Shown piece by piece: positions 1-64,000 of a stretch of 64,000 bases of DNA. The translations under genes were made by a program, and so were the position numbers. A model generated the notes under the pieces. It was not told the DNA's origin and did no database searches. It saw only the letters and a list, made by a program, of their open reading frames with translations. Source of the stretch: Candidatus Omnitrophota bacterium (GTDB lineage Bacteria; Omnitrophota; Gorgyraeia; Aquiviventales; Aquiviventaceae); NCBI GenBank assembly GCA_016198905.1, contig JACQHR010000013.1:70153-134152 (forward strand), given 5' to 3'. Position 1 is the stretch's first letter. Each line of letters opens with the position of its first letter.

Positions 1-76
1 CAGCACAAGATGTTGTTGCCTGTTCAATCTGGCGCAATCTGCGTTTGCTGCTCGAAGAAACACCCATGACTTCCTG

Positions 77-125
77 CCTACTGCTTACTGCCGACTAGCT
101 ACTGACCGGCTCCTATTGCTTACTG
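77..125. repeat. heptad array (NNTACTG-type)x7
   Basis: cctactg cttactg ccgacta gctactg accggct cctattg cttactg, spanning the PilZ gene stop. Confidence 0.45.
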
Positions 126-490
126 TTGTCTTCCGGAGGGAGCGCGTTCAGCGCGGCATACTGCCCGAGGAGGGATACATCCTTTGAATCAATGGTCACA
201 AACTTGACCCCGATCTCGATGGTGGGAGTCTCGTAACTTTTGCGCGGCCCGCCAATCGGACGCGACCAGACCACTGCTGCGGAAAACGTGATCGGCGTGT
301 TGCGGTCTGGAAGTTGTAACTCAACATCGAGAGGTTCGCCCGGTTCGACGATCTCATCCGTCACGAAACAAATGCCGACACCGCTGATGTTCTTCGTGAG
401 CCCACGCCGCACTTTGCCGGTCTTGACGATCTTGAAGACCGTCGTCAGCTTGGTGCGCAATCGAATCACATGCCGTCGCTCAGGCTGCAT
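113..490 (-). CDS. PilZ domain-containing protein
   Basis: 125 aa. RxxxR (RRHVIR) followed by N-I-S-G-V-G, matching the D/NxSxxG half of the c-di-GMP-binding PilZ signature. Confidence 0.75.
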   Translation of the reverse strand: MQPERRHVIRLRTKLTTVFKIVKTGKVRRGLTKNISGVGICFVTDEIVEPGEPLDVELQLPDRNTPITFSAAVVWSRPIGGPRKSYETPTIEIGVKFVTIDSKDVSLLGQYAALNALPPEDNSKQ

Positions 491-523
491 GGATGCGGGT
501 CAACGGCTCTTCGCCTGATCCTT

Positions 524-1783
524 TCACGGCGCCGCGGTGGGGGACTCGGAGGCTGGAGCGCTGGTCGCAGCCATCGATGATCCACTGTGACTATCGAGAT
601 AAGTCCGCACCGCGGCCGACGTGGCGACATCCTGCGCCATCTCGCGCGCCAAGTGCGTTTCCACCCGCTGCAGATTGCCGGCACTCATCCCCGTCAGGGG
701 GGCCACCACAACGGATTGATAGCCGGTGGGGCCTTTCAAGAGGCCGGCCTGGCGCGTGTTGCGTTTCTTTTCCGACCAGAGCACCGTGCCGCTGGCGGCG
801 TCGACCACCTCCAACTGCAGCTCCGCTTTGACCCAGGACTCCACGACGGCGTAGCTGCGGCCCCAGTCCGTCACCGTCCCGCGCAACAGCACGTCGGCTC
901 CGAGTGCGCCTGCCGCATCTACCGTCACCGATTGTCCTGGCATCCATCCGTGATCTTTGAGCGCAGCGTCGATTCCCTGCAACTCCAGCACGTCGAAGTC
1001 GCTCTCTTGCAGACTCGCCGCCATATCCTGGCGCAAGGCGTCGGCTGCAGGCTGCCAGGGTTGGCGCTTCGCCTCAAATGGTAGAATCGCCAACCGCGCG
1101 CGACCCGATGCAGCGGCAGACGCCGTCACTTCGTGCGCGCTCATGGCAGGATTGGGCATCCCCTTCAGCGCTTGCCTCGCCGCAGCATCTGCGACGCGTA
1201 GAAACTTCACCTCCGGATGAAAACTGCGCGCCTGATCTTTGAGAAAATCCACGACTTGGCCCTTTTTCATCAGCGCCCCGCCGCGCTCAGCGGCACTCAC
1301 CGGCTGTCGCCAGAGTGCGTTGCCCGATGACGTCTCGACCATGCGCAGCGATCCTCGCAGACTCGTCTCGGTGTAGAGCGGCGTCGAGAGATGTACGATG
1401 CGGCTGATCTCACCATAGATGACCGCATCGACGCCCAGCGTCCGTCCCAGCGTTTGCGCCGTCGCCTCGCGCCACTTCCCCTCGTCCACCGGCCCGAAGG
1501 CGTCGCTGAGTTTCTGATCCACCTCGGCCAGTTTCATGTCCTCGTAGCCGTATGGCGCGAAGGCGTAGTAGAACGTCTTGCGGAATGTGTCGCGGCCGAT
1601 GACATGCGAGGCGGGAATCGCTTCTCCTGCCTTCAGATCGTACGGGTACGTGATCACGAAGGGCAGCACCGCGACTCGTGTCGGCGGATGCTCGAGAAAT
1701 CCAGGACGCACGTACGCCTTCGGCCCTGCGCATCCTGCGAGCATGAGGACAGCGCTCGTGGAAGCGATCAGCCGCCGCACCAT
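524..1783 (-). CDS. lipoprotein with two tandem DUF799/LpoB-like domains
   Basis: ORF 524..1855. The internal Met gives MVRRLIASTSAVLMLAGC, a lipobox, directly after the upstream stop at 1785. Two internally similar halves (RVAVLPF... and RLAILPF...). Confidence 0.55.
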   Translation of the reverse strand: MVRRLIASTSAVLMLAGCAGPKAYVRPGFLEHPPTRVAVLPFVITYPYDLKAGEAIPASHVIGRDTFRKTFYYAFAPYGYEDMKLAEVDQKLSDAFGPVDEGKWREATAQTLGRTLGVDAVIYGEISRIVHLSTPLYTETSLRGSLRMVETSSGNALWRQPVSAAERGGALMKKGQVVDFLKDQARSFHPEVKFLRVADAAARQALKGMPNPAMSAHEVTASAAASGRARLAILPFEAKRQPWQPAADALRQDMAASLQESDFDVLELQGIDAALKDHGWMPGQSVTVDAAGALGADVLLRGTVTDWGRSYAVVESWVKAELQLEVVDAASGTVLWSEKKRNTRQAGLLKGPTGYQSVVVAPLTGMSAGNLQRVETHLAREMAQDVATSAAVRTYLDSHSGSSMAATSAPASESPTAAP

Positions 1784-1784
1784 C

Positions 1785-2819
1785 TTACGCCGATGAAACC
1801 GGGGCCGCAGGGGCGCGGGCGTTCGCATCGACGTACCACTGGACGAACGCCACACTCGACACGAACAGCAAATAGAAATACCCCACCATATACACCAGAC
1901 TCGTCAGCAGGGTCAGGATCATCCCCGCAGGACCGCCGATGACACGCCCCATCCATTCGCCGATGATGAGCACCAGACCGACGCCAAGCGAAATCGCCCC
2001 AAGCAGAACACTGAGTCCTGCCAACGGCCACCAGGCGCCGCGCGTCGTGCGAAACGTCGCGCGCAATCCGGCGATGGGTCCAACTCCATCAACGACGATC
2101 GCAATGAACCAAAAGAGCAGCTTGATGCTCAGCCACACGACACCGACGGTCAGTGCCAACGTCAGGAGTACTGCCAACACCGCAAGCAGCCATCCCGGCA
2201 TCACGCGGTCAAGTCCGCTCATGATCAATATGATCACGAGCATCGCCAGCATCGCGACGATGAACGCCGCCGCCATGAGGAGCCACCCGCGCAACAGAGC
2301 CCAAAACGCGCGACCGGCGGCTTGAAAGAATGTTCTAAGATGCGCGCGCGGATCGGCGATGCGAGCCGCCACGTACCCTATTTGTCCGCCGATGAGCCAT
2401 ACTTTCACGACCGTAAAGAGCAGCAGGCATAAGAGGAGCACCGGCCACGCGCGTCCCATCCACTCACCAATGACGCGCACGCGCCGCTCGTCTTCTTGTT
2501 GGCGCGCTTTGGCCTGGGCATCAGGGGCGGGTGTTGTGGAAGCAGCGGTCGATGCCTGCGTCGTCACACTGATTGCCGACTCAGGACTCGTTGCCGCATT
2601 CGACGTGTCGGCCGATGGAGCCGGCGGTGGCGTCAGCGTCGCCTGCGCTGTTGCGGGCTGCTCCGGAAACAACTCTTTAGGAGGATTCGTCAGCGCGACA
2701 AGCAGACCCGTCACCGCCACGAGCGCGACCGAACATCCCGCAAACACCCCGATACCGGCCCACATCCGACTGGCGATGCGAAACCCTTGCCCGATTGACC
2801 GCCCGATGTTCGGCTGCAT
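1785..2819 (-). CDS. hypothetical polytopic membrane protein with Pro/Ala/Thr-rich linker
   Basis: 344 aa, multiple hydrophobic helices, repeated IGEWMGR motif. No family recognised. Confidence 0.55.
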   Translation of the reverse strand: MQPNIGRSIGQGFRIASRMWAGIGVFAGCSVALVAVTGLLVALTNPPKELFPEQPATAQATLTPPPAPSADTSNAATSPESAISVTTQASTAASTTPAPDAQAKARQQEDERRVRVIGEWMGRAWPVLLLCLLLFTVVKVWLIGGQIGYVAARIADPRAHLRTFFQAAGRAFWALLRGWLLMAAAFIVAMLAMLVIILIMSGLDRVMPGWLLAVLAVLLTLALTVGVVWLSIKLLFWFIAIVVDGVGPIAGLRATFRTTRGAWWPLAGLSVLLGAISLGVGLVLIIGEWMGRVIGGPAGMILTLLTSLVYMVGYFYLLFVSSVAFVQWYVDANARAPAAPVSSA

Positions 2820-2833
2820 TCACCCTCCTGACG

Positions 2834-3103
2834 TTAGACGAACTGTTGCTGCAACACCCGCTCGATGCGCGGCCCAAGAGCACTCCACTCTGCCTCAGAC
2901 GTTTTCGTAATCGAGATGAAGTTATTCACCGCAAACACCTGGACGACGCCTGCAATGCCGAGCAGCTGTTTGGCCCATGTGACATTGGCCGTCGCGGCAT
3001 CACGGTAGGTCGTGCCGTGCGCGGCGACGACGCGGTTCAGCGTAAACTTTGCCGCATTCGGATTCGGCGTGCCTTGCGCGCTAATCTGTAACAGCTCTGC
3101 CAT
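2834..3103 (-). CDS. NifU/Nfu N-terminal domain-containing protein
   Basis: 89 aa. TPNPNAAKFTLN ... VVQVFAVNNFISITK pattern typical of the Nfu_N scaffold domain. Confidence 0.65.
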   Translation of the reverse strand: MAELLQISAQGTPNPNAAKFTLNRVVAAHGTTYRDAATANVTWAKQLLGIAGVVQVFAVNNFISITKTSEAEWSALGPRIERVLQQQFV

Positions 3104-3110
3104 GGCGCCT

Positions 3111-3803
3111 TCAATACGTGCCAGACCTCTGTGGTCTCACCCACATGAATGGGAGGTAGGCTAGGAAGAACAATCCAAGCGCCGCGATCTCCATCACGCC
3201 TATATAGTACGGCCACGGGCCGAAGTAGTCGAGCAGGCTCGGTTGGCTCGGCTTGTGCGCCAAGTAGCCGTAGTTTGTTCCGTAGATCCCATTCAAGCAA
3301 CCGGCCACGAGCACGTAGACGTTGCTCACTCCAAAGACATACCAGATGGATCGGATCGTCGGCCGCACACGATCGGTCACCGCGAGGTACACGGCGCTGC
3401 AGACCACTCCCCCGTGCACGATGAAGAACGTGATCCACCAATAACTCGGAAAACTTTCCCGCAGATCGGGGGTGAGCAGGGCTTGCACGCTGCCTGTCAT
3501 TCCCCAAAAGTAGGCCAGTTCGCTCATCCGATGCTTCGGCCACCACAATGCCCACACGGTCGCGAAGAGGGCTACGTCGCACAGTTGCAGCGGCACACGT
3601 GCCCTACCCTGCAGGACGGCCACGATGAGCGCGATGACCTCGTTGCTCAGCAGCACGATAGCGGCTACGCGCCGCAGCCAACGATCGCGTGGCTCAGTGA
3701 TCCATCGACGACCGATGATGAGCGCGACCATCGCGCCGGCGACGAGGGCCAAGACGGCGACGTGATCCGTCCCAAAAAGCGCAAACGGATGCGCCGTAGC
3801 CAT
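3111..3803 (-). CDS. integral membrane protein (TIGR02206/YwaF-like)
   Basis: ORF 3111..3998. The hydrophobic protein starts at the internal Met (MATAHPFALFG); the upstream part is Arg/Gly-rich and overlaps the neighbouring gene. Confidence 0.5.
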   Translation of the reverse strand: MATAHPFALFGTDHVAVLALVAGAMVALIIGRRWITEPRDRWLRRVAAIVLLSNEVIALIVAVLQGRARVPLQLCDVALFATVWALWWPKHRMSELAYFWGMTGSVQALLTPDLRESFPSYWWITFFIVHGGVVCSAVYLAVTDRVRPTIRSIWYVFGVSNVYVLVAGCLNGIYGTNYGYLAHKPSQPSLLDYFGPWPYYIGVMEIAALGLFFLAYLPFMWVRPQRSGTY

Positions 3804-3808
3804 CACGG

Positions 3809-4117
3809 CTATGGGCGTTGGCCGAGCTCCTGAAATCGCTTCGCCCACATGCGCGCTTCTCGCGCCACCGCCAGACGAAACTCTGGTTGTTGGCCGAGTC
3901 GCGGCCACACCTGTTCCCACGTCTGGACGGCCGTGCTGACGTTGCGCAAGAGCTCCTGCGCTGCGCCGGCCTGCTTCTGTGCCGAGGCTTGCGCGCACAC
4001 CGTCGTGAGATCGGCGAGCGCGCGCTGGATGAGATCCGCCGGCTTGCGCGCCTCGATCAGCGAGGCGAGGTCGGCAAAAATCGTTCCGACCCGCTCCAGC
4101 GTCGATTCAGGAGACAT
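3809..4117 (-). CDS. hypothetical protein
   Basis: ORF 3809..4249. Start placed at MSPESTLERV, just after the nfo stop region. No motif recognised. Confidence 0.35.
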   Translation of the reverse strand: MSPESTLERVGTIFADLASLIEARKPADLIQRALADLTTVCAQASAQKQAGAAQELLRNVSTAVQTWEQVWPRLGQQPEFRLAVAREARMWAKRFQELGQRP

Positions 4118-5018
4118 GGGCTCGACTCCGCCGTGATGGGTGGACCGATCGCACGAGCTTCTTGACGACTGCGAGGTTGCGTCGATCCTCAGCGTCCCCG
4201 GCCCGACTCTCGCGAGAACCGGGGCGGGCCGTGCTCTTGGGCGTCTCAAGAATGAACGGAAGATTTTTCAGCTTCGGATGGTTGACGATGCGGCCAAAGG
4301 CTTCGAGCCCGATGTGGCCTTTGCCGATGTGCCAATGCCGATCCACCCGCGCATCAAACGGCACGTGCGAATCGTTCAGATGGATGAGCTTCAGATGCGC
4401 AAAGCCGAGCGTTCGGTCAAAGGCCGCAAGCGTCTGCTCCAGCCCCTCTGCGGTATGAATCGGATAGCCGGCGGCAAACAGGTGCGCGGTATCAAGACAA
4501 ATGCCGACGCGCTCCTTGCCGTTCACCTGATCGCGAATCGCCGCCAACTGCTCAAACTGATAGCCCAATCCCTGCCCGGAGCCTGCCGTGTTTTCCAGGA
4601 GAACCATCACGGTCTCGTCGATGCCGCGCAGGGTCTGCGTGAGGGCGTCGGCGACTTTGGCCGCTCCGGCTTGCTCACCGCTTCCTTTGTGGCTGCCGAC
4701 ATGCGTCACCAGATACTGGGCCTTGAGCGTCGCGGCACGGACGTATTCCTCCCGGTACAACCGCAGCGATTGCCGCCACATGGCGGGATCCGGCGAGGCG
4801 AGGTTAATGATGTAGGGGCCGTGGATGGCGAGCGGGTCGATGCCAGCGTCGCGGCGCTCACGGTCAAACTGCTGCGCGAGCTCGCGCGGAATGGGAACCG
4901 AGGGGCCGCCGCGGGGACTGCGGCTGAAGATCTGCATCGTGCTGCAGGCAAGCCGCTTGGCGCGCTCAACGGCCTCGAGCAGCCCGCCGGCAATCGGGAC
5001 ATGGACGCCTAACCGCAT
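4107..5018 (-). CDS. nfo: deoxyribonuclease IV (endonuclease IV)
   Basis: 303 aa. MRLGVHVPIAGG, HGPYIINLASPD, LENTAGSG, CLDTAHLFAAGY and ILETP blocks typical of the Nfo TIM-barrel AP endonuclease. Confidence 0.85.
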   Translation of the reverse strand: MRLGVHVPIAGGLLEAVERAKRLACSTMQIFSRSPRGGPSVPIPRELAQQFDRERRDAGIDPLAIHGPYIINLASPDPAMWRQSLRLYREEYVRAATLKAQYLVTHVGSHKGSGEQAGAAKVADALTQTLRGIDETVMVLLENTAGSGQGLGYQFEQLAAIRDQVNGKERVGICLDTAHLFAAGYPIHTAEGLEQTLAAFDRTLGFAHLKLIHLNDSHVPFDARVDRHWHIGKGHIGLEAFGRIVNHPKLKNLPFILETPKSTARPGSRESRAGDAEDRRNLAVVKKLVRSVHPSRRSRAHVS

Positions 5019-5234
5019 GGGAGTGCTTATGGTATCACGACGCTGGCGTCAGGACAACGTCGACGTCAGGTTCTCTTGACCAATCTCACCACCCCCCGTA
5101 TGATAAGGGCAATGAGTCGCGTGGCATCCATCTGGGGCTCGGCGCTCCTGAAGCGGCTGCCATCGAGGCAGCCGCGGAATGCCGAGCGCGCGGGCGCTCG
5201 GCCTTCGATCCTATGAGGCAACAATGAAAAGAAA

Positions 5235-5310
5235 TGGTGGAGCAGACGGGGATCGAACCCGTGACCTACAGACTGCCAGCCTGTCGCTCTCCCAGCTGAG
5301 CTACTGCCCC
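5235..5310 (-). tRNA. tRNA-Ala (anticodon GGC), CCA encoded
   Basis: The reverse complement folds as a 76-nt cloverleaf: GGGGCAG acceptor with the G3:U70 Ala identity pair, anticodon loop CTGGCAG, GGTTCGATCC T-arm, terminal ACCA. Confidence 0.9.
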
Positions 5311-5323
5311 ACGATAAGTTGGC

Positions 5324-6847
5324 GTGATGATGACGCGGAAGGATATCAACGATAACATGAGCGTTTCTCTGTGTCAACGACGGTGGGGCTGGCGGGCGCG
5401 CCTGGCGCTCCTCGGGATCACGTCCGCAGCGCTGGTGATCGCTGCGGACGCTGCGACGACGACTGCAACAGCCCCACGCATCCTCAGCCACACCAATCTC
5501 ATCGAGCTCGATAATCAGATCATCAGCCCGGTCACGCAGCAGTACATCGTCGATGCGATTGCGCGATCGGAGTCGGATGGCGCGGTCTGTCTGGTCATCA
5601 TGCTCGATACTCCCGGCGGCCTGCTGGAATCGACGCGCGGCATCGTCAAGCGGATGATGAATGCGAAGGTCCCGATCGTCGTCTATGTCGCCCCATCGGG
5701 GTCGCGGGCCGGCTCGGCCGGTGTCTTTATCACGCTGGCCGCCCATGTTGCGGCGATGGCACCGTCCACGAATATCGGTGCGGCCCATCCGGTCGGCCTA
5801 CAAGGCGGCGGACCGGTCAAAAAACTGATTCGGACATTCCGGCGGGCCGTCGAGGACGACACGAAATCCAAGATGGATAAGGATGGCAAGCATCGCGGCG
5901 AAGAAGAGATCGTCGAGGAAACGCAGAGTGATCCGATGGCCGAGAAGGTCATGAACGACACGGTGGCCTGGATCACGACCATCGCAAAGGCGCGCGGCCG
6001 CAACGAGACCTGGGCCGCTAAAGCCGTCACCGAGAGCGTGTCCGTCACAGAAACCGAAGCGGTCAAGGATCACATCGTGGATTTGATCGCCGCCGACGTC
6101 CCGGCACTCCTCGCCGCCATCGAGGGACGAACGGTCGAGCTCGCCGGCATCCCGGTCGAGCTGCACACAGCCAACTCCCAGATCATCCATCTGCCGATGT
6201 CGCGCCGCCAAGAATTCCTCACCATCATCACGAACCCGAACATCGCCTACCTCCTGATGCTCTTGGGCACGCTCGGACTCATCTTCGAGTTCACGCATCC
6301 GGGCTTGGCATTTCCCGGCATCGCGGGCCTCATCTGCCTGCTGCTGGCACTCTACGCGTTTCAGGCGCTGCCCGTCAGCTACGCCGCGATCGGGCTGCTC
6401 CTCTTAGGGCTGGTCCTGCTCATTGCGGAAGTGAAGATTGTCAGTCATGGGTTACTTGGAATTAGCGGCGTTGTGGCCCTGACGCTGGGCAGCCTCATGT
6501 TGTTTGAATCGCCGGGCTCCAATCTGCGCGTCTCGCTGCGCGTGATTCTTCCGACGGTCGGGACCATCGCGGGGATCGTCCTATTTATCGTCAACCGCGC
6601 GTTGAGCGCCCAGCGGCACCGCGTCACGACGGGCGTGCAGGGCTTGCTCGGGGAGATCGGGGTCGCCTCCACCGACGTGAATCTTGAGGGAAAAGTCTTC
6701 GTGCATGGCGAGCTATGGAATGCCGTCAGCCAGCGCCCCATCCAACAAGGCGAGAAGGTGCGGATCCTTCGTGTTGAGGGACTGCAGTTGCTCGTCGAAT
6801 CGCACGCACCAGGTTTCGCCAAGCCACGACACACGAAACGCACCTAA
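5324..6847 (+). CDS. NfeD family membrane-bound ClpP-class serine protease
   Basis: 507 aa. N-terminal ClpP-like domain (MLDTPGGLLEST, SAGVFI, NIGAAHPV), central TM helices and a C-terminal OB-like NfeD domain (GKVFVHGELWNA). Sits upstream of an SPFH gene. The start is uncertain (GTG/ATG cluster at 5324-5332). Confidence 0.85.
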   Translation: MMMTRKDINDNMSVSLCQRRWGWRARLALLGITSAALVIAADAATTTATAPRILSHTNLIELDNQIISPVTQQYIVDAIARSESDGAVCLVIMLDTPGGLLESTRGIVKRMMNAKVPIVVYVAPSGSRAGSAGVFITLAAHVAAMAPSTNIGAAHPVGLQGGGPVKKLIRTFRRAVEDDTKSKMDKDGKHRGEEEIVEETQSDPMAEKVMNDTVAWITTIAKARGRNETWAAKAVTESVSVTETEAVKDHIVDLIAADVPALLAAIEGRTVELAGIPVELHTANSQIIHLPMSRRQEFLTIITNPNIAYLLMLLGTLGLIFEFTHPGLAFPGIAGLICLLLALYAFQALPVSYAAIGLLLLGLVLLIAEVKIVSHGLLGISGVVALTLGSLMLFESPGSNLRVSLRVILPTVGTIAGIVLFIVNRALSAQRHRVTTGVQGLLGEIGVASTDVNLEGKVFVHGELWNAVSQRPIQQGEKVRILRVEGLQLLVESHAPGFAKPRHTKRT

Positions 6848-6862
6848 CGCAGGAGGGATTGG

Positions 6863-7624
6863 ATGCTCTTTGGCTCAATGCTCGTGCCGGTGATCGTGAT
6901 CCTCGGTTTTTGGCTCATCAACTGCGTGAAGATCTTGAACGAGTATGAACGCGGCGTCATCTTCCGGCTCGGACGCATGACGCCGGAGCCGCTCGGGCCG
7001 GGGCTGAAGCTCATCTTCTTTCCCATCGATCGGCTCGTCCGCATCAGCTTGCGCACCATCACGCTCGATGTGCCTCCGCAGGATGTCATCACCAAGGATA
7101 ATGTGTCGATCAAAGTGAACGCCGTGGTGTACTTTCGCGTGATGGAACCGAACAAGGCGATCGTCGAGGTGGAAGACTACCTCTTCGCCAGTTCCCAGAT
7201 GGCGCAGACCACACTGCGCAGCGTGCTCGGACAAGTCGAGCTCGATGAGCTTCTCGCCCACCGCGAGGCATTGAATGAGCGGCTCCAAACCCTGATCGAC
7301 AAACAGACCGCCCCGTGGGGCGTGAAAGTCTCCGCCGTCGAAATCAAACAGGTGGATTTGCCGGAGGAAATTCGCCGCGCGATGGCGCGCCAAGCCGAGG
7401 CGGAACGCGTGCGACGGGCCAAGATCATCGGCGCCGATGCCGAATTCCAGGCCGCACAAAAACTCGTCGATGCGGCTCGCCTGATGAGCGAAGCGCCCAT
7501 GTCGCTGCAGATGCGCTACCTACAGACGCTGGCGGAGATCGCGACGGAGAAGAACTCGACGATCATCTTCCCGATCCCGATCGAGCTGATCAAGCCGTTC
7601 CTCGAGAAAGCAAAGTCAAGCTAG
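6863..7624 (+). CDS. SPFH/band 7 (stomatin-like) protein
   Basis: 253 aa. [32 protein letters not shown] and [10 protein letters not shown] blocks typical of prokaryotic stomatins. Confidence 0.9.
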
Positions 7625-7678
7625 CGCCGGGCGTGTTACAATAGCGCGCGAACGGTACCCCCTGTAATGGCATCCAAC

Positions 7679-7762
7679 GCCGAGGTGGCGGAACTGGCAG
7701 ACGCGCGGGTCTCAAAAACCCGTGGCCGCAAGGTCATGAGGGTTCGATTCCCTCCCTCGGCA
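7679..7762 (+). tRNA. tRNA-Leu (anticodon CAA), no encoded CCA
   Basis: 84-nt class II cloverleaf: GCCGAGG acceptor, anticodon loop CTCAAAA, long variable arm, GGTTCGATTCC T-arm. Confidence 0.9.
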
Positions 7763-7885
7763 CTTCTCATAGGAGGGGATCGAAGGGAGCGCCGACTGAG
7801 TTGGACACAGCGGCGACGAACAGGAGCTGCGACCACCTCAGAAGGCGCGGGCGGCGACCGGAGCGAACCTTGCGAGCGGAGGCGC

Positions 7886-7934
7886 CGATTCCCTCCCTCG
7901 GCACTCTTCATGGGTGGGAATCGAAGAGGGTCGC
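7886..7934 (+). repeat. degenerate second copy of the tRNA-Leu 3-prime end plus its downstream flank
   Basis: cgattccctccctcggcact (20/20 identical to 7745..7764), followed by about 25 nt at roughly 70 percent identity to 7765..7790. Copies are offset by 141 bp. Confidence 0.7.
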
Positions 7935-7959
7935 AAGTCCTGGGGAGACGGAGCGGGCG

Positions 7960-8379
7960 ATGACGCAGCGCAAGCGGATCTTGGTGATCGACGATAATCC
8001 GAGCTTCCGTGAAGTCGTCCAGGTGCGCCTGATCAAGGAAGGCTACGAGGTCACACTGGCTGAGTCAGGACAAGCCGGGCTTGACGCGGTCAAGACACAA
8101 ACGTTCGATCTCATCCTTCTTGATATGCTGATGCCCGAGAAGGACGGCATCACCACCTACCAAGAGCTGCGCGCAAACGCCTCGACGATGCACATTCCGA
8201 TTATTTTGCTCACCGCGGCTGCGGTGGAAGGCCACTGGGAAGCGATGCCGTATGAAACGGAAGGCAAGATCTTTATCCTCGGCAAGCCGTACGACAATCA
8301 GGTGCTGGTGGCACGCATCCGGCAGTTGCTGACCGAAGCCAGCGGAGGCATTGAGGAAGGTTCTACGAAGTCGGCGTAA
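7960..8379 (+). CDS. response regulator (stand-alone receiver domain)
   Basis: ORF 7801..8379. Start placed at MTQRKRILVIDDN. Phospho-acceptor context DLILLDMLMP. Confidence 0.8.
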   Translation: MTQRKRILVIDDNPSFREVVQVRLIKEGYEVTLAESGQAGLDAVKTQTFDLILLDMLMPEKDGITTYQELRANASTMHIPIILLTAAAVEGHWEAMPYETEGKIFILGKPYDNQVLVARIRQLLTEASGGIEEGSTKSA

Positions 8380-9364
8380 CGGTGGCGGGCGGCTGGGCGA
8401 AGGCGCCGATCTGCCGAAACCGCTTGTAGCGCTGCTCGAGCAATCCCTCGCTCGTCATCCCATCGGTCAATTTGAAGAAGCGCAGCAGCGACGCGCGCAA
8501 GCGTTGGGCGATAAATTCCGGATCGCGATGCGCACCCCCCAACGGCTCTTCGATCACTTCATCCACAATCCCCAACTTCAAGAGATCGGCTGAGGTCAGT
8601 TTCAGCGCCTCCGCCGCGTCGGGGGCCCGCGCGCGATCCCGCCAGAGAATCGCCGCGCACCCTTCCGGCGAGATGACCGAGTAGTACGCGTTTTCGAGCA
8701 TCGCCACCCAATCGCCAACCCCGACGCCCAACGCGCCACCCGAGCCACCCTCGCCGATGACGCAAATGTAGATCGGAATCTTCAGACGCGCCATCTCGCG
8801 CATGTTGTGGGCAATCGAATGCGCTTGCCCGCGCTCTTCGGCGCCGATCCCAGGATACGCGCCGGGGGTATCGATGAAGATCACGACCGGCAGATGAAAC
8901 TTCTGCGCCATGTCCATCAAGCGCATCGCCTTGCGATAGCCTTCGGGGTGCGCCGAGCCAAAATTGCGCATGAGGTTTTCTTTGGTGTCGCGCCCCTTTT
9001 GGTGGCCGAGGAACATGCAGGAGCGCCCTTCGAACTTAGCCAAGCCGCCGACGAGCGCGCGATCATCGCTGAAGAGCCGGTCGCCATGGAGACGCGTCAC
9101 ATCGCTGAAGAGGAGTGACACGTAATCGAGCGTGTAGGGCCGCTGAGGATGGCGGGCGAGCTGGACGCGCTGCCACGGCGTGAGCGTCGTGTAGATCTTG
9201 CGCTTGAGCTGCTCCAACTGCGTCTCGAGCCCCTTGACGATCTCGGGGTGCTTCTCGCGGTCGGCGGCTTTCTGCGCTTCCTTGAGCCGGTGCTCCAACT
9301 CCGCAATCGGTTTTTCAAAGTCGTAGCGATAGCCGTTCATGAGTCCCACCGGAGGAGCCGCCAT
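8363..9364 (-). CDS. accA: acetyl-CoA carboxylase carboxyltransferase subunit alpha
   Basis: DFEKPIAELE ..., FIDTPGAYPG and GEGGSGGALG motifs. The start could be 9397, 9364 or 9340. Confidence 0.9.
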   Translation of the reverse strand: MAAPPVGLMNGYRYDFEKPIAELEHRLKEAQKAADREKHPEIVKGLETQLEQLKRKIYTTLTPWQRVQLARHPQRPYTLDYVSLLFSDVTRLHGDRLFSDDRALVGGLAKFEGRSCMFLGHQKGRDTKENLMRNFGSAHPEGYRKAMRLMDMAQKFHLPVVIFIDTPGAYPGIGAEERGQAHSIAHNMREMARLKIPIYICVIGEGGSGGALGVGVGDWVAMLENAYYSVISPEGCAAILWRDRARAPDAAEALKLTSADLLKLGIVDEVIEEPLGGAHRDPEFIAQRLRASLLRFFKLTDGMTSEGLLEQRYKRFRQIGAFAQPPATVTPTS

Positions 9365-9377
9365 GCCCTGCTCGATG

Positions 9378-10301
9378 CTAGTCCACAATCGTGACATCGG
9401 TGCCGACGGGCACGATGTCGTAGAGCTCTTCGACGTCGCTGTTGGTCATCCGCACGCAGCCGGCGGTCACCTGGTGACCGATGGTGTTGGGATCGATGGA
9501 CCCGTGAATGCCGTAGCCTGGTTTGTCGATACCCAGCCAGCGCGTGCCAAGCACGTTCTCGGGACTGTCCGACGGCACGGAGGCTCCCTGCTTCCACCAC
9601 ACCGGATTCGTGAGCTTGTTGTTGATCTTGAACGTGCCCACCGGGGTGGAATTCTCTTTCCCGGTCGCGACGGGATAGAGCTTGATGAACTGGTTATCTT
9701 CGGTCAACAGCAGCTGGTTTTGGGATTTGTCGACGACGATGCTGAAGGGCCCCTTCGGGACTTTGAGTTTCTGTTGCGGACGGATCACGTCGTTCTTGAG
9801 GCCATTGGCGCGTTTGATCAGATCGATCGTCGTGTGATTGGCCGAGGCGATTTTGCCGAGCGTATCGCCGGACTTGACCTCAACGACGTGGTCCAGATCG
9901 GTCACGGTCGGTGAAAAGAGCAGCCCGACGTTGACGTTCCCCAGGCGCTGCTGCGTCTCAGGGACCAAGGGCGAATCCGTGAATGTCTCGAGCAGCTTGC
10001 GATACGTGGCGCGCGCTTCCGCCAGCTGCTGCTGCCCTTCGTAGACTCCGCCAAGCTTAAGCAGCGCGTCATCCGCAAGCGGAGAATCTGGAAATGTGGC
10101 GATGAGCTCTTCGAGGCTCGCCTGTGCATCTGCAAGATTTCCGTGTTGCTGCGCGCGGCTGGCCTGGGAGAGGAGCTGCTGAGCTTTGCCTCCAAACGGA
10201 ATCCCCCGCTGCGCCATCAAGACGAGAAGCCCGATGACCACGACCGATCCCACCCCAACAGCCGCCCCGATCAAGACCTTCTGTTTCATCCCTCTGCCCA
10301 T
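9378..10301 (-). CDS. L,D-transpeptidase with LysM and TPR-like regions
   Basis: 307 aa. N-terminal TM anchor, LysM (VKSGDTLGKIAS...QKLKVP) and YkuD catalytic motif (HGS...GHQVTAGCVRM). Confidence 0.85.
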   Translation of the reverse strand: MGRGMKQKVLIGAAVGVGSVVVIGLLVLMAQRGIPFGGKAQQLLSQASRAQQHGNLADAQASLEELIATFPDSPLADDALLKLGGVYEGQQQLAEARATYRKLLETFTDSPLVPETQQRLGNVNVGLLFSPTVTDLDHVVEVKSGDTLGKIASANHTTIDLIKRANGLKNDVIRPQQKLKVPKGPFSIVVDKSQNQLLLTEDNQFIKLYPVATGKENSTPVGTFKINNKLTNPVWWKQGASVPSDSPENVLGTRWLGIDKPGYGIHGSIDPNTIGHQVTAGCVRMTNSDVEELYDIVPVGTDVTIVD

Positions 10302-10355
10302 GCCCTCGTTGTCAGCGCTACACCGGTTGCCCCGATCGTTGCGACTCGCTGTGCC

Positions 10356-10802
10356 CTACTGCATCACCAACGCGGTCACAACGCCCACTCCCATTCCCGC
10401 AATCACCTCAAGCGGCGTGTGCCCGAGCAGCTCCTTCAACCGCTGCTCCTGAATCCGCCGTTTGAAATACATGTCCTCAATCACCTTGTTCAAGACCTGC
10501 GCCTGGCGTCCGCTCCAGCGGCGCACGCCTTGCGCATCAAAGAGGGTAATCACGGTGAAGGCGACGGCCATCGCAAAGAGGGGGGAATCGAAACCGTTGG
10601 TGAGTCCAATGGTGCAACTGAGTGCCGTGACCCCGGCCGCGTGGGTGCTGGGCATGCCTCCGGTAACCAGGAGCCAGCGGAAGTCGAAGCGTCGTAGGCG
10701 AACCACTCCGATGAAAATTTTGATGCCTTGCGCCACCAGACAGGCGGTGATCCAAGACAGAAACGCCTGGTTCGAGGCCCAGGCGCCCATCACGGACTTC
10801 AT
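10356..10802 (-). CDS. divergent PAP2 family protein (DUF212)
   Basis: 148 aa. GGMPSTHAAGVTAL and LFDAQGVRRWSGRQAQVLN blocks. Confidence 0.7.
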   Translation of the reverse strand: MKSVMGAWASNQAFLSWITACLVAQGIKIFIGVVRLRRFDFRWLLVTGGMPSTHAAGVTALSCTIGLTNGFDSPLFAMAVAFTVITLFDAQGVRRWSGRQAQVLNKVIEDMYFKRRIQEQRLKELLGHTPLEVIAGMGVGVVTALVMQ

Positions 10803-10805
10803 GCG

Positions 10806-11414
10806 TTACTGGGACTGCTGAGGCTCCAGCACGTGGACTTGCAGCCGCTTGGTCGATCCGAGCGTCGAAGTGCCGTTGCGCATCACGTAGCCGCGATTGC
10901 CGGAGGCGAGTCGCTCTTGGTCCACTTCCTTCCGCTGCTGGATGTAGGCGCGCCAGGACGCGAGACGCTGCTGCCACATCTTGTGCTTGACGTTGCGAAT
11001 GGCGAGCTTGAGTTCTTTGAGGTTACTCAGCTTCGATTCCAGCTGCTGTTTTTCCGTCGTCACCGACTCGAGCTGAGCGGACATGGAGGCATTGTGTTGA
11101 CGCAGCTGCTCATGCTCGCGCTGCAGGGTCGAGAGCTGGACCGCGGTGTCATCAAGGCGGCCCTGGAGTGTCTTGAGCTCCTGTTCCAGACTTGAGATGT
11201 TGCCCGCCTGCCCTTCCACTGTTTCCTTGGCGCTGGAAAGCTCCGTATTGAGGCGGGCGCGCTCCTCTTCCAGCTGCTGGACCTCAGCTTGAGCGTGCTT
11301 GTACGCCTCATTAATACGACGCTTCTGCTGCTCAACCGACACCGTGCGCCACAAGCTCGCCCCGAAGAGAGCGATCAGCACGACCACGATCCACCGACTT
11401 CGACGTATTGCCAT
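10806..11414 (-). CDS. membrane-anchored coiled-coil protein, hypothetical
   Basis: 202 aa. One N-terminal TM helix, then a heptad-rich Q/E/L region. Confidence 0.5.
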   Translation of the reverse strand: MAIRRSRWIVVVLIALFGASLWRTVSVEQQKRRINEAYKHAQAEVQQLEEERARLNTELSSAKETVEGQAGNISSLEQELKTLQGRLDDTAVQLSTLQREHEQLRQHNASMSAQLESVTTEKQQLESKLSNLKELKLAIRNVKHKMWQQRLASWRAYIQQRKEVDQERLASGNRGYVMRNGTSTLGSTKRLQVHVLEPQQSQ

Positions 11415-11569
11415 GGCAGGAATCTCCTTGACTGCGGAAGGCTGGTTATGTTAGGGTTTATTTTACCGTTCAGCGTCTGAAAACACAAGCGGTTTTTCCC
11501 TCCAGTTCCACCCTTCCGATATTCCGCTCTTCTTGAATCCTCAGGCGCGCGTGTCGCGGCTGCGAATCG

Positions 11570-13087
11570 ATGCTGGCTCGTGCTATCTCCTATACAACCT
11601 TAGGGTTAGAGGCGCTGCCCATTGAAGTTGAGGTGGACGCCGCCCGCGGTCTGCCCACCTTTACGATCGTGGGCTTACCGGATCAGGCCGTCAGAGAAGC
11701 CAAGGAGCGTGTCCGGTCAGCCATCATCAACAGCCAGTACCAGTTGCCTTCCTCCCGGTTCACGGTCAACCTGGCCCCCGCCGATGTGAAGAAGGCGGGC
11801 GGTGTGTTTGATCTGGCGATTGCCCTTGGATTGCTTGCAGTGTCGGGGCAAGTCGACCCGGAACGGCTGGCGTCCATCGTCGCGCTCGGCGAACTGGCAC
11901 TGGATGGCAGCGTGCGCCCCGTTCCTGGAGTGCTGCCGATTGCCCGGGCGCTGCGAGGTTGCGGCCGCCGGCTGTTCGTGCCCACTCGCAACGCGCCTGA
12001 GGCCGCCGTCGTGGACGGCGTAGAAGTGATTCCGGTAGCTTCGCTGCGGGAAGTCGTCGAAACGCTGGCGCACATCCGGACCATCGCCGCGTACCGCCAT
12101 GCGGCGAAGGAGCATGGCGACTCCGAGCGTTCCTACGATGTCGACTTCGGCGATGTGAAAGGCCAGGTGCACGCTAAGCGCGCCCTCGAAATTGCCGTCG
12201 CAGGCGGCCACCATGCGCTATTGATCGGACCACCGGGATCGGGCAAGACAATGCTCGCCCAGCGCATTCCCACCATCCAGCCGGATTTGTCGACAGAGGA
12301 TCTGCTCGAAACCACGACGATTCACAGCGTCTGCGGGCTGCTCGGCGGCGCACCGCTTCTCGCGCAACGTCCGTTTCGAGCGCCACACCATACGAGCTCC
12401 GCCATCGCGCTCGTCGGCGGCGGGCCGATCCCGAAACCCGGCGAGGTGTCGCTGGCCCATCATGGCGTGCTGTTTCTGGATGAGCTGCCTGAATTTCATC
12501 GTGACGTGCTGGACAGCCTGCGGCAGCCGCTCGAGGAAGGCGCGGTCACGATCGCCCGTGTGAAACGCTCGCTCACGTTTCCTGCCCGGTTCATGCTCGT
12601 CGCGGCGATGAACCCCTGCCCCTGCGGGTATCTGACCGATCCACGAGGCCGATGCCGATGCCCCTCGACGAAGGTCGCCGCTTACCTTGCGAAAATTTCA
12701 GGACCGCTGCTCGACCGGATTGATCTCCATGTGGACGTGCCGGCCGTTCCCTTCGATGTGCTGACGCATGCCCCAAGCGGAGAGACGTCGGCTCACATCC
12801 GGGCGCGGGTAGTCAAAGCGCAGGGGCGTCGGCGAGAGCGAGGACAACAACACACGAACTCGCAGCTGCGTTCGAAGGAGCTCAAGACGTTCTGCGAGAT
12901 GACGCCTGAGGCGGGCAGCTTGTTGAAGTCGGCGATGCGGGAGTTAACCCTGTCTGCGCGGTCTTACACGAAGATTCTGAAGATCTCACGGACGATTGCG
13001 GACCTAGCCGCCTCAGACCAGATTCTCCCTGAACATATCGCGGAAGCAATCCAGTATCGCAGTCTCGACCGTCAGCTCTGGCTCTGA
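11570..13087 (+). CDS. comM: YifB/ComM family Mg-chelatase-like AAA ATPase
   Basis: 505 aa. Lon-like N-domain, Walker A GPPGSGKT, FLDELPEF, Cys cluster CPCGY...CRC. Confidence 0.9.
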   Translation: MLARAISYTTLGLEALPIEVEVDAARGLPTFTIVGLPDQAVREAKERVRSAIINSQYQLPSSRFTVNLAPADVKKAGGVFDLAIALGLLAVSGQVDPERLASIVALGELALDGSVRPVPGVLPIARALRGCGRRLFVPTRNAPEAAVVDGVEVIPVASLREVVETLAHIRTIAAYRHAAKEHGDSERSYDVDFGDVKGQVHAKRALEIAVAGGHHALLIGPPGSGKTMLAQRIPTIQPDLSTEDLLETTTIHSVCGLLGGAPLLAQRPFRAPHHTSSAIALVGGGPIPKPGEVSLAHHGVLFLDELPEFHRDVLDSLRQPLEEGAVTIARVKRSLTFPARFMLVAAMNPCPCGYLTDPRGRCRCPSTKVAAYLAKISGPLLDRIDLHVDVPAVPFDVLTHAPSGETSAHIRARVVKAQGRRRERGQQHTNSQLRSKELKTFCEMTPEAGSLLKSAMRELTLSARSYTKILKISRTIADLAASDQILPEHIAEAIQYRSLDRQLWL

Positions 13088-13426
13088 CGATTGCCTTGGC
13101 TTGGTCCCACAACTTCCCCATCCAGCCCAAGCACCGATTGCAACCGCTCCCAATTTCCGGGTAGGCTTCAGGTTCCGCTTCTCCCAGTTGATGACGGTCT
13201 CGGGCACCACGCCGACACGCTCTGCCAGTTCTTTCACCATCAAGTGCTGATCCATACGAGCCTTTCTGATGCGCTCACCGAGCGTCTTGGGGTCTTTCGG
13301 ATACTTGGGATCAAGTTCCTTTAGGTTGATCGCTATCTCAATGGTATAGAACAGTGGCAGGCTTCCATCTCGTTTTTCCTTCTGACCAGTCGCCTTTTGG
13401 CGTTCATCTTCAACGTTAACAGCCAT
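13013..13426 (-). CDS. XRE-family helix-turn-helix protein (paralog copy 1)
   Basis: LDPKYPKDPKTLGERIRKARMDQHLMVKELAERVGVVPETVINWEKR. The last 75 nt run antisense into comM, so the 3-prime end of the call is doubtful. Confidence 0.55.
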   Translation of the reverse strand: MAVNVEDERQKATGQKEKRDGSLPLFYTIEIAINLKELDPKYPKDPKTLGERIRKARMDQHLMVKELAERVGVVPETVINWEKRNLKPTRKLGAVAIGAWAGWGSCGTKPRQSSEPELTVETAILDCFRDMFRENLV

Positions 13427-13847
13427 ATTTTCTCAGAGGCTCTGTCTCAAGCTTGTCCATCTGATGGACCCACGACGGAATCCTGAGCGGCTTGACTGAG
13501 TCTTTCTTCGTGTAGGGCTTGATGTCAAAAACTGGAGTGCCATTCCATGCATCCAAACCCTCAACCCGAAGCCGTGAGCCCCGGCGTTTCAGCAACCTTA
13601 CAACCGTCACGCCGATAGGATTCGGCCGGTGCGGTGTCCTTGTCGCCAGAAAGCCGAGCTTTGGCAGTTCCTTGAAACCCTTGGGATGAATCCTAAGCTC
13701 TGGCTTTCTTGCCTGATGTAGCCAGAACAGGACAATGATGTGAGAGAAATCCTCGATGCCTTGCAAGCCTCTTGCCCAGCGTTTGTGAATCTCAATCGTG
13801 CCACCGCGCACCCTACCTATCGGTTGAAGCACACGCCCTTGCCTCAT
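13416..13847 (-). CDS. tsaA: tRNA (t6A37-N6)-methyltransferase TrmO (TsaA/YaeB family)
   Basis: ORF 13416..13946. Start placed at MRQGRVLQPIG, after the upstream stop at 13858. RTPHRPNPIG and GTPVFDIKPY motifs. Confidence 0.75.
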   Translation of the reverse strand: MRQGRVLQPIGRVRGGTIEIHKRWARGLQGIEDFSHIIVLFWLHQARKPELRIHPKGFKELPKLGFLATRTPHRPNPIGVTVVRLLKRRGSRLRVEGLDAWNGTPVFDIKPYTKKDSVKPLRIPSWVHQMDKLETEPLRKYGC

Positions 13848-13857
13848 GCGTAAAATC

Positions 13858-15201
13858 TCAGAAACTGTATCGAATCCTGACATACACGTTGTCGTTATCT
13901 TCAAGCTGCCCGAACTCGGTCCAGTCGTGCTGGCCGAAGAAGACATTCGCGCCGACCGTCGACTTCCACTGATCAGTCATCTGCCACGTGAGCCGAGGCC
14001 GCAGATGCGCGTCGTCATCAGTCGGGGAGTAAAAGGCGAAGAAGGAGGCCTCAAGGGTCTGCATCCAGAACAGCTTGGTGATCCGACACGTCATCAGCTG
14101 CCGAAACTCATCACGCGGTACATCGCCAGACTGGAAACTGGCCTTGAACTGCGTGAAGTCCAACATCTGCTCCACAGCGTACTGAAGCCCGACGCGAAGA
14201 TCGTTCGGGAAATCCCGCTCGTAGCCCGCCAGGTACTTCATGGAGGAGTTTTCGATCAGGCGGTTCTTGCCGCTGCGATCCTCAAGGGAATCGGAGTAGC
14301 CCACTTCGCCATAGGTGATGCCACCAATCTCGGGAGCAGGACCCCGGAGGCTCGCCCCGTAGACCGCAAGCTCCGGATAGAAGAGCTCCCGAGCATCTTG
14401 GTTCTTGATGCCCATGGCTTGCTTGAAGAACCCTCGGAACGCATACCCAGCGATTTCATAGCCACCAACGGTCCGGCTGATCCGGCCGGCGATCTCGGTG
14501 TGCTTTGGCTGAAACGCCGGCTCTGTCAACAGGCGATTCGCCTCTTCTCCAGCCAACTGGCCGAGGGTCGTGTCAAAGAAGCTGAGCCGGTCTCCGGTGA
14601 TGGGGGTGTCGGGCGTAAAGAACGGAATGAGCACGAGGTCAAGTGAACCCCACGGACTAAAGAATGAGGCCTTCGCGGCATCAGAAGGCACTTTGAGATA
14701 TTCATCGTCTCTGCCGATGAAGAACGAGACAAAGTCCTTTGGAAACACATCGTTGATGAACAGCAGATCACCCGTTCCCCAGGTGAGGATCTGCCGACCC
14801 AGTTTCATATCCAGCCAGGCGAATGGGCTAGCCGAGACATGCGCTTCACGGATCTTATATCGGACGGCTTCGTCGTACTCATCAACGACCAGATCCCCTT
14901 TGTAGAAAACTTCAGGGTTCCACGAGGCCAACGGCGCTGATCGGGGCGGCTGCCAGGTAGCTTTCAATTGAAGGCGTTGCTCAAGGACGTTGAACTCGTC
15001 CTTCTGCGTACGCTCATTCCCGAGGAACTTCGGGCCATAGACCGCTTCGACAAAGCCGTGGACATCTGGAAGGTCTGCGGCACACACAGACCGCGAAAAC
15101 AACCCAAGGCCTGCAGCAGTGACGCAGAGCCCGCAGAAAAAGGCCCTGTTAGCGAACCCACTGTGTTGGCGGCCGGCGCAGGCTGCGTTCTTGAAAGACA
15201 T
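13858..15201 (-). CDS. putative outer-membrane beta-barrel protein (DUF1302-like)
   Basis: 447 aa. Signal peptide ending VCAADL, alternating beta-strand-like pattern, C-terminal YVRIRYSF with a terminal Phe. Confidence 0.55.
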   Translation of the reverse strand: MSFKNAACAGRQHSGFANRAFFCGLCVTAAGLGLFSRSVCAADLPDVHGFVEAVYGPKFLGNERTQKDEFNVLEQRLQLKATWQPPRSAPLASWNPEVFYKGDLVVDEYDEAVRYKIREAHVSASPFAWLDMKLGRQILTWGTGDLLFINDVFPKDFVSFFIGRDDEYLKVPSDAAKASFFSPWGSLDLVLIPFFTPDTPITGDRLSFFDTTLGQLAGEEANRLLTEPAFQPKHTEIAGRISRTVGGYEIAGYAFRGFFKQAMGIKNQDARELFYPELAVYGASLRGPAPEIGGITYGEVGYSDSLEDRSGKNRLIENSSMKYLAGYERDFPNDLRVGLQYAVEQMLDFTQFKASFQSGDVPRDEFRQLMTCRITKLFWMQTLEASFFAFYSPTDDDAHLRPRLTWQMTDQWKSTVGANVFFGQHDWTEFGQLEDNDNVYVRIRYSF

Positions 15202-15964
15202 CGGCTGTAAGTCCTATGTCGTGGGAGACCGCTTGCAGCGCAATCTCCGTGAACCGCTCGTTTCCAAGATCCTTCATGACCGCCTTCGTGATGGTGGGCG
15301 TGCCGTGAATCGTCTGGATCTCCTGCGTCTCATAGACCTTGTACAGCGTGCCCTGAAGATCGTAATGCTCGACTTTCAGCGGCAGGTGTGTGGCCTGATC
15401 AATCCAGAACTTCCGGTAACTGAACTCCACTCCCTCCGGTCGTTTGGGCGTACTTTTGACCACGAATGCGGCATGCTCCCCGACAGCTTCCTCGCCCACC
15501 AGCTCATGCGTATCCTCGTCAAGATCCCGGCCGGACACATCTTCATAGGTGAAATCGGAGCCGGCAAAGCTGGCGCGCTTATCAGACGTGGCAATCCGCT
15601 TGACCAAGTCAATGGCCGGGACGTAGAGCCAGCGGTCGTCATCCCGTCCAGGGTGTTTCAGGACCAGAAAACTCATCCCTTCCACATCGGCGGGCTCGTG
15701 AAAGTAGAGGTAATAGGACTGCTCACCCCCATCGGTCTGATCCAAGCGCAGCATGGTCAGATGCCGCTTGCGCACTTGGCCCTGACGGTTGACGATCCGC
15801 ATGAGCACATCTTCCCTGGCGTCCTTGCCGGCGTAGTAATAGGCGAGGAGCGTCTGCTCCATCACGGAGCGACCGCTAGGGGATTCGGCTGCCTGAGCCG
15901 CGTGAGGCCTCCACACACTGGCAGACAGCAACAGCACAAGCAGCATAGACGTGACGGGCTTCAT
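15149..15964 (-). CDS. outer membrane lipoprotein-sorting (LolA-like) protein
   Basis: ORF 15149..16177. Start placed at MKPVTSMLLVLLL (signal peptide), overlapping the MMPL stop as ATGA. WLYVPA...SDFTYEDV motif of the LolA_3-type family. Confidence 0.7.
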   Translation of the reverse strand: MKPVTSMLLVLLLSASVWRPHAAQAAESPSGRSVMEQTLLAYYYAGKDAREDVLMRIVNRQGQVRKRHLTMLRLDQTDGGEQSYYLYFHEPADVEGMSFLVLKHPGRDDDRWLYVPAIDLVKRIATSDKRASFAGSDFTYEDVSGRDLDEDTHELVGEEAVGEHAAFVVKSTPKRPEGVEFSYRKFWIDQATHLPLKVEHYDLQGTLYKVYETQEIQTIHGTPTITKAVMKDLGNERFTEIALQAVSHDIGLTADVFQERSLRRPPTQWVR

Positions 15965-18282
15965 GTAATACCCTCCCTGAGCAACACGCGTTTCAACAGC
16001 TGGATCAATGCCGGCAAGTAGATAACGCTCATAACCGAGGAGAGGATCATGACCGCCGCCATCAGAATCCCAACGGTGATATAGGGGGTCAGGTCCGCAA
16101 AGCCCATGACGGCAAACCCCAGCGCAAATAGGATGGCGTTCAGGAAGATGCCCTTGCCAGGCCGCATGACCGTCCACACGAGCGCAGCCTTCAGGTCAGG
16201 CTGCTCCCGATACCGTTGTTGGAAGCGGCCGACAAAGTGGATCGCGAAATCAATGGCCATGCCAAGGGAGAGCGTGGATAACACGGCAACCGGCATGTCG
16301 AAATCCTTGCCGACTAACCCGACGACCCCGTAGATAAGCGCGATCGTGAACAACAGCGGCAGGAAACTCACCAGCCCCCAGAGAAAGGACCGGGTCTCGA
16401 TGACCAACAGGATCAAGACGAGCACCAATCCCCAGAGAAAGCTTTGGAGCATCCCCCACAGCACCTCGTGGTTCCAGACCATGTTGAAGTCGGCGATGCC
16501 GGCAGGCTTCACGATGGCTCCATCAGGGAGGGGGTGCCGAACCAAATACGCCTTCGTGCGAGCCATCACTTGCTCCATGACCCCAGCATCCCAGCTTTTC
16601 AGCTGGAGGATGATGTTCGCCTGTTGGAGCGAGAAATCGACGACGTTATCAAGGTGGCGGGGCTTGGCGGCCGACTGCAAGAGGAACAGGTATTGGCCGG
16701 CTTCGCGGGCTGACTCCGGGATGCGCTCAAAGGCCGCGTTGTCATCGTGCAACACCCGATTGACCCGCTTGATATAGTCAGCGACGGAGATGGTCTTACC
16801 AACCAAGGGATCATGTTCCAGTTCCCGTTGGAGGCCCTCGATCTGGCGCAGCATCGCCGGCTCTCCCATCGCCCCATCTGTTTGCGCCTGGATGACCAGA
16901 TAGGCGGTGGACGTCCCACCCAGGCGCTCATTCAGTACCCGGTCAGCCGTCCTCACCACGCTGTGGAACTTGAACCAGTGCACCATGTTGTTGTTGACAT
17001 GAATGCGCGCCAAGCCGATCACGGCCATGACGAACAATCCAAGGCCTGCTAAGAGAATCCACTTCGTCCTGCGCACGCAGAACTCGCCCAGGCGCGACAG
17101 CCACTGAAACGACGCACTGCTCGTTGCTGTCTGTGGTCGTGCCATCTTCGCGATGCGTTTGTTCGACATTAGCATGAGGATGGCCGGCACCAGGGTGTAG
17201 CTCATGAGCAGAATGACTACGGTACCGAAGCCAATGACGAGGCCGAAGATCTTGACTGGAATAATGGCTCCGGTGGCCAGCGCGGCGAAGCCCACCGCCG
17301 TCGTGACATCGGAGTAGAACACCGGCGGCCCCACGACAGCCATCGTCTCCAAGACCGCCCGGCGTTTGTCGTGGACCTCGCGCATTCGGAAGGCGAATTC
17401 GTTGAAGATATGGACGGCGTCGGTGGCAATCGCCATTAGAAAGACCGGACTCATGGAGCTCATGATGTGCACGGGATACCCTAACCCAATCAAGCCGCCC
17501 AAGCTCCAGATGATGCTAATCATCGCCACACTCATGTTCGCCAGAATCACCGTCCCGCTTCGGAACATCAGCCAGAGGGCTATGCACATCACCAGCCCGG
17601 CAATCGGCGAAAAGAGCGCCATCTGCCGGAACATCTCTGCGCCAAAGGTGTCGCGGGCCACCGGATCGCCGGCGAGGTAGAACTGATCACCGCCGGGCTC
17701 CTTCGGAAGCAGGGCGCGGATCTTGTCCGCCACCGCCTTGCCATTCGCGGTGGGCTCAATGGGGATAAAGATCGCCGTGGCGGTCGCGTCAGCCGAAATC
17801 AGGCGGTTCACCAAGAGGGGGTTGCCAAGCAAGGACTCCCGAAGCTGGAGCAGCGCTCGTTCAGCTTGCGGAATGTCGCCGACGGCGGGTTTGACGACGA
17901 GCTCGCCATCCCCTGCCGTCACGTTGTCCACGCTCGTCAGGCTGTCCACATCACGCGAGATGACGCCGGGAATCCGCTGAATGGCTGGGGTCAGCACCGC
18001 GATTGTCTTAAGCGTGTGCGGATTGATCACACCCTCGGGATGGACGATGCCCAGCGCAACGACATCCGGATGCAGGGCAAACTCCCGCTCGACCTGGTCG
18101 TTGTACTGCCGGACAGGCGAGGTGGCCGGCAGCATGTGCTTGGGATCGGTATCCACGGTGATCTTCGGAAACTGCGCTCCAAAGAGCAGCGTGATCGCAA
18201 CGGTCAGGCCAACGATCAGCCGAGGATGGTCAGCAGAAAAAGCTGAAAGCAGACGGAGCCACCGCATCTCACCACCAGCCAA
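15961..18282 (-). CDS. MMPL/RND superfamily exporter
   Basis: 773 aa. Two 6-TM bundles, each preceded by a large periplasmic loop. Typical HpnN/MmpL-like architecture. Confidence 0.85.
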   Translation of the reverse strand: MAGGEMRWLRLLSAFSADHPRLIVGLTVAITLLFGAQFPKITVDTDPKHMLPATSPVRQYNDQVEREFALHPDVVALGIVHPEGVINPHTLKTIAVLTPAIQRIPGVISRDVDSLTSVDNVTAGDGELVVKPAVGDIPQAERALLQLRESLLGNPLLVNRLISADATATAIFIPIEPTANGKAVADKIRALLPKEPGGDQFYLAGDPVARDTFGAEMFRQMALFSPIAGLVMCIALWLMFRSGTVILANMSVAMISIIWSLGGLIGLGYPVHIMSSMSPVFLMAIATDAVHIFNEFAFRMREVHDKRRAVLETMAVVGPPVFYSDVTTAVGFAALATGAIIPVKIFGLVIGFGTVVILLMSYTLVPAILMLMSNKRIAKMARPQTATSSASFQWLSRLGEFCVRRTKWILLAGLGLFVMAVIGLARIHVNNNMVHWFKFHSVVRTADRVLNERLGGTSTAYLVIQAQTDGAMGEPAMLRQIEGLQRELEHDPLVGKTISVADYIKRVNRVLHDDNAAFERIPESAREAGQYLFLLQSAAKPRHLDNVVDFSLQQANIILQLKSWDAGVMEQVMARTKAYLVRHPLPDGAIVKPAGIADFNMVWNHEVLWGMLQSFLWGLVLVLILLVIETRSFLWGLVSFLPLLFTIALIYGVVGLVGKDFDMPVAVLSTLSLGMAIDFAIHFVGRFQQRYREQPDLKAALVWTVMRPGKGIFLNAILFALGFAVMGFADLTPYITVGILMAAVMILSSVMSVIYLPALIQLLKRVLLREGIT

Positions 18283-18841
18283 GCCTGAGGGGCTTCGTAA
18301 ATGCGCGGGTGCTGAACAGACCAGCCAGGGCCAGGATCAGGAGATTTGCAAGTAGAGGAAACCGACTGAAGACCTGTAATCCCAACAGAACTGTGGCGAT
18401 CATCAGAAACAGACACGTGGCTGCCAGCCGCTTGCGCAAGAGCCGAAGCGGCTTGATCTGGGCCGCAATCTCCTGCGGCACAGGATCATTCTTCACCTGG
18501 CTGAACAACTTCTCGATCCTTGGCTGGATACGTAAGTGGACGACGGACAGCAACGCCATGAGCACGAACAGCAGGAGGAGCTTCAAAACGAGGACTGGAT
18601 TCCAATTCCACCCCAGCCTCCACACAAGCCCCAGGCCTGTCAGCAGCGCGGTGAGCTGGAAGACATAGCAGCGGAGGGCGTTTTTCCCAATCATGGTCTC
18701 CATGTAGCGATCGACCTGATAGACCATCTGCGGGCTGAAGAGGGCTCGCTCGTTCACGATGATGAGCGAATAGAGCGGCGCGGCCATGAAGACGACGGTC
18801 AGGACATGCAGGAATTTCAGGACGGCGTAGACGCTCTCCAT
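18269..18841 (-). CDS. hypothetical 5-TM membrane protein
   Basis: 190 aa, hydrophobic. Overlaps the MMPL start by 14 nt and follows the ArsR gene with a 2-nt gap. Confidence 0.5.
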   Translation of the reverse strand: MESVYAVLKFLHVLTVVFMAAPLYSLIIVNERALFSPQMVYQVDRYMETMIGKNALRCYVFQLTALLTGLGLVWRLGWNWNPVLVLKLLLLFVLMALLSVVHLRIQPRIEKLFSQVKNDPVPQEIAAQIKPLRLLRKRLAATCLFLMIATVLLGLQVFSRFPLLANLLILALAGLFSTRAFTKPLRLGWW

Positions 18842-18843
18842 GG

Positions 18844-19182
18844 CTACTTCCTCCTCCCGGCTTGTTCAATCAGCCGTCCGCCTTCCGCCAACTGCTCCAG
18901 CAAGACTTCCCGCAGAATGTCACAGGCTTTCAGCATCTTGGGGTTGGCGCACCGATAGTAGATGTTGAGTCCCTCGCGCCGCGTCGCCACGATGCCACGC
19001 TGGCGGAGCACGGCTAAGTGTTGGGAGAGGTTCGCCTTGCGGAGCTTCAGGGTCTTGGCCAGCACCTGGACGGATTGCTCCCCCTGCTGCAGGGCGTTGA
19101 GCACCTTCAGCCGCGTGGGGTTCGCCATGGCCTTACAGACTTCCGCATGGAGGGTAAACAGCCGGTCTTCAATTGAACTCAT
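18844..19182 (-). CDS. ArsR/SmtB family transcriptional regulator
   Basis: 112 aa. ANPTRLKVLNAL...SVQVLAKTLKLRKANLSQHLAVLRQRGIV winged HTH. Confidence 0.85.
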   Translation of the reverse strand: MSSIEDRLFTLHAEVCKAMANPTRLKVLNALQQGEQSVQVLAKTLKLRKANLSQHLAVLRQRGIVATRREGLNIYYRCANPKMLKACDILREVLLEQLAEGGRLIEQAGRRK

Positions 19183-19207
19183 CCAACCTCCCTAATGTTG
19201 AGTAGTT

Positions 19208-19227
19208 TCGTATATTCGAATGTATTA
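19208..19227. promoter_or_regulatory. candidate ArsR operator (imperfect palindrome around ATTCGAAT)
   Basis: tcgtatattcgaatgtatta lies 26 nt upstream of the ArsR start, in an AT-rich promoter patch. It shares TATATTCG with the site at 35987. Confidence 0.35.
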
Positions 19228-19299
19228 AATCAAAAGGCGGGACCGCTGTCAATGGCTTTCCTGGCCAGCGGGGCTTAATTAACGCGACTCAAGAAGACG

Positions 19300-19610
19300 T
19301 TACAGCAGGACGTGATATCCCCATTCCCTGAGCAATGCTCTCGTCTTCTCAAGGTTTCGGTCTGTCGGTTTCACACCCCTGAGTTCCCAGTTAATAATCG
19401 TGTCGGGACTTACTCCAACGAGCTCTGCAAGCTCCTTAATCATGAGCCGCCGATCCATGCGGGCCTTGCGGATACGCTCGCCGAGGGTCTTGGGATGCTT
19501 CGGATATTTGGGATCAAGTCCAACGAGATTGATGTGGAGTCAAGAGTGTAGACCAAAGGATTCGGCATCACTTCGCCATCTCCGATGACCCGTTGCTTAT
19601 CTCCAAGCAT
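19300..19610 (-). pseudogene. XRE-family HTH paralog copy 2, frameshifted
   Basis: The N-terminal part (MLGDKQRVIGDGEVMPNPLVYTLDST) and the HTH part (INLVGLDPKYPKHPKTLGERIRKARMDRRLMIKELAELVGVSPDTIINWELRGVKPTDRNLEKTRALLREWGYHVLL) are in different frames. A TGA lies just upstream in the HTH frame. Confidence 0.55.
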
Positions 19611-19745
19611 GCTTCTCCGAATCTCATCGTGTCGCCAAAAGCAAAAGAAAGACCCTCGCCTGGTAGGGTACTGTTCAGGCCGCACCCAATGACGCCAACT
19701 AGCATTACTGTTGGAGGGAGGATTTTGTGGTCGGCCCTCCCACAC

Positions 19746-20681
19746 TCAAAACTCTAGGGCGATGCCAGTCCGGATCAAATCATCGCTCACGCCGGTCAAC
19801 CCGAAGGCAGCCCCAACATGAATCATCACATGCTCCGAGGGATGGAACATCAGAATTGGCGAGAGATAGTGCGGCTGCATTTCAAACGGGCCGCCAAAGG
19901 CGCGGCTATTGCCCAGTCCGCCGAAGAGTTCCACCCCGATGGCTGCCGGTTTCCAGCGGCCGGCGAGGGTCGGCTGACCTGCCGGCAACCCATGCCTGCC
20001 ATGATGCGCCAGATGACTTGCGCTGTGATCCGCGGGATGCTCGTCATCTTCATCCTCATCTTCATGATGATGATCGCTCAAACTGTAGCGCAGGCCTAGC
20101 GCGTATCCGAAATCCGTGAAGCCGCTGCGGCGCATGTCCGTCTCGTTGATCCAGTTGAACGCCACGTTGAGCCGCCCGACGTCGCGCGAGAGAACGAGCC
20201 GGGTCTCCATGATACGTTCACGCTGATCCTCCTCCGGCGGCTCGCCCTTGCCGTCTTCCCGGCCGCTGACCTCCATCTTGAACCGCGTCTTGGGATCCAA
20301 GTCCTCGTACTCCATGTATAGCATCGGGTTAAGGAACCAGTTCTTATCCTTGAGGAGCCGGTAGCGGTTCTCCCACCGGAAGCCGGTGAATTTGCCGTAG
20401 CTGTGCGTGACATCCTCGAAGCCTTCCAGCATCACCTCGGTCGCGAACTGCTCGGTCACCCCATACTCCAATTCCAGCATGTTGGAGAAGTAGCCGCCAA
20501 GCTTCTCCTCCTCTGAGCGCTCCGCCGGCTCGGTAAAATCATTCATCACCATCAGCTCGGTCTCACCCTTCTCAACGTGGTGATTGTAGGTGACGAAGTA
20601 GATGTCATTTCCTGCCCAAGCCAACGCGGGCCCGACGACCATGCTTCCAGCAACAGCCAGTGCCACCACGCTCATCCGCAT
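19746..20681 (-). CDS. putative outer-membrane barrel with His/Asp/Glu-rich loop
   Basis: 311 aa. Signal peptide ...PALAWAG, loop SDHHHEDEDEDDEHPADHSASHLAHHGRHG, C-terminal GIALEF. GGGAGGG RBS. Confidence 0.55.
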   Translation of the reverse strand: MRMSVVALAVAGSMVVGPALAWAGNDIYFVTYNHHVEKGETELMVMNDFTEPAERSEEEKLGGYFSNMLELEYGVTEQFATEVMLEGFEDVTHSYGKFTGFRWENRYRLLKDKNWFLNPMLYMEYEDLDPKTRFKMEVSGREDGKGEPPEEDQRERIMETRLVLSRDVGRLNVAFNWINETDMRRSGFTDFGYALGLRYSLSDHHHEDEDEDDEHPADHSASHLAHHGRHGLPAGQPTLAGRWKPAAIGVELFGGLGNSRAFGGPFEMQPHYLSPILMFHPSEHVMIHVGAAFGLTGVSDDLIRTGIALEF

Positions 20682-20684
20682 CGC

Positions 20685-20876
20685 TCAGCCCTCCCTGCTG
20701 TGTGGTTTGACAAATGGGCTCTGGATGCTGGGATCGCGGGCCGCTCTGTTTTCCGGTTGCCATGCAAACATCATCACCCGCTTGCAGCGCGGGCACTTCA
20801 GCTCAAGCCCCTGGGGTGTGCGCCTGGCGATCAGGCGGCCGCAGTCGCACCGCGCCTCAATCACCGGAGTGCTCAT
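20685..20876 (-). CDS. small zinc-ribbon protein (Mu Com-like CxC...CPRC)
   Basis: 63 aa. ARCDCGRLIARRTPQGLELKCPRCKRVM resembles the Com-type zinc finger. Confidence 0.45.
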   Translation of the reverse strand: MSTPVIEARCDCGRLIARRTPQGLELKCPRCKRVMMFAWQPENRAARDPSIQSPFVKPHSREG

Positions 20877-21066
20877 TCAGGGAGTGATAATTGATGCCGT
20901 CGAAATTGGTAAGTTGGCTCAGGGCATGCTGAGCACTCCACGGCAGCACGATATCCACGTGATCGATGATCTGTCCCGCCGCCGAGCGGCGCACTCCATG
21001 GAGCATGAATTGCATGTCCTTGATGCAAAGCTTAACTTCGTCGAGCTTCAAGCGGATATCCGCCAT
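20857..21066 (-). CDS. hypothetical 69-aa protein
   Basis: Start at MADIRLKLDEV, overlapping the upstream stop as TAATG. No motif recognised. Confidence 0.4.
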   Translation of the reverse strand: MADIRLKLDEVKLCIKDMQFMLHGVRRSAAGQIIDHVDIVLPWSAQHALSQLTNFDGINYHSLNEHSGD

Positions 21067-21293
21067 TAGTGACCTGCCTGCCGTGTGCGGTTCCGTAATC
21101 CAATCCACCAATCCCCGGCACCAGGGTGAATGCTGACGAACCCCTCTTTGAAGAGCCAGCCGAGCGCCATGAGCACGGCATCCCGAGAGCACCGACGGGA
21201 TGAGGTTAACTGCTCCACAGGAACGTTGCCGGCATGCTGCTCAAGCGCGGAGAGAATCTCGCCTGCTGTCATGCTCACTTCGATGACACTCAT
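21066..21293 (-). CDS. winged-helix protein (DUF2582-like)
   Basis: MTAGEILSALEQ...AVLMALGWLFKEGFVSI pattern. Start placed at the internal Met of ORF 21066..21347. Confidence 0.5.
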   Translation of the reverse strand: MSVIEVSMTAGEILSALEQHAGNVPVEQLTSSRRCSRDAVLMALGWLFKEGFVSIHPGAGDWWIGLRNRTRQAGH

Positions 21294-21324
21294 GGATGCT
21301 GCCTCTGTATGCCCGCGCCGCACC

Positions 21325-22098
21325 CTATGGCGCCGAGGTGCCCGCATGGTTCACCAGACCCCGCAACCGTTGCCGGCCCCACGCCAGCAGGAGCCATCCC
21401 ATGCAGATGACCACCGTCACGATGGAGAACCATTTCCCGTAGAGGCCGTCCGGCGAGAAGGGCTCGGTCGCCAGATGAAACGCCTCGCTACCGGGGAAGA
21501 CGCCCGCTTCGCTCAATTCGTGAAGGGCATAGATGAAAACCTGGCCTAAGAACAAAAGCAGGAAGATGCTCGTGACCTGAAAGAACAGCTTCAGGTTGAT
21601 CAGGTGGCTGCACCGCACCCATAGCATCGCCAGGAGAGCCGTACAGAGCAGGCCCAGCCCGGCGCCTGTCAGGAAGGCGGGATCGCGCACCTGAAGGAGC
21701 ATCAGGGCGGTCTCGATCCCCTCGCGGGTGATCATCAAGACGGTAAAGAGGAATACTCCCGCGATGGCCCAGCGGGTTGAGGGCCGGGACGAGAGTGTGT
21801 GGAGTTTTTGTTCCGTCTCCTGCTTGAGATACCGTCCGTACCGCCACATCTGCATCACCAGCATGGACACGAAGCCCACGGCGATCAGGCCGAGGAGGCC
21901 TTCCCAGAGCGGATCATAGCCCCGTTGGGACAGGCCCGCTCCCAAGCCGGCGCTGGCCGCCAGCGACACCCCGATGCCCCAATAGACCGCGGGCAACAGT
22001 TGACGACGGTTGATCTTCAGGAGGTAGGCCACGATGATCGAGACGATCAGAAACGCCTCGAATCCTTCCCGTAATACGATCACGAAGGCTTGGAACAT
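21325..22098 (-). CDS. FTR1 family high-affinity iron permease
   Basis: Start at MFQAFVIVLREGFEAFL with a GAGAGGAG RBS. Two REXXE motifs (REGFE, REGIE). About 7 TM helices. Confidence 0.85.
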   Translation of the reverse strand: MFQAFVIVLREGFEAFLIVSIIVAYLLKINRRQLLPAVYWGIGVSLAASAGLGAGLSQRGYDPLWEGLLGLIAVGFVSMLVMQMWRYGRYLKQETEQKLHTLSSRPSTRWAIAGVFLFTVLMITREGIETALMLLQVRDPAFLTGAGLGLLCTALLAMLWVRCSHLINLKLFFQVTSIFLLLFLGQVFIYALHELSEAGVFPGSEAFHLATEPFSPDGLYGKWFSIVTVVICMGWLLLAWGRQRLRGLVNHAGTSAP

Positions 22099-22254
22099 TT
22101 GGTGCTCCTCTCGTTGAATGGACCTGCGATGCAGATGCGCAATAGCACACTCAATGCGGATAGGTTGGGACTGGCTTGCGGAACTGTCGTGGGTTGGGAA
22201 GGTATACAAGCCGCCCGCAACGCGGAAGATTGCAGATTGGCGGGATGGTGTGTC

Positions 22255-22530
22255 TTAGTGCGTAGGAAGCACGACACCGGAGGCATGACCATTATGCTCG
22301 ATGAATGGTCGCTTGCCTCCAGCGGTCTGGTCGGCGAACGAGGGGTGATTGGTGCGGCCGCCTGAGAGCAGGTGGGCCTTGTGGTCCAATCGAATCTTCT
22401 GGGTGGCTTCAATCTGCACGACCCGCGCATCGTGGATGGTGATCTGGACGGAGCCGAATCGGACTCCCTCAATCGCTTCCGCGATCTGCAGCAGGGTTGC
22501 TTCAGACACGACGCTCGGTTGCGCTCTCAT
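22255..22530 (-). CDS. YezD/DUF2292-like small protein
   Basis: GSVQITIHDARVVQIEATQKIRLD core. Start placed 2 nt after the fur stop. Confidence 0.55.
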   Translation of the reverse strand: MRAQPSVVSEATLLQIAEAIEGVRFGSVQITIHDARVVQIEATQKIRLDHKAHLLSGGRTNHPSFADQTAGGKRPFIEHNGHASGVVLPTH

Positions 22531-22532
22531 CG

Positions 22533-23012
22533 TTACGCCACGATCTCTTCGACGTGCAGCTCCGGTTCTTTGCGGATCGGCGTGCCGTGCTGCTTCTGGC
22601 AGCTCCCGCACAGTCCATAGAGCTTATGGGTGTGCGACAACAGGGTGTACCCGTAACGCTTCGCCGCTTGTTCTTGCATGGGTTCCCACCGCGGCTCTTG
22701 GAATTCGATGATTTCTCCACAGCGCATGCACATCAGATGATCGTGATGGGCCTTGCCGTAGGTGACTTCATAGTAGGGCGGCCCGTAGCGGAAATCGTGC
22801 TTCTCGACCAGACCGGCATCCTGCAGGAGCGTCAGGGTGCGAAACACCGTCATCCGCGACACCGAAGCGTCAATGCGTCGAACATCTTTGACGAGCTCCT
22901 CGGCGGAAAAGTGCAAATGGTTCACCGCCCGACGGAGGATGAGCTGCCGCTCCGACGTGAGCCGGATGCCTTTCTCCTTTAATACTTGGGTGACTGAAAT
23001 GAGCCTGTTCAT
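22533..23012 (-). CDS. fur: Fur family transcriptional repressor
   Basis: 159 aa. RMTVFRTLTLLQDAGLV HTH, HHDHLMCMRCG and CGSC metal sites. Confidence 0.9.
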   Translation of the reverse strand: MNRLISVTQVLKEKGIRLTSERQLILRRAVNHLHFSAEELVKDVRRIDASVSRMTVFRTLTLLQDAGLVEKHDFRYGPPYYEVTYGKAHHDHLMCMRCGEIIEFQEPRWEPMQEQAAKRYGYTLLSHTHKLYGLCGSCQKQHGTPIRKEPELHVEEIVA

Positions 23013-23036
23013 TTTACTTGATACTCAGTAACAGGT

Positions 23037-23064
23037 ATTCTATAATCATTTGGTCTATTGTCAA
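23037..23064 (-). promoter_or_regulatory. candidate fur promoter (TTGACA-16-TAGAAT) overlapping a Fur-box-like AATGATTATAGAAT
   Basis: Minus-strand read: cTTGACAatagaccaaatgattaTAGAATacc. The half-site ATAATCATT matches the Fur-box core. Confidence 0.4.
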
Positions 23065-23094
23065 GCAAAAATGCGTGTCGGGAAACACACGCCG

Positions 23095-23123
23095 TTGACA
23101 TGAGCAGAATGGCTGCCTATAGT
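23095..23123 (+). promoter_or_regulatory. candidate sigma-70 promoter for the ferritin-like gene
   Basis: TTGACA, a 17-nt spacer, then TATAGT. Confidence 0.45.
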
Positions 23124-23175
23124 GAGTCCCTGCACCGGCTATGTCGCACGAGTTTCAAACAAAGAGGGGGAACCA

Positions 23176-23595
23176 ATGGTGCCGGACGTGAAGAAACTCT
23201 TGGTGCTGCTCAATGAAGGTTTGGAGATGGAATACGCGAGCCAAATCCAGTACCTGACTCAGGCGGCGATCACCAAAGGACCGTATGCAGAAGGATTAAT
23301 CGCCAGGTTCAAAGAAATCGCAGGTGACGAAGCGGAGCACGCCGACATCCTCCGCCAGCGAATCGTCGCGTTAGGTGGAACGCCGACGACGAAGGTCGGC
23401 GACATCCAGATTCACCCCGATTCTCTGAAAGCCGTCCAGATCAACCTGAAATACGAAAAGGACACTGTAGAGTTCTACCGCAAGATTCTCAATCTCATTT
23501 CCTCTGATCACCCCATCCTCTACGAAGCAATCGAGCATATCCTTGAGGACAGCGAAGAACACGTCGAAGAGTTGGAGCGGCTGGTAGGCAAGTGA
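23176..23595 (+). CDS. ferritin-like domain protein (bacterioferritin/Dps-like four-helix bundle)
   Basis: Start at MVPDVKK behind AAAGAGGGGG. EMEYASQIQY, GDEAEHADIL and EDSEEHVEEL di-iron-type ExxH motifs. Confidence 0.7.
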   Translation: MVPDVKKLLVLLNEGLEMEYASQIQYLTQAAITKGPYAEGLIARFKEIAGDEAEHADILRQRIVALGGTPTTKVGDIQIHPDSLKAVQINLKYEKDTVEFYRKILNLISSDHPILYEAIEHILEDSEEHVEELERLVGK

Positions 23596-23847
23596 CCGGG
23601 GTTTCTCAGAGAAACCCCAAAACCTCCCTGACCTTCCCAAGCCTCCCCCGCTTGGTTGCAGACCTCGCACTTCCCAGTTAATTACGGTATCTTCGCTCAC
23701 ACCGACGAGCGCGGCAAGCTCCTTAATCATGAGCCGCCGATCCATGCGTGCCTTGCGGATATGCTCGCCAAGCGTATGAGGCTCTTTTGGATACGCAGGA
23801 TCAAGTTCGACGAGATTAAGGTTTAGTTCGAGGAATCGTTGAAGCAT
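23371..23847 (-). CDS. XRE-family HTH paralog copy 3
   Basis: LDPAYPKEPHTLGEHIRKARMDRRLMIKELAALVGVSEDTVINWEVR. About 50 nt are near-identical to copy 2. The called 3-prime 225 nt run antisense through the hairpin and the ferritin-like gene and are probably not real. Confidence 0.5.
   Translation of the reverse strand: MLQRFLELNLNLVELDPAYPKEPHTLGEHIRKARMDRRLMIKELAALVGVSEDTVINWEVRGLQPSGGGLGRSGRFWGFSEKPRSLAYQPLQLFDVFFAVLKDMLDCFVEDGVIRGNEIENLAVELYSVLFVFQVDLDGFQRIGVNLDVADLRRRRST
23598..23618. terminator. perfect 9-bp hairpin 3 nt after the ferritin-like stop
   Basis: ggggtttct-cag-agaaacccc. No clear U tract on either strand. Confidence 0.45.
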
Positions 23848-24193
23848 GCCGATTAGGCGCGGCGATTTGTTCTAGGTGGACTTGAATCCAGTCAAAGGTT
23901 CAGAGCGAGCAGGTAGGCGTCCGGTCGTAGTCATCCAGAACGACGTCGGCAACGACGCTGCGCCCACCGTCATTGTGGCGCCGCTCACCACGAAGAGCTT
24001 CACGAAGCCCTACCCGATCAACGTCCATGTTCCCCGCGGTGTGGCCGGACTGAAAGAAAACTCCGCCGTCTTGCTTTCTCAAATCCGCACCATTGACAAG
24101 ATCCGCCTGGATCGCAAAATCGGCCACCTACCGCCCTCCCACCTCAAACAGACTGACCAGGCCATCTGCATCAGCCTCGGCCTCACGTTGTGA
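23846..24193 (+). pseudogene. mazF: MazF/PemK-family toxin interrupted by an amber codon at codon 10
   Basis: ATG at 23846 reads [35 protein letters not shown].... TAG at 23873 sits where family members have Trp (TGG). The ORF track restarts at GTG 23876. Confidence 0.65.
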
Positions 24194-24206
24194 AGCTCGT
24201 CCCTTC

Positions 24207-24252
24207 CAAAAATGAAAAGGCCCCGCCGCAGGACAGAACCTGCGTGGGAGCC
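24207..24252 (-). terminator. intrinsic terminator closing the Ehr operon
   Basis: Minus-strand read: GGCTCCCACGCAGG-ttctgt-CCTGCGGCGGGGCC followed by TTTTCATTTTT. Confidence 0.65.
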
Positions 24253-24340
24253 TCTTCGTGGTGACCTACACTACAGATACACCGTGACTCTAAACGGTGC
24301 CAGCTACTGCGCGCCTGGTACCTTTCCTGGCATCTTTCTC

Positions 24341-25108
24341 CTATCGCGTTCCGTTCTCAATCCGACCAAGTAGACGCAGCATCCCATCAAGGATCGTCAG
24401 CGGATGCGGCGGGCAGCCGGGGATGTAGAGATCAACCGGCAGGAACTGTTCCGCCCCGTTATACACCTCTGGACCGTCTCGGAACGGGCCCCCGCTGATC
24501 GCACAGGCTCCGACCGCGATGACCAGCTTCGGAGATGGAACGGCCTCATAGGTTTTGAGCAGCGCCGTGCGCATGTTCTCCGTCACAGGCCCGGTCACGA
24601 TGAGTCCGTCTGCATGGCGCGGAGAAGCAACGAATTGAATGCCGAAGCGGCCCAGGTCAAAGACAACGTTGTTCAGCGCCTGCAGCTCCATCTCGCAGCC
24701 GTTGCAACTGCCGGCGCAGACCTCGCGCAACTTCAGCGAACGGCCAAAGAGCCTGCGCGTTTTTTCTTCGAGCGCCAAAACCTTGGGGATTTCATCACTC
24801 CGCAGAATGAGACTCTTGCGTGTTGTCGCAGCCAGCCTGAAGTCAGCCGTATACGTGATGGCCTGCTCGGGACAAGCCATGACGCATTCCTGGCAGAACA
24901 GGCAGCGCCCGAGATCAAGCTGCACTGTTCCATTCGCCTGAATCGCCTGAGTCGGACACGCCTCAGCGCATTGTTGACAGTTGGCCGGGCATTGCTTGCT
25001 GTCAATGGTCGGACGACCGCGAAAGCGCTCCGGGAGTTTCGCCTCTGCACCAGGAAACGCGAGCGTCCGACACCCTTGCTCAATTCGCGTAGCAATGATG
25101 TTCAGCAT
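24341..25108 (-). CDS. ehrS: Ehr small subunit: 2x[4Fe-4S] ferredoxin fused to NuoB/HycG-like domain
   Basis: CPANCQQCAEACP and CLFCQECVMACP, then CAGSCNGCEME, GACAISGG and PGCPPHP. Confidence 0.8.
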   Translation of the reverse strand: MLNIIATRIEQGCRTLAFPGAEAKLPERFRGRPTIDSKQCPANCQQCAEACPTQAIQANGTVQLDLGRCLFCQECVMACPEQAITYTADFRLAATTRKSLILRSDEIPKVLALEEKTRRLFGRSLKLREVCAGSCNGCEMELQALNNVVFDLGRFGIQFVASPRHADGLIVTGPVTENMRTALLKTYEAVPSPKLVIAVGACAISGGPFRDGPEVYNGAEQFLPVDLYIPGCPPHPLTILDGMLRLLGRIENGTR

Positions 25109-25119
25109 CGACAGGCTCC

Positions 25120-26640
25120 TTACAAATCGTGCCCGGCATACGAGAGGTTGAAGCTCTTATTGCACAACGGAAAATCCGAGATCTCACCATTCCGCAAAGC
25201 CATCGCCAGTCCCATCCAATTGTGAAATGAAGGGTCGACGATCTTGTATCGGGCGATGCCGCCCTTCGCATCCGTCATCACGACGTGCACAATTTCCCCG
25301 CGCCATCCTTCCACCATGGAGAACGCAACGCTGTCCGCCTTCATCTGCGGACACGGCACGCGCAACTCGCCTTCCGGCAGGCTGGTCAGTTGCTCCAGCA
25401 GGAATTCCAACGACCGCTCTGCCTCAAGCCAGCGGATGAGCGCCCGCGCATGCACGTCTCCGGTGTCAGCCGTCATCATGGGAAGATGGGCAAACTGATA
25501 GATGCCTGAGGGATGGTCATGCCGGATGTCACGATGGCTTCCGCATGCCCTAGCTGCCGGTCCAACAAGCCCAAGTTCCTCGCTCACTTGTTCCGTGAGC
25601 ATGCCAGTACCTTCAAACCGATCAATGACGGATGGCGTGTCAAAGAGCATGCGTGCAAATGTCCGTAACTCCTTCTGAGCCCGCTTCATCCTCTTCTCGA
25701 AATCTACCAGCAACACTCCACTGAGGTCATGCAGCACGCCACCGGCACGCAGAAAGCTTCGACCATAGCGGCTGCCGGTCAGCTCCATGAGCAGGTTGAG
25801 ACATTCGCCGCGTAGGCGCCCGAAATAGGCGGCGGCGGGTAAGAATCCCACGTCGGTGCCCAATGCTCCCAGATCGCCAACATGATTCGCCAGCCGCTCA
25901 AGCTCAAGCGCGATACCGCGTAAGGCCTGCGCTCTGGGACTGATCTGGCAGCCGCCAAGCGATTCCATGACTTCGCAGAAGGCGAGGGCATGACCGATGA
26001 CCGTATCACCGGCAATCGATTCAGCCAGGACAGACATCCGCTGTGAGAGACCGCCTGCAAGCATCCGCTCAATGCCGCGATGCTGATAGCCCAGCTGAAT
26101 CTCAAGATGCAGCACCCGCTCGCCATGACACTGGAAGCGGAAGTGGCCCGGCTCGATGATGCCGGCGTGCACCGGACCCACAGCGACCTCATGAATTTCG
26201 CTGCCCTTCACATGGAAGAAGGGGTAGCTGCCGGGGATCGGAGATGCGGCATCCTGTCCGGGCCATAGATCCGACGCGCCACGGTAGTTGCGATGATGCC
26301 TGAGAGGCTTCAACCATGGATGCCCTGCCGGCTTGATGGCAAACTGCTCAGCCAGCTCCCGCTCAAACCAATGCGCCTGGGGGCACTCAGGCGTGAGGGA
26401 TGGATACGAATCCTGTACCATCGTCCCAATCGCTGCACATTCCCCCGTCTCGTCGTGGGCCAGCAGAGCGTACACTTTCACCTGTTTCCCGTTGATCAGT
26501 CGGCCAAAGAACGCTGACAGGCGCGCACCCTCTTTTACCGCGAGAAGCACTGCGTCGCGGAATGCCGGTATCGGCAGCACCGGAACGGCTGCCTCATCAA
26601 CAGCCTGAGGATTCTTGAGGGACAGAGGCGCTGGGATCAC
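25120..26640 (-). CDS. ehrL: Ehr large subunit: NuoC + NuoD/HycE-like fusion lacking NiFe ligands
   Basis: VGPVHAGIIEPGHFRF and GPAARACGSHRDIR hallmarks. No CxxC anywhere. C-terminus is DFPLCNKSFNLSYAGHDL. Confidence 0.8.
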   Translation of the reverse strand: MIPAPLSLKNPQAVDEAAVPVLPIPAFRDAVLLAVKEGARLSAFFGRLINGKQVKVYALLAHDETGECAAIGTMVQDSYPSLTPECPQAHWFERELAEQFAIKPAGHPWLKPLRHHRNYRGASDLWPGQDAASPIPGSYPFFHVKGSEIHEVAVGPVHAGIIEPGHFRFQCHGERVLHLEIQLGYQHRGIERMLAGGLSQRMSVLAESIAGDTVIGHALAFCEVMESLGGCQISPRAQALRGIALELERLANHVGDLGALGTDVGFLPAAAYFGRLRGECLNLLMELTGSRYGRSFLRAGGVLHDLSGVLLVDFEKRMKRAQKELRTFARMLFDTPSVIDRFEGTGMLTEQVSEELGLVGPAARACGSHRDIRHDHPSGIYQFAHLPMMTADTGDVHARALIRWLEAERSLEFLLEQLTSLPEGELRVPCPQMKADSVAFSMVEGWRGEIVHVVMTDAKGGIARYKIVDPSFHNWMGLAMALRNGEISDFPLCNKSFNLSYAGHDL

Positions 26641-28085
26641 GGGGTTCCTCCGACAAGCTGTGCCGCGTGAGTGAGCGCTTCTTTCAAGCCTGGCGGCACG
26701 TAGAGACCGAGCACGAGCACCGCGATCAGCAACACCAGGGGCACGCCCACCAACAACCCGGATTCTCCTCTTACATGTGAGCTCCCGGTCACCCCAGCCA
26801 CAGGCTGCCCCTGAGCCATTGGCAGGACAATAGCCCCCATGCCAAGAAACACGACGGCAAGCAGTGCCAGATATATGGTAGCCACAACGGGGTGACCTTG
26901 GCTGACGGCGGCGTTCAGGATCGTGAATTCGCTCAGGAATAAACCGAAGGGAGGAGCGCCGGTGATCGCGAAGAATCCTCCGAGCAGCAGCGCCCCAGAC
27001 ACCGGCAGGCGGCGCAGAACGCCTCTCACTTCAGTGGCGATTTTCGTCCCATGAGCGAGGAGGATATTGCCGGCCACGAAGAATAGCAGCGCCTTAGTCA
27101 GCGAGTGATTCACTGCATGTAGCATGGCGCCATAGGCTCCTGCCCCTCCGAGGCCAACTCCCAGCGACAGCATCCCCATGTGCTCAACACTGGAGTACGC
27201 CAGCATGCGCTTGTAGTCGGATTGGCCGACGATAAACACCGCGGCGACAAAGAGCGATAACAGGCCAAACACCACAAGCAGTTCCTGGACAAACGAGGCG
27301 AGCCCTGCCGCCAGACACACCTGAAAGAGACGCAGGATGCCGAGAAACGCGCAGTTGAGCAACGCGCCTGATAACAGGGCCGATGCCGGCGACGGCGCTT
27401 CGCTGTGGGCATCCGGCAACCAGGTATGAAACGGTGCTAACCCCATCTTCGTGCCATAGCCGACCAGAAAGAAGAGGAAGCCTCCTTTCAGCCACGGGAG
27501 GTGCAGCCGGCCGGCATGGCTGATCAGCTCACTGACCAACAGGGAGAGCTGGTCTGCTCCATGATCTGAGCCTGCCAGCGCGACGAAAAACGTCCCTAAC
27601 AGCGCCAGAGCAATCCCGACGGAGCAGATGAGCAAGTACTTCCACGTGGCCTCAAGCGATCGTTGACTGTGATGAAAATAGATCAGCGGCGCGCTGGCCA
27701 GCGTGGTGCCCTCGATTGCCACCCACAGCAGCCCCAGATGCTGGCTCACGGTCACAAGGCTCATGGCTGCGAGGAACCCAAGCAAACAGCCCACGAACGT
27801 ACGATTGGAGCGGCGCGGTTCATGTTGCAGATACCCAACCGCATAGAGGGCCGCACACACGAACAGCACGCTGACCAGCGTCAAGAAGATACGGCCGAGC
27901 GCATCGACTGCGAGCCAACCGCCCAGGAGAGAGGCCGGCTGCTGATACCAGCACGAGATGACGAGCGCAAGATGAAAGACAGCGATTCCGATGAGCAGCG
28001 CCAGGCGGAGCCTGTTTGAACGCAACAAAAAAGCCACGCCTGCGCCAACCAGCGGAACAAGGACCACTCCAAGCAACATGGTCAA
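26637..28085 (-). CDS. ehrD: NuoN/M/HyfF-like proton-conducting antiporter subunit
   Basis: 482 aa, about 14 TM. WLPDAHSEAPSPASALLSG motif of the Mrp/NuoLMN family. Confidence 0.8.
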   Translation of the reverse strand: MTMLLGVVLVPLVGAGVAFLLRSNRLRLALLIGIAVFHLALVISCWYQQPASLLGGWLAVDALGRIFLTLVSVLFVCAALYAVGYLQHEPRRSNRTFVGCLLGFLAAMSLVTVSQHLGLLWVAIEGTTLASAPLIYFHHSQRSLEATWKYLLICSVGIALALLGTFFVALAGSDHGADQLSLLVSELISHAGRLHLPWLKGGFLFFLVGYGTKMGLAPFHTWLPDAHSEAPSPASALLSGALLNCAFLGILRLFQVCLAAGLASFVQELLVVFGLLSLFVAAVFIVGQSDYKRMLAYSSVEHMGMLSLGVGLGGAGAYGAMLHAVNHSLTKALLFFVAGNILLAHGTKIATEVRGVLRRLPVSGALLLGGFFAITGAPPFGLFLSEFTILNAAVSQGHPVVATIYLALLAVVFLGMGAIVLPMAQGQPVAGVTGSSHVRGESGLLVGVPLVLLIAVLVLGLYVPPGLKEALTHAAQLVGGTP

Positions 28086-28726
28086 CCCTTCAGCGTCGTG
28101 AGGTGATACGTATCAATATGATCGAATTCCCGGCTGATGTGATAGATGACGATCCCCATGATGAAGACGCCGGCGAACAGATCCAGCAGAACGCCCAGCT
28201 CCACCAGTAAGGGCATGCTCTGGACGAGGGTCAACCCAAATAGGAAAATGCCGTTCTCGAGCATCAGATACCCGAGCACCTGCGTCAGCGCTTTGGTGCG
28301 GGACACCAACACCACGAGGCTGATGAGCAGTGTGGTCATGGCTGCTGGCACCAGGAGCGATGAAGTCATGGACGGCAGGGACGGCAGCCGAGAGGACAGC
28401 ACGAACGCCACAACGGTGGCAACGGCTCCCACGAGCAGGGACGCCGTGAATCCGATGAGCGGCTCGATCTCAGCACGCATGGAACCGTCGCGCAACGTGC
28501 GCAGCAGCAGCCAGGGAAACAAGACTCCTTTGAGCGCCAGCATGCCCGCCGATAACGCAACCATATGGACCGCCAGGTCGCCCTGATGCAGCAGGAGCGG
28601 CAGGATGCTCAGTAAGACGCCTTGAAAGGCCACCGCCCGGATGCAAGCTCTGAGCCGGCTGCTGCCCAGGACAAGGAAATTCAACAGCATGGCCAGCACC
28701 AGAATCAGGTCAATGCCCTGCGCCAT
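28082..28726 (-). CDS. ehrC: HyfE/NuoK-like membrane subunit
   Basis: 214 aa, about 7 TM. 4-nt overlap with the next gene. Position equivalent to hyfE. Confidence 0.7.
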   Translation of the reverse strand: MAQGIDLILVLAMLLNFLVLGSSRLRACIRAVAFQGVLLSILPLLLHQGDLAVHMVALSAGMLALKGVLFPWLLLRTLRDGSMRAEIEPLIGFTASLLVGAVATVVAFVLSSRLPSLPSMTSSLLVPAAMTTLLISLVVLVSRTKALTQVLGYLMLENGIFLFGLTLVQSMPLLVELGVLLDLFAGVFIMGIVIYHISREFDHIDTYHLTTLKG

Positions 28727-28732
28727 AGCCGC

Positions 28733-29647
28733 CTACCTCCACACCAGCAACAGGCCGACAGCGGCCAGCACACCTGAGGTGACCAGCAGTTGCGGCACGC
28801 GGATCAAGCGAAGCCGCGCCATCGACGACTCCACGATACCGATGAGCACTGCCAGCCCCAACAGCCCGGCGACGACTATGACGAGATCCAGCCAGACTAC
28901 ACCGATGTGCACGGGCACGAGCAGCCGGACGAGCAGCACGCTGAACAGAAACAGCTTCAGCGCACTGCCGTAGAGGATGAATGCAAAATCAGGACCGCTG
29001 TGGTCGAGCACCATCACTTCATGGATCATCGTCAACTCAAGATGGGTCGTGGGATCGTCAACGGGCATGCGGGCGTTTTCCGCCAGCAGCACGAGAAAGA
29101 AACTGGCGGCTGCCAGCGCAAGCGCCGGACCGGCCGTGCGCCAGGCCTGCCCTAAGACCGGGCCGAACATTTCGGACAGTTGCACGCTGCCGGTCACTTT
29201 GGCGATTACGGCAAGCGCGACAAACAACGCCGGCTCCGCCAGGCTGGCAAACGTGACTTCGCGGCTAGCACCCATCCCTTCAAAGCTCGACCCGGTATCA
29301 AGCGCTGCGAGCACGGTGATGAAGCGGGCAACGCCGATGAGATAGGCCCAGAGCACCACGTCCCCCCAGAACGAGAGGAGCGCTGAAGGCGTTGTAAGTG
29401 GAACAAAGAGGGCTGCGGTTAGGAATGCTGCCGGCGAAACCAGCGGCCCGGCTCGGAACACCCATGACGTGGTCCGGCTGTAAACCGCACCTTTCTGCAG
29501 CAGCTTCCATAGGTCGTAGTACGGCTGCAGCACCGGGGCGCCAACGCGTCCTGTGAGGATTGCTTTTGTCTTGTGAATCACGCCTAACAGCAGCGGCGGA
29601 CAGACGAGCGCCAGGCCTAAGGACAACAGTAGTGGGATGACCGACAT
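28733..29647 (-). CDS. ehrB: NuoH/HycD/HyfC-like membrane subunit
   Basis: ORF 28733..29806. Start placed at MSVIPLLLSLG, 4 nt after the upstream stop. PYYDLWKLLQKG and EGMGASREV motifs. Confidence 0.75.
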   Translation of the reverse strand: MSVIPLLLSLGLALVCPPLLLGVIHKTKAILTGRVGAPVLQPYYDLWKLLQKGAVYSRTTSWVFRAGPLVSPAAFLTAALFVPLTTPSALLSFWGDVVLWAYLIGVARFITVLAALDTGSSFEGMGASREVTFASLAEPALFVALAVIAKVTGSVQLSEMFGPVLGQAWRTAGPALALAAASFFLVLLAENARMPVDDPTTHLELTMIHEVMVLDHSGPDFAFILYGSALKLFLFSVLLVRLLVPVHIGVVWLDLVIVVAGLLGLAVLIGIVESSMARLRLIRVPQLLVTSGVLAAVGLLLVWR

Positions 29648-29651
29648 TACC

Positions 29652-31643
29652 TCAGACCCCGAGTTTCCATACCAGCAGCACCACGAGCGTGATAAAAATG
29701 TAGAGCAGATACAACTGAACCCGGCCCTGCTGCAGCCACCGCAGACCCTCCAGGCCGCGCCGGACCTTGGCGAACAATGGCAGGAACAGGTAGGCGGTCG
29801 CCACATCAGGCGTGTGAGATGTCAGGCGTGCCGACGCGGGAAAATAGCCGGCAGGGGCCTGCTCATGGGACTGTGTTCGCAACACGCTTTGAAACAGCCT
29901 CACGAGTGGTTGCGCAAAGGATGCGGCAGTGTACTGCATGCTGGCTGCCGGAGCCGTGTAGCCACAGTCCCATGTGACCGTCTGGCTGATTGGTCGGTTC
30001 GATAGAGAGAGCCGCCGCAACACGACGAGTGCCAGCGTGATGCAGAGAAACAGTGCGGCTGTCGCGCTGACCATCATCAGGCCGGCCAACGCTGAAGCCA
30101 TTCCCTCGATGTTCAGTGACGGCGTTTCGTTGTAGATACCGCTGATCGCTGGCATCATGAATTGCACGACTCGATGAGGCCATAACCCAATCGCCAGACA
30201 GCTTCCCACAAGCACCATCATGGGGATCAGCATGGCCGGACCAGCTTCGTGAAGCGGATGAGCGCGTGATTCCCGAGGGCTCCCAAGAAACACCGTGCCG
30301 AAGGCTTTGGCAAAGCACGCCGCCGCCAAGCCGCCGATCAACGCCAGTGCTGCAATTCCCAGTCCGAGCCACATCCCGCTGCGTGTCGTGAACTCCAGAA
30401 AACCACGAAACCCGCCCACGTAGATCAGCCACTCGCTGACAAAACCATTGAATGGAGGCAGACCGCAGATGGCCATGGCTCCGACGAGAAATGTGAACGC
30501 CGTCCACGGCATCGTCTTGAGCAACCCGCCGAGCCGGTCCAGCTCCCGTGTACCCGTCGCATGGAGCACAGAGCCTGCCCCGAGGAACAGCAGCGCCTTG
30601 AACAGGCTGTGGTTGAGCACATGCAGGAGCGCTCCGCCAAATCCAAGCCAGCTCATCACCGGCTGCCCCTTGGAGTGGCCAAGCAGCCCGATGCCTAACC
30701 CTAAGGCAATGATGCCGATATTCTCGACGCTGTGGTAGGCCAGCAGTCGTTTGAGGTCATGCTGGGAAAGAGCAAACACAACACCTAACACGCCCGAGGT
30801 CATGCCAATCATGAGGAAGGTCTGACCCCACCAAGCCGGCGGCGGGCCCAGGAAAGTCAGCGTCCGCAGGATGCCGTAGATGCCGAGCTTGATCATCACG
30901 CCGGACATCACCGCAGAGACATGACTCGGCGCTGCCGGATGGGCTTCCGGCAGCCACACATGCAGCGGCATAAAGCCGGCCTTGGTACCAAACCCCACGA
31001 GCGCCAGGAGGAACAAGACTGCCGTCAAGACTGATGGCATTGAGCTTATGGCCGAAAACTGATCGAAATTCATGGAACCCGCTTGCCGACCAAGCAGCGT
31101 GAAGAGCACGAAGAGGAAGGCCGTGCCAAGATGCGTAGCCACGAGGTAGGTCCAGCCCGCTTCCCGAACCTCCTCGCGTTCATCCTCGAAGGTGACGAGG
31201 AAGAATGACGCCAGCGACATCACCTCCCAGGCCACGAGAAACAAGACGGCGTTGCGTGCGGCCACCACCAGCGCCATTGAGGCGATGAGGATGTTGAACC
31301 AGCCAAAGATTGGCCCGAGGGATTGACGCTCACCGAACGGCCTAAGATACTCGCTGCTGTACACGGCGGCCAGCGCCGATACGCCGAACACGGGTAGGAG
31401 AAACCAGGCGGTCAGCGGATCAATGGCCAGATAGAATTCGCCGTATGGCACGTCCCAGGCTGACCGGAAGGAGAACCCTGCGCTGCCCATCAGGACCTGG
31501 ATTGCAGGCGCTAAGCCTGCCAAACAGCCAACCAGTGCACCGCTAACGCCCCAGCATGTGGCAAGGCGCGAGTTGCGGCCTGCCAATACGGCCATGCCTC
31601 CACTGACGGTCAACACGCCGAGTGCAAGAAAGAAGGCGATCAT
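29652..31643 (-). CDS. ehrA: NuoL/HyfB-like proton-conducting antiporter subunit
   Basis: 663 aa. WLPEAHPAAPSHVSAVMSGVMIKLG motif. The start overlaps the upstream stop as ATGA. Confidence 0.85.
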   Translation of the reverse strand: MIAFFLALGVLTVSGGMAVLAGRNSRLATCWGVSGALVGCLAGLAPAIQVLMGSAGFSFRSAWDVPYGEFYLAIDPLTAWFLLPVFGVSALAAVYSSEYLRPFGERQSLGPIFGWFNILIASMALVVAARNAVLFLVAWEVMSLASFFLVTFEDEREEVREAGWTYLVATHLGTAFLFVLFTLLGRQAGSMNFDQFSAISSMPSVLTAVLFLLALVGFGTKAGFMPLHVWLPEAHPAAPSHVSAVMSGVMIKLGIYGILRTLTFLGPPPAWWGQTFLMIGMTSGVLGVVFALSQHDLKRLLAYHSVENIGIIALGLGIGLLGHSKGQPVMSWLGFGGALLHVLNHSLFKALLFLGAGSVLHATGTRELDRLGGLLKTMPWTAFTFLVGAMAICGLPPFNGFVSEWLIYVGGFRGFLEFTTRSGMWLGLGIAALALIGGLAAACFAKAFGTVFLGSPRESRAHPLHEAGPAMLIPMMVLVGSCLAIGLWPHRVVQFMMPAISGIYNETPSLNIEGMASALAGLMMVSATAALFLCITLALVVLRRLSLSNRPISQTVTWDCGYTAPAASMQYTAASFAQPLVRLFQSVLRTQSHEQAPAGYFPASARLTSHTPDVATAYLFLPLFAKVRRGLEGLRWLQQGRVQLYLLYIFITLVVLLVWKLGV

Positions 31644-32323
31644 GCCTGCTTGAGTTGATCCTCAACCCGTAAGAAGTGTCCGAGAATACTATCAAAACGT
31701 TCCCGTTGGCGTAATGCCTGGCGCAAACTTGTGTCCTGCAGGACGAACGCCAGCCGTGAGAGTAAGGTGAGGTGCATGCGAACCGTTGGGGTGATGAGCG
31801 TAAACAGTGTAGAAACCGGTTTGCCATCCACCGCATGAAAGTCCACCGGTTGGCGCAGAAATGCCAATGTGACCATCGGCGTAGACACGCGCAACACGAT
31901 GGGGTTGCGGACATGCGGAATCGCAATGCCTTCCCCGACGCCTGTTGAACCCAGCCGTTCACGGGCTAGCAACATCCGCAGGAGAAACGTTCGGTCAGTG
32001 TCCTTCGGCAACGGCAGTCCGGTGACCAGTTCTTTGAGCACGGTACTAATCTGCTTCCCTGGCAGGTCCTCAATGATACCGCCAAGTTCCAGCGCTCGTG
32101 TCAGCACGGGCGCGTGTGACTGAGCGCTTCCATGTCCCATGCGGAACGACTGCGCTGAGAGCCGAACACCTTCTGCCGTGGCCCACTCCAGCAATTGCGC
32201 GTGATTGAAACGGTACTGCTCATTGACTCGATGCGCAGGCAGGCCCTTATCCCGAATCCACTGGTAGAGCACGTCCTGGGAAATGTTCAGCAGTTTGGCA
32301 GCTTCACGAGCCGTGAGTTCCAT
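31640..32323 (-). CDS. HTH (excisionase/MerR-type) + PTS EIIA type-2 (PtsN-like) fusion protein
   Basis: MELTAREAAKLLNISQDVLYQWIRDKGLPAH, then the EIIA fold with GIAIPHVRNP (phospho-His context). Confidence 0.8.
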   Translation of the reverse strand: MELTAREAAKLLNISQDVLYQWIRDKGLPAHRVNEQYRFNHAQLLEWATAEGVRLSAQSFRMGHGSAQSHAPVLTRALELGGIIEDLPGKQISTVLKELVTGLPLPKDTDRTFLLRMLLARERLGSTGVGEGIAIPHVRNPIVLRVSTPMVTLAFLRQPVDFHAVDGKPVSTLFTLITPTVRMHLTLLSRLAFVLQDTSLRQALRQRERFDSILGHFLRVEDQLKQA

Positions 32324-32343
32324 GATGCACCCTTTGTCCTTAT

Positions 32344-32378
32344 ACAAACAGGGAGGTGGCACGACCCTCCCTGTTTGT
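32344..32378 (-). other. perfect 13-bp stem hairpin in the leader of the HTH-EIIA gene
   Basis: acaaacagggagg-(9 nt)-cctccctgtttgt, 20 nt upstream of the ATG at 32323. Confidence 0.5.
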
Positions 32379-32482
32379 GCCTTCCCTTCAATTCCTTACC
32401 AGACCGGCGCCAACCGCCACTGCTGACCTGAAGCTATTTCGGAATGGATTGCGGTCGTCGCGGCTTCCGGTTCCTTGCGAGC

Positions 32483-32776
32483 TTACTTCACCTCGATCAC
32501 TGAGTTAGTGGTCCCGTACTGGTTTGACGCCTGCCCCTTCGCTTTCAGATCCGTGAGCCACTGGCTGTCGTTGACGAGAAACTTGTACTGGTAGCGTCCC
32601 GGTGCAAGCTCCACCGTGGCCTCCCACAACCCTGAAGTAGCCTTGCGCATCCTGTGGCTGTAGTGGTTCCAGGAATTGAAATCCCCCACGAGTGCGACGC
32701 GCTGCGCTGTCGCCGGTGCCTGGAACTCGAAGTGGGTGGCCCGGCGCGTTAACGTGGGCTTCTGTGCGATTGCCAT
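32483..32776 (-). CDS. stand-alone CBM48 / AMPK-beta-like glycogen-binding domain protein
   Basis: 97 aa. RVALVGDFNSWN...GLWEATVELAPGRYQYKFLVN pattern. Confidence 0.7.
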   Translation of the reverse strand: MAIAQKPTLTRRATHFEFQAPATAQRVALVGDFNSWNHYSHRMRKATSGLWEATVELAPGRYQYKFLVNDSQWLTDLKAKGQASNQYGTTNSVIEVK

Positions 32777-32852
32777 TGTGACATCCCCCCTCCAAAAAGG
32801 AGGAGCGGTGGCTTGGAAACCAATCCCTCACCACCGCTCCCGGTAGTGCCGG

Positions 32853-33284
32853 TTAGTACGACGCTGCGGCAGGCTTAGCCGTTGAGGTAGCACTCCCTGA
32901 GCTTGCAGCTGTCGGCAATTGGATCGTGATTGAGCTGGCCACGTTCTTGCCGTCCTTCGTGGCGTACTCAACCGTCACCGCATCGCCAACGCGCAGGTCC
33001 GCCAGTGTCAGCGGCTGCTTGTCCTTGGAGACGACCGTCTTCGCGTCAACGAGGTAACTCGTCGGTTGCGCGGCGGTCCCTGTCACCGGGTCAAGATGCG
33101 TTGACTCCTTGACGGTCAGCACGCCCCCTAGCGCATCGACTGATGCGATCACCCCCGAGGCTTGTAGCGGCTTCGCCGGATCCCCAACCTCTTCAGCCGC
33201 CAGACAGACACCGCTTGCAGTGCCCAGCATGGCGACCACGGCGAAAGTCTCCCACAGCCTTGCAGTTGACCTCATCCCCCTCAC
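32853..33284 (-). CDS. secreted hypothetical protein
   Basis: 143 aa. Signal peptide ...GVCLAAEE. No family recognised. Confidence 0.45.
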   Translation of the reverse strand: MRGMRSTARLWETFAVVAMLGTASGVCLAAEEVGDPAKPLQASGVIASVDALGGVLTVKESTHLDPVTGTAAQPTSYLVDAKTVVSKDKQPLTLADLRVGDAVTVEYATKDGKNVASSITIQLPTAASSGSATSTAKPAAASY

Positions 33285-33406
33285 CCCCTCTCCTCTGTTG
33301 TTCTCTCACTTCGAACCGACAACACCTGAGGTGGTTGGCTTCACAATCTCGATAGCCCGGGCCACCCAGCCACCGTCTTGATTGATGTCATGGTCATCCC
33401 CATGTG

Positions 33407-33706
33407 TCATGACCTGTGTTTCTGCGCCATGCGACTCAGAAAGGGCCGAGCGCGTTCCTGTTCCACATGGCTGACCGTTCCATCGTCTGCCAAGACGGAC
33501 GCGGTCCCGACACCATCGCTGATTGTGAGGACCACGTCTGCGCCGTTTCCCGCATAGGATTGCACGTGCCGACCAGACTCAATGATCCGAATCGCCTGAA
33601 CCACGCCAATGGTCCGCTGGCTGCCCCAACTTACAACGTCACCCACAGCAATCTTTAGCTTCGGATGGCGTGGGGTGCGCGTCTGCGCCTCGTTCGCCCG
33701 AGACAT
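33407..33706 (-). CDS. hypothetical protein
   Basis: 99-aa ORF overlapping the CarD-like 3-prime end by 52 nt. The start is uncertain. Confidence 0.3.
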   Translation of the reverse strand: MSRANEAQTRTPRHPKLKIAVGDVVSWGSQRTIGVVQAIRIIESGRHVQSYAGNGADVVLTISDGVGTASVLADDGTVSHVEQERARPFLSRMAQKHRS

Positions 33707-34245
33707 GTACGGATATGCTCCTCGATGGTCTTACGCGATGTGTGTTGGACATAGGCGAGTTCCTCAATCAGCCGGTCGAGGGCTTGGGTGAGCATCGCTT
33801 GTTCACTGCGTCGGTGACTCGTCAACGCCCCTTCCGGTTGGCCGAGCCATCCCTTCACCCCGGCAGCTACCAGATCCCGAACCGTCGACGCTACGATGCG
33901 CAGATCATGACTATTCAACCGAGTCGCTACTTCATCAAGTTCCTCTTTCGAGTGCGACTCTAAAGGCGTGGCGGGCAGTTGGAACACTTGGAGGACGTCC
34001 TCCGCCTCACGTTGGGTAACGGGACGCCGCAAGCCTGCCGCCTCAGCCTGCGCCACCGGCATCAGGACCTTGATCGGATTTCTGAGTGACCCCATGCGAA
34101 ACACGTAGCAATCCTCCATACCGTCCCGAACGTGGGCGCGCTCGATTGCGGCAATCCGGCAAAAGCCATAGGTCGGATGCACGACGAGCTGGCCCTTCTG
34201 AAAGGACGTTTGGCATTCATGATGATTGAACTGTATGGCAGCCAT
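33655..34245 (-). CDS. CarD/CdnL/TRCF-domain transcriptional regulator
   Basis: FQKGQLVVHPTYGFCRIAAIE...YVFRM...IKVLMPV core. Start could be 34245 or 34317. Confidence 0.65.
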   Translation of the reverse strand: MAAIQFNHHECQTSFQKGQLVVHPTYGFCRIAAIERAHVRDGMEDCYVFRMGSLRNPIKVLMPVAQAEAAGLRRPVTQREAEDVLQVFQLPATPLESHSKEELDEVATRLNSHDLRIVASTVRDLVAAGVKGWLGQPEGALTSHRRSEQAMLTQALDRLIEELAYVQHTSRKTIEEHIRTCLGRTRRRRAPHAIRS

Positions 34246-34360
34246 GTTGAAATCGAGGACCCTCTGTGCTCCTGGCTCAAGCTTCTTACTTCCTCGTACC
34301 GTAAACACTATTCGCATTGATAGACCGCTTCTCTCTTGAGCGTGTGAAACCGCCGCGGTC

Positions 34361-35569
34361 TCATCGACCGACGTGCCGTTTGGCTTGCCCATCAGCAATG
34401 AGCAACGCGCGCTCTGAAACCGCGTGCGCAACAAAGCTGTGCAGTTGCCGGTCTAACGAATCCGGGACGAACTGCCCATTCGGTGTCGCTTGGACGATGG
34501 CTTCAGCAGCCGCCAACAGCATCTCATCATCGAACTGCGCTGCCTGGGCATGCAGCGCTCCCCGGAATAGTCCCGGAAAAGCCAGGAGGTTGTTCACGGC
34601 CGTGCCATCCAAGGCTACCGCGCAGCCGGCGGCATCAAGCTCATCGGTCGTGAGCGCGGGATCTGGGTTTGCAATGACCAGCGCTATGGGCCGTCTCGCC
34701 ATCATCGTGATGTGTGTCGCCGTGATTTGGCACCGGCTTGACGTGCTGATCAATACGTCGCGTGCGTTGAGAAGATCCTCCAGCCGTGCGCCCACACCGT
34801 CAGGATTCACCAATCCCGCAATGGTCTTCTCCGTTGCATCACTCAGCGAAGCTGAACCAGGCCATCGGGTGCCATCGGCCCGGCACACGACGATATCCCT
34901 GAGGCCGTCAACGTGGAGCAGCCGGGCCACCGCAAGACCGGACGCTCCGCTGCCATGGATCAGCACTTTGAGTTGGCGATAGGGCTTCTGGACGAATGCC
35001 GCAGTCTTCTTCAACACAGCCAGCACTGCGACAGCCGTGGCATGCTGATCCGCATGGAGAATGGGAATCTGAAGACGCTCCTGCAGCGTGCGTTCAATCT
35101 CAAAACAGGCCGGACTTTCAATATCCTCCAACATGACCGCTCCGAACGACGCGGCAATCTGTTCGACGACCTTGACAACCGTCTCCGGCTCGCGCGACTC
35201 GATCAGGATTGGTACCCCGTTTAATTCGACCAACTCCCTGAACAGGACGGCTTTGGCCTCCATGACCGGCAGGCTCGCCTTCGTCCCGATGGCTCCGAGG
35301 CTCATGACCGCGCTGCCGTTCGTCACGATCGCCACGGTGGTGTCCCGCCAGGTATACTGCCCGGCTTCCTCTGGATGATTCTGGAGCTGCCGGCAAACCT
35401 CCGCTACGCCAGGCGTGTAAACCTTCCGCAGGTCGCGGGAGGTTTTCAGCCGCACCCGTGACCTGACTTCAATCACCCCTCCGCAATGTGCCTTGAAAAT
35501 CCGCCGCCTTGCCGCGTCGGTCGTCCGGGGGCATGCATTGACAGCTTGCGTCGTCATCGTCGCGGCCAT
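34361..35569 (-). CDS. NAD(P)-dependent malic enzyme-like protein (short form)
   Basis: YTPGVAEVC, LPVMEAKAVLF, LEDIESPACFEIE, HADQHATAV and GSGASG blocks. Confidence 0.75.
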   Translation of the reverse strand: MAATMTTQAVNACPRTTDAARRRIFKAHCGGVIEVRSRVRLKTSRDLRKVYTPGVAEVCRQLQNHPEEAGQYTWRDTTVAIVTNGSAVMSLGAIGTKASLPVMEAKAVLFRELVELNGVPILIESREPETVVKVVEQIAASFGAVMLEDIESPACFEIERTLQERLQIPILHADQHATAVAVLAVLKKTAAFVQKPYRQLKVLIHGSGASGLAVARLLHVDGLRDIVVCRADGTRWPGSASLSDATEKTIAGLVNPDGVGARLEDLLNARDVLISTSSRCQITATHITMMARRPIALVIANPDPALTTDELDAAGCAVALDGTAVNNLLAFPGLFRGALHAQAAQFDDEMLLAAAEAIVQATPNGQFVPDSLDRQLHSFVAHAVSERALLIADGQAKRHVGR

Positions 35570-35635
35570 CGTTTCAACGTCGGGTTGCGCTTATCGTGTC
35601 GATGCTGTTCGCACGAGGAGCTGGGCGGCATTGCG

Positions 35636-35968
35636 TCATGACTCCTCAACGCTCTTCAGCAGTTCCTGGTCCACCTGCAGCTTGCGCTTTAACAGCTCAG
35701 TCAGCTGTTGAAGCAACTGGACGGTTTCCTCGTTCTGCAGCCGGTAGATCACCGAGGCCCCGTCCTGGCGTGTCGTCACCAGGCCTCCCTGCTTCAGGAT
35801 GCCCAGATGCCGCGACACCGTAGGCTGGTCCACGGACAACATCTGCGCAAATTGCCCGACCGACTGCTCCTTTTGCCCAAGCAATTCCAAGATGCGCAGC
35901 CGCAAGGGGTGAGCGAGGACCTTTAGGAAGGCAGCTTTGATGAGGTGAACCTGGTTGCCCTCGGGCAT
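35636..35968 (-). CDS. ArsR/SmtB family transcriptional regulator
   Basis: 110 aa. AHPLRLRILELL...SVGQFAQMLSVDQPTVSRHLGILKQGGLV. Confidence 0.8.
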   Translation of the reverse strand: MPEGNQVHLIKAAFLKVLAHPLRLRILELLGQKEQSVGQFAQMLSVDQPTVSRHLGILKQGGLVTTRQDGASVIYRLQNEETVQLLQQLTELLKRKLQVDQELLKSVEES

Positions 35969-35986
35969 GCTTTAGTCATATCCTCC

Positions 35987-36008
35987 TATATTCGCATATT
36001 AGCATATA
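35987..36008. promoter_or_regulatory. candidate ArsR operator (22-bp imperfect palindrome)
   Basis: tatattcgcatattagcatata sits just upstream of the AGGAGG RBS of the 35636..35968 gene. Confidence 0.35.
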
Positions 36009-36063
36009 ACGATGAAGCGGTTCTGTCAAGAGCCGGACGGAAAGGTACAGAACGAGGGAAGAG

Positions 36064-36408
36064 TTATTCCTTGCCGAGGGTGGCAAGGACGCGTTCAGAT
36101 TCCTTGAACTTCTTGTGCAGCATCATCGCAACGGGCCGGAGGATTCTGAAGATGTCGTGGTCGCGAATCGCGTAGTAGACGGTGGTGCGCTCCTGGCGGG
36201 AGGTGAGGATCCCGGCCTCCCGGAGGGCCAGGAGATGTCGAGAGAGGGTAGACTGCTCGACGCCGAGCGCCTTGACGAGAACCCCAACGCTTTTCTCCCC
36301 GTGCTTGAGGACCTCGACGACCTTGAGGCGAACCGGATAGCTCAAGGCCCGCAGGAAATCCGCCTTGACCTTGTAAACCATGTCCTCCATCAGAGCCCTG
36401 TCCTTCAT
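36064..36408 (-). CDS. ArsR/SmtB family transcriptional regulator
   Basis: 114 aa. SYPVRLKVVEVL...SVGVLVKALGVEQSTLSRHLLALREAGIL. Confidence 0.8.
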   Translation of the reverse strand: MKDRALMEDMVYKVKADFLRALSYPVRLKVVEVLKHGEKSVGVLVKALGVEQSTLSRHLLALREAGILTSRQERTTVYYAIRDHDIFRILRPVAMMLHKKFKESERVLATLGKE

Positions 36409-36533
36409 CGTCCTCCTATCATAGCTGGTGGCTTGCGGGAGTCAATGGCAGGGACAGCAACCAGGGCAGCACGGCTCCTAACTGAGGGACGAACGCTCAC
36501 ATGGACACGCAAGGCGGCACCCGCAGGCGCGCG

Positions 36534-37892
36534 TCATTTAGAGCTCCTATCAAAATACCGCGCGAGCCGCGTTGCGTGCGCCCGGGCCTCTCGGCCAAGG
36601 CGCGACGACGACGGCGTAGTCGCAGCACTACGCCAAGGAGGAGCAACGCCGGCCGCGGGCCCGGCCGCCGCAACCCATGGGCCGACAGCGGGCTGGGCCG
36701 ATCTGTGGCGCTGCGCGGCGTTGCTCGTGCTTCGACTTCGCTCAGCACGAGTCCCGAGCGAAGTCGAGGGACTCGTCGCTCGCGTACTCGTCTGCGCGTA
36801 CGCCACGCTCCTCGCGCCTTGCGAGCCTCGCACCTCGGCCCAGCGCGGCCGCGGGGTATTTTGATAGGAGCTCTTATAGCGTCCGGCGGCAAAGCGTCGC
36901 AAATGTTTGACGTGGAGGGCGAAGTTAAGGCCGACGGTGACGCCTTGTGGAGCCATGCCGAAGGTGTTCATGCCGATCACTTCGTTGGCGGCATTGAGGA
37001 GCGGGCCTCCGCTATTGCCCGGATTGATGGACGCATCCGTCTGGATCCAGGTCATGTCCTCGAACTCTCGCTCGCTCATCGACTCCCCCGGTACTGCCAC
37101 GTAGGGAACGTGCATCTGGAAATTCGTCCGGATCGCGCTGACGATCCCTTGGGAAACCGTCACGGATAACCCGAAGGGGTTGCCGATCGCCTTCACCTCA
37201 TCGCCGACCTTCAGGCCTTTCTCTGAGGCCAGATGCAAATAATCCGGCGTGCTCGCGTGAATGGCAATCAGCGCCATATCGTAATAGGGACTCGTTTTCA
37301 GCACCGTCGCACTGTATTCCCTCGCCTCTTTGAAGCGCGAGACGCGTTCTTCGGCAAGGACCACAGTGATCGTCTTCATGCCGTTGACGACATGATAGTT
37401 GGTCAAGATGATGCCGTGCGGATTGATGATGATGCCGCTGGCCGCCCCTTGGCCGCCGTCGGCGGTGACCAGCTTGATGGTGGCGACGCCTTTGATGGCT
37501 TGAGCGAGCGTGACCTCCGGCGCTGCGGCGACAGACGATGCGGCCCGTGATTTGGCGGCGGTGTCGTCGGTTAGCGGCGCGCTCGATGGAGAAGGAGGAA
37601 GATTCGCAGGCTCTGGCGGTGCCGTGTCAGGCGGGGGTGTCGTCTCCGGCGTAGTCACGGGTGTCTCAGGCGGCTGCGGCGCATCCTCGATCACGCGCAC
37701 CTCTCCTGGAGCAAAACTCATCGTCCCAAACTCGAACTGCACCACCACCTCGCGAGCGTCCTGCGTGACGATCGTCCCGGGAAGAGTTGTGCCATCCTTG
37801 AGACGGATGCGGCTGGCACTCACCGGCATCGCCCACACGCAGAGCAGGCTCAGGGCAAGGAGCGCTCTTCTCATTATCCGCTCACCAGACAA
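36534..37892 (-). CDS. trypsin-like (S1C/HtrA-type) serine protease, no PDZ, with element-encoded C-terminal extension
   Basis: Signal peptide. TNYHVV, YDMALI and GNSGGPLL catalytic-triad contexts. The last 112 codons are translated from the MITE-like element. Confidence 0.75.
   Translation of the reverse strand: MSGERIMRRALLALSLLCVWAMPVSASRIRLKDGTTLPGTIVTQDAREVVVQFEFGTMSFAPGEVRVIEDAPQPPETPVTTPETTPPPDTAPPEPANLPPSPSSAPLTDDTAAKSRAASSVAAAPEVTLAQAIKGVATIKLVTADGGQGAASGIIINPHGIILTNYHVVNGMKTITVVLAEERVSRFKEAREYSATVLKTSPYYDMALIAIHASTPDYLHLASEKGLKVGDEVKAIGNPFGLSVTVSQGIVSAIRTNFQMHVPYVAVPGESMSEREFEDMTWIQTDASINPGNSGGPLLNAANEVIGMNTFGMAPQGVTVGLNFALHVKHLRRFAAGRYKSSYQNTPRPRWAEVRGSQGARSVAYAQTSTRATSPSTSLGTRAERSRSTSNAAQRHRSAQPAVGPWVAAAGPAAGVAPPWRSAATTPSSSRLGREARAHATRLARYFDRSSK
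36541..36873. mobile_element. 333-bp non-autonomous (MITE-like) element with 19-bp perfect terminal inverted repeats and a TTA duplication
   Basis: Left end GAGCTCCTATCAAAATACC; right end GGTATTTTGATAGGAGCTC. TTA at 36538..36540 and 36874..36876. Interior full of hairpins. No transposase. Confidence 0.6.
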
Positions 37893-39024
37893 TAAATGTT
37901 TTCGCGATCGCCCAGTAGGCTTCCAGCAGCGGGTTCACGACATAGCGGATCACCGGATGACGTCGCCAGACTCCCGCGATTCCACCGGCAAAGTGTTTCA
38001 CGATCTGTGCGTCTGTCCGGATGCGCAGCTGCCGCACGTGCCGCCGATGCGCCAGAATGGTCCGCCACGTGCGCCCCTTGAGCAATTCGCGAACCGCGCG
38101 CCACTGCGCCCTGCCCCATCCATGGGCGATGAAGTAGACGCTCAGCAGCGCTTCCGCCACGAGCAAACACGGGGCTGTCACCGCCAGCGTGCGCCACTTC
38201 TCCAGCGCCAGGAGCGTCATCCACCGATTGCGCTGAAAATAATAGAGCCAGACCGATGGGTCGCGATACGCGTGCTTATGATAGCAGATCGAGCGATGGG
38301 CTAACCCGATGTTATAGCCTGCGAGCCTCGCCCGCCAGCAAAACTCCACATCATCGTAGTACATGAAGTACTCGTCCCGGAACAACCCGATGCGCTCGAA
38401 GACTTCGCGCCTGACCAGCATCGCCGCACCGCTGGCGGCATCCGGCGCGGTTGTGGAGGGCTGCCATGTGCGCGGCTCGCCATACCCCTGGCAGTACCCG
38501 TAGCCGAGGTAGTGGATGCGATTGCCGCACGAGTTGATCTGCGAGGTGCCATGCAAGAGGATCGTCGACTGCCAGATGTGCGTCTGCGGCGAGGCCTCCG
38601 CCGCCTCGATGAGCCGCGCGAGCCAATCCGGCTCCACCACCGTATCGACGTTCAACAGGACGAGGTAGTCAAATCCCTCGTCGAGGGCCACACGGATGGC
38701 GGTGTTGTTCCCGCCCGACCATCCCAGGTTGAGGCTGTTGTGCAGGAGTCGAGCCTGCCGGGCGACGTGACGGGTGAGGTGCCGGTTCTCCTCGCTCACG
38801 CCATTCGTCACCACGAAAACGGTGAACAAATCCGTGGCGTAGGTTTGCGCGTACAGACTGGCATAGCATGCCGCTAAGTAGCGCGGTGTATAGTCTCCTG
38901 AGCTGACCAGAATCACGGCGACGCGCGCATGCCGGATACGCAGGGTCGTAGGGTCGTCACACGGCAGATGAGGTGTCGACGCCGTCAGCGGCTCAAGCAC
39001 GGGTGTGGCCGGCACAACACTCAT
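37882..39024 (-). CDS. glycosyltransferase family 2 protein
   Basis: 380 aa. VAVILVSSGD..., NLGWSGGNN and LLNVDTVVEPDW (DxD-like) motifs. C-terminal hydrophobic helices. Confidence 0.8.
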   Translation of the reverse strand: MSVVPATPVLEPLTASTPHLPCDDPTTLRIRHARVAVILVSSGDYTPRYLAACYASLYAQTYATDLFTVFVVTNGVSEENRHLTRHVARQARLLHNSLNLGWSGGNNTAIRVALDEGFDYLVLLNVDTVVEPDWLARLIEAAEASPQTHIWQSTILLHGTSQINSCGNRIHYLGYGYCQGYGEPRTWQPSTTAPDAASGAAMLVRREVFERIGLFRDEYFMYYDDVEFCWRARLAGYNIGLAHRSICYHKHAYRDPSVWLYYFQRNRWMTLLALEKWRTLAVTAPCLLVAEALLSVYFIAHGWGRAQWRAVRELLKGRTWRTILAHRRHVRQLRIRTDAQIVKHFAGGIAGVWRRHPVIRYVVNPLLEAYWAIAKTFIVW

Positions 39025-40928
39025 CCTTCCGGTATGGCGCGCCGGCGAAGCCGCTCAAGATTGCGCCGAGCACCTGTATGTGTGGGATCGAGCGCCAGGG
39101 CCTGCGCATAATGCGCCTGGGCTTCTTCGACATGGCCCTCCAACATGAGGACATTGCCCCAGTTATTGTGGGCATCCGGCAAGCGTGGTTCGAGTCGCAG
39201 CGCATCGGCATATTGGGCGATTGCCTCGTTGCCTCGTCCTTGGGTGGCCAACGCATTGCCGAGATTATAGTGCACGCCGGCGGTGCGGGGTTTGAGCGCC
39301 AGCGCGCGGGCGAATTGGTTTGCGGCCTCCGGGGCGCGTCCCTGGCGCAGGAGGGCCACACCAAGATTGTTATAGGCCTCCGCGTAGCGCGGAGCCAGCC
39401 GGATGGCCTCGCGATAGTGCGCGATGGCGTCGTCGAGCTTTCCGATCTGCACGAGCGAGGCGCCGACATTATTGTGCGTCTCGGCATCGGTCGGTTTGAG
39501 CCGCAGCGCTTCGATGTAGTGCGCCATCGCTGCGTCATGCTGACCGCTCTGAGCTAAAGCGAACCCAAGATTCGCATGCGCCCGCGCATTGGCGGGACGC
39601 TTGCGCACCACATCGCTCCACATCACCAATGCTGACCGATAGTCTTGGTTGCGACGCGCGGTGCCGACGGCGAAGACGATCGCGACTCCGCTCACCATGA
39701 TGCACCCGATGCCCCATCGCGCGCGAGGAGGTGTTCGCCACGCACACGTCAGCAGCGCATGACCGCCGAAGACGACCAAGGCCACGACGCCGATGAGCGG
39801 CAGATACATGCGGTGCTCCGCCGCCAGATCGGTGACAGAAATCACGCTGGACGTCGGCACCAAGATCAGCAAGACCCAGAGCCAGAGAAACGCCGGCGGT
39901 GGGCGACGACGCCACGTCCAGATCGCCACTCCCCAGAGCCCTGCGACCACGAGCCCTGGAAGCACAATCGCCGGCAGCGTCCTGGCGATCGGCCAATCGT
40001 AATCGAAGACGAGCGGCGATGGCCAGAGGGCGAGCCGCAGGTAGTGGAGGATCACGCCGGGCTGTGTGACCGCGTAGTCGAACCACGCGACGTCTTTCAG
40101 TGCAAATCCCGCCGTCGGCTCCGGCATCGTCGGCGCGCTGGCCAGCAAGAGTGCCAGCCACACCCAGCTTCCGAATAATCCAAGATAGAGAAAGCGTCGC
40201 TGACGCCAGGCGCTGCGCCATGATCCGGCAAGGAACACGCGATCGTAGAGCCCCACGATGAGCGGAGCGATTACCATGACCGCTTTGCTGGCCATGCCGG
40301 CACAGCAGGATAGGACCGCGGCGGCGTACCAGACGCGTGCGTGCGGCGTTTCGGCCCCTCGCACCACGCAATAAAGAGTCGTGAGCAAGAAAACCCCCGC
40401 GAGCAGCTCCGCGCGCTGGATGATGTACGTGACACTCTGCGTCAGCAACGGATGCACCACCCACAGGAGCGCGACGGCAAGCGCCAGCCAGGAGGCCGAG
40501 CGTCCATACCGCGCGCGCAGCGTCGAGGTCAGGAGCGTGCGCCGGATGAGGCCGAACAGAATCAACGCGCTCAGTAGATGGATCGCCAGGTTCACGAGGT
40601 GGTAGCTGACGACGTGTTCGCCGGCGAGCGCATAATTGAGCGCCAGCGAGAGCATCACCACGGGCCTCGCGGCATCGACGCGCAGCACCTCCCACAGCGG
40701 CCACAGGTGGCGGATCGCGGGATTGCGCAGCACCCACAAGGTGTCGTCGAAGAGAAACGGACAGGAGAGGCTATTGAGGTACGCGGCGATGCCTGCCACA
40801 ATGATGAGCCACGGTAGAGCCGCGCGAACCCGCGGCGACGGCTCAGGCATGTTGGGGTTATGTGCCGCGGCTGCGGACATCGGTCTATGACGCGACGCGC
40901 GCCGAAGCGCGCATCGAAGTGGTGGCAT
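39021..40928 (-). CDS. polytopic membrane protein with C-terminal TPR repeats (GT-C / TMTC/PMT-like)
   Basis: 635 aa. About 11 TM with an early FDD motif (CPFLFDDTLWV), then about 6 TPR units (AHxNLGxAL...). Confidence 0.7.
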   Translation of the reverse strand: MPPLRCALRRASRHRPMSAAAAHNPNMPEPSPRVRAALPWLIIVAGIAAYLNSLSCPFLFDDTLWVLRNPAIRHLWPLWEVLRVDAARPVVMLSLALNYALAGEHVVSYHLVNLAIHLLSALILFGLIRRTLLTSTLRARYGRSASWLALAVALLWVVHPLLTQSVTYIIQRAELLAGVFLLTTLYCVVRGAETPHARVWYAAAVLSCCAGMASKAVMVIAPLIVGLYDRVFLAGSWRSAWRQRRFLYLGLFGSWVWLALLLASAPTMPEPTAGFALKDVAWFDYAVTQPGVILHYLRLALWPSPLVFDYDWPIARTLPAIVLPGLVVAGLWGVAIWTWRRRPPPAFLWLWVLLILVPTSSVISVTDLAAEHRMYLPLIGVVALVVFGGHALLTCAWRTPPRARWGIGCIMVSGVAIVFAVGTARRNQDYRSALVMWSDVVRKRPANARAHANLGFALAQSGQHDAAMAHYIEALRLKPTDAETHNNVGASLVQIGKLDDAIAHYREAIRLAPRYAEAYNNLGVALLRQGRAPEAANQFARALALKPRTAGVHYNLGNALATQGRGNEAIAQYADALRLEPRLPDAHNNWGNVLMLEGHVEEAQAHYAQALALDPTHTGARRNLERLRRRAIPEG

Positions 40929-40936
40929 GAAAGGTC

Positions 40937-41374
40937 GTGGTGTCGGCGAAATCCCTGGCGTACAATACGCTATCAGTGTTCGCGCGGCGCGCGCGACAAC
41001 CCGTCACGAAAGGATCGTCCATGGAACCGATGTCGTCCTCGCCCACCTGCCCGCTCTGCGGCACCCTGCGCGTCTCGGGTGCGACCACATGCAGCCACTG
41101 CGGACTCGAATCGAAACCCTCCGCCGTCCGACCTGCGCGTCCCGCGAGCCAATGGTATCACAATTTCTGGATCGTGCTGGCGATGATCTTATTCGTCCTG
41201 GGACCGCTGGCGCTGCCGATGGTGTGGAAGAACCCGACGCTGTCGCGGGGCACGCAGTGGGTCCTCACCTTCTTTGCCCTCGCGTACACGGTCATTCTGG
41301 TGGTCGTCACGATGCGCATCGTGCAGGCGGCCATGGGGGAATTCGGCCAGATCAATAGCCTTTTCGCGTACTGA
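40937..41374 (+). CDS. zinc-ribbon membrane protein, hypothetical
   Basis: CPLCG...CSHCG followed by two TM helices. The stop overlaps the next start (TGATG). Confidence 0.45.
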   Translation: MVSAKSLAYNTLSVFARRARQPVTKGSSMEPMSSSPTCPLCGTLRVSGATTCSHCGLESKPSAVRPARPASQWYHNFWIVLAMILFVLGPLALPMVWKNPTLSRGTQWVLTFFALAYTVILVVVTMRIVQAAMGEFGQINSLFAY

Positions 41375-42153
41375 TGCGTCGCAGCGCCGTGCTGGGCATG
41401 TTGGTGCTCGCTGGCTGCGTGCGCAGCAATTTCAATTTGGCCACGCAACAGCAAGAGTACACGATGACCTCCACCGACAAGGAGGTCGCGATGGGGCGAA
41501 AACTGGTTCGGCGCGTGCTGAAGGAACTGCCGCTGGTCGCCGACGAAGCGCTCCAACAGAAAGTCCGCACGATCGGGGCGCGCCTGGCCGCAGTCTGTGA
41601 TCGACAGGAGCTCATCTATAGCTTCGCGGTCGTCCAGGATCCCGAGGTGAATGCGTTTTCCCTGCCCGGCGGCTACGTCTTCATCAATGAGGGTTTGACG
41701 AAGAAGGTGACCAACGACAATGAACTTGCCGCCGTCATCGCGCACGAGATTGCCCATATCGCCGCGCGGCACGCCGTCAAGCGTTATGAAAGCGCCTTAG
41801 GCTTGCAGCTCGTGCAATTGGCCACAGTCGCGACACGGCAAGGCGAGGCCGCACAGGGCATCACGGTCGCAGCCCAAGCGGCACAATTGGCGTACGCCAG
41901 GGACGATGAACTCGAAGCGGATAAGCTGGCGGTGAAGTATCTCAAAGCGGCGGAATTCGATCCGACGGCAATCCTGTCATTCCTGAACACGCTGCACACC
42001 CTCGATCAGGAAAAGAGCCACTATCTGCCGCGCGGCGTGGTGCGCCCGCAGTACGCGCTCACGCATCCGTACGTGCCGGAGCGCTTGCGAGCGGTCAAAG
42101 AAGCGCTCTATGGCGTCGCCGACTATATGGACTACCTCAATACTCCAGACTGA
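41374..42153 (+). CDS. M48 family metallopeptidase (lipoprotein)
   Basis: LVLAGC lipobox, HEIAHIAARH zinc motif, downstream ELEADK. Confidence 0.8.
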   Translation: MRRSAVLGMLVLAGCVRSNFNLATQQQEYTMTSTDKEVAMGRKLVRRVLKELPLVADEALQQKVRTIGARLAAVCDRQELIYSFAVVQDPEVNAFSLPGGYVFINEGLTKKVTNDNELAAVIAHEIAHIAARHAVKRYESALGLQLVQLATVATRQGEAAQGITVAAQAAQLAYARDDELEADKLAVKYLKAAEFDPTAILSFLNTLHTLDQEKSHYLPRGVVRPQYALTHPYVPERLRAVKEALYGVADYMDYLNTPD

Positions 42154-42156
42154 GTT

Positions 42157-42240
42157 TGGGGTAAGAGACACGGGGCGTGGGGCGCGGAAAACTGTTTGTC
42201 GAGGATGCGCTCGTCCCCTGTCTCCCGTCCCCTGCCCCGG
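42157..42240. repeat. G-run / C-run inverted heptad arrays between convergent genes
   Basis: ggggtaa gagacac ggggcgt ggggcgc ... cgtcccc tgtctcc cgtcccc tgccccg. Confidence 0.5.
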
Positions 42241-42243
42241 AGT

Positions 42244-42429
42244 CTATTGTTCGGACACCAGCTTACCCGCCATGGCCCAGTCGGAGCGCTTCACGTCTCG
42301 AAAGACGATCCAGACTTGGTCCTTTGACACCTTGGCGATGTCGACGAACGCGTTCGTGAGCGCCTCGGCGAGCTGCGTTTTCTGAACCTGCGTGCGGCCC
42401 TCCAGCCACTCCACGGTAATCATCGGCAT
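42244..42429 (-). CDS. 4-oxalocrotonate tautomerase family protein
   Basis: 61 aa. The MPMITVEW N-terminus (catalytic Pro after Met removal) is typical of the family. Confidence 0.8.
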   Translation of the reverse strand: MPMITVEWLEGRTQVQKTQLAEALTNAFVDIAKVSKDQVWIVFRDVKRSDWAMAGKLVSEQ

Positions 42430-42466
42430 GGATGCGATCCTCCTTCTTGCCTGCCCGTGACCGGTG

Positions 42467-43864
42467 TCAGGTCACGAGTGATTCGATTTCCGGTAGACGC
42501 CGCGGCCGCACATGCGCCTGCCGCAATGCCGCGCGCAATTCGCCGGCCAGAAACAACGAACCGGTCACCACGATGACGTCCTGAGACGAGACGGCGTTGA
42601 GCAAATACGTGTAGGCATCAATGGGATCGCTCATCACGTGGACGTCATGGCAGAAGGGATACAGCCGCGTCGCAAGCTCCGTGGGGTCAAGCGCACGGGG
42701 GTGGCGGCTCTTCGTGCAGGTCACACTCACCGCTATCCGGCCGATGATCTTGCCCACGTCCTCGATGGATTTATCCTCAGACATGCCCATCAGCAGGTGG
42801 ATCGTGCGGCCCTGACAGAATTCCTCGAGCGTCTCGCGCAAGGCCTGTGCCGCATGCGGATTGTGCGCCCCGTCGATGAACACGAGGGGGACATCGCTCA
42901 CCACTTCCAGACGTCCCGGCCACTGCGCGCTGATGAGTCCTCGCTCCACCAACCCATAGGGCACGCCGGTGTCGGAGAGCGCTTCGAGGGCCGCGATCGC
43001 CAGCGCGGCGTTCGACGCCTGGTGCCGCCCGATCAGCGGCACGTGCAACGAGTCATAGCGTCCGCGTAGGCCGGTGATCGAGATCCGCGATCCCTCGAGC
43101 GATGACTCGTGAATCGTCACGCCAACATCGATCCCGCAGACGGTGAGTGGCACACCCTGCGCGTCGCACACCGTGCGCAGCACATCCAGCACCGGTTCTT
43201 GCTGCGGCGCGCTGAGGACCACCTGATTCGCTTTGATGATGCCGGACTTTTCATAGGCGATCTTCACCGGGTCATTGCCTAACACATCCGCATGATCCAC
43301 GTCGATCGGGCCGAGCACCGAAATTGCCTGGTCGACGATGTTCGTCGCATCCAATCGGCCGCCCAGGCCGACCTCCAACACCGCGATCTCCACGCCGATG
43401 CGGCTGAAGTGCAGCAGTGCAGCGGCGGTCATGACCTCGAAGTACGTCGGCGCGCCAAGCGACTCGTCGCGCATCGCCTCCGCGCACGAGGCCACGCGTT
43501 CGATGATCGCGGCCACGTCCGCCTCGCTGATCCAATCGTCTTGATGGGCCCGCTCTGCTTGCGGCCCGCGCGTCCACGCCCGGATGCGCTCCCGCAGATG
43601 CTCAACGTGCGGCGACGTGTAGAGGCCCGCGCGCAGCGAGCTTTCCCGCAGCATCGAGTAGAGCAGCGCGCAGATCGAGCCTTTCCCGTTCGTGCCGGTC
43701 ACGACGACCGAACGAAAGCGCCGCTGGGGATCGCCGAGTTTCTGGCAGAGCCGCCGCATGCGCGTGAGCTTTACCTCGCGCATCGCCTGCGGATCATGGC
43801 AGCGCTCGTAGTTGACGAGCGATTCGAGATACTGCACGGCGTCCTGATACGTCATGCCTGACAC
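42467..43864 (-). CDS. folC: bifunctional folylpolyglutamate synthase / dihydrofolate synthase
   Basis: 465 aa. VTGTNGKGS P-loop and Mur-ligase-type middle and C-terminal domains. Confidence 0.9.
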   Translation of the reverse strand: MSGMTYQDAVQYLESLVNYERCHDPQAMREVKLTRMRRLCQKLGDPQRRFRSVVVTGTNGKGSICALLYSMLRESSLRAGLYTSPHVEHLRERIRAWTRGPQAERAHQDDWISEADVAAIIERVASCAEAMRDESLGAPTYFEVMTAAALLHFSRIGVEIAVLEVGLGGRLDATNIVDQAISVLGPIDVDHADVLGNDPVKIAYEKSGIIKANQVVLSAPQQEPVLDVLRTVCDAQGVPLTVCGIDVGVTIHESSLEGSRISITGLRGRYDSLHVPLIGRHQASNAALAIAALEALSDTGVPYGLVERGLISAQWPGRLEVVSDVPLVFIDGAHNPHAAQALRETLEEFCQGRTIHLLMGMSEDKSIEDVGKIIGRIAVSVTCTKSRHPRALDPTELATRLYPFCHDVHVMSDPIDAYTYLLNAVSSQDVIVVTGSLFLAGELRAALRQAHVRPRRLPEIESLVT

Positions 43865-43886
43865 GCCTTCACGCCTCGTCGTGGTC

Positions 43887-44426
43887 TCATGATGGGGGCT
43901 GCCGGCGGCGCCATTGCTCCAAGATCCGCCGCAGATCGCCTTCGGCGGATCGGATCACCAACGCCCCGACGAGCATCAGCACGGAAAACTGCCAGGCTTC
44001 CTCCGGCCCGACGACGAGTCCCGTGGTGATGTCCTCGGCCATCGTCAGCTGTTTCGTGAACCGCTCAATCGCCTGCTGCAACGAACCCTCGAGGAGATCC
44101 AGCGAGGAGACGGCGTGATGATACTTCAGCGACGGGAATCGAATGCCGCGCACGAGCAGGAACGTGGCGACCGTGTCATCGCTCACGTGCAACTCGCCCT
44201 CGAAGTCGAAGCCCTCGAACTGCGGCGAGAAATTCGGCAGCACGATCGAGGGATGCTCGATCAGCACCTGTCCTCTGCGAACGACGGTATCCCCCGGGTT
44301 GACGGACGACTCGGCCAGGAAGACGTACGGGACGACCGTCGTCTCCACAGTCGAGAGATCCTGCATCCGCATGCGGTGCAGTTCGGTGCGCTTGCGCGCC
44401 TGATCCCACAACGCTTGGATATCCAT
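43887..44426 (-). CDS. hypothetical protein
   Basis: 179-aa ORF packed between purH and folC. No motif recognised. Confidence 0.45.
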
Positions 44427-44427
44427 C

Positions 44428-45966
44428 TCAATGGCGAAAGTGCCTGATGCCGGTCATGAGCATGGCGAGGTTCGCGCGATCCGCAGCCGCGATGACCTCG
44501 GCATCGCGGATCGATCCGCCCGGTTGAATCACGGCCGTGACTCCGGCCTTCGCCAAGAGCTCGAGGCCATCGGGAAATGGAAAGAAGCCATCCGACGCCG
44601 CGACCGTGCCGGCGCTCTTTCCGGCTGCCTTTTCGATCGCGAGCCGCACCGATCCTACGCGGCTGGGCTGTCCCTGCCCGATGCCCACGGTGGCGCGGTC
44701 GCGCGCCAACACGATCGCATTGGATTTGACGTGCTTCGCCGCCTTCCACGCAAAGAGCAGGTCGGCCTGCTCCTGAGGCGTGGGCTGACGTTTGGTGACC
44801 ACCTTGGGCGGATCGGACGCCAGCACGGTCCGATCCATGTCCTGCATGAGCCAACTGCCCAACAGCTGCCGCCATTCGCGTCCATCCACCCGCGCGCTCG
44901 GCCACTCGACGGTCACGACCCTCAGGTTCGGCTTCTTGCCGAAGAGGGCGACCGCCTGCGGCTCAATCGACGGGGCGAGCACGACCTCGAGGAACGTCGA
45001 GGTCAACTGCTGGGCCAGTGCTGCGTCCACCGGCTGATTGAACCCGACGATGCCGCCGAAGGCAGACTCGGCATCGCACGCATAAGCGCGCTCGTAGGCC
45101 TGGGATGGCGTGATCGCACTCGCCACTCCGCATTGGGAATTGTGCTTGATGATCGCGCACGTCGGTTCATCGAAATCCAGCAAACAACGCAACGCCGCGT
45201 CGATGTCCAACAGGTTGTTGTAGGAGAGCTCCTTGCCTTGGAGTTGGCTCAGCGTGCCAAGACCCCATGCCGGCCCGGCTGCCGGGGCATACCACACCCC
45301 CTGCTGATGCGGATTTTCTCCGTAGCGCAGAGGCTGGCGCCGACGAACATCGAGGGACACGTCATCCGCGCCGGTCCGGTTATTGGTCGGTGCAAGATAC
45401 GCCGCAATCGCCGTGTCGTAGCGGCTGGTCGTCTCGAACGCGCTCAACGCTAGCTGGCGCGCCAGCGGCTCTGGCAATTGTCCGCGGCTCTCGCGCAACG
45501 CCTGGATGACTGTGGGATATTGCTCCGTTCGGGAGACGACGCCCACGTGCGCAAAATTTTTCGCGGCAGCGCGCAGCAACGCGACACCGCCGATGTCGAT
45601 CTGCTCGATGGACTCCGCCAGCGTCACCCCGGGCTTTTGAATCGTGCGCTCAAACGGGTATAAGTTGACGACGACCAGATCGATCAGCCCCGCCGTCCCG
45701 ACGCTCTTCATGTGCGCCGGATCATCGCGCCGCGCGAGGATGCCCGCGTGAATCTTCGGGTGGAGCGTTTTGACGCGCCCATCGAGCTGCTCGGTGATGC
45801 CCGCGAAAGCTTCCACGCTCTTCACGCGCACGCCGTGCGTCGTGAGAAACTCCGCGGTCCCTCCGGAGGCAATAAGCTCGACGCCCAGGTCCGCGAGCCC
45901 TTGGGCAAAGGTCTCGAGCCCGGTCTTATCGTGGCAACTCAATAACGCGCGTTTGATGGTGATCAT
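44428..45966 (-). CDS. purH: bifunctional AICAR transformylase / IMP cyclohydrolase
   Basis: 512 aa. [24 protein letters not shown] and QPGGSIRD motifs. Confidence 0.95.
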
Positions 45967-45971
45967 GTGGA

Positions 45972-46784
45972 TTATGTGTTATTCAATTCGGTTCGCACGA
46001 GCGTGCGAAACGCGTGCAGGAGGCGCTTCGACACCGGGCCGGGGCGTCCGGTTCCGATCGCCCGCCCATCAATCCTCGTCACCGGTAAGACGTCTTTCAG
46101 CGTGCTCGTCAGAAACGCCTCCTCGGCATTATACAAATCGTGCCGCGTCAGCGGCGTTTCGCGAATGGGCAGGCGCAACGACGCCGCGAGCTCAAAGAGC
46201 ACGTCGCGCGTGATGCCCGCCAACAATCCTAACCAGCATGGCGGCGTCAGGATCGTCCCGCGCGAGACGATGCCGAGATTGCTGGCCGTGCTCTCGGTCA
46301 CCGAGCCCATCGCATCCATGAAGAGCGCTTCATCGACGTGGCGCAATTGCGCATCCGCCACCGCCATCACGCTGCCCAGCCGGGCCGAGTATTTCGCCTG
46401 CGGATCAATCGATGCGACCGAAAATTTTCTCGCCGGCACCACGGCCAAACGAATTCCACGCGCGTAGGCTAAAGGCGGCGGTAACGTCGCCGCCCGCACG
46501 ACGATGCTCGGATACGCCTCGCCGTCGGGTTCCACCATCAGCGCGATCCTCACCACCGCCTCCTTCAATCCTGAACGGGCCAGGGCCGTGATGAGTTTGT
46601 GCCGCAGGATGCGCCGCGGCATCTGAAAGGGCGTGCTCAAATATGTCACGGAAGCATCAAGGCGATCCAAGTGGTCGTCGAGCCTGAAGATGCGGCCGCG
46701 ATAGGCGCGCATCGTTTCAAAGCAACCGTTGGCGCCGGTTTCACGCGGCAGCAGGCGCTGGCGAGGGTCAGCGAGCAACGGCAT
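45972..46784 (-). CDS. pabC: aminodeoxychorismate lyase / class IV aminotransferase
   Basis: Fold-type IV PLP pattern (FETMRAY..., GITR). Sits downstream of pabB. Start could be 46784, 46802 or 46904. Confidence 0.7.
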   Translation of the reverse strand: MPLLADPRQRLLPRETGANGCFETMRAYRGRIFRLDDHLDRLDASVTYLSTPFQMPRRILRHKLITALARSGLKEAVVRIALMVEPDGEAYPSIVVRAATLPPPLAYARGIRLAVVPARKFSVASIDPQAKYSARLGSVMAVADAQLRHVDEALFMDAMGSVTESTASNLGIVSRGTILTPPCWLGLLAGITRDVLFELAASLRLPIRETPLTRHDLYNAEEAFLTSTLKDVLPVTRIDGRAIGTGRPGPVSKRLLHAFRTLVRTELNNT

Positions 46785-48243
46785 CGGCCTGTGTCGAGAC
46801 ATCGGCTGTAACAGCCAATGCACGAATGAGGGCTTCGGCTTTCGCAAGCGTTTCGGCGTATTCGCGCTCGGGCATGGAATCCGCGACAATCCCCGCCCCG
46901 ACATGGAAGGAGACGTGCCGATCCCTGAGCACTATGGTCCGGATCGCAATATTCAGATCCATCGTGCCATCAAAACCAAGATACCCGAGGGAGCCGGTAT
47001 ACACGCCGCGCGCCACCGGCTCGAGCGCTCGCAGAATCTGCATGCACCGCACCTTGGGACATCCGGTGATCGTGCCGCCGGGAAACACTGCGCGGATGAC
47101 GTCAACCGGGTCGACGCCGCGGCGCAGCACTCCGGAGACATCCGAGACGATGTGGATCACGTGCGAATACGCTTCGAGCGTCATGAGCTCACTCACCGAG
47201 ATCGATCCCGTCCGGCACATTCGGCCGAGGTCGTTGCGCGCCAGGTCCACCAGCATGATGTGCTCGGCCCGTTCTTTTTCGCTGACGAGCAGTGCCAGGC
47301 TATTCGCGAAATCCTCGTCGGGTGTGGCGCCGCGGGGCCGCGTGCCTGCGATGGGCCGCGTATCGACGCGCCCCTCCTGCACGCGCACGAGGCGTTCCGG
47401 CGAGCAGCTGACAATGGACACGCGCTCCCCTGAAAGAAAACAGGCAAACGGCGATGGATTGATGCGACGCAGCCGATCATACAGCGTCCGCGGATCCGCA
47501 GGCCACGACGTCGTGAAGCGCTGGGCGACGTTCGCTTGAAAGATGTTCCCGGCACGGATATGGTCCAGGGCATCCGAGACCATCGTCTCAAACTCCCGCG
47601 GCGTGCTGGTCGGATGCAGCGTTGGCACATCATGGCACGCGAGGAATGTGGTAGGCGTGGGTGTCGTCCGAGTCACGTGCTCCTCAAGCCATTCAAGCTT
47701 CTCAAGCGCCTCCCGCTTCGCCAGCGACGCTGGACGATGCGGGTCCACCACACTCAGCAGCCAGGTGCGTTGATCGAGATGATCCACGAGCACGATAGCG
47801 CGCATCGCGTACCACAGCATGTCCGGCACCTCGCCCCACGCCGGTTGCGGCTCCGGCATGCGCTCGATCCACTGATTCATTTCGTATCCGAGATAGCCCA
47901 TGAGACCGATCGCGCGGACGTAGGGCTGCGATCGCGCCGGAGCGCGGTAGCGCCCCATGATCTCGCGCAGGGCGTCCAACGGATTGGCTCGCCGCACGTG
48001 GGTCGCGGCACTCGTGCGCACCTCGACCCGATCGCGGCGCGCGACGCACGTCAGCCAGGGATCGCAGCCGAGCATCGACCAGCGGCCGGTCACCGCATGC
48101 CGGCGCGCACTGTCACACCAGATCACCGGCATGGTCGACGGAAGGGAGTGGAGCATCGGTTGCAGGTCCGGCGTGCCGTCAACGGCTTGAAGGATGACGG
48201 TGAGCGGGCCGTGATGAATCGTTGCGGCGGGCGATCGGCGCAT
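46768..48243 (-). CDS. pabB: aminodeoxychorismate synthase component I (anthranilate synthase I family)
   Basis: 491 aa. SPERLVRV, FPGGTITGCPK and GSLGYLGFDG motifs. Confidence 0.85.
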   Translation of the reverse strand: MRRSPAATIHHGPLTVILQAVDGTPDLQPMLHSLPSTMPVIWCDSARRHAVTGRWSMLGCDPWLTCVARRDRVEVRTSAATHVRRANPLDALREIMGRYRAPARSQPYVRAIGLMGYLGYEMNQWIERMPEPQPAWGEVPDMLWYAMRAIVLVDHLDQRTWLLSVVDPHRPASLAKREALEKLEWLEEHVTRTTPTPTTFLACHDVPTLHPTSTPREFETMVSDALDHIRAGNIFQANVAQRFTTSWPADPRTLYDRLRRINPSPFACFLSGERVSIVSCSPERLVRVQEGRVDTRPIAGTRPRGATPDEDFANSLALLVSEKERAEHIMLVDLARNDLGRMCRTGSISVSELMTLEAYSHVIHIVSDVSGVLRRGVDPVDVIRAVFPGGTITGCPKVRCMQILRALEPVARGVYTGSLGYLGFDGTMDLNIAIRTIVLRDRHVSFHVGAGIVADSMPEREYAETLAKAEALIRALAVTADVSTQADAVAR

Positions 48244-48311
48244 GACACGTTATTCTAACACAGGCCTGTGGCGTTTGGGAGGAGCGCTGGCAGGACGCCG
48301 TGAGGGTGCAA

Positions 48312-48878
48312 TCAGAACCGAATGAGCAGGAGCTTCTCTTTGATCAACCTGATGTGCGCCTTCATGGTGGCGATTTCCTGATCGACCCGGGCTGCGTCGC
48401 GCAAGAGCTCGTTGATCTGCGCATCGTTCTTCGCGCGGTCCCGATCGGTCCAGACGTTCTCGGCGGCTTTCGCGGCTTTGCGCAATTGCGCGATCTGGCG
48501 GCCGAGGGTGGCTCGCTGCAGCTGCTTGGCCCGCAATTCTTCGGCGGCGCGAGCGAGCGCGCTCGAGAGCGTTGTTTGTTCCGGCTCCATCCCCTTCTTG
48601 ATCTCAGCGGTCCGGATCTTGACGTTGGCTGCGGTGACCGCCAAATCCCTGCGCAGCTGGGCGATGCTCTGCTCCACCGTCGTCTTCTTGAGGGCGAGCT
48701 TGCGCTCTTCGGTTTCGATGCGACCGGCCAGATGCCGATACTTCTCCAGCACGGAAGAAAATTCCGGGTCGTCCTTGAGGACGTCTTTGGAGAGCTGTTC
48801 GCGATTGACCGGGCTGCAGCCGGCGAGGACAACGCACACGCCCAGCGCCATCATCACGCCGTCAGAGCTACGTCGCAT
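48312..48878 (-). CDS. coiled-coil lipoprotein, hypothetical
   Basis: VVLAGC lipobox, followed by a heptad-rich region. Confidence 0.5.
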   Translation of the reverse strand: MRRSSDGVMMALGVCVVLAGCSPVNREQLSKDVLKDDPEFSSVLEKYRHLAGRIETEERKLALKKTTVEQSIAQLRRDLAVTAANVKIRTAEIKKGMEPEQTTLSSALARAAEELRAKQLQRATLGRQIAQLRKAAKAAENVWTDRDRAKNDAQINELLRDAARVDQEIATMKAHIRLIKEKLLLIRF

Positions 48879-48909
48879 GTGCCGTTGATCGCTCGCTATG
48901 GTGTGTGCT

Positions 48910-48944
48910 CACAAAAACTCCGCACCCACTTAGCACAGGTGCGG
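48910..48944 (-). terminator. intrinsic terminator after kamA
   Basis: Minus-strand read: CCGCACC-tgtgctaagtg-GGTGCGG followed by AGTTTTTGTG. Confidence 0.6.
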
Positions 48945-48969
48945 GGCGTGCCGCCCGTGCCAACCGGCG

Positions 48970-50145
48970 TTATCGAATGAGCGCGTACGACGGTTCGATC
49001 GAGGCCGTCCGCGCGCCATTGCCGTTGGCCGATTCCTCTCGATACGTAAACGTCTTGCCGGCGAAGTTGCGCAGCGTCCACACCCCATCCTTGACGCTGA
49101 CGACGTAGTTCGGCATGAGCGGAATCTTGCCGCCGCCGCCCGGCCCATCGACGACAAACGTCGGCACCGCATAGCCCGTCGTGTGCCCGCGCAGCTTCTC
49201 GATGATCTGAAGGCCGGCTGAGACCGGCGTGCGGAAGTGCGCCGTCCCCTTCACCGGATCGCACTGATAGATGTAGTAGGGCCGCACGCGGGTTTTCAGC
49301 AGCTCATGGAACAGTTTCTTCATGATCGCCGGCCGGTCGTTGAGGCCCTTCATCAGCACCGTCTGCGAACCGAGCGGCACCCCGCTGTCGGCGAGCATGC
49401 CGCACGCTTTCCGCACCGGCGGTGTCACCTCTTTCGGGTGATTGAAGTGCACGCTCATCCAGATCGGTTTGTGCTTGCGCAGCACCGCGCACAGCGGCTC
49501 CGTGATGCGATACGGCAGGGTCACCGGATTGCGCGTGCCGATGCGCACGAACTCCACATGCGGGATCGCTTTGAGTTTCGTCAGGACTTCATCGAGGCGT
49601 TCATCGGAGAGCGTGAGCGGATCACCGCCCGAGATCAGCACATCGCGAATCTTACGGTGCGCCCTGATGTAGTCGATCGCCGCGTCGATGTTGGCCGGGC
49701 GGCTGTAGCCGGCGGTCGTGCCGACCACCCGGCTGCGCGTGCAGAAGCGGCAGTACATCGAGCAGACTTCCACGACGAGCAGCAGCACGCGATCCGGGTA
49801 GCGATGCACCAATCCCGGCACCGGCATATGGCTGTCCTCGCTTAGCGGGTCGATCATGTCGTTCGGGCTCAGCTTGTACTCATCCTCGACGGGCACCGCC
49901 TGGCGACGAATCGGACACGTGGGATCGTCCGCATCCATGAGGGCGGCCCAATACGGTGGAATACCCATGATGAAGCGGCCCGACTTGCGCGTCACCGCAT
50001 TGCGTTCCGATGAGGTCAGACGAATGACCTGCTGTAAGTGCTCCACCGTCTGAATCCGGTTGGCCATCTGCCACCGGTACGTTTCCCACTGCTCCAAGGG
50101 AACGTCTTTCCACAGGGGAATTCGCTGATAGGCTTCCACGCTCAC
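48970..50145 (-). CDS. kamA: lysine 2,3-aminomutase (KamA family radical SAM)
   Basis: CSMYCRFCTRS radical-SAM motif, YIYQCD and VVDGPGGGGK. Start placed at GTG 50145, 7 nt after AAGGAGGG (ORF track 50259). Confidence 0.85.
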   Translation of the reverse strand: MSVEAYQRIPLWKDVPLEQWETYRWQMANRIQTVEHLQQVIRLTSSERNAVTRKSGRFIMGIPPYWAALMDADDPTCPIRRQAVPVEDEYKLSPNDMIDPLSEDSHMPVPGLVHRYPDRVLLLVVEVCSMYCRFCTRSRVVGTTAGYSRPANIDAAIDYIRAHRKIRDVLISGGDPLTLSDERLDEVLTKLKAIPHVEFVRIGTRNPVTLPYRITEPLCAVLRKHKPIWMSVHFNHPKEVTPPVRKACGMLADSGVPLGSQTVLMKGLNDRPAIMKKLFHELLKTRVRPYYIYQCDPVKGTAHFRTPVSAGLQIIEKLRGHTTGYAVPTFVVDGPGGGGKIPLMPNYVVSVKDGVWTLRNFAGKTFTYREESANGNGARTASIEPSYALIR

Positions 50146-50170
50146 CGTGCTCCCTCCTTTATCCGCCGTC

Positions 50171-51280
50171 TCATGGAGCGACCGGGCTTGCCACAAGCCG
50201 ATTCGCTGATGCGGGCTCCTGAGCGGGGACGCTCCCATCATCGCGCGTGGTCCCGGCACATGCCGGCCGCGCCGTCTGGGAGGTCTGGCTGTAGCGGGCC
50301 GTGGCCAATTCCACGATCCGCTGAATCAGCGCATGATGAGAAAGTCCTGCCGCCGTGGTCATCGCCGTAAAGTTGCTATCAAGCGGACTTAAACCCGGCA
50401 AGGGATTGACTTCCAACACGAATGGCGTGCCATCAGCACGGAGTCGAATGTCGGTCCGAGAAAAATCGGCGCAGCCCAGCGCGCGATGCGCGCGACGCGC
50501 CATCTCGTGCACGCGTGCGGCCATCTGCGCATCCAACCGCGCAGGACAATGAAATGCCGGAGCCAGGCCCAGCGACGCGTCGCCCTGAAATTCCTTCATG
50601 CGCCACGAGTAGAAGAACTCGCCCGACCCTTTGCACGGCGAGAAATCGATTTCCAGGATCGGCAGCGCGTCATCGCCAATCATGCCGACGGTGAGTTCCG
50701 TCCCGTCGACGAACTCTTCCACGAGCACTTCTTGATGGTACCGCTCGTAGATGCGCGCGACTTGCCGGCGCAGCGAGGCTTCATCCCCCACGACGCTCTC
50801 GCGCCAAATCCCCTTGCTGGAGCCTTCGCGGTTGGGTTTCACAATCAACGGAAACCCCAATCGCGTATTGAGTCGTGTCGTCGGCGTCGGAAACAACTGC
50901 CATGAGGGCGTCGGGATGCCTTCGGAGACGAGAATCTGCTTGGTCTTGGCTTTATCGAGGGCGAGGGCGAGGGTCACGCTGTTGGAACCGGTGTAGGGCA
51001 CGCCCAGCGATTCGAGGATCGCGGGCACTTGCGATTCGCGATGCTGTCCGTGGGTGCCTTCGGCGATATTGAAGACGAGATCGACGGTGTGAGTGAGGAA
51101 CCACTCCGACAGCTGCGCCGTGGCTTCGACGAGGCTGACGGTATGCCCGCAGGCGCGCAGGCTGCCGACGATCGTATCGATCGTCTTCTGGGTGTCGAAC
51201 TCCGAATCTCCATCAAGGCATCCCTCCCCCGAGGAGCGTTCGCGTTTGAGGTTGTAGGCTAGCGCGATGGAGTAGCTGAT
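50171..51280 (-). CDS. D-alanine--D-alanine ligase family ATP-grasp protein (paralog 2), non-canonical start
   Basis: The ORF track starts at GTG 51028. However, the same frame upstream encodes LAYNLKRE...VDLVFNIAEGTHGQHRESQ, which aligns to the N-terminus of paralog 1. No ATG, GTG or TTG is available there. A candidate ATC at 51280 follows GAGGG. Confidence 0.6.
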   Translation of the reverse strand: MSYSIALAYNLKRERSSGEGCLDGDSEFDTQKTIDTIVGSLRACGHTVSLVEATAQLSEWFLTHTVDLVFNIAEGTHGQHRESQVPAILESLGVPYTGSNSVTLALALDKAKTKQILVSEGIPTPSWQLFPTPTTRLNTRLGFPLIVKPNREGSSKGIWRESVVGDEASLRRQVARIYERYHQEVLVEEFVDGTELTVGMIGDDALPILEIDFSPCKGSGEFFYSWRMKEFQGDASLGLAPAFHCPARLDAQMAARVHEMARRAHRALGCADFSRTDIRLRADGTPFVLEVNPLPGLSPLDSNFTAMTTAAGLSHHALIQRIVELATARYSQTSQTARPACAGTTRDDGSVPAQEPASANRLVASPVAP

Positions 51281-52290
51281 AGAACCCTCGTTTCGTTGCG
51301 CGGGAGTAACCCATAGCGCATGAGAGCCATGTCGAGAATCCGATTGATCGTCTGGTAGTGGGTCGTCCCCCGCGTCTTCGCAATGAAGGTAAAGACGTCT
51401 TCGGTCGAGAGCGACGGCAGCGGATTGATCTCCAGCACATAGGGATTCCCATGTCGGTCCACGCGAAAATCTACGCGGCCAAAATCACGGCAGTCAACGG
51501 CTTGATAGGTGCGCAAGGCGAGGTCTTGCATGCGTTTGGCGAGCGTCTCAGGAATGGGCGCGGGGCAGATGTAGTCGGCCCCCGCGCGCAAATAGGCGAA
51601 CGTGAAAAACTTCCGGCCCAGATCCGTTTGCCCATCAAGGGCGATCTGGACCACGGGATACGCCTCCGGGTGCTCATTGCCAATAATGGCGACGGTGAAT
51701 TCTTTGCCCTCGATGAATTCTTCAATGAAGATCGACGAGCGTTTGTAGGTCTCGCCGAGCCATTGCACCTGGCGTCGCAGCTCCTCCGGCGTGTTGACGA
51801 GCGATTTTTCGCTCAAACCCTTGCTCGAGCCTTCGCAGCGCAGCTTCACGATGAGCGGATAGCGCAGATCGGTCTTCCACAATTTTTCCTGATCCGCCAC
51901 TTCAAAGTAGCGGGGCGTGGGAATGTCTTCTGCGATGAGGACTTTCTTCGTCAGCACCTTGTCCAGCGTCAATCCCAGCGTCAGCCCATCGGCTCCGACG
52001 AAGGGAATGCGCAGCATCTCAAGCAGAATGGGCACTTGCGATTCGCGGTTGCGGCCCTCGTAGCCTTCGGCGATATTGAAGACGATGTCGACCTCGAGCT
52101 TGCCTCGGTGCTCGAGCAACTGCCGCGCATTGCCGATGCGGATGACGTCGTGGCCATTGCCGCGAAACGCTTTCTCAATATGATTGATCGTGTCCTCGTG
52201 ATCGAGCTCCGCGTTGAGATCCGGCGGATCGCCCGGTCGCAAGACGACCTCGCTTTTCACGTTGTAGGTTAAGCCCACGCGAAACCCCAT
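51259..52290 (-). CDS. D-alanine--D-alanine ligase family ATP-grasp protein (paralog 1)
   Basis: Start placed at MGFRVGLTYNVK behind GGAGTGAGG. IVKLRCEGSSKG, EEFIEGKEFTVAIIG and GRVDFRVD...VLEINPLPS motifs. Confidence 0.8.
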   Translation of the reverse strand: MGFRVGLTYNVKSEVVLRPGDPPDLNAELDHEDTINHIEKAFRGNGHDVIRIGNARQLLEHRGKLEVDIVFNIAEGYEGRNRESQVPILLEMLRIPFVGADGLTLGLTLDKVLTKKVLIAEDIPTPRYFEVADQEKLWKTDLRYPLIVKLRCEGSSKGLSEKSLVNTPEELRRQVQWLGETYKRSSIFIEEFIEGKEFTVAIIGNEHPEAYPVVQIALDGQTDLGRKFFTFAYLRAGADYICPAPIPETLAKRMQDLALRTYQAVDCRDFGRVDFRVDRHGNPYVLEINPLPSLSTEDVFTFIAKTRGTTHYQTINRILDMALMRYGLLPRNETRVLSATPSR

Positions 52291-52320
52291 CCTCACTCCG
52301 TGCTCACCGACGGTAGACAC

Positions 52321-52349
52321 AAAGAAAAGGACCCCGCTCGTCGGAGTCC
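52321..52349 (-). terminator. terminator-like hairpin + U tract inside the operon leader (candidate attenuator)
   Basis: Minus-strand read: GGACTCCG-acga-GCGGGGTCC followed by TTTTCTTT, about 30 nt upstream of the start codon. There is no upstream same-strand gene to terminate. Confidence 0.5.
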
Positions 52350-52568
52350 CTGGTCACGATCGCTGAGTTGTTTCAACGGTGACGCGCCAGTCCTCAAATC
52401 ATCCGTCGCGATCCGCCACAGACCGCGCGGGCATCGAAAGGCCGAATCACCATCACGTGTGCGTTCATTGACACTATAGTTCGTACCATACCCCACCAAC
52501 CCTGTCAAGCAATTGTCATGCATCACGAAGTTGTGTTATAGTTGACGACCATCAACGGAGGCATCGCC

Positions 52569-53222
52569 ATGGGCACGCTCGTCCTCATTCGTCACGGCCA
52601 ATCGCAATGGAATCTCGAGAACCGTTTCACCGGCTGGGTCGACATTCCGCTCACCGATGCCGGCCGAGAGGAAGCGCGGCGCGGCGCTGAACTCATCCGT
52701 GGCATGACGTTCGACCGCGCCTTTACGTCGGTCCTGCAGCGCGCGCAAGAAACGTTGCGCATCGTCCTCAACACCATCGGCCAACCCACCGTCCCTGTTG
52801 AAGCCGATCAAGCGCTCAACGAGCGGCACTACGGCGCCTTGCAAGGGTTGAACAAAGCCGAGACCGCGCAGAAATACGGGGACCAACAAGTCAAAATCTG
52901 GCGCCGCAGCTACGATGTTCCTCCGCCCAACGATCGCACGCCGATGAATCCCGACGGCATGAGCGAAAGCCTCAAAGACACCGCCGCTCGCACGCTGCCT
53001 TACTTCAACGCGAAGATCCTGCCGCTCGTGAAAGCGGGCAAGACGATTCTCGTGGCCGCGCACGGCAACAGTTTGCGCTCCATCGTCATGGACCTCGATC
53101 ATCTGACGAAAGAGCAAGTCCTCGAACTCAACATCGCCACCGGGGCCCCGATCATCTACGAGATCGACGCCAACGGCCGCGTCCTCAGCAAGAAAGTCCA
53201 CGAGCTTGCTCCTCAGAAGTAA
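52569..53222 (+). CDS. gpmA: 2,3-bisphosphoglycerate-dependent phosphoglycerate mutase
   Basis: Start at [15 protein letters not shown] behind GGAGG. RHG and AAHGNSLR motifs. Confidence 0.9.
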
Positions 53223-53230
53223 TTCCGTGT

Positions 53231-53318
53231 AGCACACAGCACTAAGCACAAAGCACACAGAACGATTACCTTAACTCTGTGTACTGTCTGCTTTGTGCTT
53301 TGTGCTTTCTGCTGCTCT
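53231..53318. repeat. inverted heptad arrays (AGCANNN)x4 / (NNNTGCT)x5
   Basis: agcacac agcacta agcacaa agcacac ... gtgtact gtctgct ttgtgct ttgtgct ttctgct, between convergent gpmA and ogg. The right arm lies in the last ogg codons. Confidence 0.6.
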
Positions 53319-54143
53319 TAGGTTTCTCACATAGTGATACAAATACTGCTGCGCATAGCCGGCGTACGGGCCGAAGTGGCGCCGCGCGTACTCGTGCAAA
53401 CCCTTGCGCGTCATCTTCCGGTGCCGGAAGTAGTAGCGCATCGCGCGCTCCATCCACACGTCAATCGGAAACGCCTCGTACTTCTCAAAGCCAAACAGGG
53501 CCACGCAGTCCGCCACCTTATCGCCCACGCCTTCGCATCCGAGTAGCGCGCGTTTCGTCGTCTCGTAGTCCACGCGTCGCAGATGGTCGGTGGGGAGTTT
53601 GCCTTCAGCGACGAGGCGAGCCGTCGCTCGCAGATACGGCGCGCGATAGCCCAGCCCGAGGCTGCGCAGCGAGCGCTCCGGCACGCGTGCGAGCCGCTCG
53701 GCGGTCGGAAAACTAAACCCGCGGAACCCGTTCAGGGCCACCGGCTCACCATACGCTTGGCACAAGCGCTCGATCATGCCTTCAATGCGCTTGATGTTGT
53801 TGAACGACGCGCAGATGAACGAGGCGAGCGTTTCCCATCCATCCTGACGCAGCACGCGCAGGCCGCGATAGCGCATGATCGCCTGATGGACTTGGATGTC
53901 GACGTTGATCGAGGAGAGAATCTCGGGCAAGTTCAAATCAAGAGCGAAGTAGTCGCTGATCCGATTGGGGGTGAGCGCCGGATCAGAGGATTCGCAGAAC
54001 AGCCGGTCACCGTCTTGCCGGACCTTCAGGACGCTGGAGCCGATGAAGCCGTAGGCCCACCCATCATGCTCGGTCCATCGGAAGGCTTGACCGGAGGTGA
54101 GGGTCGCACGGAGCGAGAAATCTGCGGCGGGAACTTCAATCAT
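53271..54143 (-). CDS. 8-oxoguanine DNA glycosylase / HhH-GPD family N-glycosylase
   Basis: 290 aa. SGQAFRW N-domain and the HhH-GPD region LLGCEGVGDKVADCVALFG...PIDVW. Confidence 0.75.
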   Translation of the reverse strand: MIEVPAADFSLRATLTSGQAFRWTEHDGWAYGFIGSSVLKVRQDGDRLFCESSDPALTPNRISDYFALDLNLPEILSSINVDIQVHQAIMRYRGLRVLRQDGWETLASFICASFNNIKRIEGMIERLCQAYGEPVALNGFRGFSFPTAERLARVPERSLRSLGLGYRAPYLRATARLVAEGKLPTDHLRRVDYETTKRALLGCEGVGDKVADCVALFGFEKYEAFPIDVWMERAMRYYFRHRKMTRKGLHEYARRHFGPYAGYAQQYLYHYVRNLRAAESTKHKADSTQS

Positions 54144-54214
54144 CCGTTTCGCGTTTCACGTTTCATGTTTCACGTCCAACTTGAAACCTGAAACGTGAAA
54201 CCTGAAACGAAACG
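54144..54214. repeat. inverted heptad arrays (CGTTTCA)x4 / (GTGAAAC-type)x4 abutting the ogg start codon
   Basis: ccgtttcg cgtttca cgtttca tgtttca cgtccaac ttgaaac ctgaaac gtgaaac ctgaaac gaaacg. Confidence 0.6.
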
Positions 54215-54220
54215 TCGATC

Positions 54221-54829
54221 CTAAACTTTGGGGAGCGTGATTCCCTGCTGTCCTTGATACTTGCCCTTGCGATCCGCGTACGAGACTTCCGGCAGCGAGC
54301 CCGCTTCGAAGAAGAGGACCTGTGCGATCCCTTCGAAAGAGTAGATGCGCGCCGGCAGCGGGGTCGTGTTGGAGATTTCAATCGTCAGATGCCCTTCCCA
54401 GCCCGGCTCAAGCGGCGTGATGTTGACCACGATGCCGCAGCGGGCGTAGCTGGACTTGCCAAGACAAATTCCAAGGATCGAGCGCGGCATCCGGAAGAAC
54501 TCGACCGATCGCGCCAGCGCAAACGAATTGGGCGGCACCACGCAGACCTCACCCTTGAAGTCGATGAACGAGTCGGGATTGAACTGCTTGGGATCCACGA
54601 CGGCCTGTTTGAGGTTCGTGAAGACCTTGAACTCATCCGTCACGCGAATGTCGTAGCCCATCGAGGAGAGGCCGTAGGAAATGACGCCATCACGTTTGAG
54701 CCGCTCTTCGAAGGGGTCGAGCATCCGATACTTCTTCACATAGTCGCGAATCTCCCAATCCACGAGGATGCGGCCGGTCGACTTGATATGTTCGGGAATG
54801 TCGGAGAGTTTCGAAGGACTCTCAAGCAT
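54221..54829 (-). CDS. dcd: dCTP deaminase
   Basis: Start placed at MLESPSK behind [28 protein letters not shown] and [12 protein letters not shown] motifs. Confidence 0.9.
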
Positions 54830-55058
54830 TGGCGGCTCCCTTCTTTTCGGTAGATAAGGCAAGATGAATGCGGTTGATGCTGCCACGGACGGCGATCAAC
54901 GGAAGATTTTTTCGATGGCGGCGCAACGCTTTGAGGTAGGGGTTGGCGGTGTGGCGGACCCAACTGACCGGCCGTTCTTTCGCTTGCTGGAGCCCTTCCC
55001 GTCCCCAGTGGGACTTGACGAACGCCTTGCACTTCTTCGAAAGCTCGAGGGATAGCAT
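54822..55058 (-). CDS. small basic hypothetical protein (78 aa)
   Basis: ATG at 55058 is preceded by GGGAGG at a 5-nt spacing. The stop overlaps the dcd start by 8 nt. Confidence 0.45.
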
Positions 55059-55183
55059 GTGAACCTCCCTGTGACACTCATCAGCCGCACACTCCGGGGC
55101 TTTTCCGGGCCCGGCGCTCAAAGGGCTCCCACACCCTTCGATCTGCCACTGATGAGTTGTACGAACTTCTACAAGTTTTCTCT

Positions 55184-55211
55184 TTGTGCTTGGTGCTGTG
55201 TGCTTAGTGCT
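55184..55211. repeat. heptad array (NNGTGCT)x4 directly 3-prime of the nrdJ stop
   Basis: ttgtgct tggtgct gtgtgct tagtgct. Same unit family as 53231..53318. Confidence 0.55.
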
Positions 55212-55214
55212 GAG

Positions 55215-57989
55215 TTACGAGCAGCCGGAGGTGGTGCCGCAGTTGGCGCACTTGTAGCAGCTGCCGCTACGGATCATGAGCGAGCCGCAGTCACTGCACA
55301 CCGGCGCATCGGCTTGCGAGACGAACGTATTCTTCTCTTGCTGCTCCATCGCATTGCCGTAGCTGTTCTCCGCCGGTATCTTGGCCGTGGCAGGAACCGC
55401 TGTCGCAACCGACTTGGCCCCAGGAATCTCAGTCACTTTGAACTGCTGGGCTTCTTCTGCCGGCAGGAATTTCAGCGCCATCCAGCGGAAGATGTAGTCG
55501 ATCACCGATTTGGCAAAGCGAATGTCCTTGTTGTTGGTGACCCCGGAAGGTTCAAACCGCACGTGGCTGAATTTGTTCACGAGAATCTTGAGCGGCACGC
55601 CGTATTGCAGCGAGAGCGAGACGGTCGTCGCGAAACAGTCCATGACGCCGGAGAGGGTCGAGCCTTCCTTCGACATCACGATGAAGATTTCGCCTGGCTG
55701 GCCGTCTTCGAAGAGCCCAACGGTCAGATACCCTTCATGGCCACCGATGGAAAACTTATGCGTGATCGCCTGGCGCTCATCCGGAAGCCGGCGGCGGTAG
55801 GGCGTGCCTACCGGGGCTTTTGCTTTCGCTTTATCACCCTTGCTCGTCGAAAGTGGCTGCACTTTCTTGGAGCCGTCACGGTAGATCGCCAGCGCCTTCA
55901 CACCGAGTCGCCACGCCTCGGTGTAGGCGTGCACGATGTCTTCGACCGTCGCCTCTTCCGGCAAATTCACCGTCTTGCTGATCGCCCCGCTGATGAACGG
56001 CTGGGCGGCTCCCATCATCCGCACGTGGCCCATGGAGTGGATCGAGCGCGTACCGTGCATCGGCCGAAACGCGCAGTCGAACACCGACAGATGCTCAGCC
56101 TTCAATCCCGGCGCCCCTTCGATGGTTTCCTTTTCATTCAAGTGCTTGAGAATCGCTTCGATCTCCTGCGGCTCGTAGCCGAGTTTCTTCAGCGCCTTCG
56201 GGACGGTCTGATTGACGATCTTCAGCATCCCCCCACCGACGAGGCGCTTGTACTTGATGAGCGCGATGTCCGGTTCGACCCCGGTCGTGTCGCAATCCAT
56301 CAGAAACGCGATCGTGCCGGTCGGTGCGAGCACCGTGACCTGCGAATTGCGCACGCCGAATTGCTCGCCAAGCTTGATGGACTCATCCCACGTTCGCGTT
56401 GCGGCTTGCAAGAGCGGCTGTGGCACGAGGCGATGGTTGATTTTATCGACCTGCGCGCGATGCTTGCGCAACACGCGGATCTGCGGCTCGCGATTGAGCG
56501 CAAAGCCCGCATATGGCCCAAGCTGCTGCGCAATCTGCCCGGAGACTTCATACGCATGCCCGCACATGAGTGCCGTAATCGCCCCGGCCCACGCGCGGCC
56601 CTCTTCCGAGTCGTAGGCGACACCCAGCGACATGAGCAGCGCGCCAAGATTCGCGTAGCCCAAGCCGAGCTCGCGGTAATCTCTCGCGTTGCGATCGATC
56701 TTCGGCGTCGGATAGGAAGAGTTGTCGACGATGATATCCTGCGCGATGATCATGATGCGCACCGCGTACTTGAACTGTTCGGTCAGGAAGTTGCCCTCAT
56801 CGTCGACGAACTTCATGAGGTTGATGCTGGCGAGGTTGCACGCGCTGTTATCGAGGTGCATGTACTCGCTGCACGGGTTGCTCGCGTTGATGCGGCCGGT
56901 GTTCGGGCAGGTGTGCCAATCGTTGATCGTCGTGTCAAACTGCATGCCGGGATCGCCGCAATGCCAGGTCGCTTCGGCGATCAATCGCAGCAGGTCGCGG
57001 GCTTTGGCGCGCTCAATCACCTCTCCGGTGGTCGCGGCCTTCAGATCCCACTCCTCATCGGTGAGCGCTCGCTTCATGAAATCGTCCGTCACGCGCACGG
57101 AGTTGTTCGCGTTCTGGAAGAACACCGAGGTGTACGCTTCCCCGTCGATCGTCGCGTCGTAGCCCAAGTCGATCAGCTTGTGCGCCTTCTCTTCTTCCTT
57201 CCACTTGCAGAGGATGAACTGCTTGATATCCGGGTGATCGGCGTTCATCACGACCATTTTCGCCGCGCGCCGCGTTTTGCCCCCGGACTTGATGACGCCC
57301 GCCGAGGCATCGGCCGCGCGCATGAAGGAGACCGGTCCTGATGCGGTGCCGCCCCCGGCGAGGCGCTCGCGCGAGGAGCGGATGTTCGACACGTTCAGGC
57401 CGGCCCCGGAACCGTACTTGAAGATCATCCCTTCGTTGCGGTACCACTCGAGGATGGACTCCATCGTGTCATCGACGGAAAGAATGAAACACGCGGAGCA
57501 CTGCGGGATTTTCTCGATCCCCACGTTAAACCACACCGGCGAATTGAACGCGGCGTATTGATTGACGAGGAGGTAGGTCAGCTCGGCATGATAGGTCTGG
57601 GCATCGTCATCGGTCGCAAAGTAGCCGTCTGCGATGCCCCAATTGGTAATCGTATCAGCCACCCGGCTAATGAGCTGCTTCACGCTGCGCTCGCGCGCCG
57701 GGGTCCCGAGGGCGCCGCGGAAATACTTGGAAACCACTACGTTGGTCGCCAGCTGGCTCCAGAAATTCGGCACCTCGACGTCTTTTTGTTCAAAGACCAC
57801 TTCCCCTTTCTCGTTGCCGATCGAGGCGCTGCGCAACTCCCAGGTCATTTCGTCATACGGATGCACGGTCGGACGGGTCCAGCGGCGGGCGATTTTGAGG
57901 CCCGTTGTCTGAGTTTTGGGACGCCCTTGGAGAGTGACCGCCGATGCCTCACCTGCAGGCCTTCCAACTGTCTTGACGCCCTCAGCCAT
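55215..57989 (-). CDS. nrdJ: adenosylcobalamin-dependent (class II) ribonucleotide reductase
   Basis: Start placed at MAEGVKTV behind GAGGAG. NPCSE active-site loop. C-terminal Cys-rich tail CSDCG...CYKCANCG. Confidence 0.9.
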   Translation of the reverse strand: MAEGVKTVGRPAGEASAVTLQGRPKTQTTGLKIARRWTRPTVHPYDEMTWELRSASIGNEKGEVVFEQKDVEVPNFWSQLATNVVVSKYFRGALGTPARERSVKQLISRVADTITNWGIADGYFATDDDAQTYHAELTYLLVNQYAAFNSPVWFNVGIEKIPQCSACFILSVDDTMESILEWYRNEGMIFKYGSGAGLNVSNIRSSRERLAGGGTASGPVSFMRAADASAGVIKSGGKTRRAAKMVVMNADHPDIKQFILCKWKEEEKAHKLIDLGYDATIDGEAYTSVFFQNANNSVRVTDDFMKRALTDEEWDLKAATTGEVIERAKARDLLRLIAEATWHCGDPGMQFDTTINDWHTCPNTGRINASNPCSEYMHLDNSACNLASINLMKFVDDEGNFLTEQFKYAVRIMIIAQDIIVDNSSYPTPKIDRNARDYRELGLGYANLGALLMSLGVAYDSEEGRAWAGAITALMCGHAYEVSGQIAQQLGPYAGFALNREPQIRVLRKHRAQVDKINHRLVPQPLLQAATRTWDESIKLGEQFGVRNSQVTVLAPTGTIAFLMDCDTTGVEPDIALIKYKRLVGGGMLKIVNQTVPKALKKLGYEPQEIEAILKHLNEKETIEGAPGLKAEHLSVFDCAFRPMHGTRSIHSMGHVRMMGAAQPFISGAISKTVNLPEEATVEDIVHAYTEAWRLGVKALAIYRDGSKKVQPLSTSKGDKAKAKAPVGTPYRRRLPDERQAITHKFSIGGHEGYLTVGLFEDGQPGEIFIVMSKEGSTLSGVMDCFATTVSLSLQYGVPLKILVNKFSHVRFEPSGVTNNKDIRFAKSVIDYIFRWMALKFLPAEEAQQFKVTEIPGAKSVATAVPATAKIPAENSYGNAMEQQEKNTFVSQADAPVCSDCGSLMIRSGSCYKCANCGTTSGCS

Positions 57990-58103
57990 ACGATGTTCTC
58001 CTCGACCCCTCGACTCGCTGCGCTCGCTCGGGACACCGCGAAGCACAAGCTGTTGATCTATTTCCACAAGGAATCCCCAAGCCCTTGTGGATTTGCATTG
58101 ACG

Positions 58104-58131
58104 ACTTTAGCACACACGAATGGCTTGTCAA
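58104..58131 (-). promoter_or_regulatory. candidate nrdJ promoter TTGACA-16-TAAAGT
   Basis: Minus-strand read: ggcTTGACAagccattcgtgtgtgcTAAAGTcg. Confidence 0.4.
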
Positions 58132-58142
58132 GCCAAAAAAAT

Positions 58143-58187
58143 ACCAGATATTGTGGGTGATGATCTCTCGACGACAATATCTTGGGT
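58143..58187. promoter_or_regulatory. two tandem NrdR-box-like palindromes
   Basis: Minus-strand read: CCCAAGATATTGTCG and CACAATATCTGGTA, versus my recollection of the consensus acaCwAtATaTwGtgt. Centres are 31 bp apart. Confidence 0.55.
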
Positions 58188-58201
58188 GTCTGGCAAGAAA
58201 A

Positions 58202-58666
58202 CTACAGGGTGTAACGCTCGCCTTGGGGCTGCCGGCGGATCGTGGGCGGCAATGCCGGCTTTTTGACGGTGATGTCAATCGTTGATGTTTCGAGTTCTTG
58301 CTTCTGTTGCCGAACCTTGAACGGTCCCAACTTGAAGGTGCCCGCGCGTTGCGGCACGAGGACGAATGCGAGCCCTGTCGAGCGCTCCGTGACACCCGCG
58401 TGCATGGAGAAGTTCGTGGACTGATTGCGGGCGACGATGATAAATCCCTCCGGCAACTCAGGCGGGGGCAGTTGAACACCCGAGAGATCGCCTTTGAGGG
58501 TAATGGTCAGCGTCACGGGCGAGCCGATATCGACGGTCGTACGATCGACTTGCGCCGAGATGCTCAGGTCGCCGGCCCACGCAACGGCACCGAAACCGGC
58601 GACGATCACCGCTGCGCACAGCCACCGTTGATTACGACCCGCTGAACGTAAGCGCCTGGGTGCCAT
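58202..58666 (-). CDS. BatD N-terminal-like secreted protein
   Basis: 154 aa. Signal peptide, then [25 protein letters not shown]...[10 protein letters not shown] pattern. Confidence 0.45.
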
Positions 58667-61214
58667 TCTGGTCCACCGTCACGGTTTGGCCGGCTTTGAG
58701 CGTCCCGTCGAGCAACTGAAGGGCGAGCGGATCCATCAGGAATTTCTGCACGGCTCGACGCAGCGGCCTCGCACCGTAGACCGGATCGAAGCCCTCCTTT
58801 GCGAGAAAGGCTTTCGCGCGATTCGTCAGCTTCAAGGTCACATGGCGCTCGGTCAACCGTGACTGCGCACGAGCCACTTGCAGCTCGACGATACGATCAA
58901 GGTCCTTCGGCGTCAGCCGGTTGAACATCACGATGTCATCGATGCGATTCAAGAACTCCGGCCGGAAGCTCTTTCTCAGGACATCAAGAACCGCTTCTTT
59001 TTGCTGTGTGCTGTCTGCTGTGGGCTGTGTGCTGAATACTTGGCTGCCGACGTTGGACGTCATGATGACCACCGTGTTCTTGAAACTCACGACGCGGCCT
59101 TGTCCATCGGTGAGCCGGCCGTCGTCGAGCAATTGGAGCAGCGCGTTCAACACATCCTGGTGCGCCTTCTCGACTTCATCAAACAGGATGACGCAATAGG
59201 GCTTGCGCCGCACCGCCTCGGTCAGTTGCCCGCCTTCCTCATACCCAACGTACCCCGGAGGCGCGCCCATGAGGCGCGAGACGGTGTGATGTTCCATGTA
59301 TTCGGACATGTCGATGCGCACGAGGGCGTTTTCATTGTCGAAGAGAAATTGTGCGAGCGCTTTGGCAAGCTCGGTTTTCCCCACCCCGGTCGGTCCGAGG
59401 AAGAAGAATGAGCCTAACGGCCGATTCGGATCGGCAAGATCGGCGCGGGCGCGGCGAATCGCATTCGACACCGCCTCAACCGCTTCGTCTTGCCCGATCA
59501 CGCGCGCCTTGAGCCGCTCCTCCATATGGACGAGCTTTTCGCGCTCGGTCTCCATGAGACGGGACACCGGAATGCCGGTCCAATTGGACACGACTTCCGC
59601 GATATCTTCGTCGGAGACTTCCTCTTTCAACATCTTCGTCTTGCGCTGCAACTCGGCGAGCTTGGCCGCCTTCTGTTCGAGCTCTTTCTGCAACTGCGGC
59701 ACGACGCCGTAGCGCAGCTCAGCCACGCGGCCCAAATTGCCGGCGCGCTCTTCGCGTTCGGACTCAAGACGCGTCTGCTCGAGTTTCTCTTTGACCTCAC
59801 GGACAGACTTGATCAACTCTTTTTCCTGCTGCCAATGTTTTTCGAGTTTCGCGCGCTCGGCCTTGAGCTTCTCGAGCTCGTTCTCGAGCGTCTTCAAACG
59901 AGACTTCGCCTCAGGATCGGTCTCTTTCTTCAGCGCCTCGCGCTCCACTTCCAGCTGGATCACCCGTCGGTGAATCGCGTCGATCTCCGAGGGCATACTG
60001 TCGATTTCCATCCGCAGGTGCGCCGCGGCTTCGTCCATCAAGTCGATCGCCTTATCCGGCAGAAACCGATCCGCGATGTAACGCGAGGAGAGCCGCGCGG
60101 CAGCGATAATCGCGCTGTCCGTAATGCGCACGCCGTGGTGGACTTCGTAGCGCTCCTTGAGCCCGCGCAAGATCGCGATCGTTTCTTCCACTGAAGGCTC
60201 GTTCACGATGATGGGCGCAAAGCGGCGCTCAAGCGCCGGATCTTTTTCGATGTGTTTGCGATATTCATCGAGCGTGGTCGCACCCACGCAGCGAAGCTCG
60301 CCGCGGGCCAACGCCGGCTTGAGCAAATTCGAGGCATCGACAGCCCCTTCGGCGGCCCCGGCGCCAACTACGGTGTGCAATTCGTCAATGAACAGGACGA
60401 CGTTGCCAGCGCTCGCTTCAATCTCTTTCAGGACGGCTTTGAGTCGCTCTTCAAATTCACCGCGGAACTTCGTGCCGGCGATGAGGGCGCCAAGATCCAG
60501 CGCCATCACGCGCTTGTTTTTGAGATTATCCGGCACATCGCCTCGGATGATGCGCTGGGCGAGTCCTTCGGCGATCGCGGTTTTACCGACGCCCGGTTCG
60601 CCGATCAACACGGGATTATTTTTGGTGCGGCGGGTGAGCACTTGGATGACGCGGCGGACTTCTTGATCGCGGCCGATCACCGGATCGAGCTTGCCCTTGC
60701 GCGCAAGGTCGGTGAGGTCGCGGGAAAATTTCTCGAGCGCGCGGTACTTCTCTTCAGGAGTCGCGTCGGTGACGCGATGCGCGCCGCGCAGCGCCTTCAG
60801 CGCGATTTCCACGCTGTCGCGTTTGAGTCCCAACCGTTTGTACAGCGCGCCAAGCTCGTCATCCTTGAAACTGGCCAGCAGCAAATGCTCGGTGGAAATG
60901 TATTCGTCGGTGAGCCGTTTCGCCTCATCCTCAGCTTGGAGCAGCAAGCGATTCAGCCGATTGGAGAGGTGCAGCGAGTCGCCGCCGCTAACCGCAGGCA
61001 CTTTCGCCAGCGACGCCTCGAGCTCATTGCTCAGGCGCGACGCCCCCACACCCACCTTCTCAAGCAGCTGCCCGACCAGGCCTTCCTCTTGATCGATGAG
61101 TGCGAGCAGCAGATGCTCAGGCTCAAGCCGCTGATGACTGCGCCGTTGAGCAGCCGCCTGCGCTTCTTGCAGAGCCTCTTGAGCTTTGATCGTCAGCTTA
61201 TCGAGTTTCATCAA
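58632..61214 (-). CDS. clpB: ATP-dependent chaperone ClpB
   Basis: 860 aa. Two Walker A sites ([16 protein letters not shown]) and a long coiled-coil M domain. Confidence 0.95.
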
Positions 61215-61245
61215 GTGCGCAAGGGTTCGCCCCCCTGCCCGTGGA

Positions 61246-62106
61246 TTACAACCTCATTGATCGCAGGCGGCGAATGCGCTCGGCAATCGGCGGATGCGTG
61301 GAAAACAGCTTGGCGATGCCGCCAGCCGACAGCGGATTGACGATGAACAAGTGCGCCGTCGCCGGATTCGCATTCGGCAGCGGATACGCGCGCGCGGCTT
61401 GATCCAATTTCTCCAACGCGCTGGCTAACCCATGCGGCGTGCCGGCCAAATGCGCGCCGGTGTCATCGGCGCCGTATTCGCGCGTGCGCGAGATCGCCAA
61501 CTGAATCAACATTGCGGCCAGCGGAGCTAAGATCGCGACCAGCAGCAACACGACGAGCTGGAATGCGCCGGAATTGCGATTGTTATCGCGGCTGCGGCTG
61601 GAGCCGCCAAACATCATGCCCCACTGCGCCATCCGCGCGAGATACATGATGGCGCCAGCGACGGCCGCGGCGATCGTCATCACGAGCGTATCGCGATTCT
61701 TCACGTGGCTGAGCTCGTGCGCCAGCACACCCTTCAACTCTTCCTCACTCATGATTTCCAGCAGCCCGGACGTCACCGCCACGGCGGCGTGCTTTGGATT
61801 GCGTCCGGTTGCAAACGCATTCGGGGTTTTCGTGGCCATCCAATAGATCTTCGGCACCGGCATGTGAACGCGAGAAGAGATCTCGCGCACCGCCCGATAG
61901 ACCTGCGGCCCATCCGCCTCGCTCAATGGCTTGGCCTGGTACATCGCCAGCACGATCTTGTCGCTGAACCAGTACGCGCCGAGATTGAGGACCAGCGCAA
62001 AGATAAACGCAAACGTGGCTCCCTGTACGCCGCCGACGAGATGGCCGAGTGCGACGAGCAACACGGTCAACAACGCCAGCAAAAACCCGGTTTTAAGTAC
62101 GTTCAT
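61246..62106 (-). CDS. htpX: zinc metalloprotease HtpX
   Basis: 286 aa. HELSHV motif, 4 TM, EYGAD downstream. Confidence 0.9.
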
Positions 62107-62206
62107 GTGAGTGTGCTCCTCTCGTTGGGTTCGCTTCTGGGGACTCTCCTCGAAGCTCGTGCCATTATACCACGAACGATCACAAGGAGCCGTTCTTCAG
62201 GATGCT

Positions 62207-62959
62207 TTAGATGTGGAAGGACGTGAAATCGCGGGCAAGAGTGAGGTGGCCGCGGTAGGAGCGGCGCACGCGGGCGCGGATGTCGTAGCGCTTGAAGACC
62301 GGATAGAAATGACTGAGGACGAGGCGGCGGCATTGCGCGCGGGCGGCGATCTGCGCGCACTCAGACGGCGTGAGATGGCCTTCGACCTTCTGCTCATCGG
62401 GCACCGAGCATTCGAGGATCAACAGATCCGCTCGCTGCCCCATCGCCACCGCGCTATCGCAGACATCAGTATCACCCGAATACGCCAGCGTTTTGCCGCC
62501 CGCTGTCAGACGATAGCCGACCGCGCGCGTGGCATAGTGATTCATAGGATATGAACGGACGGTGTAGCCTGGTAAGCGAAGCGTGGCGCGCTGCACTTCA
62601 TGGAAGATGACGCGGTAGCCGCGCGGCGAGAGCCAATCGTGATAGGCAGCGTTGAGTTGCCGATACAGTGTCTTCAAACCAGGCGGTCCATAGACCTGCA
62701 GCGACTTCTTGCGGCGCACCTGCGGTAATCGCAGCGCAAACAAGATCGAGACGAGATCGAGACAGTGATCGACGTGAAAGTGCGTGAGGAAAATTCTATC
62801 GAGCTGATCCCACGGAGCCTTCGCCAGATGCAATCGCTGCAAGCTACCGGCTCCAGCATCAAGCAGCACGCGCTCACGGGCCACCTGCACATAGATGCCG
62901 GCCGGACTATACCCGCGCGCAGGAATCGATGTCCCGGCGCCGAGAATGGTCACCCGCAT
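62207..62959 (-). CDS. MBL-fold metallo-hydrolase (RNase Z-like)
   Basis: 250 aa. THFHVDH motif and downstream GDT / H contexts. Confidence 0.75.
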   Translation of the reverse strand: MRVTILGAGTSIPARGYSPAGIYVQVARERVLLDAGAGSLQRLHLAKAPWDQLDRIFLTHFHVDHCLDLVSILFALRLPQVRRKKSLQVYGPPGLKTLYRQLNAAYHDWLSPRGYRVIFHEVQRATLRLPGYTVRSYPMNHYATRAVGYRLTAGGKTLAYSGDTDVCDSAVAMGQRADLLILECSVPDEQKVEGHLTPSECAQIAARAQCRRLVLSHFYPVFKRYDIRARVRRSYRGHLTLARDFTSFHI

Positions 62960-62965
62960 CCGTGT

Positions 62966-63802
62966 TTACTCGGCGACCGCGGTGGGCACAAAATCGGACG
63001 GGACGGTGTAGCGCTGCCAGGTGGGCTTGATGTCGAGGACGCGATCGATGCGAAACTGCCGCACAGCCTGGCGCAGATGGCAGTAGCCTTCGAAGTACGG
63101 CTCGGTGATGGAATAGACGTCCACCTTGCGCACGTTGCGTGGCGACTCGCCGCTGGCCGCGCTCTGTGACAGGTATTCGATCTCCACTTGCAGCCGCTTG
63201 CCGAACGCCTCAGTAAGCATCTTGGCGATGGCACTCATCTCACGCTTGCGCTCGGGCCAGAACACGGGAATCTGCAGCTTCTCATTACCGAAGCGGTTCG
63301 TCGCGAAGAGCCGGCCGTGCTGCTTGCCATAGTCGTAGAGTTCCTTCGTGAGCTTCACATCATCGAGACAATACTTCGTGATCAGATCGAACCGGCCTTC
63401 TTTAAACCATCGCAGCGCATCCAGCCCGTGGCCGGACTTGCCCTGCCCCAAGGTCGCCTGTGCCAGACTATCCAAACTGAGACGGTGGCCGAGATTCTTC
63501 ACCACCTCTTCCATGATATCGAGCATCGGCAACGTGTTGAGCGAGAAGGACAGGTAGGGTTGCAGCACCGGCAGATCAAACCGCCGGATGTTGAAGCCGA
63601 TGAGCAGCTCCGCCGCTTGCAGGCGCGGCCCGAGCTTGCTGGCCAGGTCCGCTTCGAGGTACGCATCGTAGCGATTCTGCTCATAGCTGTAGACTCCGAC
63701 GACCGAGACCAGCAGCAGCTCCGGCTTTCGCCCCTCGACCTCAGCAAATTCTTTTTGAGTTTCTAAGTCTAAGACAAGCCGCTCACCCATTATTTCACCC
63801 AT
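62966..63802 (-). CDS. RNase H-fold DEDDy-type exonuclease fused to a WYL-like C-terminal domain
   Basis: LVLDLET, GFNIRRFDLP and KYCLDDV exonuclease motifs. C-terminus is VEIEY...PYFEGYCHLRQAVRQFRIDRVLDI. Confidence 0.6.
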   Translation of the reverse strand: MGEIMGERLVLDLETQKEFAEVEGRKPELLLVSVVGVYSYEQNRYDAYLEADLASKLGPRLQAAELLIGFNIRRFDLPVLQPYLSFSLNTLPMLDIMEEVVKNLGHRLSLDSLAQATLGQGKSGHGLDALRWFKEGRFDLITKYCLDDVKLTKELYDYGKQHGRLFATNRFGNEKLQIPVFWPERKREMSAIAKMLTEAFGKRLQVEIEYLSQSAASGESPRNVRKVDVYSITEPYFEGYCHLRQAVRQFRIDRVLDIKPTWQRYTVPSDFVPTAVAE

Positions 63803-63833
63803 TCATCTAGGAACTATACGTTTGCAGAATAGT

Positions 63834-63915
63834 CAGAACCATCCTGCTCTGTCGAAAACTCCTTGCGATAGCTCCCAGGGCCACGGGTGAGCTTTTCGAC
63901 AGAGCAGAACCATCC
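63834..63915. repeat. 15-bp perfect-stem hairpin flanked by an 11-nt direct repeat
   Basis: cagaaccatcc-tgctctgtcgaaaa...(34 nt)...ttttcgacagagcagaaccatcc. Confidence 0.5.
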
Positions 63916-64000
63916 CCTATTTTCCATGCCACTTCCATGCACGCCTGAAACCGAGCTCCTCAGCCTCTTTTACGGTCGAAACGCACTTTTCCATCCTCTC

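Follow-up and report, generated by a model that had tools for sequence, protein, structure and literature searches.

A conserved Omnitrophota operon of two Ddl-fold ATP-grasp ligases and a lysine 2,3-aminomutase-type enzyme may produce a β-lysine-derived metabolite

Known systems for the formation and ligation of β-lysine

Lysine 2,3-aminomutases (LAM), including KamA of Clostridium subterminale and AblA of methanogens, are accompanied by the AblB acetyltransferase or by lysine-fermentation genes. The AblA/AblB pathway of the osmolyte N-ε-acetyl-β-lysine combines a KamA-type source of β-lysine with amide masking of an amino group, and in the EpmA/EpmB system a KamA homolog likewise feeds an ATP-dependent amide ligation, the β-lysylation of EF-P, which is to our knowledge the only widespread bacterial housekeeping use of a KamA homolog. 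β-Lysine is also a known building block of NRPS, as in systems of the streptothricin/viomycin type. Small peptides are made without ribosome or NRPS by carnosine synthase (CARNS1/ATPGD1), which activates the β-amino acid β-alanine, and by bacterial L-amino-acid ligases (BL00235, PDB 3VOT); we know of none of these enzymes that is coupled with an aminomutase. Carnosine synthase has been described as an ATP-grasp enzyme.

We analyzed a 64,000-nt stretch (the window) of contig JACQHR010000013.1 from a genome of the phylum Omnitrophota (Candidatus Omnitrophota bacterium), in which a KamA-type enzyme is encoded together with two ATP-grasp ligases rather than with the partners known for clostridial and methanogen LAM. 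Judging from gene content and conserved residues, the odds slightly favor an operon that makes an undescribed β-lysine-derived metabolite, in which KamA would form β-lysine and ATP-dependent ligation would convert it into a small peptide or amide. If this is true, Omnitrophota, an uncultivated phylum, make a small β-lysine-containing peptide absent from described pathways. By analogy, carnosine synthase and the L-amino-acid ligases are probably closest to the likely mode of working of the system, although their substrates differ and 3VOT is only distantly related to the window ligases (E=9e-9, vs 1e-42 for Ddl).

Operon organization and conservation

The operon is encoded on the minus strand in the order lig1 (51259..52290, 343 aa, ATG at 52290), lig2 (50171..51280, approximately 369 aa as delimited by reading frame and homology), and kamA (48970..50145, 391 aa, GTG at 50145). 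The terminator scan placed an intrinsic terminator after kamA (48910..48944, minus strand; ten-pair stem CCGCACCTGTGCTAAGTGGGTGCGG, then AGTTTTTGTG), formed by the hairpin CCGCACC...GGTGCGG followed by AGTTTTTG (48944-48920). Every element of the original prediction for 48910-52290, namely two Ddl-family ATP-grasp ligases, KamA, and an intrinsic terminator, is present, as is the 25-nt gap between lig2 and kamA (50146-50170), which carries AAAGGAGGGAG. To the description of the operon as self-contained, two features have to be added: a non-canonical lig2 start and, for this lineage, a conserved structured 5' leader.

The proposed check of neighborhood conservation showed that the adjacency of kamA to both ligases is kept phylum-wide. 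All Omnitrophota species-representative loci with enough downstream sequence (69/69; 11 further loci ending at a contig edge were left out of the count) have the order lig1-lig2-kamA, and the arrangement is therefore no chance juxtaposition. Identities across these loci range between 55 and 82% for lig1, 40 and 74% for lig2, and 56 and 91% for kamA, with differing neighbors; an NCBI protein of a Candidatus Omnitrophica MAG matches the window KamA at 100% identity. Groundwater or lake-type sample names appear in the record titles of many metagenomes with matches, and a salt-stress solute would be unexpected in such places. The genes purH and folC recur downstream across the phylum, so that the region is broadly syntenic and conservation of gene order could partly reflect inertia, though the flanks change. 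The triad is best read as a phylum-wide, vertically inherited Omnitrophota operon.

Such conservation would suit a structural component, and the ligases could introduce β-lysine into a peptidoglycan precursor or attach it there, either as a side chain or cross-bridge or by supplying a dipeptide for a Mur ligase. The ATP-grasp D-aspartate ligase of enterococci provides a model for a side-chain or cross-bridge ligase, lig1 and lig2 descend from Ddl, glycosyltransferase and O-antigen-ligase-like genes (as read from sequence) lie just upstream in some subclades, and complete peptidoglycan synthesis has been reported for Omnitrophota (preprint). A role in the cell envelope is nonetheless unlikely: the ligases are encoded with an aminomutase, the triad is linked to mur, fts, or pbp genes in none of the approximately 90 loci, envelope-type neighbors are limited to a subclade, and the sole nearby Mur-ligase-type gene of the window (42467-43864) matches FolC-type genes of relatives (Mur_ligase + FOL3_C). 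Further, we know of no peptidoglycan containing β-lysine.

The KamA enzyme and its missing partners

The kamA product contains the Pfam domains Radical_SAM and LAM_C and the motifs CSMYCRFCTRS, YIYQCD, and VVDGPGGGGK. It is collinear with Clostridium LAM (PDB 2A5H) from end to end (365 residues, E=2.6e-133) and shares its cofactor and substrate residues, including Cys125, Cys129, and Cys132 of the CxxxCxxC motif, Arg134, Asp293, Asp330, and the PLP-binding Lys337. The two acidic residues previously proposed to bind lysine map to LAM positions 293 and 330. KamA passes the KamA family model TIGR00238 (360.9 bits vs a cutoff of 199.2) and stays 22 bits below the cutoff of TIGR03820, the model for lysine 2,3-aminomutase (503.2 vs 525.4), since the match covers model positions 4-362 of 417 and leaves positions 363-417 unmatched. 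Scores for glutamate 2,3-aminomutase (447/650), arginine 2,3-aminomutase (392/600), and EpmB (245/369; bits/cutoff) are lower still. The top score of the lysine model and the retention of both aspartates agree with the predicted preference for lysine over glutamate, and assignment to EpmB or to the glutamate aminomutases, one of the objections foreseen, is not indicated by these scores. Through the 2,3-aminomutase mechanism of radical-SAM/PLP enzymes, KamA very probably turns free L-lysine into β-lysine (3,6-diaminohexanoate).

The clostridial enzyme is longer (416 vs 391 aa), and the window KamA is without its C-terminal tail, so that its oligomeric assembly (quaternary structure) and the access to its active site may be different. 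Arg replaces LAM Cys268 and the last approximately 20 residues are cysteine-free, which makes the intersubunit zinc site of clostridial LAM probably absent. The possible change in active-site access and the gene order, with kamA last, would fit a reversed pathway, in which formation of a lysine-containing peptide by the ligases comes first and KamA then isomerizes the lysyl residue of this peptide. This order of events is most unlikely, given that Arg134, which we take to bind the free α-carboxylate, is conserved along with both ε-amine-binding aspartates, that PLP chemistry requires a free α-amine, and that KamA is 67% identical to a homolog inside an NRPS/MbtH cluster of a Vicinamibacterales MAG, which would feed free β-lysine to NRPS.

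As anticipated, none of the window genes scanned was identified as a known partner of β-lysine (GNAT, EpmA, EF-P (efp), or NRPS), and the literature searches gave no account of such a gene combination, consistent with the claim that it matches no described pathway. In place of the AblB-type acetyltransferase, ATP-dependent ligases would attach an acyl or amine partner resembling an amino acid instead of acetate; and in place of the condensation, adenylation, and carrier-protein genes of NRPS systems, which are lacking here, acyl phosphates would be formed on free-standing ATP-grasp enzymes. Attachment of β-lysine to a protein or RNA, e.g., to Lys34 of EF-P, with an ATP-grasp ligase in the role of the aaRS-like EpmA, is very unlikely. 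EF-P β-lysylation is a widespread housekeeping precedent for a KamA homolog, a core cellular function would suit phylum-wide conservation, and in many of the low-GC loci of Omnitrophota an EF-G-like and a YchF-like gene (read from sequence) come after kamA. However, KamA lies far below the EpmB model and nearer to AblA/KamA, neither an EpmA-type aaRS paralogue was found nearby nor efp in the window or any fetched locus, Ddl-type ATP-grasp enzymes are small-molecule ligases, and a single acylation needs no second ligase.

The Ddl-fold ligases

Both ligases contain the Pfam domain Dala_Dala_lig_C (E=1.6e-33 for lig1 and 9.7e-34 for lig2) and are 37% identical to each other, as expected from the original prediction of paralogous Ddl-like genes. 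Ddl (DdlA/DdlB, VanA family) is the closest family by HMM, and the three-domain ATP-grasp fold and the ATP/Mg and transition-state residues are common to both, yet identity is just 21-32% (28-32% with E. coli DdlB). An AlphaFold model of lig1 (pLDDT 84.8) has only Ddl structures as its best PDB matches (TM 0.7-0.8, 21-28% identity), by which modeling the Ddl fold of the ligases is confirmed. The ATP-grasp catalytic set is present in both (K97, K144, E180, E187, R255, D257, E270, and N272 in DdlB numbering), and the lig1 family is further marked by the motifs FNIAEGxxGRNRESQVP and NPLPSLSxxD. The substrate positions differ from Ddl: His63 is replaced by Glu, Glu15 by Asp, Ser281, which we take to bind the D-Ala2 carboxylate, by Asp or Glu, and GEDG by R-N-R-E-S, and conserved acidic residues are added close to the N-terminus. 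The DdlB Lys215 equivalent is present in lig2, whereas lig1 is without Lys215 and Tyr216 of the omega-loop. As far as residues can tell, the extra acidic side chains in place of the D-Ala contacts suit a diamino substrate of cationic character rather than D-alanine.

It is quite unlikely that one or both ligases simply represent the Omnitrophota D-Ala-D-Ala ligase, with the kamA link being historical synteny. Ddl is closest in both sequence and fold, Lys215 is kept by lig2, homologs are named D-alanine-D-alanine ligase by JGI and in some NCBI records, and K01921 (Ddl) has been reported in 176/176 complete Omnitrophota genomes (preprint), a count that might rest on lig1 and lig2 themselves. Against this, both proteins score below every curated Ddl threshold (170.5 bits for lig1 and 192.7 for lig2 with the best NCBIfam model, cutoff 243) and D-Ala-recognition positions are changed, so that by score they do not belong with genuine cell-wall Ddl, a grouping named beforehand as adverse. 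In addition, one dedicated leader RNA serves the three genes jointly, and synteny alone hardly explains the pairs and KamA-like fusions found elsewhere.

Related arrangements in other lineages

Single ligases of the lig1 type are paired with KamA in other lineages (L006 and L093); where the ligase is single, it is of the lig1 paralogue type (47-51% identity to lig1, 35-39% to lig2). In an Elusimicrobiota contig, ligase and KamA genes lie 4 kb apart. A family of ligase-KamA-like fusion proteins comprises at least 10 clusters (47-100% identity), in which the KamA-like domain has Gln in place of Asp293 and a GGGG loop shorter by two residues. Judged by these residues, the fusion lineage probably uses another amino acid, and the fusions therefore support the combination of ligase and aminomutase, not the use of β-lysine by the ligase. 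Tandem-fused ligases, with no KamA nearby, adjoin genes of Peptidase_S58, which we take to be the DmpA/BapA family that includes β-aminopeptidases.

These tandem ligases and S58 peptidases resemble a synthetase/hydrolase pair, and two tandem ATP-grasp active sites, fused in other lineages, recall polymerizing ATP-grasp systems. A ligase pair acting processively, like cyanophycin synthetase or RimK, to make a polymer or storage product, a polycationic oligo- or poly-β-lysine for which an acidic substrate pocket would be suitable, is still improbable: among the solved structures listed in the profile search only Ddl matched strongly, with neither cyanophycin synthetase nor RimK significant, the ligases have no primer-binding or extra domains, and the S58 peptidase was not found near the Omnitrophota operon.

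The original prediction that β-lysine is ligated is supported for the operon; the use of β-lysine by the ligases and their partner substrate are inferred from gene context and residue changes. Based on the conserved operon structure, the gene fusions, and the active-site changes, each ligase would activate a carboxylate by phosphorylation, giving an acyl phosphate that is then joined to an amine, with lig1 and lig2 probably acting as a pair that makes one or two amide bonds. In this scheme lig1 would be the core enzyme for the β-amino acid and lig2 would add a further residue, giving a small soluble β-lysyl di- or tripeptide or short oligomer, which may act as a polycation or compatible solute in the cytoplasm or else as a building block of the envelope.

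Leader RNA and translation start of lig2

A structured 5' leader RNA of approximately 180 nt (52305..52485, minus strand), which the covariance model scores at 157 bits, contains three nested helices, a conserved linker, and a terminator hairpin. All 48 instances (40 distinct sequences) immediately precede lig1 and share its orientation. In the 38 instances from metagenomes, paired cells make up 91%, compared with 38-47% when partners are slid, and both sides change in 18 of 35 pairs, including 10/10 in helix 2. No Rfam family matches, and the leader is a previously uncatalogued structured RNA in this lineage. Upstream, a -35-like hexamer TTGACA (52503..52508, minus strand) is invariant in 8 aligned relatives; no -10 hexamer could be assigned with confidence at canonical spacing. 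The hairpin and T-run found by the terminator scan (52327..52351, minus strand), 36 nt before the lig1 ATG, have a stem near-invariant across leader instances and are a candidate attenuator or expression platform. In the high-GC clade of the window, the leader may gate expression through this terminator, as a riboswitch-like element or a translation-coupled attenuator. A possible 24-codon uORF, MNAHVMVIRPFDARAVCGGSRRMI (52394..52468, minus strand), is present in 38/40 distinct leaders, with the ATG 16 codons upstream of a conserved Cys codon in 24/39 and the stop codon 8 codons past this Cys in 35/39. Its translation is unproven, since another frame is equally stop-free (37/39) and the I/V and S/P changes track RNA base pairing.

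The lig2 gene has no ATG, GTG, or TTG near its conserved N-terminus, where ISYSIALAYNLK aligns with MGFRVGLTYNVK of lig1; initiation at 51028, where a canonical start first occurs, would delete the entire N-terminal domain. As read from the sequence, lig2 probably starts at a conserved ATC (AUC; 51280-51278), located 4 nt after a GAGGG Shine-Dalgarno, and would be translated from this non-canonical codon overlapping the end of lig1 (stop codon TAG, 51259-51261). The lig1 stop has an identical offset in 26 distinct lig1-lig2 junctions of the clade, most of which lack any canonical start ahead of the conserved lig2 motif. Where the upstream frame closes, 12-14 open codons are left, with no start at the expected position, and the junction comparison shows a purine-rich GAGG, AGG, or GGG block preceding the conserved ATC.

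Organization and Conservation of the lig1-lig2-kamA Operon

The operon lies on the minus strand and comprises two paralogous Ddl-like ATP-grasp ligase genes, lig1 and lig2, whose products share 37% identity, followed by the KamA-family radical SAM gene kamA. The lig1 gene (51259-52290) encodes a protein of 343 aa and starts with an ATG at position 52290, just preceded by GGAGTGAGG. The frame of lig2 ends at 50171, and after a 25-nt spacer that includes AAAGGAGGGAG, kamA (391 aa) extends from a GTG at 50145 to 48970. The terminator scan placed a hairpin with a T-run after kamA, at 48944-48920 on the same strand. Both ligases match the Pfam domain Dala_Dala_lig_C (E about 1e-33 each), and KamA matches Radical_SAM and LAM_C; the description of a ligase pair, kamA and a terminator in the original prediction was therefore correct, with one amendment that concerns the start of lig2.

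A search with a 12-sequence ligase alignment, restricted to one genome per GTDB species, yielded at least 574 relatives, of which the best 80 loci were examined. All of these 80 loci belong to Omnitrophota, some of them being labelled "uncultured Planctomycetales"; the distribution beyond this phylum was judged from a few individual contigs. The order and orientation lig1-lig2-kamA are the same in each of the sufficiently long loci (69/69), the other 11 loci ending at a contig edge, so that the predicted adjacency of kamA to two ligases holds in every informative Omnitrophota locus. Identity across loci ranges from 55 to 82% for lig1, from 40 to 74% for lig2, and from 56 to 91% for kamA. According to published accounts, the metabolism of Omnitrophota is strongly reduced and host-dependent; since the operon is nevertheless found in every informative locus, its product is likely to be of biological importance to these ultra-small cells.

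The flanks of the triad vary by subclade. Upstream, they consist of RNR-dcd-ogg-gpmA, of M20 peptidase, PAC2-like and HAD hydrolase genes, or of glycosyltransferase and O-antigen-ligase genes; downstream, a lipoprotein gene and pabBC, or EF-G-like and YchF-like genes, are found. The recurrence of pabB, pabC, purH, and folC downstream was considered as a possible link to folate and rejected as regional synteny, since the intervening genes vary and kamA is followed by a terminator. The predicted lipoprotein located past this terminator (48312-48878, minus strand) is 188 aa long, coiled-coil-like and without a Pfam or NCBIfam match; its conservation at this site, with 40-57% identity, is limited to the high-GC clade, i.e., the Omnitrophota lineage of the window. 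In several related contigs, relatives of the class II ribonucleotide reductase encoded at 55215-58067 are split into two blocks about 1.1 kb apart (L128:2201-6127, L139:880-4737, L143:5539-9345), with the break at residue ~193 or ~410, as would be expected if an intein or intron, missing from the window copy, had been inserted.

Translation Start of lig2

Neither ATG, GTG nor TTG was found near the N-terminus of lig2 in the window. The conserved N-terminal strand of the protein, ISYSIALAYNLK (the lig1 counterpart being MGFRVGLTYNVK), opens at an ATC codon at 51280-51278, which is the candidate start; GAGGG is located 4 nt ahead of it, and lig2 overlaps the lig1 stop codon. In low-GC clades the lig2 start, ATG or GTG, precedes the conserved YNLK motif by six to eight codons. 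A comparison of 26 distinct junctions from the high-GC clade (loci L001-L016 and L095-L156) demonstrated that the lig1 stop is always located at the same offset, overlapping lig2 codons -2/-1, that a canonical lig2 start is absent from most junctions, and that 12-14 open codons are left in those where the lig2 frame closes upstream. The ATC codon (once ATA) is conserved in this set, as is a purine-rich block (GAGG, AGG, or GGG) a few nucleotides upstream. Translation of lig2 would most likely initiate at AUC or else re-initiate, coupled to the termination of lig1. A programmed -1 frameshift joining lig1 to lig2 was also entertained, because fused tandem ligases exist; it is considered less likely, since the junctions share no conserved slippery heptamer and instead retain a Shine-Dalgarno sequence with AUC.

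A Conserved Leader RNA Upstream of lig1

Conservation in the high-GC clade extends to the 250-nt spacer that separates gpmA from lig1. This spacer contains an invariant TTGACA, followed by about 180 nt folding into three nested helices, and then the linker CCGTTGA.ACAACT, also conserved, and a terminator hairpin (52351-52327) that ends 36 nt ahead of the lig1 ATG. This leader (52305-52485, minus strand) was also identified in other genome loci (e.g., L001:9807-9989 and L009:5815-5995) and in 38 metagenome loci (L095-L161). A covariance model gave 10 instances in genome loci and, applied after a pattern scan of metagenomes, 38 more; the 48 instances represent 40 distinct sequences, and all 48 are located immediately 5' of lig1, whether gpmA or ogg precedes. 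Pairing holds for 91% of cells in the metagenome instances, versus 38-47% in slid controls, and two-sided changes were observed in 18 of 35 pairs, among them the ten that make up helix 2. The leader is absent from the low-GC Omnitrophota clades.

The Rfam scan assigned no family to the leader, the best match (E=0.28) covering the terminator hairpin alone, and thereby ruled out a known riboswitch. An open reading frame of 24 codons (52468-52394, minus strand; consensus M..HVM..RSS.ARA[IV]CGG[SP]RRVI) is kept in 38 of the 40 distinct leaders, and it is regarded as putative only, because a second frame is equally stop-free and its covarying residues follow the RNA pairing. Two readings of the 24-codon frame, a RiPP precursor and a lysine-codon attenuator, were rejected on these grounds (the I/V and S/P covariation in particular tracks the pairing) and also because the peptide is variable, contains at most one Lys, and low-GC clades have the operon without the leader. 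From its conservation and covariation, the leader is a candidate for a new cis-regulatory element dedicated to the operon, either riboswitch-like or a translation-coupled attenuator; for a riboswitch, the ligand would help to identify the pathway.

Substrate Type of KamA

KamA aligns without gaps to residues 4-368 of the Clostridium subterminale lysine 2,3-aminomutase (LAM) structure 2A5H (E=2.6e-133). In this pairwise alignment, Cys125, Cys129, and Cys132 correspond to the CSMYCRFC motif and Lys337 to GGGGK, and both the CxxxCxxC motif and the position of the PLP-binding lysine are invariant in a 12-sequence alignment. Arg134, Asp293, and Asp330 of the clostridial enzyme are all identical in KamA; from the LAM structure and the comparison with glutamate 2,3-aminomutase, we take Arg134 to contact the alpha-carboxylate, the two aspartates the epsilon-ammonium group, and Lys337 the PLP. 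The replacement of both aspartates, as expected of a glutamate 2,3-aminomutase, is not observed in KamA.

Among the curated models, the KamA-family model TIGR00238 was passed (360.9 bits versus a cutoff of 199.2), and the best score was obtained with the lysine 2,3-aminomutase equivalog TIGR03820 (503.2 bits), which falls short of the cutoff of 525.4 because model positions 363-417 are unmatched. The scores for glutamate 2,3-aminomutase (TIGR04368, 447.5 versus 650), arginine 2,3-aminomutase (392 versus 600), and EpmB (TIGR03821, 245.5 versus 369.3) are all below the cutoffs. The assignment of KamA to the lysine rather than the glutamate type, proposed originally from its two acidic residues, is supported by these residues and by the model scores, and KamA is well under the cutoffs of both the EpmB and the glutamate aminomutase models, the two clades that had been named as alternative placements. 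Taken at the level of sequence, KamA likely forms beta-lysine, a proposal that we make with good confidence.

Position 268 of KamA is Arg instead of Cys, and the last 20 residues of its short C-terminal tail contain no Cys; in clostridial LAM, Cys268 and cysteines of the C-terminal tail form an intersubunit zinc site. This site is probably missing from the Omnitrophota KamA, and its loss may alter the oligomeric state of the enzyme. An NCBI protein of a Candidatus Omnitrophica MAG matches the window KamA at 100% identity, and the nearest lig1 homologs (73-84% identity) are likewise labelled Candidatus Omnitrophica. A KamA homolog of 67% identity sits within an NRPS/MbtH cluster, beta-lysine being a known NRPS building block.

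Ligases Derived from Ddl

Both ligases score below the cutoffs of all NCBIfam Ddl and Van models, including the best Ddl model, NF002378 (170.5 bits for lig1 and 192.7 for lig2 versus 243), and TIGR01205 (151.8 and 163.4 bits versus 245.65), and they share 28-32% identity with E. coli DdlB. The relationship to Ddl is evident from a family profile search, which recovered solved Ddl structures at about 1e-42 and an L-amino-acid ligase at 9e-9 only, and from the AlphaFold model of lig1 (pLDDT 84.8), for which all top Foldseek matches are Ddl, with Ddl structures superposing at a TM of 0.7-0.8 and 21-28% identity.

The DdlB residues for ATP/Mg and the transition state (K97, K144, E180, E187, R255, D257, E270, and N272) are invariant across a 15-sequence alignment that includes DdlB. 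Of the set Glu15, His63, Ser150, Lys215, Tyr216, and Ser281, to which we ascribe D-Ala-binding roles in E. coli DdlB, only Ser150 is kept. Both ligases have Glu15 replaced by Asp, His63 by Glu, Ser281 by Asp or Glu, and GEDG by (R)NRES; the omega-loop residues Lys215 and Tyr216 are missing from lig1, and lig2 retains Lys only. Conserved acidic residues are added in the N-terminal domain. These extra acids, together with the acid at the position binding the D-Ala2 carboxylate, would fit a cationic substrate, e.g., a diamino acid. In neither the window nor some 90 related loci does a mur, fts, or pbp gene adjoin the triad. The possibility raised at the outset that the ligases might group with genuine cell-wall Ddl is countered by the sub-cutoff scores on every Ddl model and the replaced D-Ala positions; as judged from sequence, lig1 and lig2 derive from Ddl yet are not Ddl.

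Outside the Omnitrophota set, a single lig1-type ligase gene is located directly ahead of kamA in L006 and L093, and an Elusimicrobiota contig contains a ligase and a KamA gene 4 kb apart. Proteins of about 700 aa (P0318, P0403-P0409, P0411, and P0412) fuse the ligase to a KamA-like domain with Gln at position 293 (Asp in the window KamA) and a deletion in the GGGG loop. The fusion gene occurs in a conserved three-gene unit (L162:6959-11157, L087:5022-9258) with a RaSEA-like radical SAM gene (TIGR01210, 200/212 bits) and a GntC/VioD-like PLP enzyme gene, which looks like a different pathway, built on an amino acid that is either of the beta type or derived from arginine. Given the Gln at 293, the loop deletion, and the different neighbors, the fusion lineage probably handles another amino acid. 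What the fusions demonstrate is a partnership of the ligase family with 2,3-aminomutases, and not an invariable use of beta-lysine.

Roughly 800 representative clusters match the ligase family at E<1e-30; among the best 150, about 44 are tandem fusions of two such ligase domains. In both cases that could be placed (L090:3181-6368, L091:8001-11432), the tandem protein, about 680-720 aa long, is followed by a Peptidase_S58 gene, and no KamA is found nearby. The S58 peptidases are those of the DmpA/BapA type, some of which are beta-aminopeptidases, and the tandem ligase and S58 enzyme could possibly form a synthesis/hydrolysis pair for D- or beta-aminoacyl peptides. The halves of the tandem fusions were compared with lig1 and lig2 as potential orthologs, and the correspondence was not clear.

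The main rival explanation, namely that lig1 or lig2 is the real Ddl of the organism, could draw on a survey that counted D-Ala-D-Ala ligase (K01921) in 176/176 complete Omnitrophota genomes (bioRxiv 10.64898/2026.06.07.730766). This count may itself include, or consist of, paralogs of the lig1/lig2 type, since their homologs are often auto-annotated as Ddl; the label "D-alanine-D-alanine ligase" is widespread among these genes, and surveys of Omnitrophota Ddl may count them. Arguments against a genuine Ddl, which we consider very improbable, come from the altered residues and the scores below threshold, from the fusions to aminomutase domains, and from the leader shared by the operon. No further Ddl homolog was detected in the window, and neither a canonical ddl nor efp in the window or the related loci, a result that says nothing for the whole genome.

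Proposed Beta-Lysine Ligation Pathway

In the proposed pathway, KamA would convert free lysine to beta-lysine, and the ligases, probably acting as a pair because other lineages carry two ligase domains in one fused protein, would form acyl phosphates and amide bonds to yield a small beta-lysyl peptide or a short oligomer. Lig1 would be the aminomutase-linked core, and lig2 would add a further unit. On balance we lean toward this overall reading, in which beta-lysine made by KamA is ligated into a small peptide or oligomer. The original prediction of such an ATP-dependent ligation stands with respect to Ddl grouping, adjacency, and the KamA clade.

The known fates of beta-lysine are few: an acetylated osmolyte, EF-P modification, NRPS antibiotics, and fermentation. 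No GNAT, EpmA-like, EF-P, NRPS, or lysine-fermentation genes were detected by Pfam, tblastn, and neighborhood scans of the window genes, in line with the earlier claim that known beta-lysine partners are missing. An AblB-type GNAT acetyltransferase domain was found neither among the window genes scanned nor in the L001 neighborhood, and tblastn with the E. coli query detected no EF-P in the window or in 163 related loci. The operon differs from the AblA/AblB osmolyte system, where the AblB acetyltransferase adjoins KamA, and from EpmB-dependent beta-lysylation of EF-P, both in the EpmB score of KamA and in its lack of epmA/efp linkage. The nearest mechanistic analog of the proposed ligases is carnosine synthase, an ATP-grasp enzyme activating beta-alanine. 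Full-text literature searches yielded no description of KamA combined with ATP-grasp or Ddl-like ligases, and it was likewise noted originally that no described pathway matches.

The operon is best filed as a putative, undescribed, phylum-wide beta-lysine ligation pathway composed of known kinds of enzymes, with its own candidate regulatory RNA. An ATP-grasp route, if true, would add a new fate for beta-lysine, and it would extend the Ddl branch of ATP-grasp enzymes, a classic target of antibiotics, to a new class of substrates. A wider joint reading is tentative and rather unlikely to hold as a whole: Omnitrophota would depend on a beta-lysine peptide or oligomer made without ribosome or NRPS by a re-tooled Ddl-derived pair; in one clade, a new riboswitch class would sense lysine, beta-lysine, or the product; and the "GRNRES" Ddl-like ligases would be an unrecognized family of beta-amino-acid ligases, partnered by 2,3-aminomutases for synthesis and by S58 beta-aminopeptidases for turnover.

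In one subclade, a small membrane protein with mechanosensitive-channel-type TM helices (PF05552) is encoded directly upstream of lig1 (e.g., L005:5030-5704; also in L016, L019, L024, L045, L059, L060, L069, L071, and L077), and an MFS transporter gene follows kamA in L034 and L062. Both are faint hints of a soluble solute as the product.
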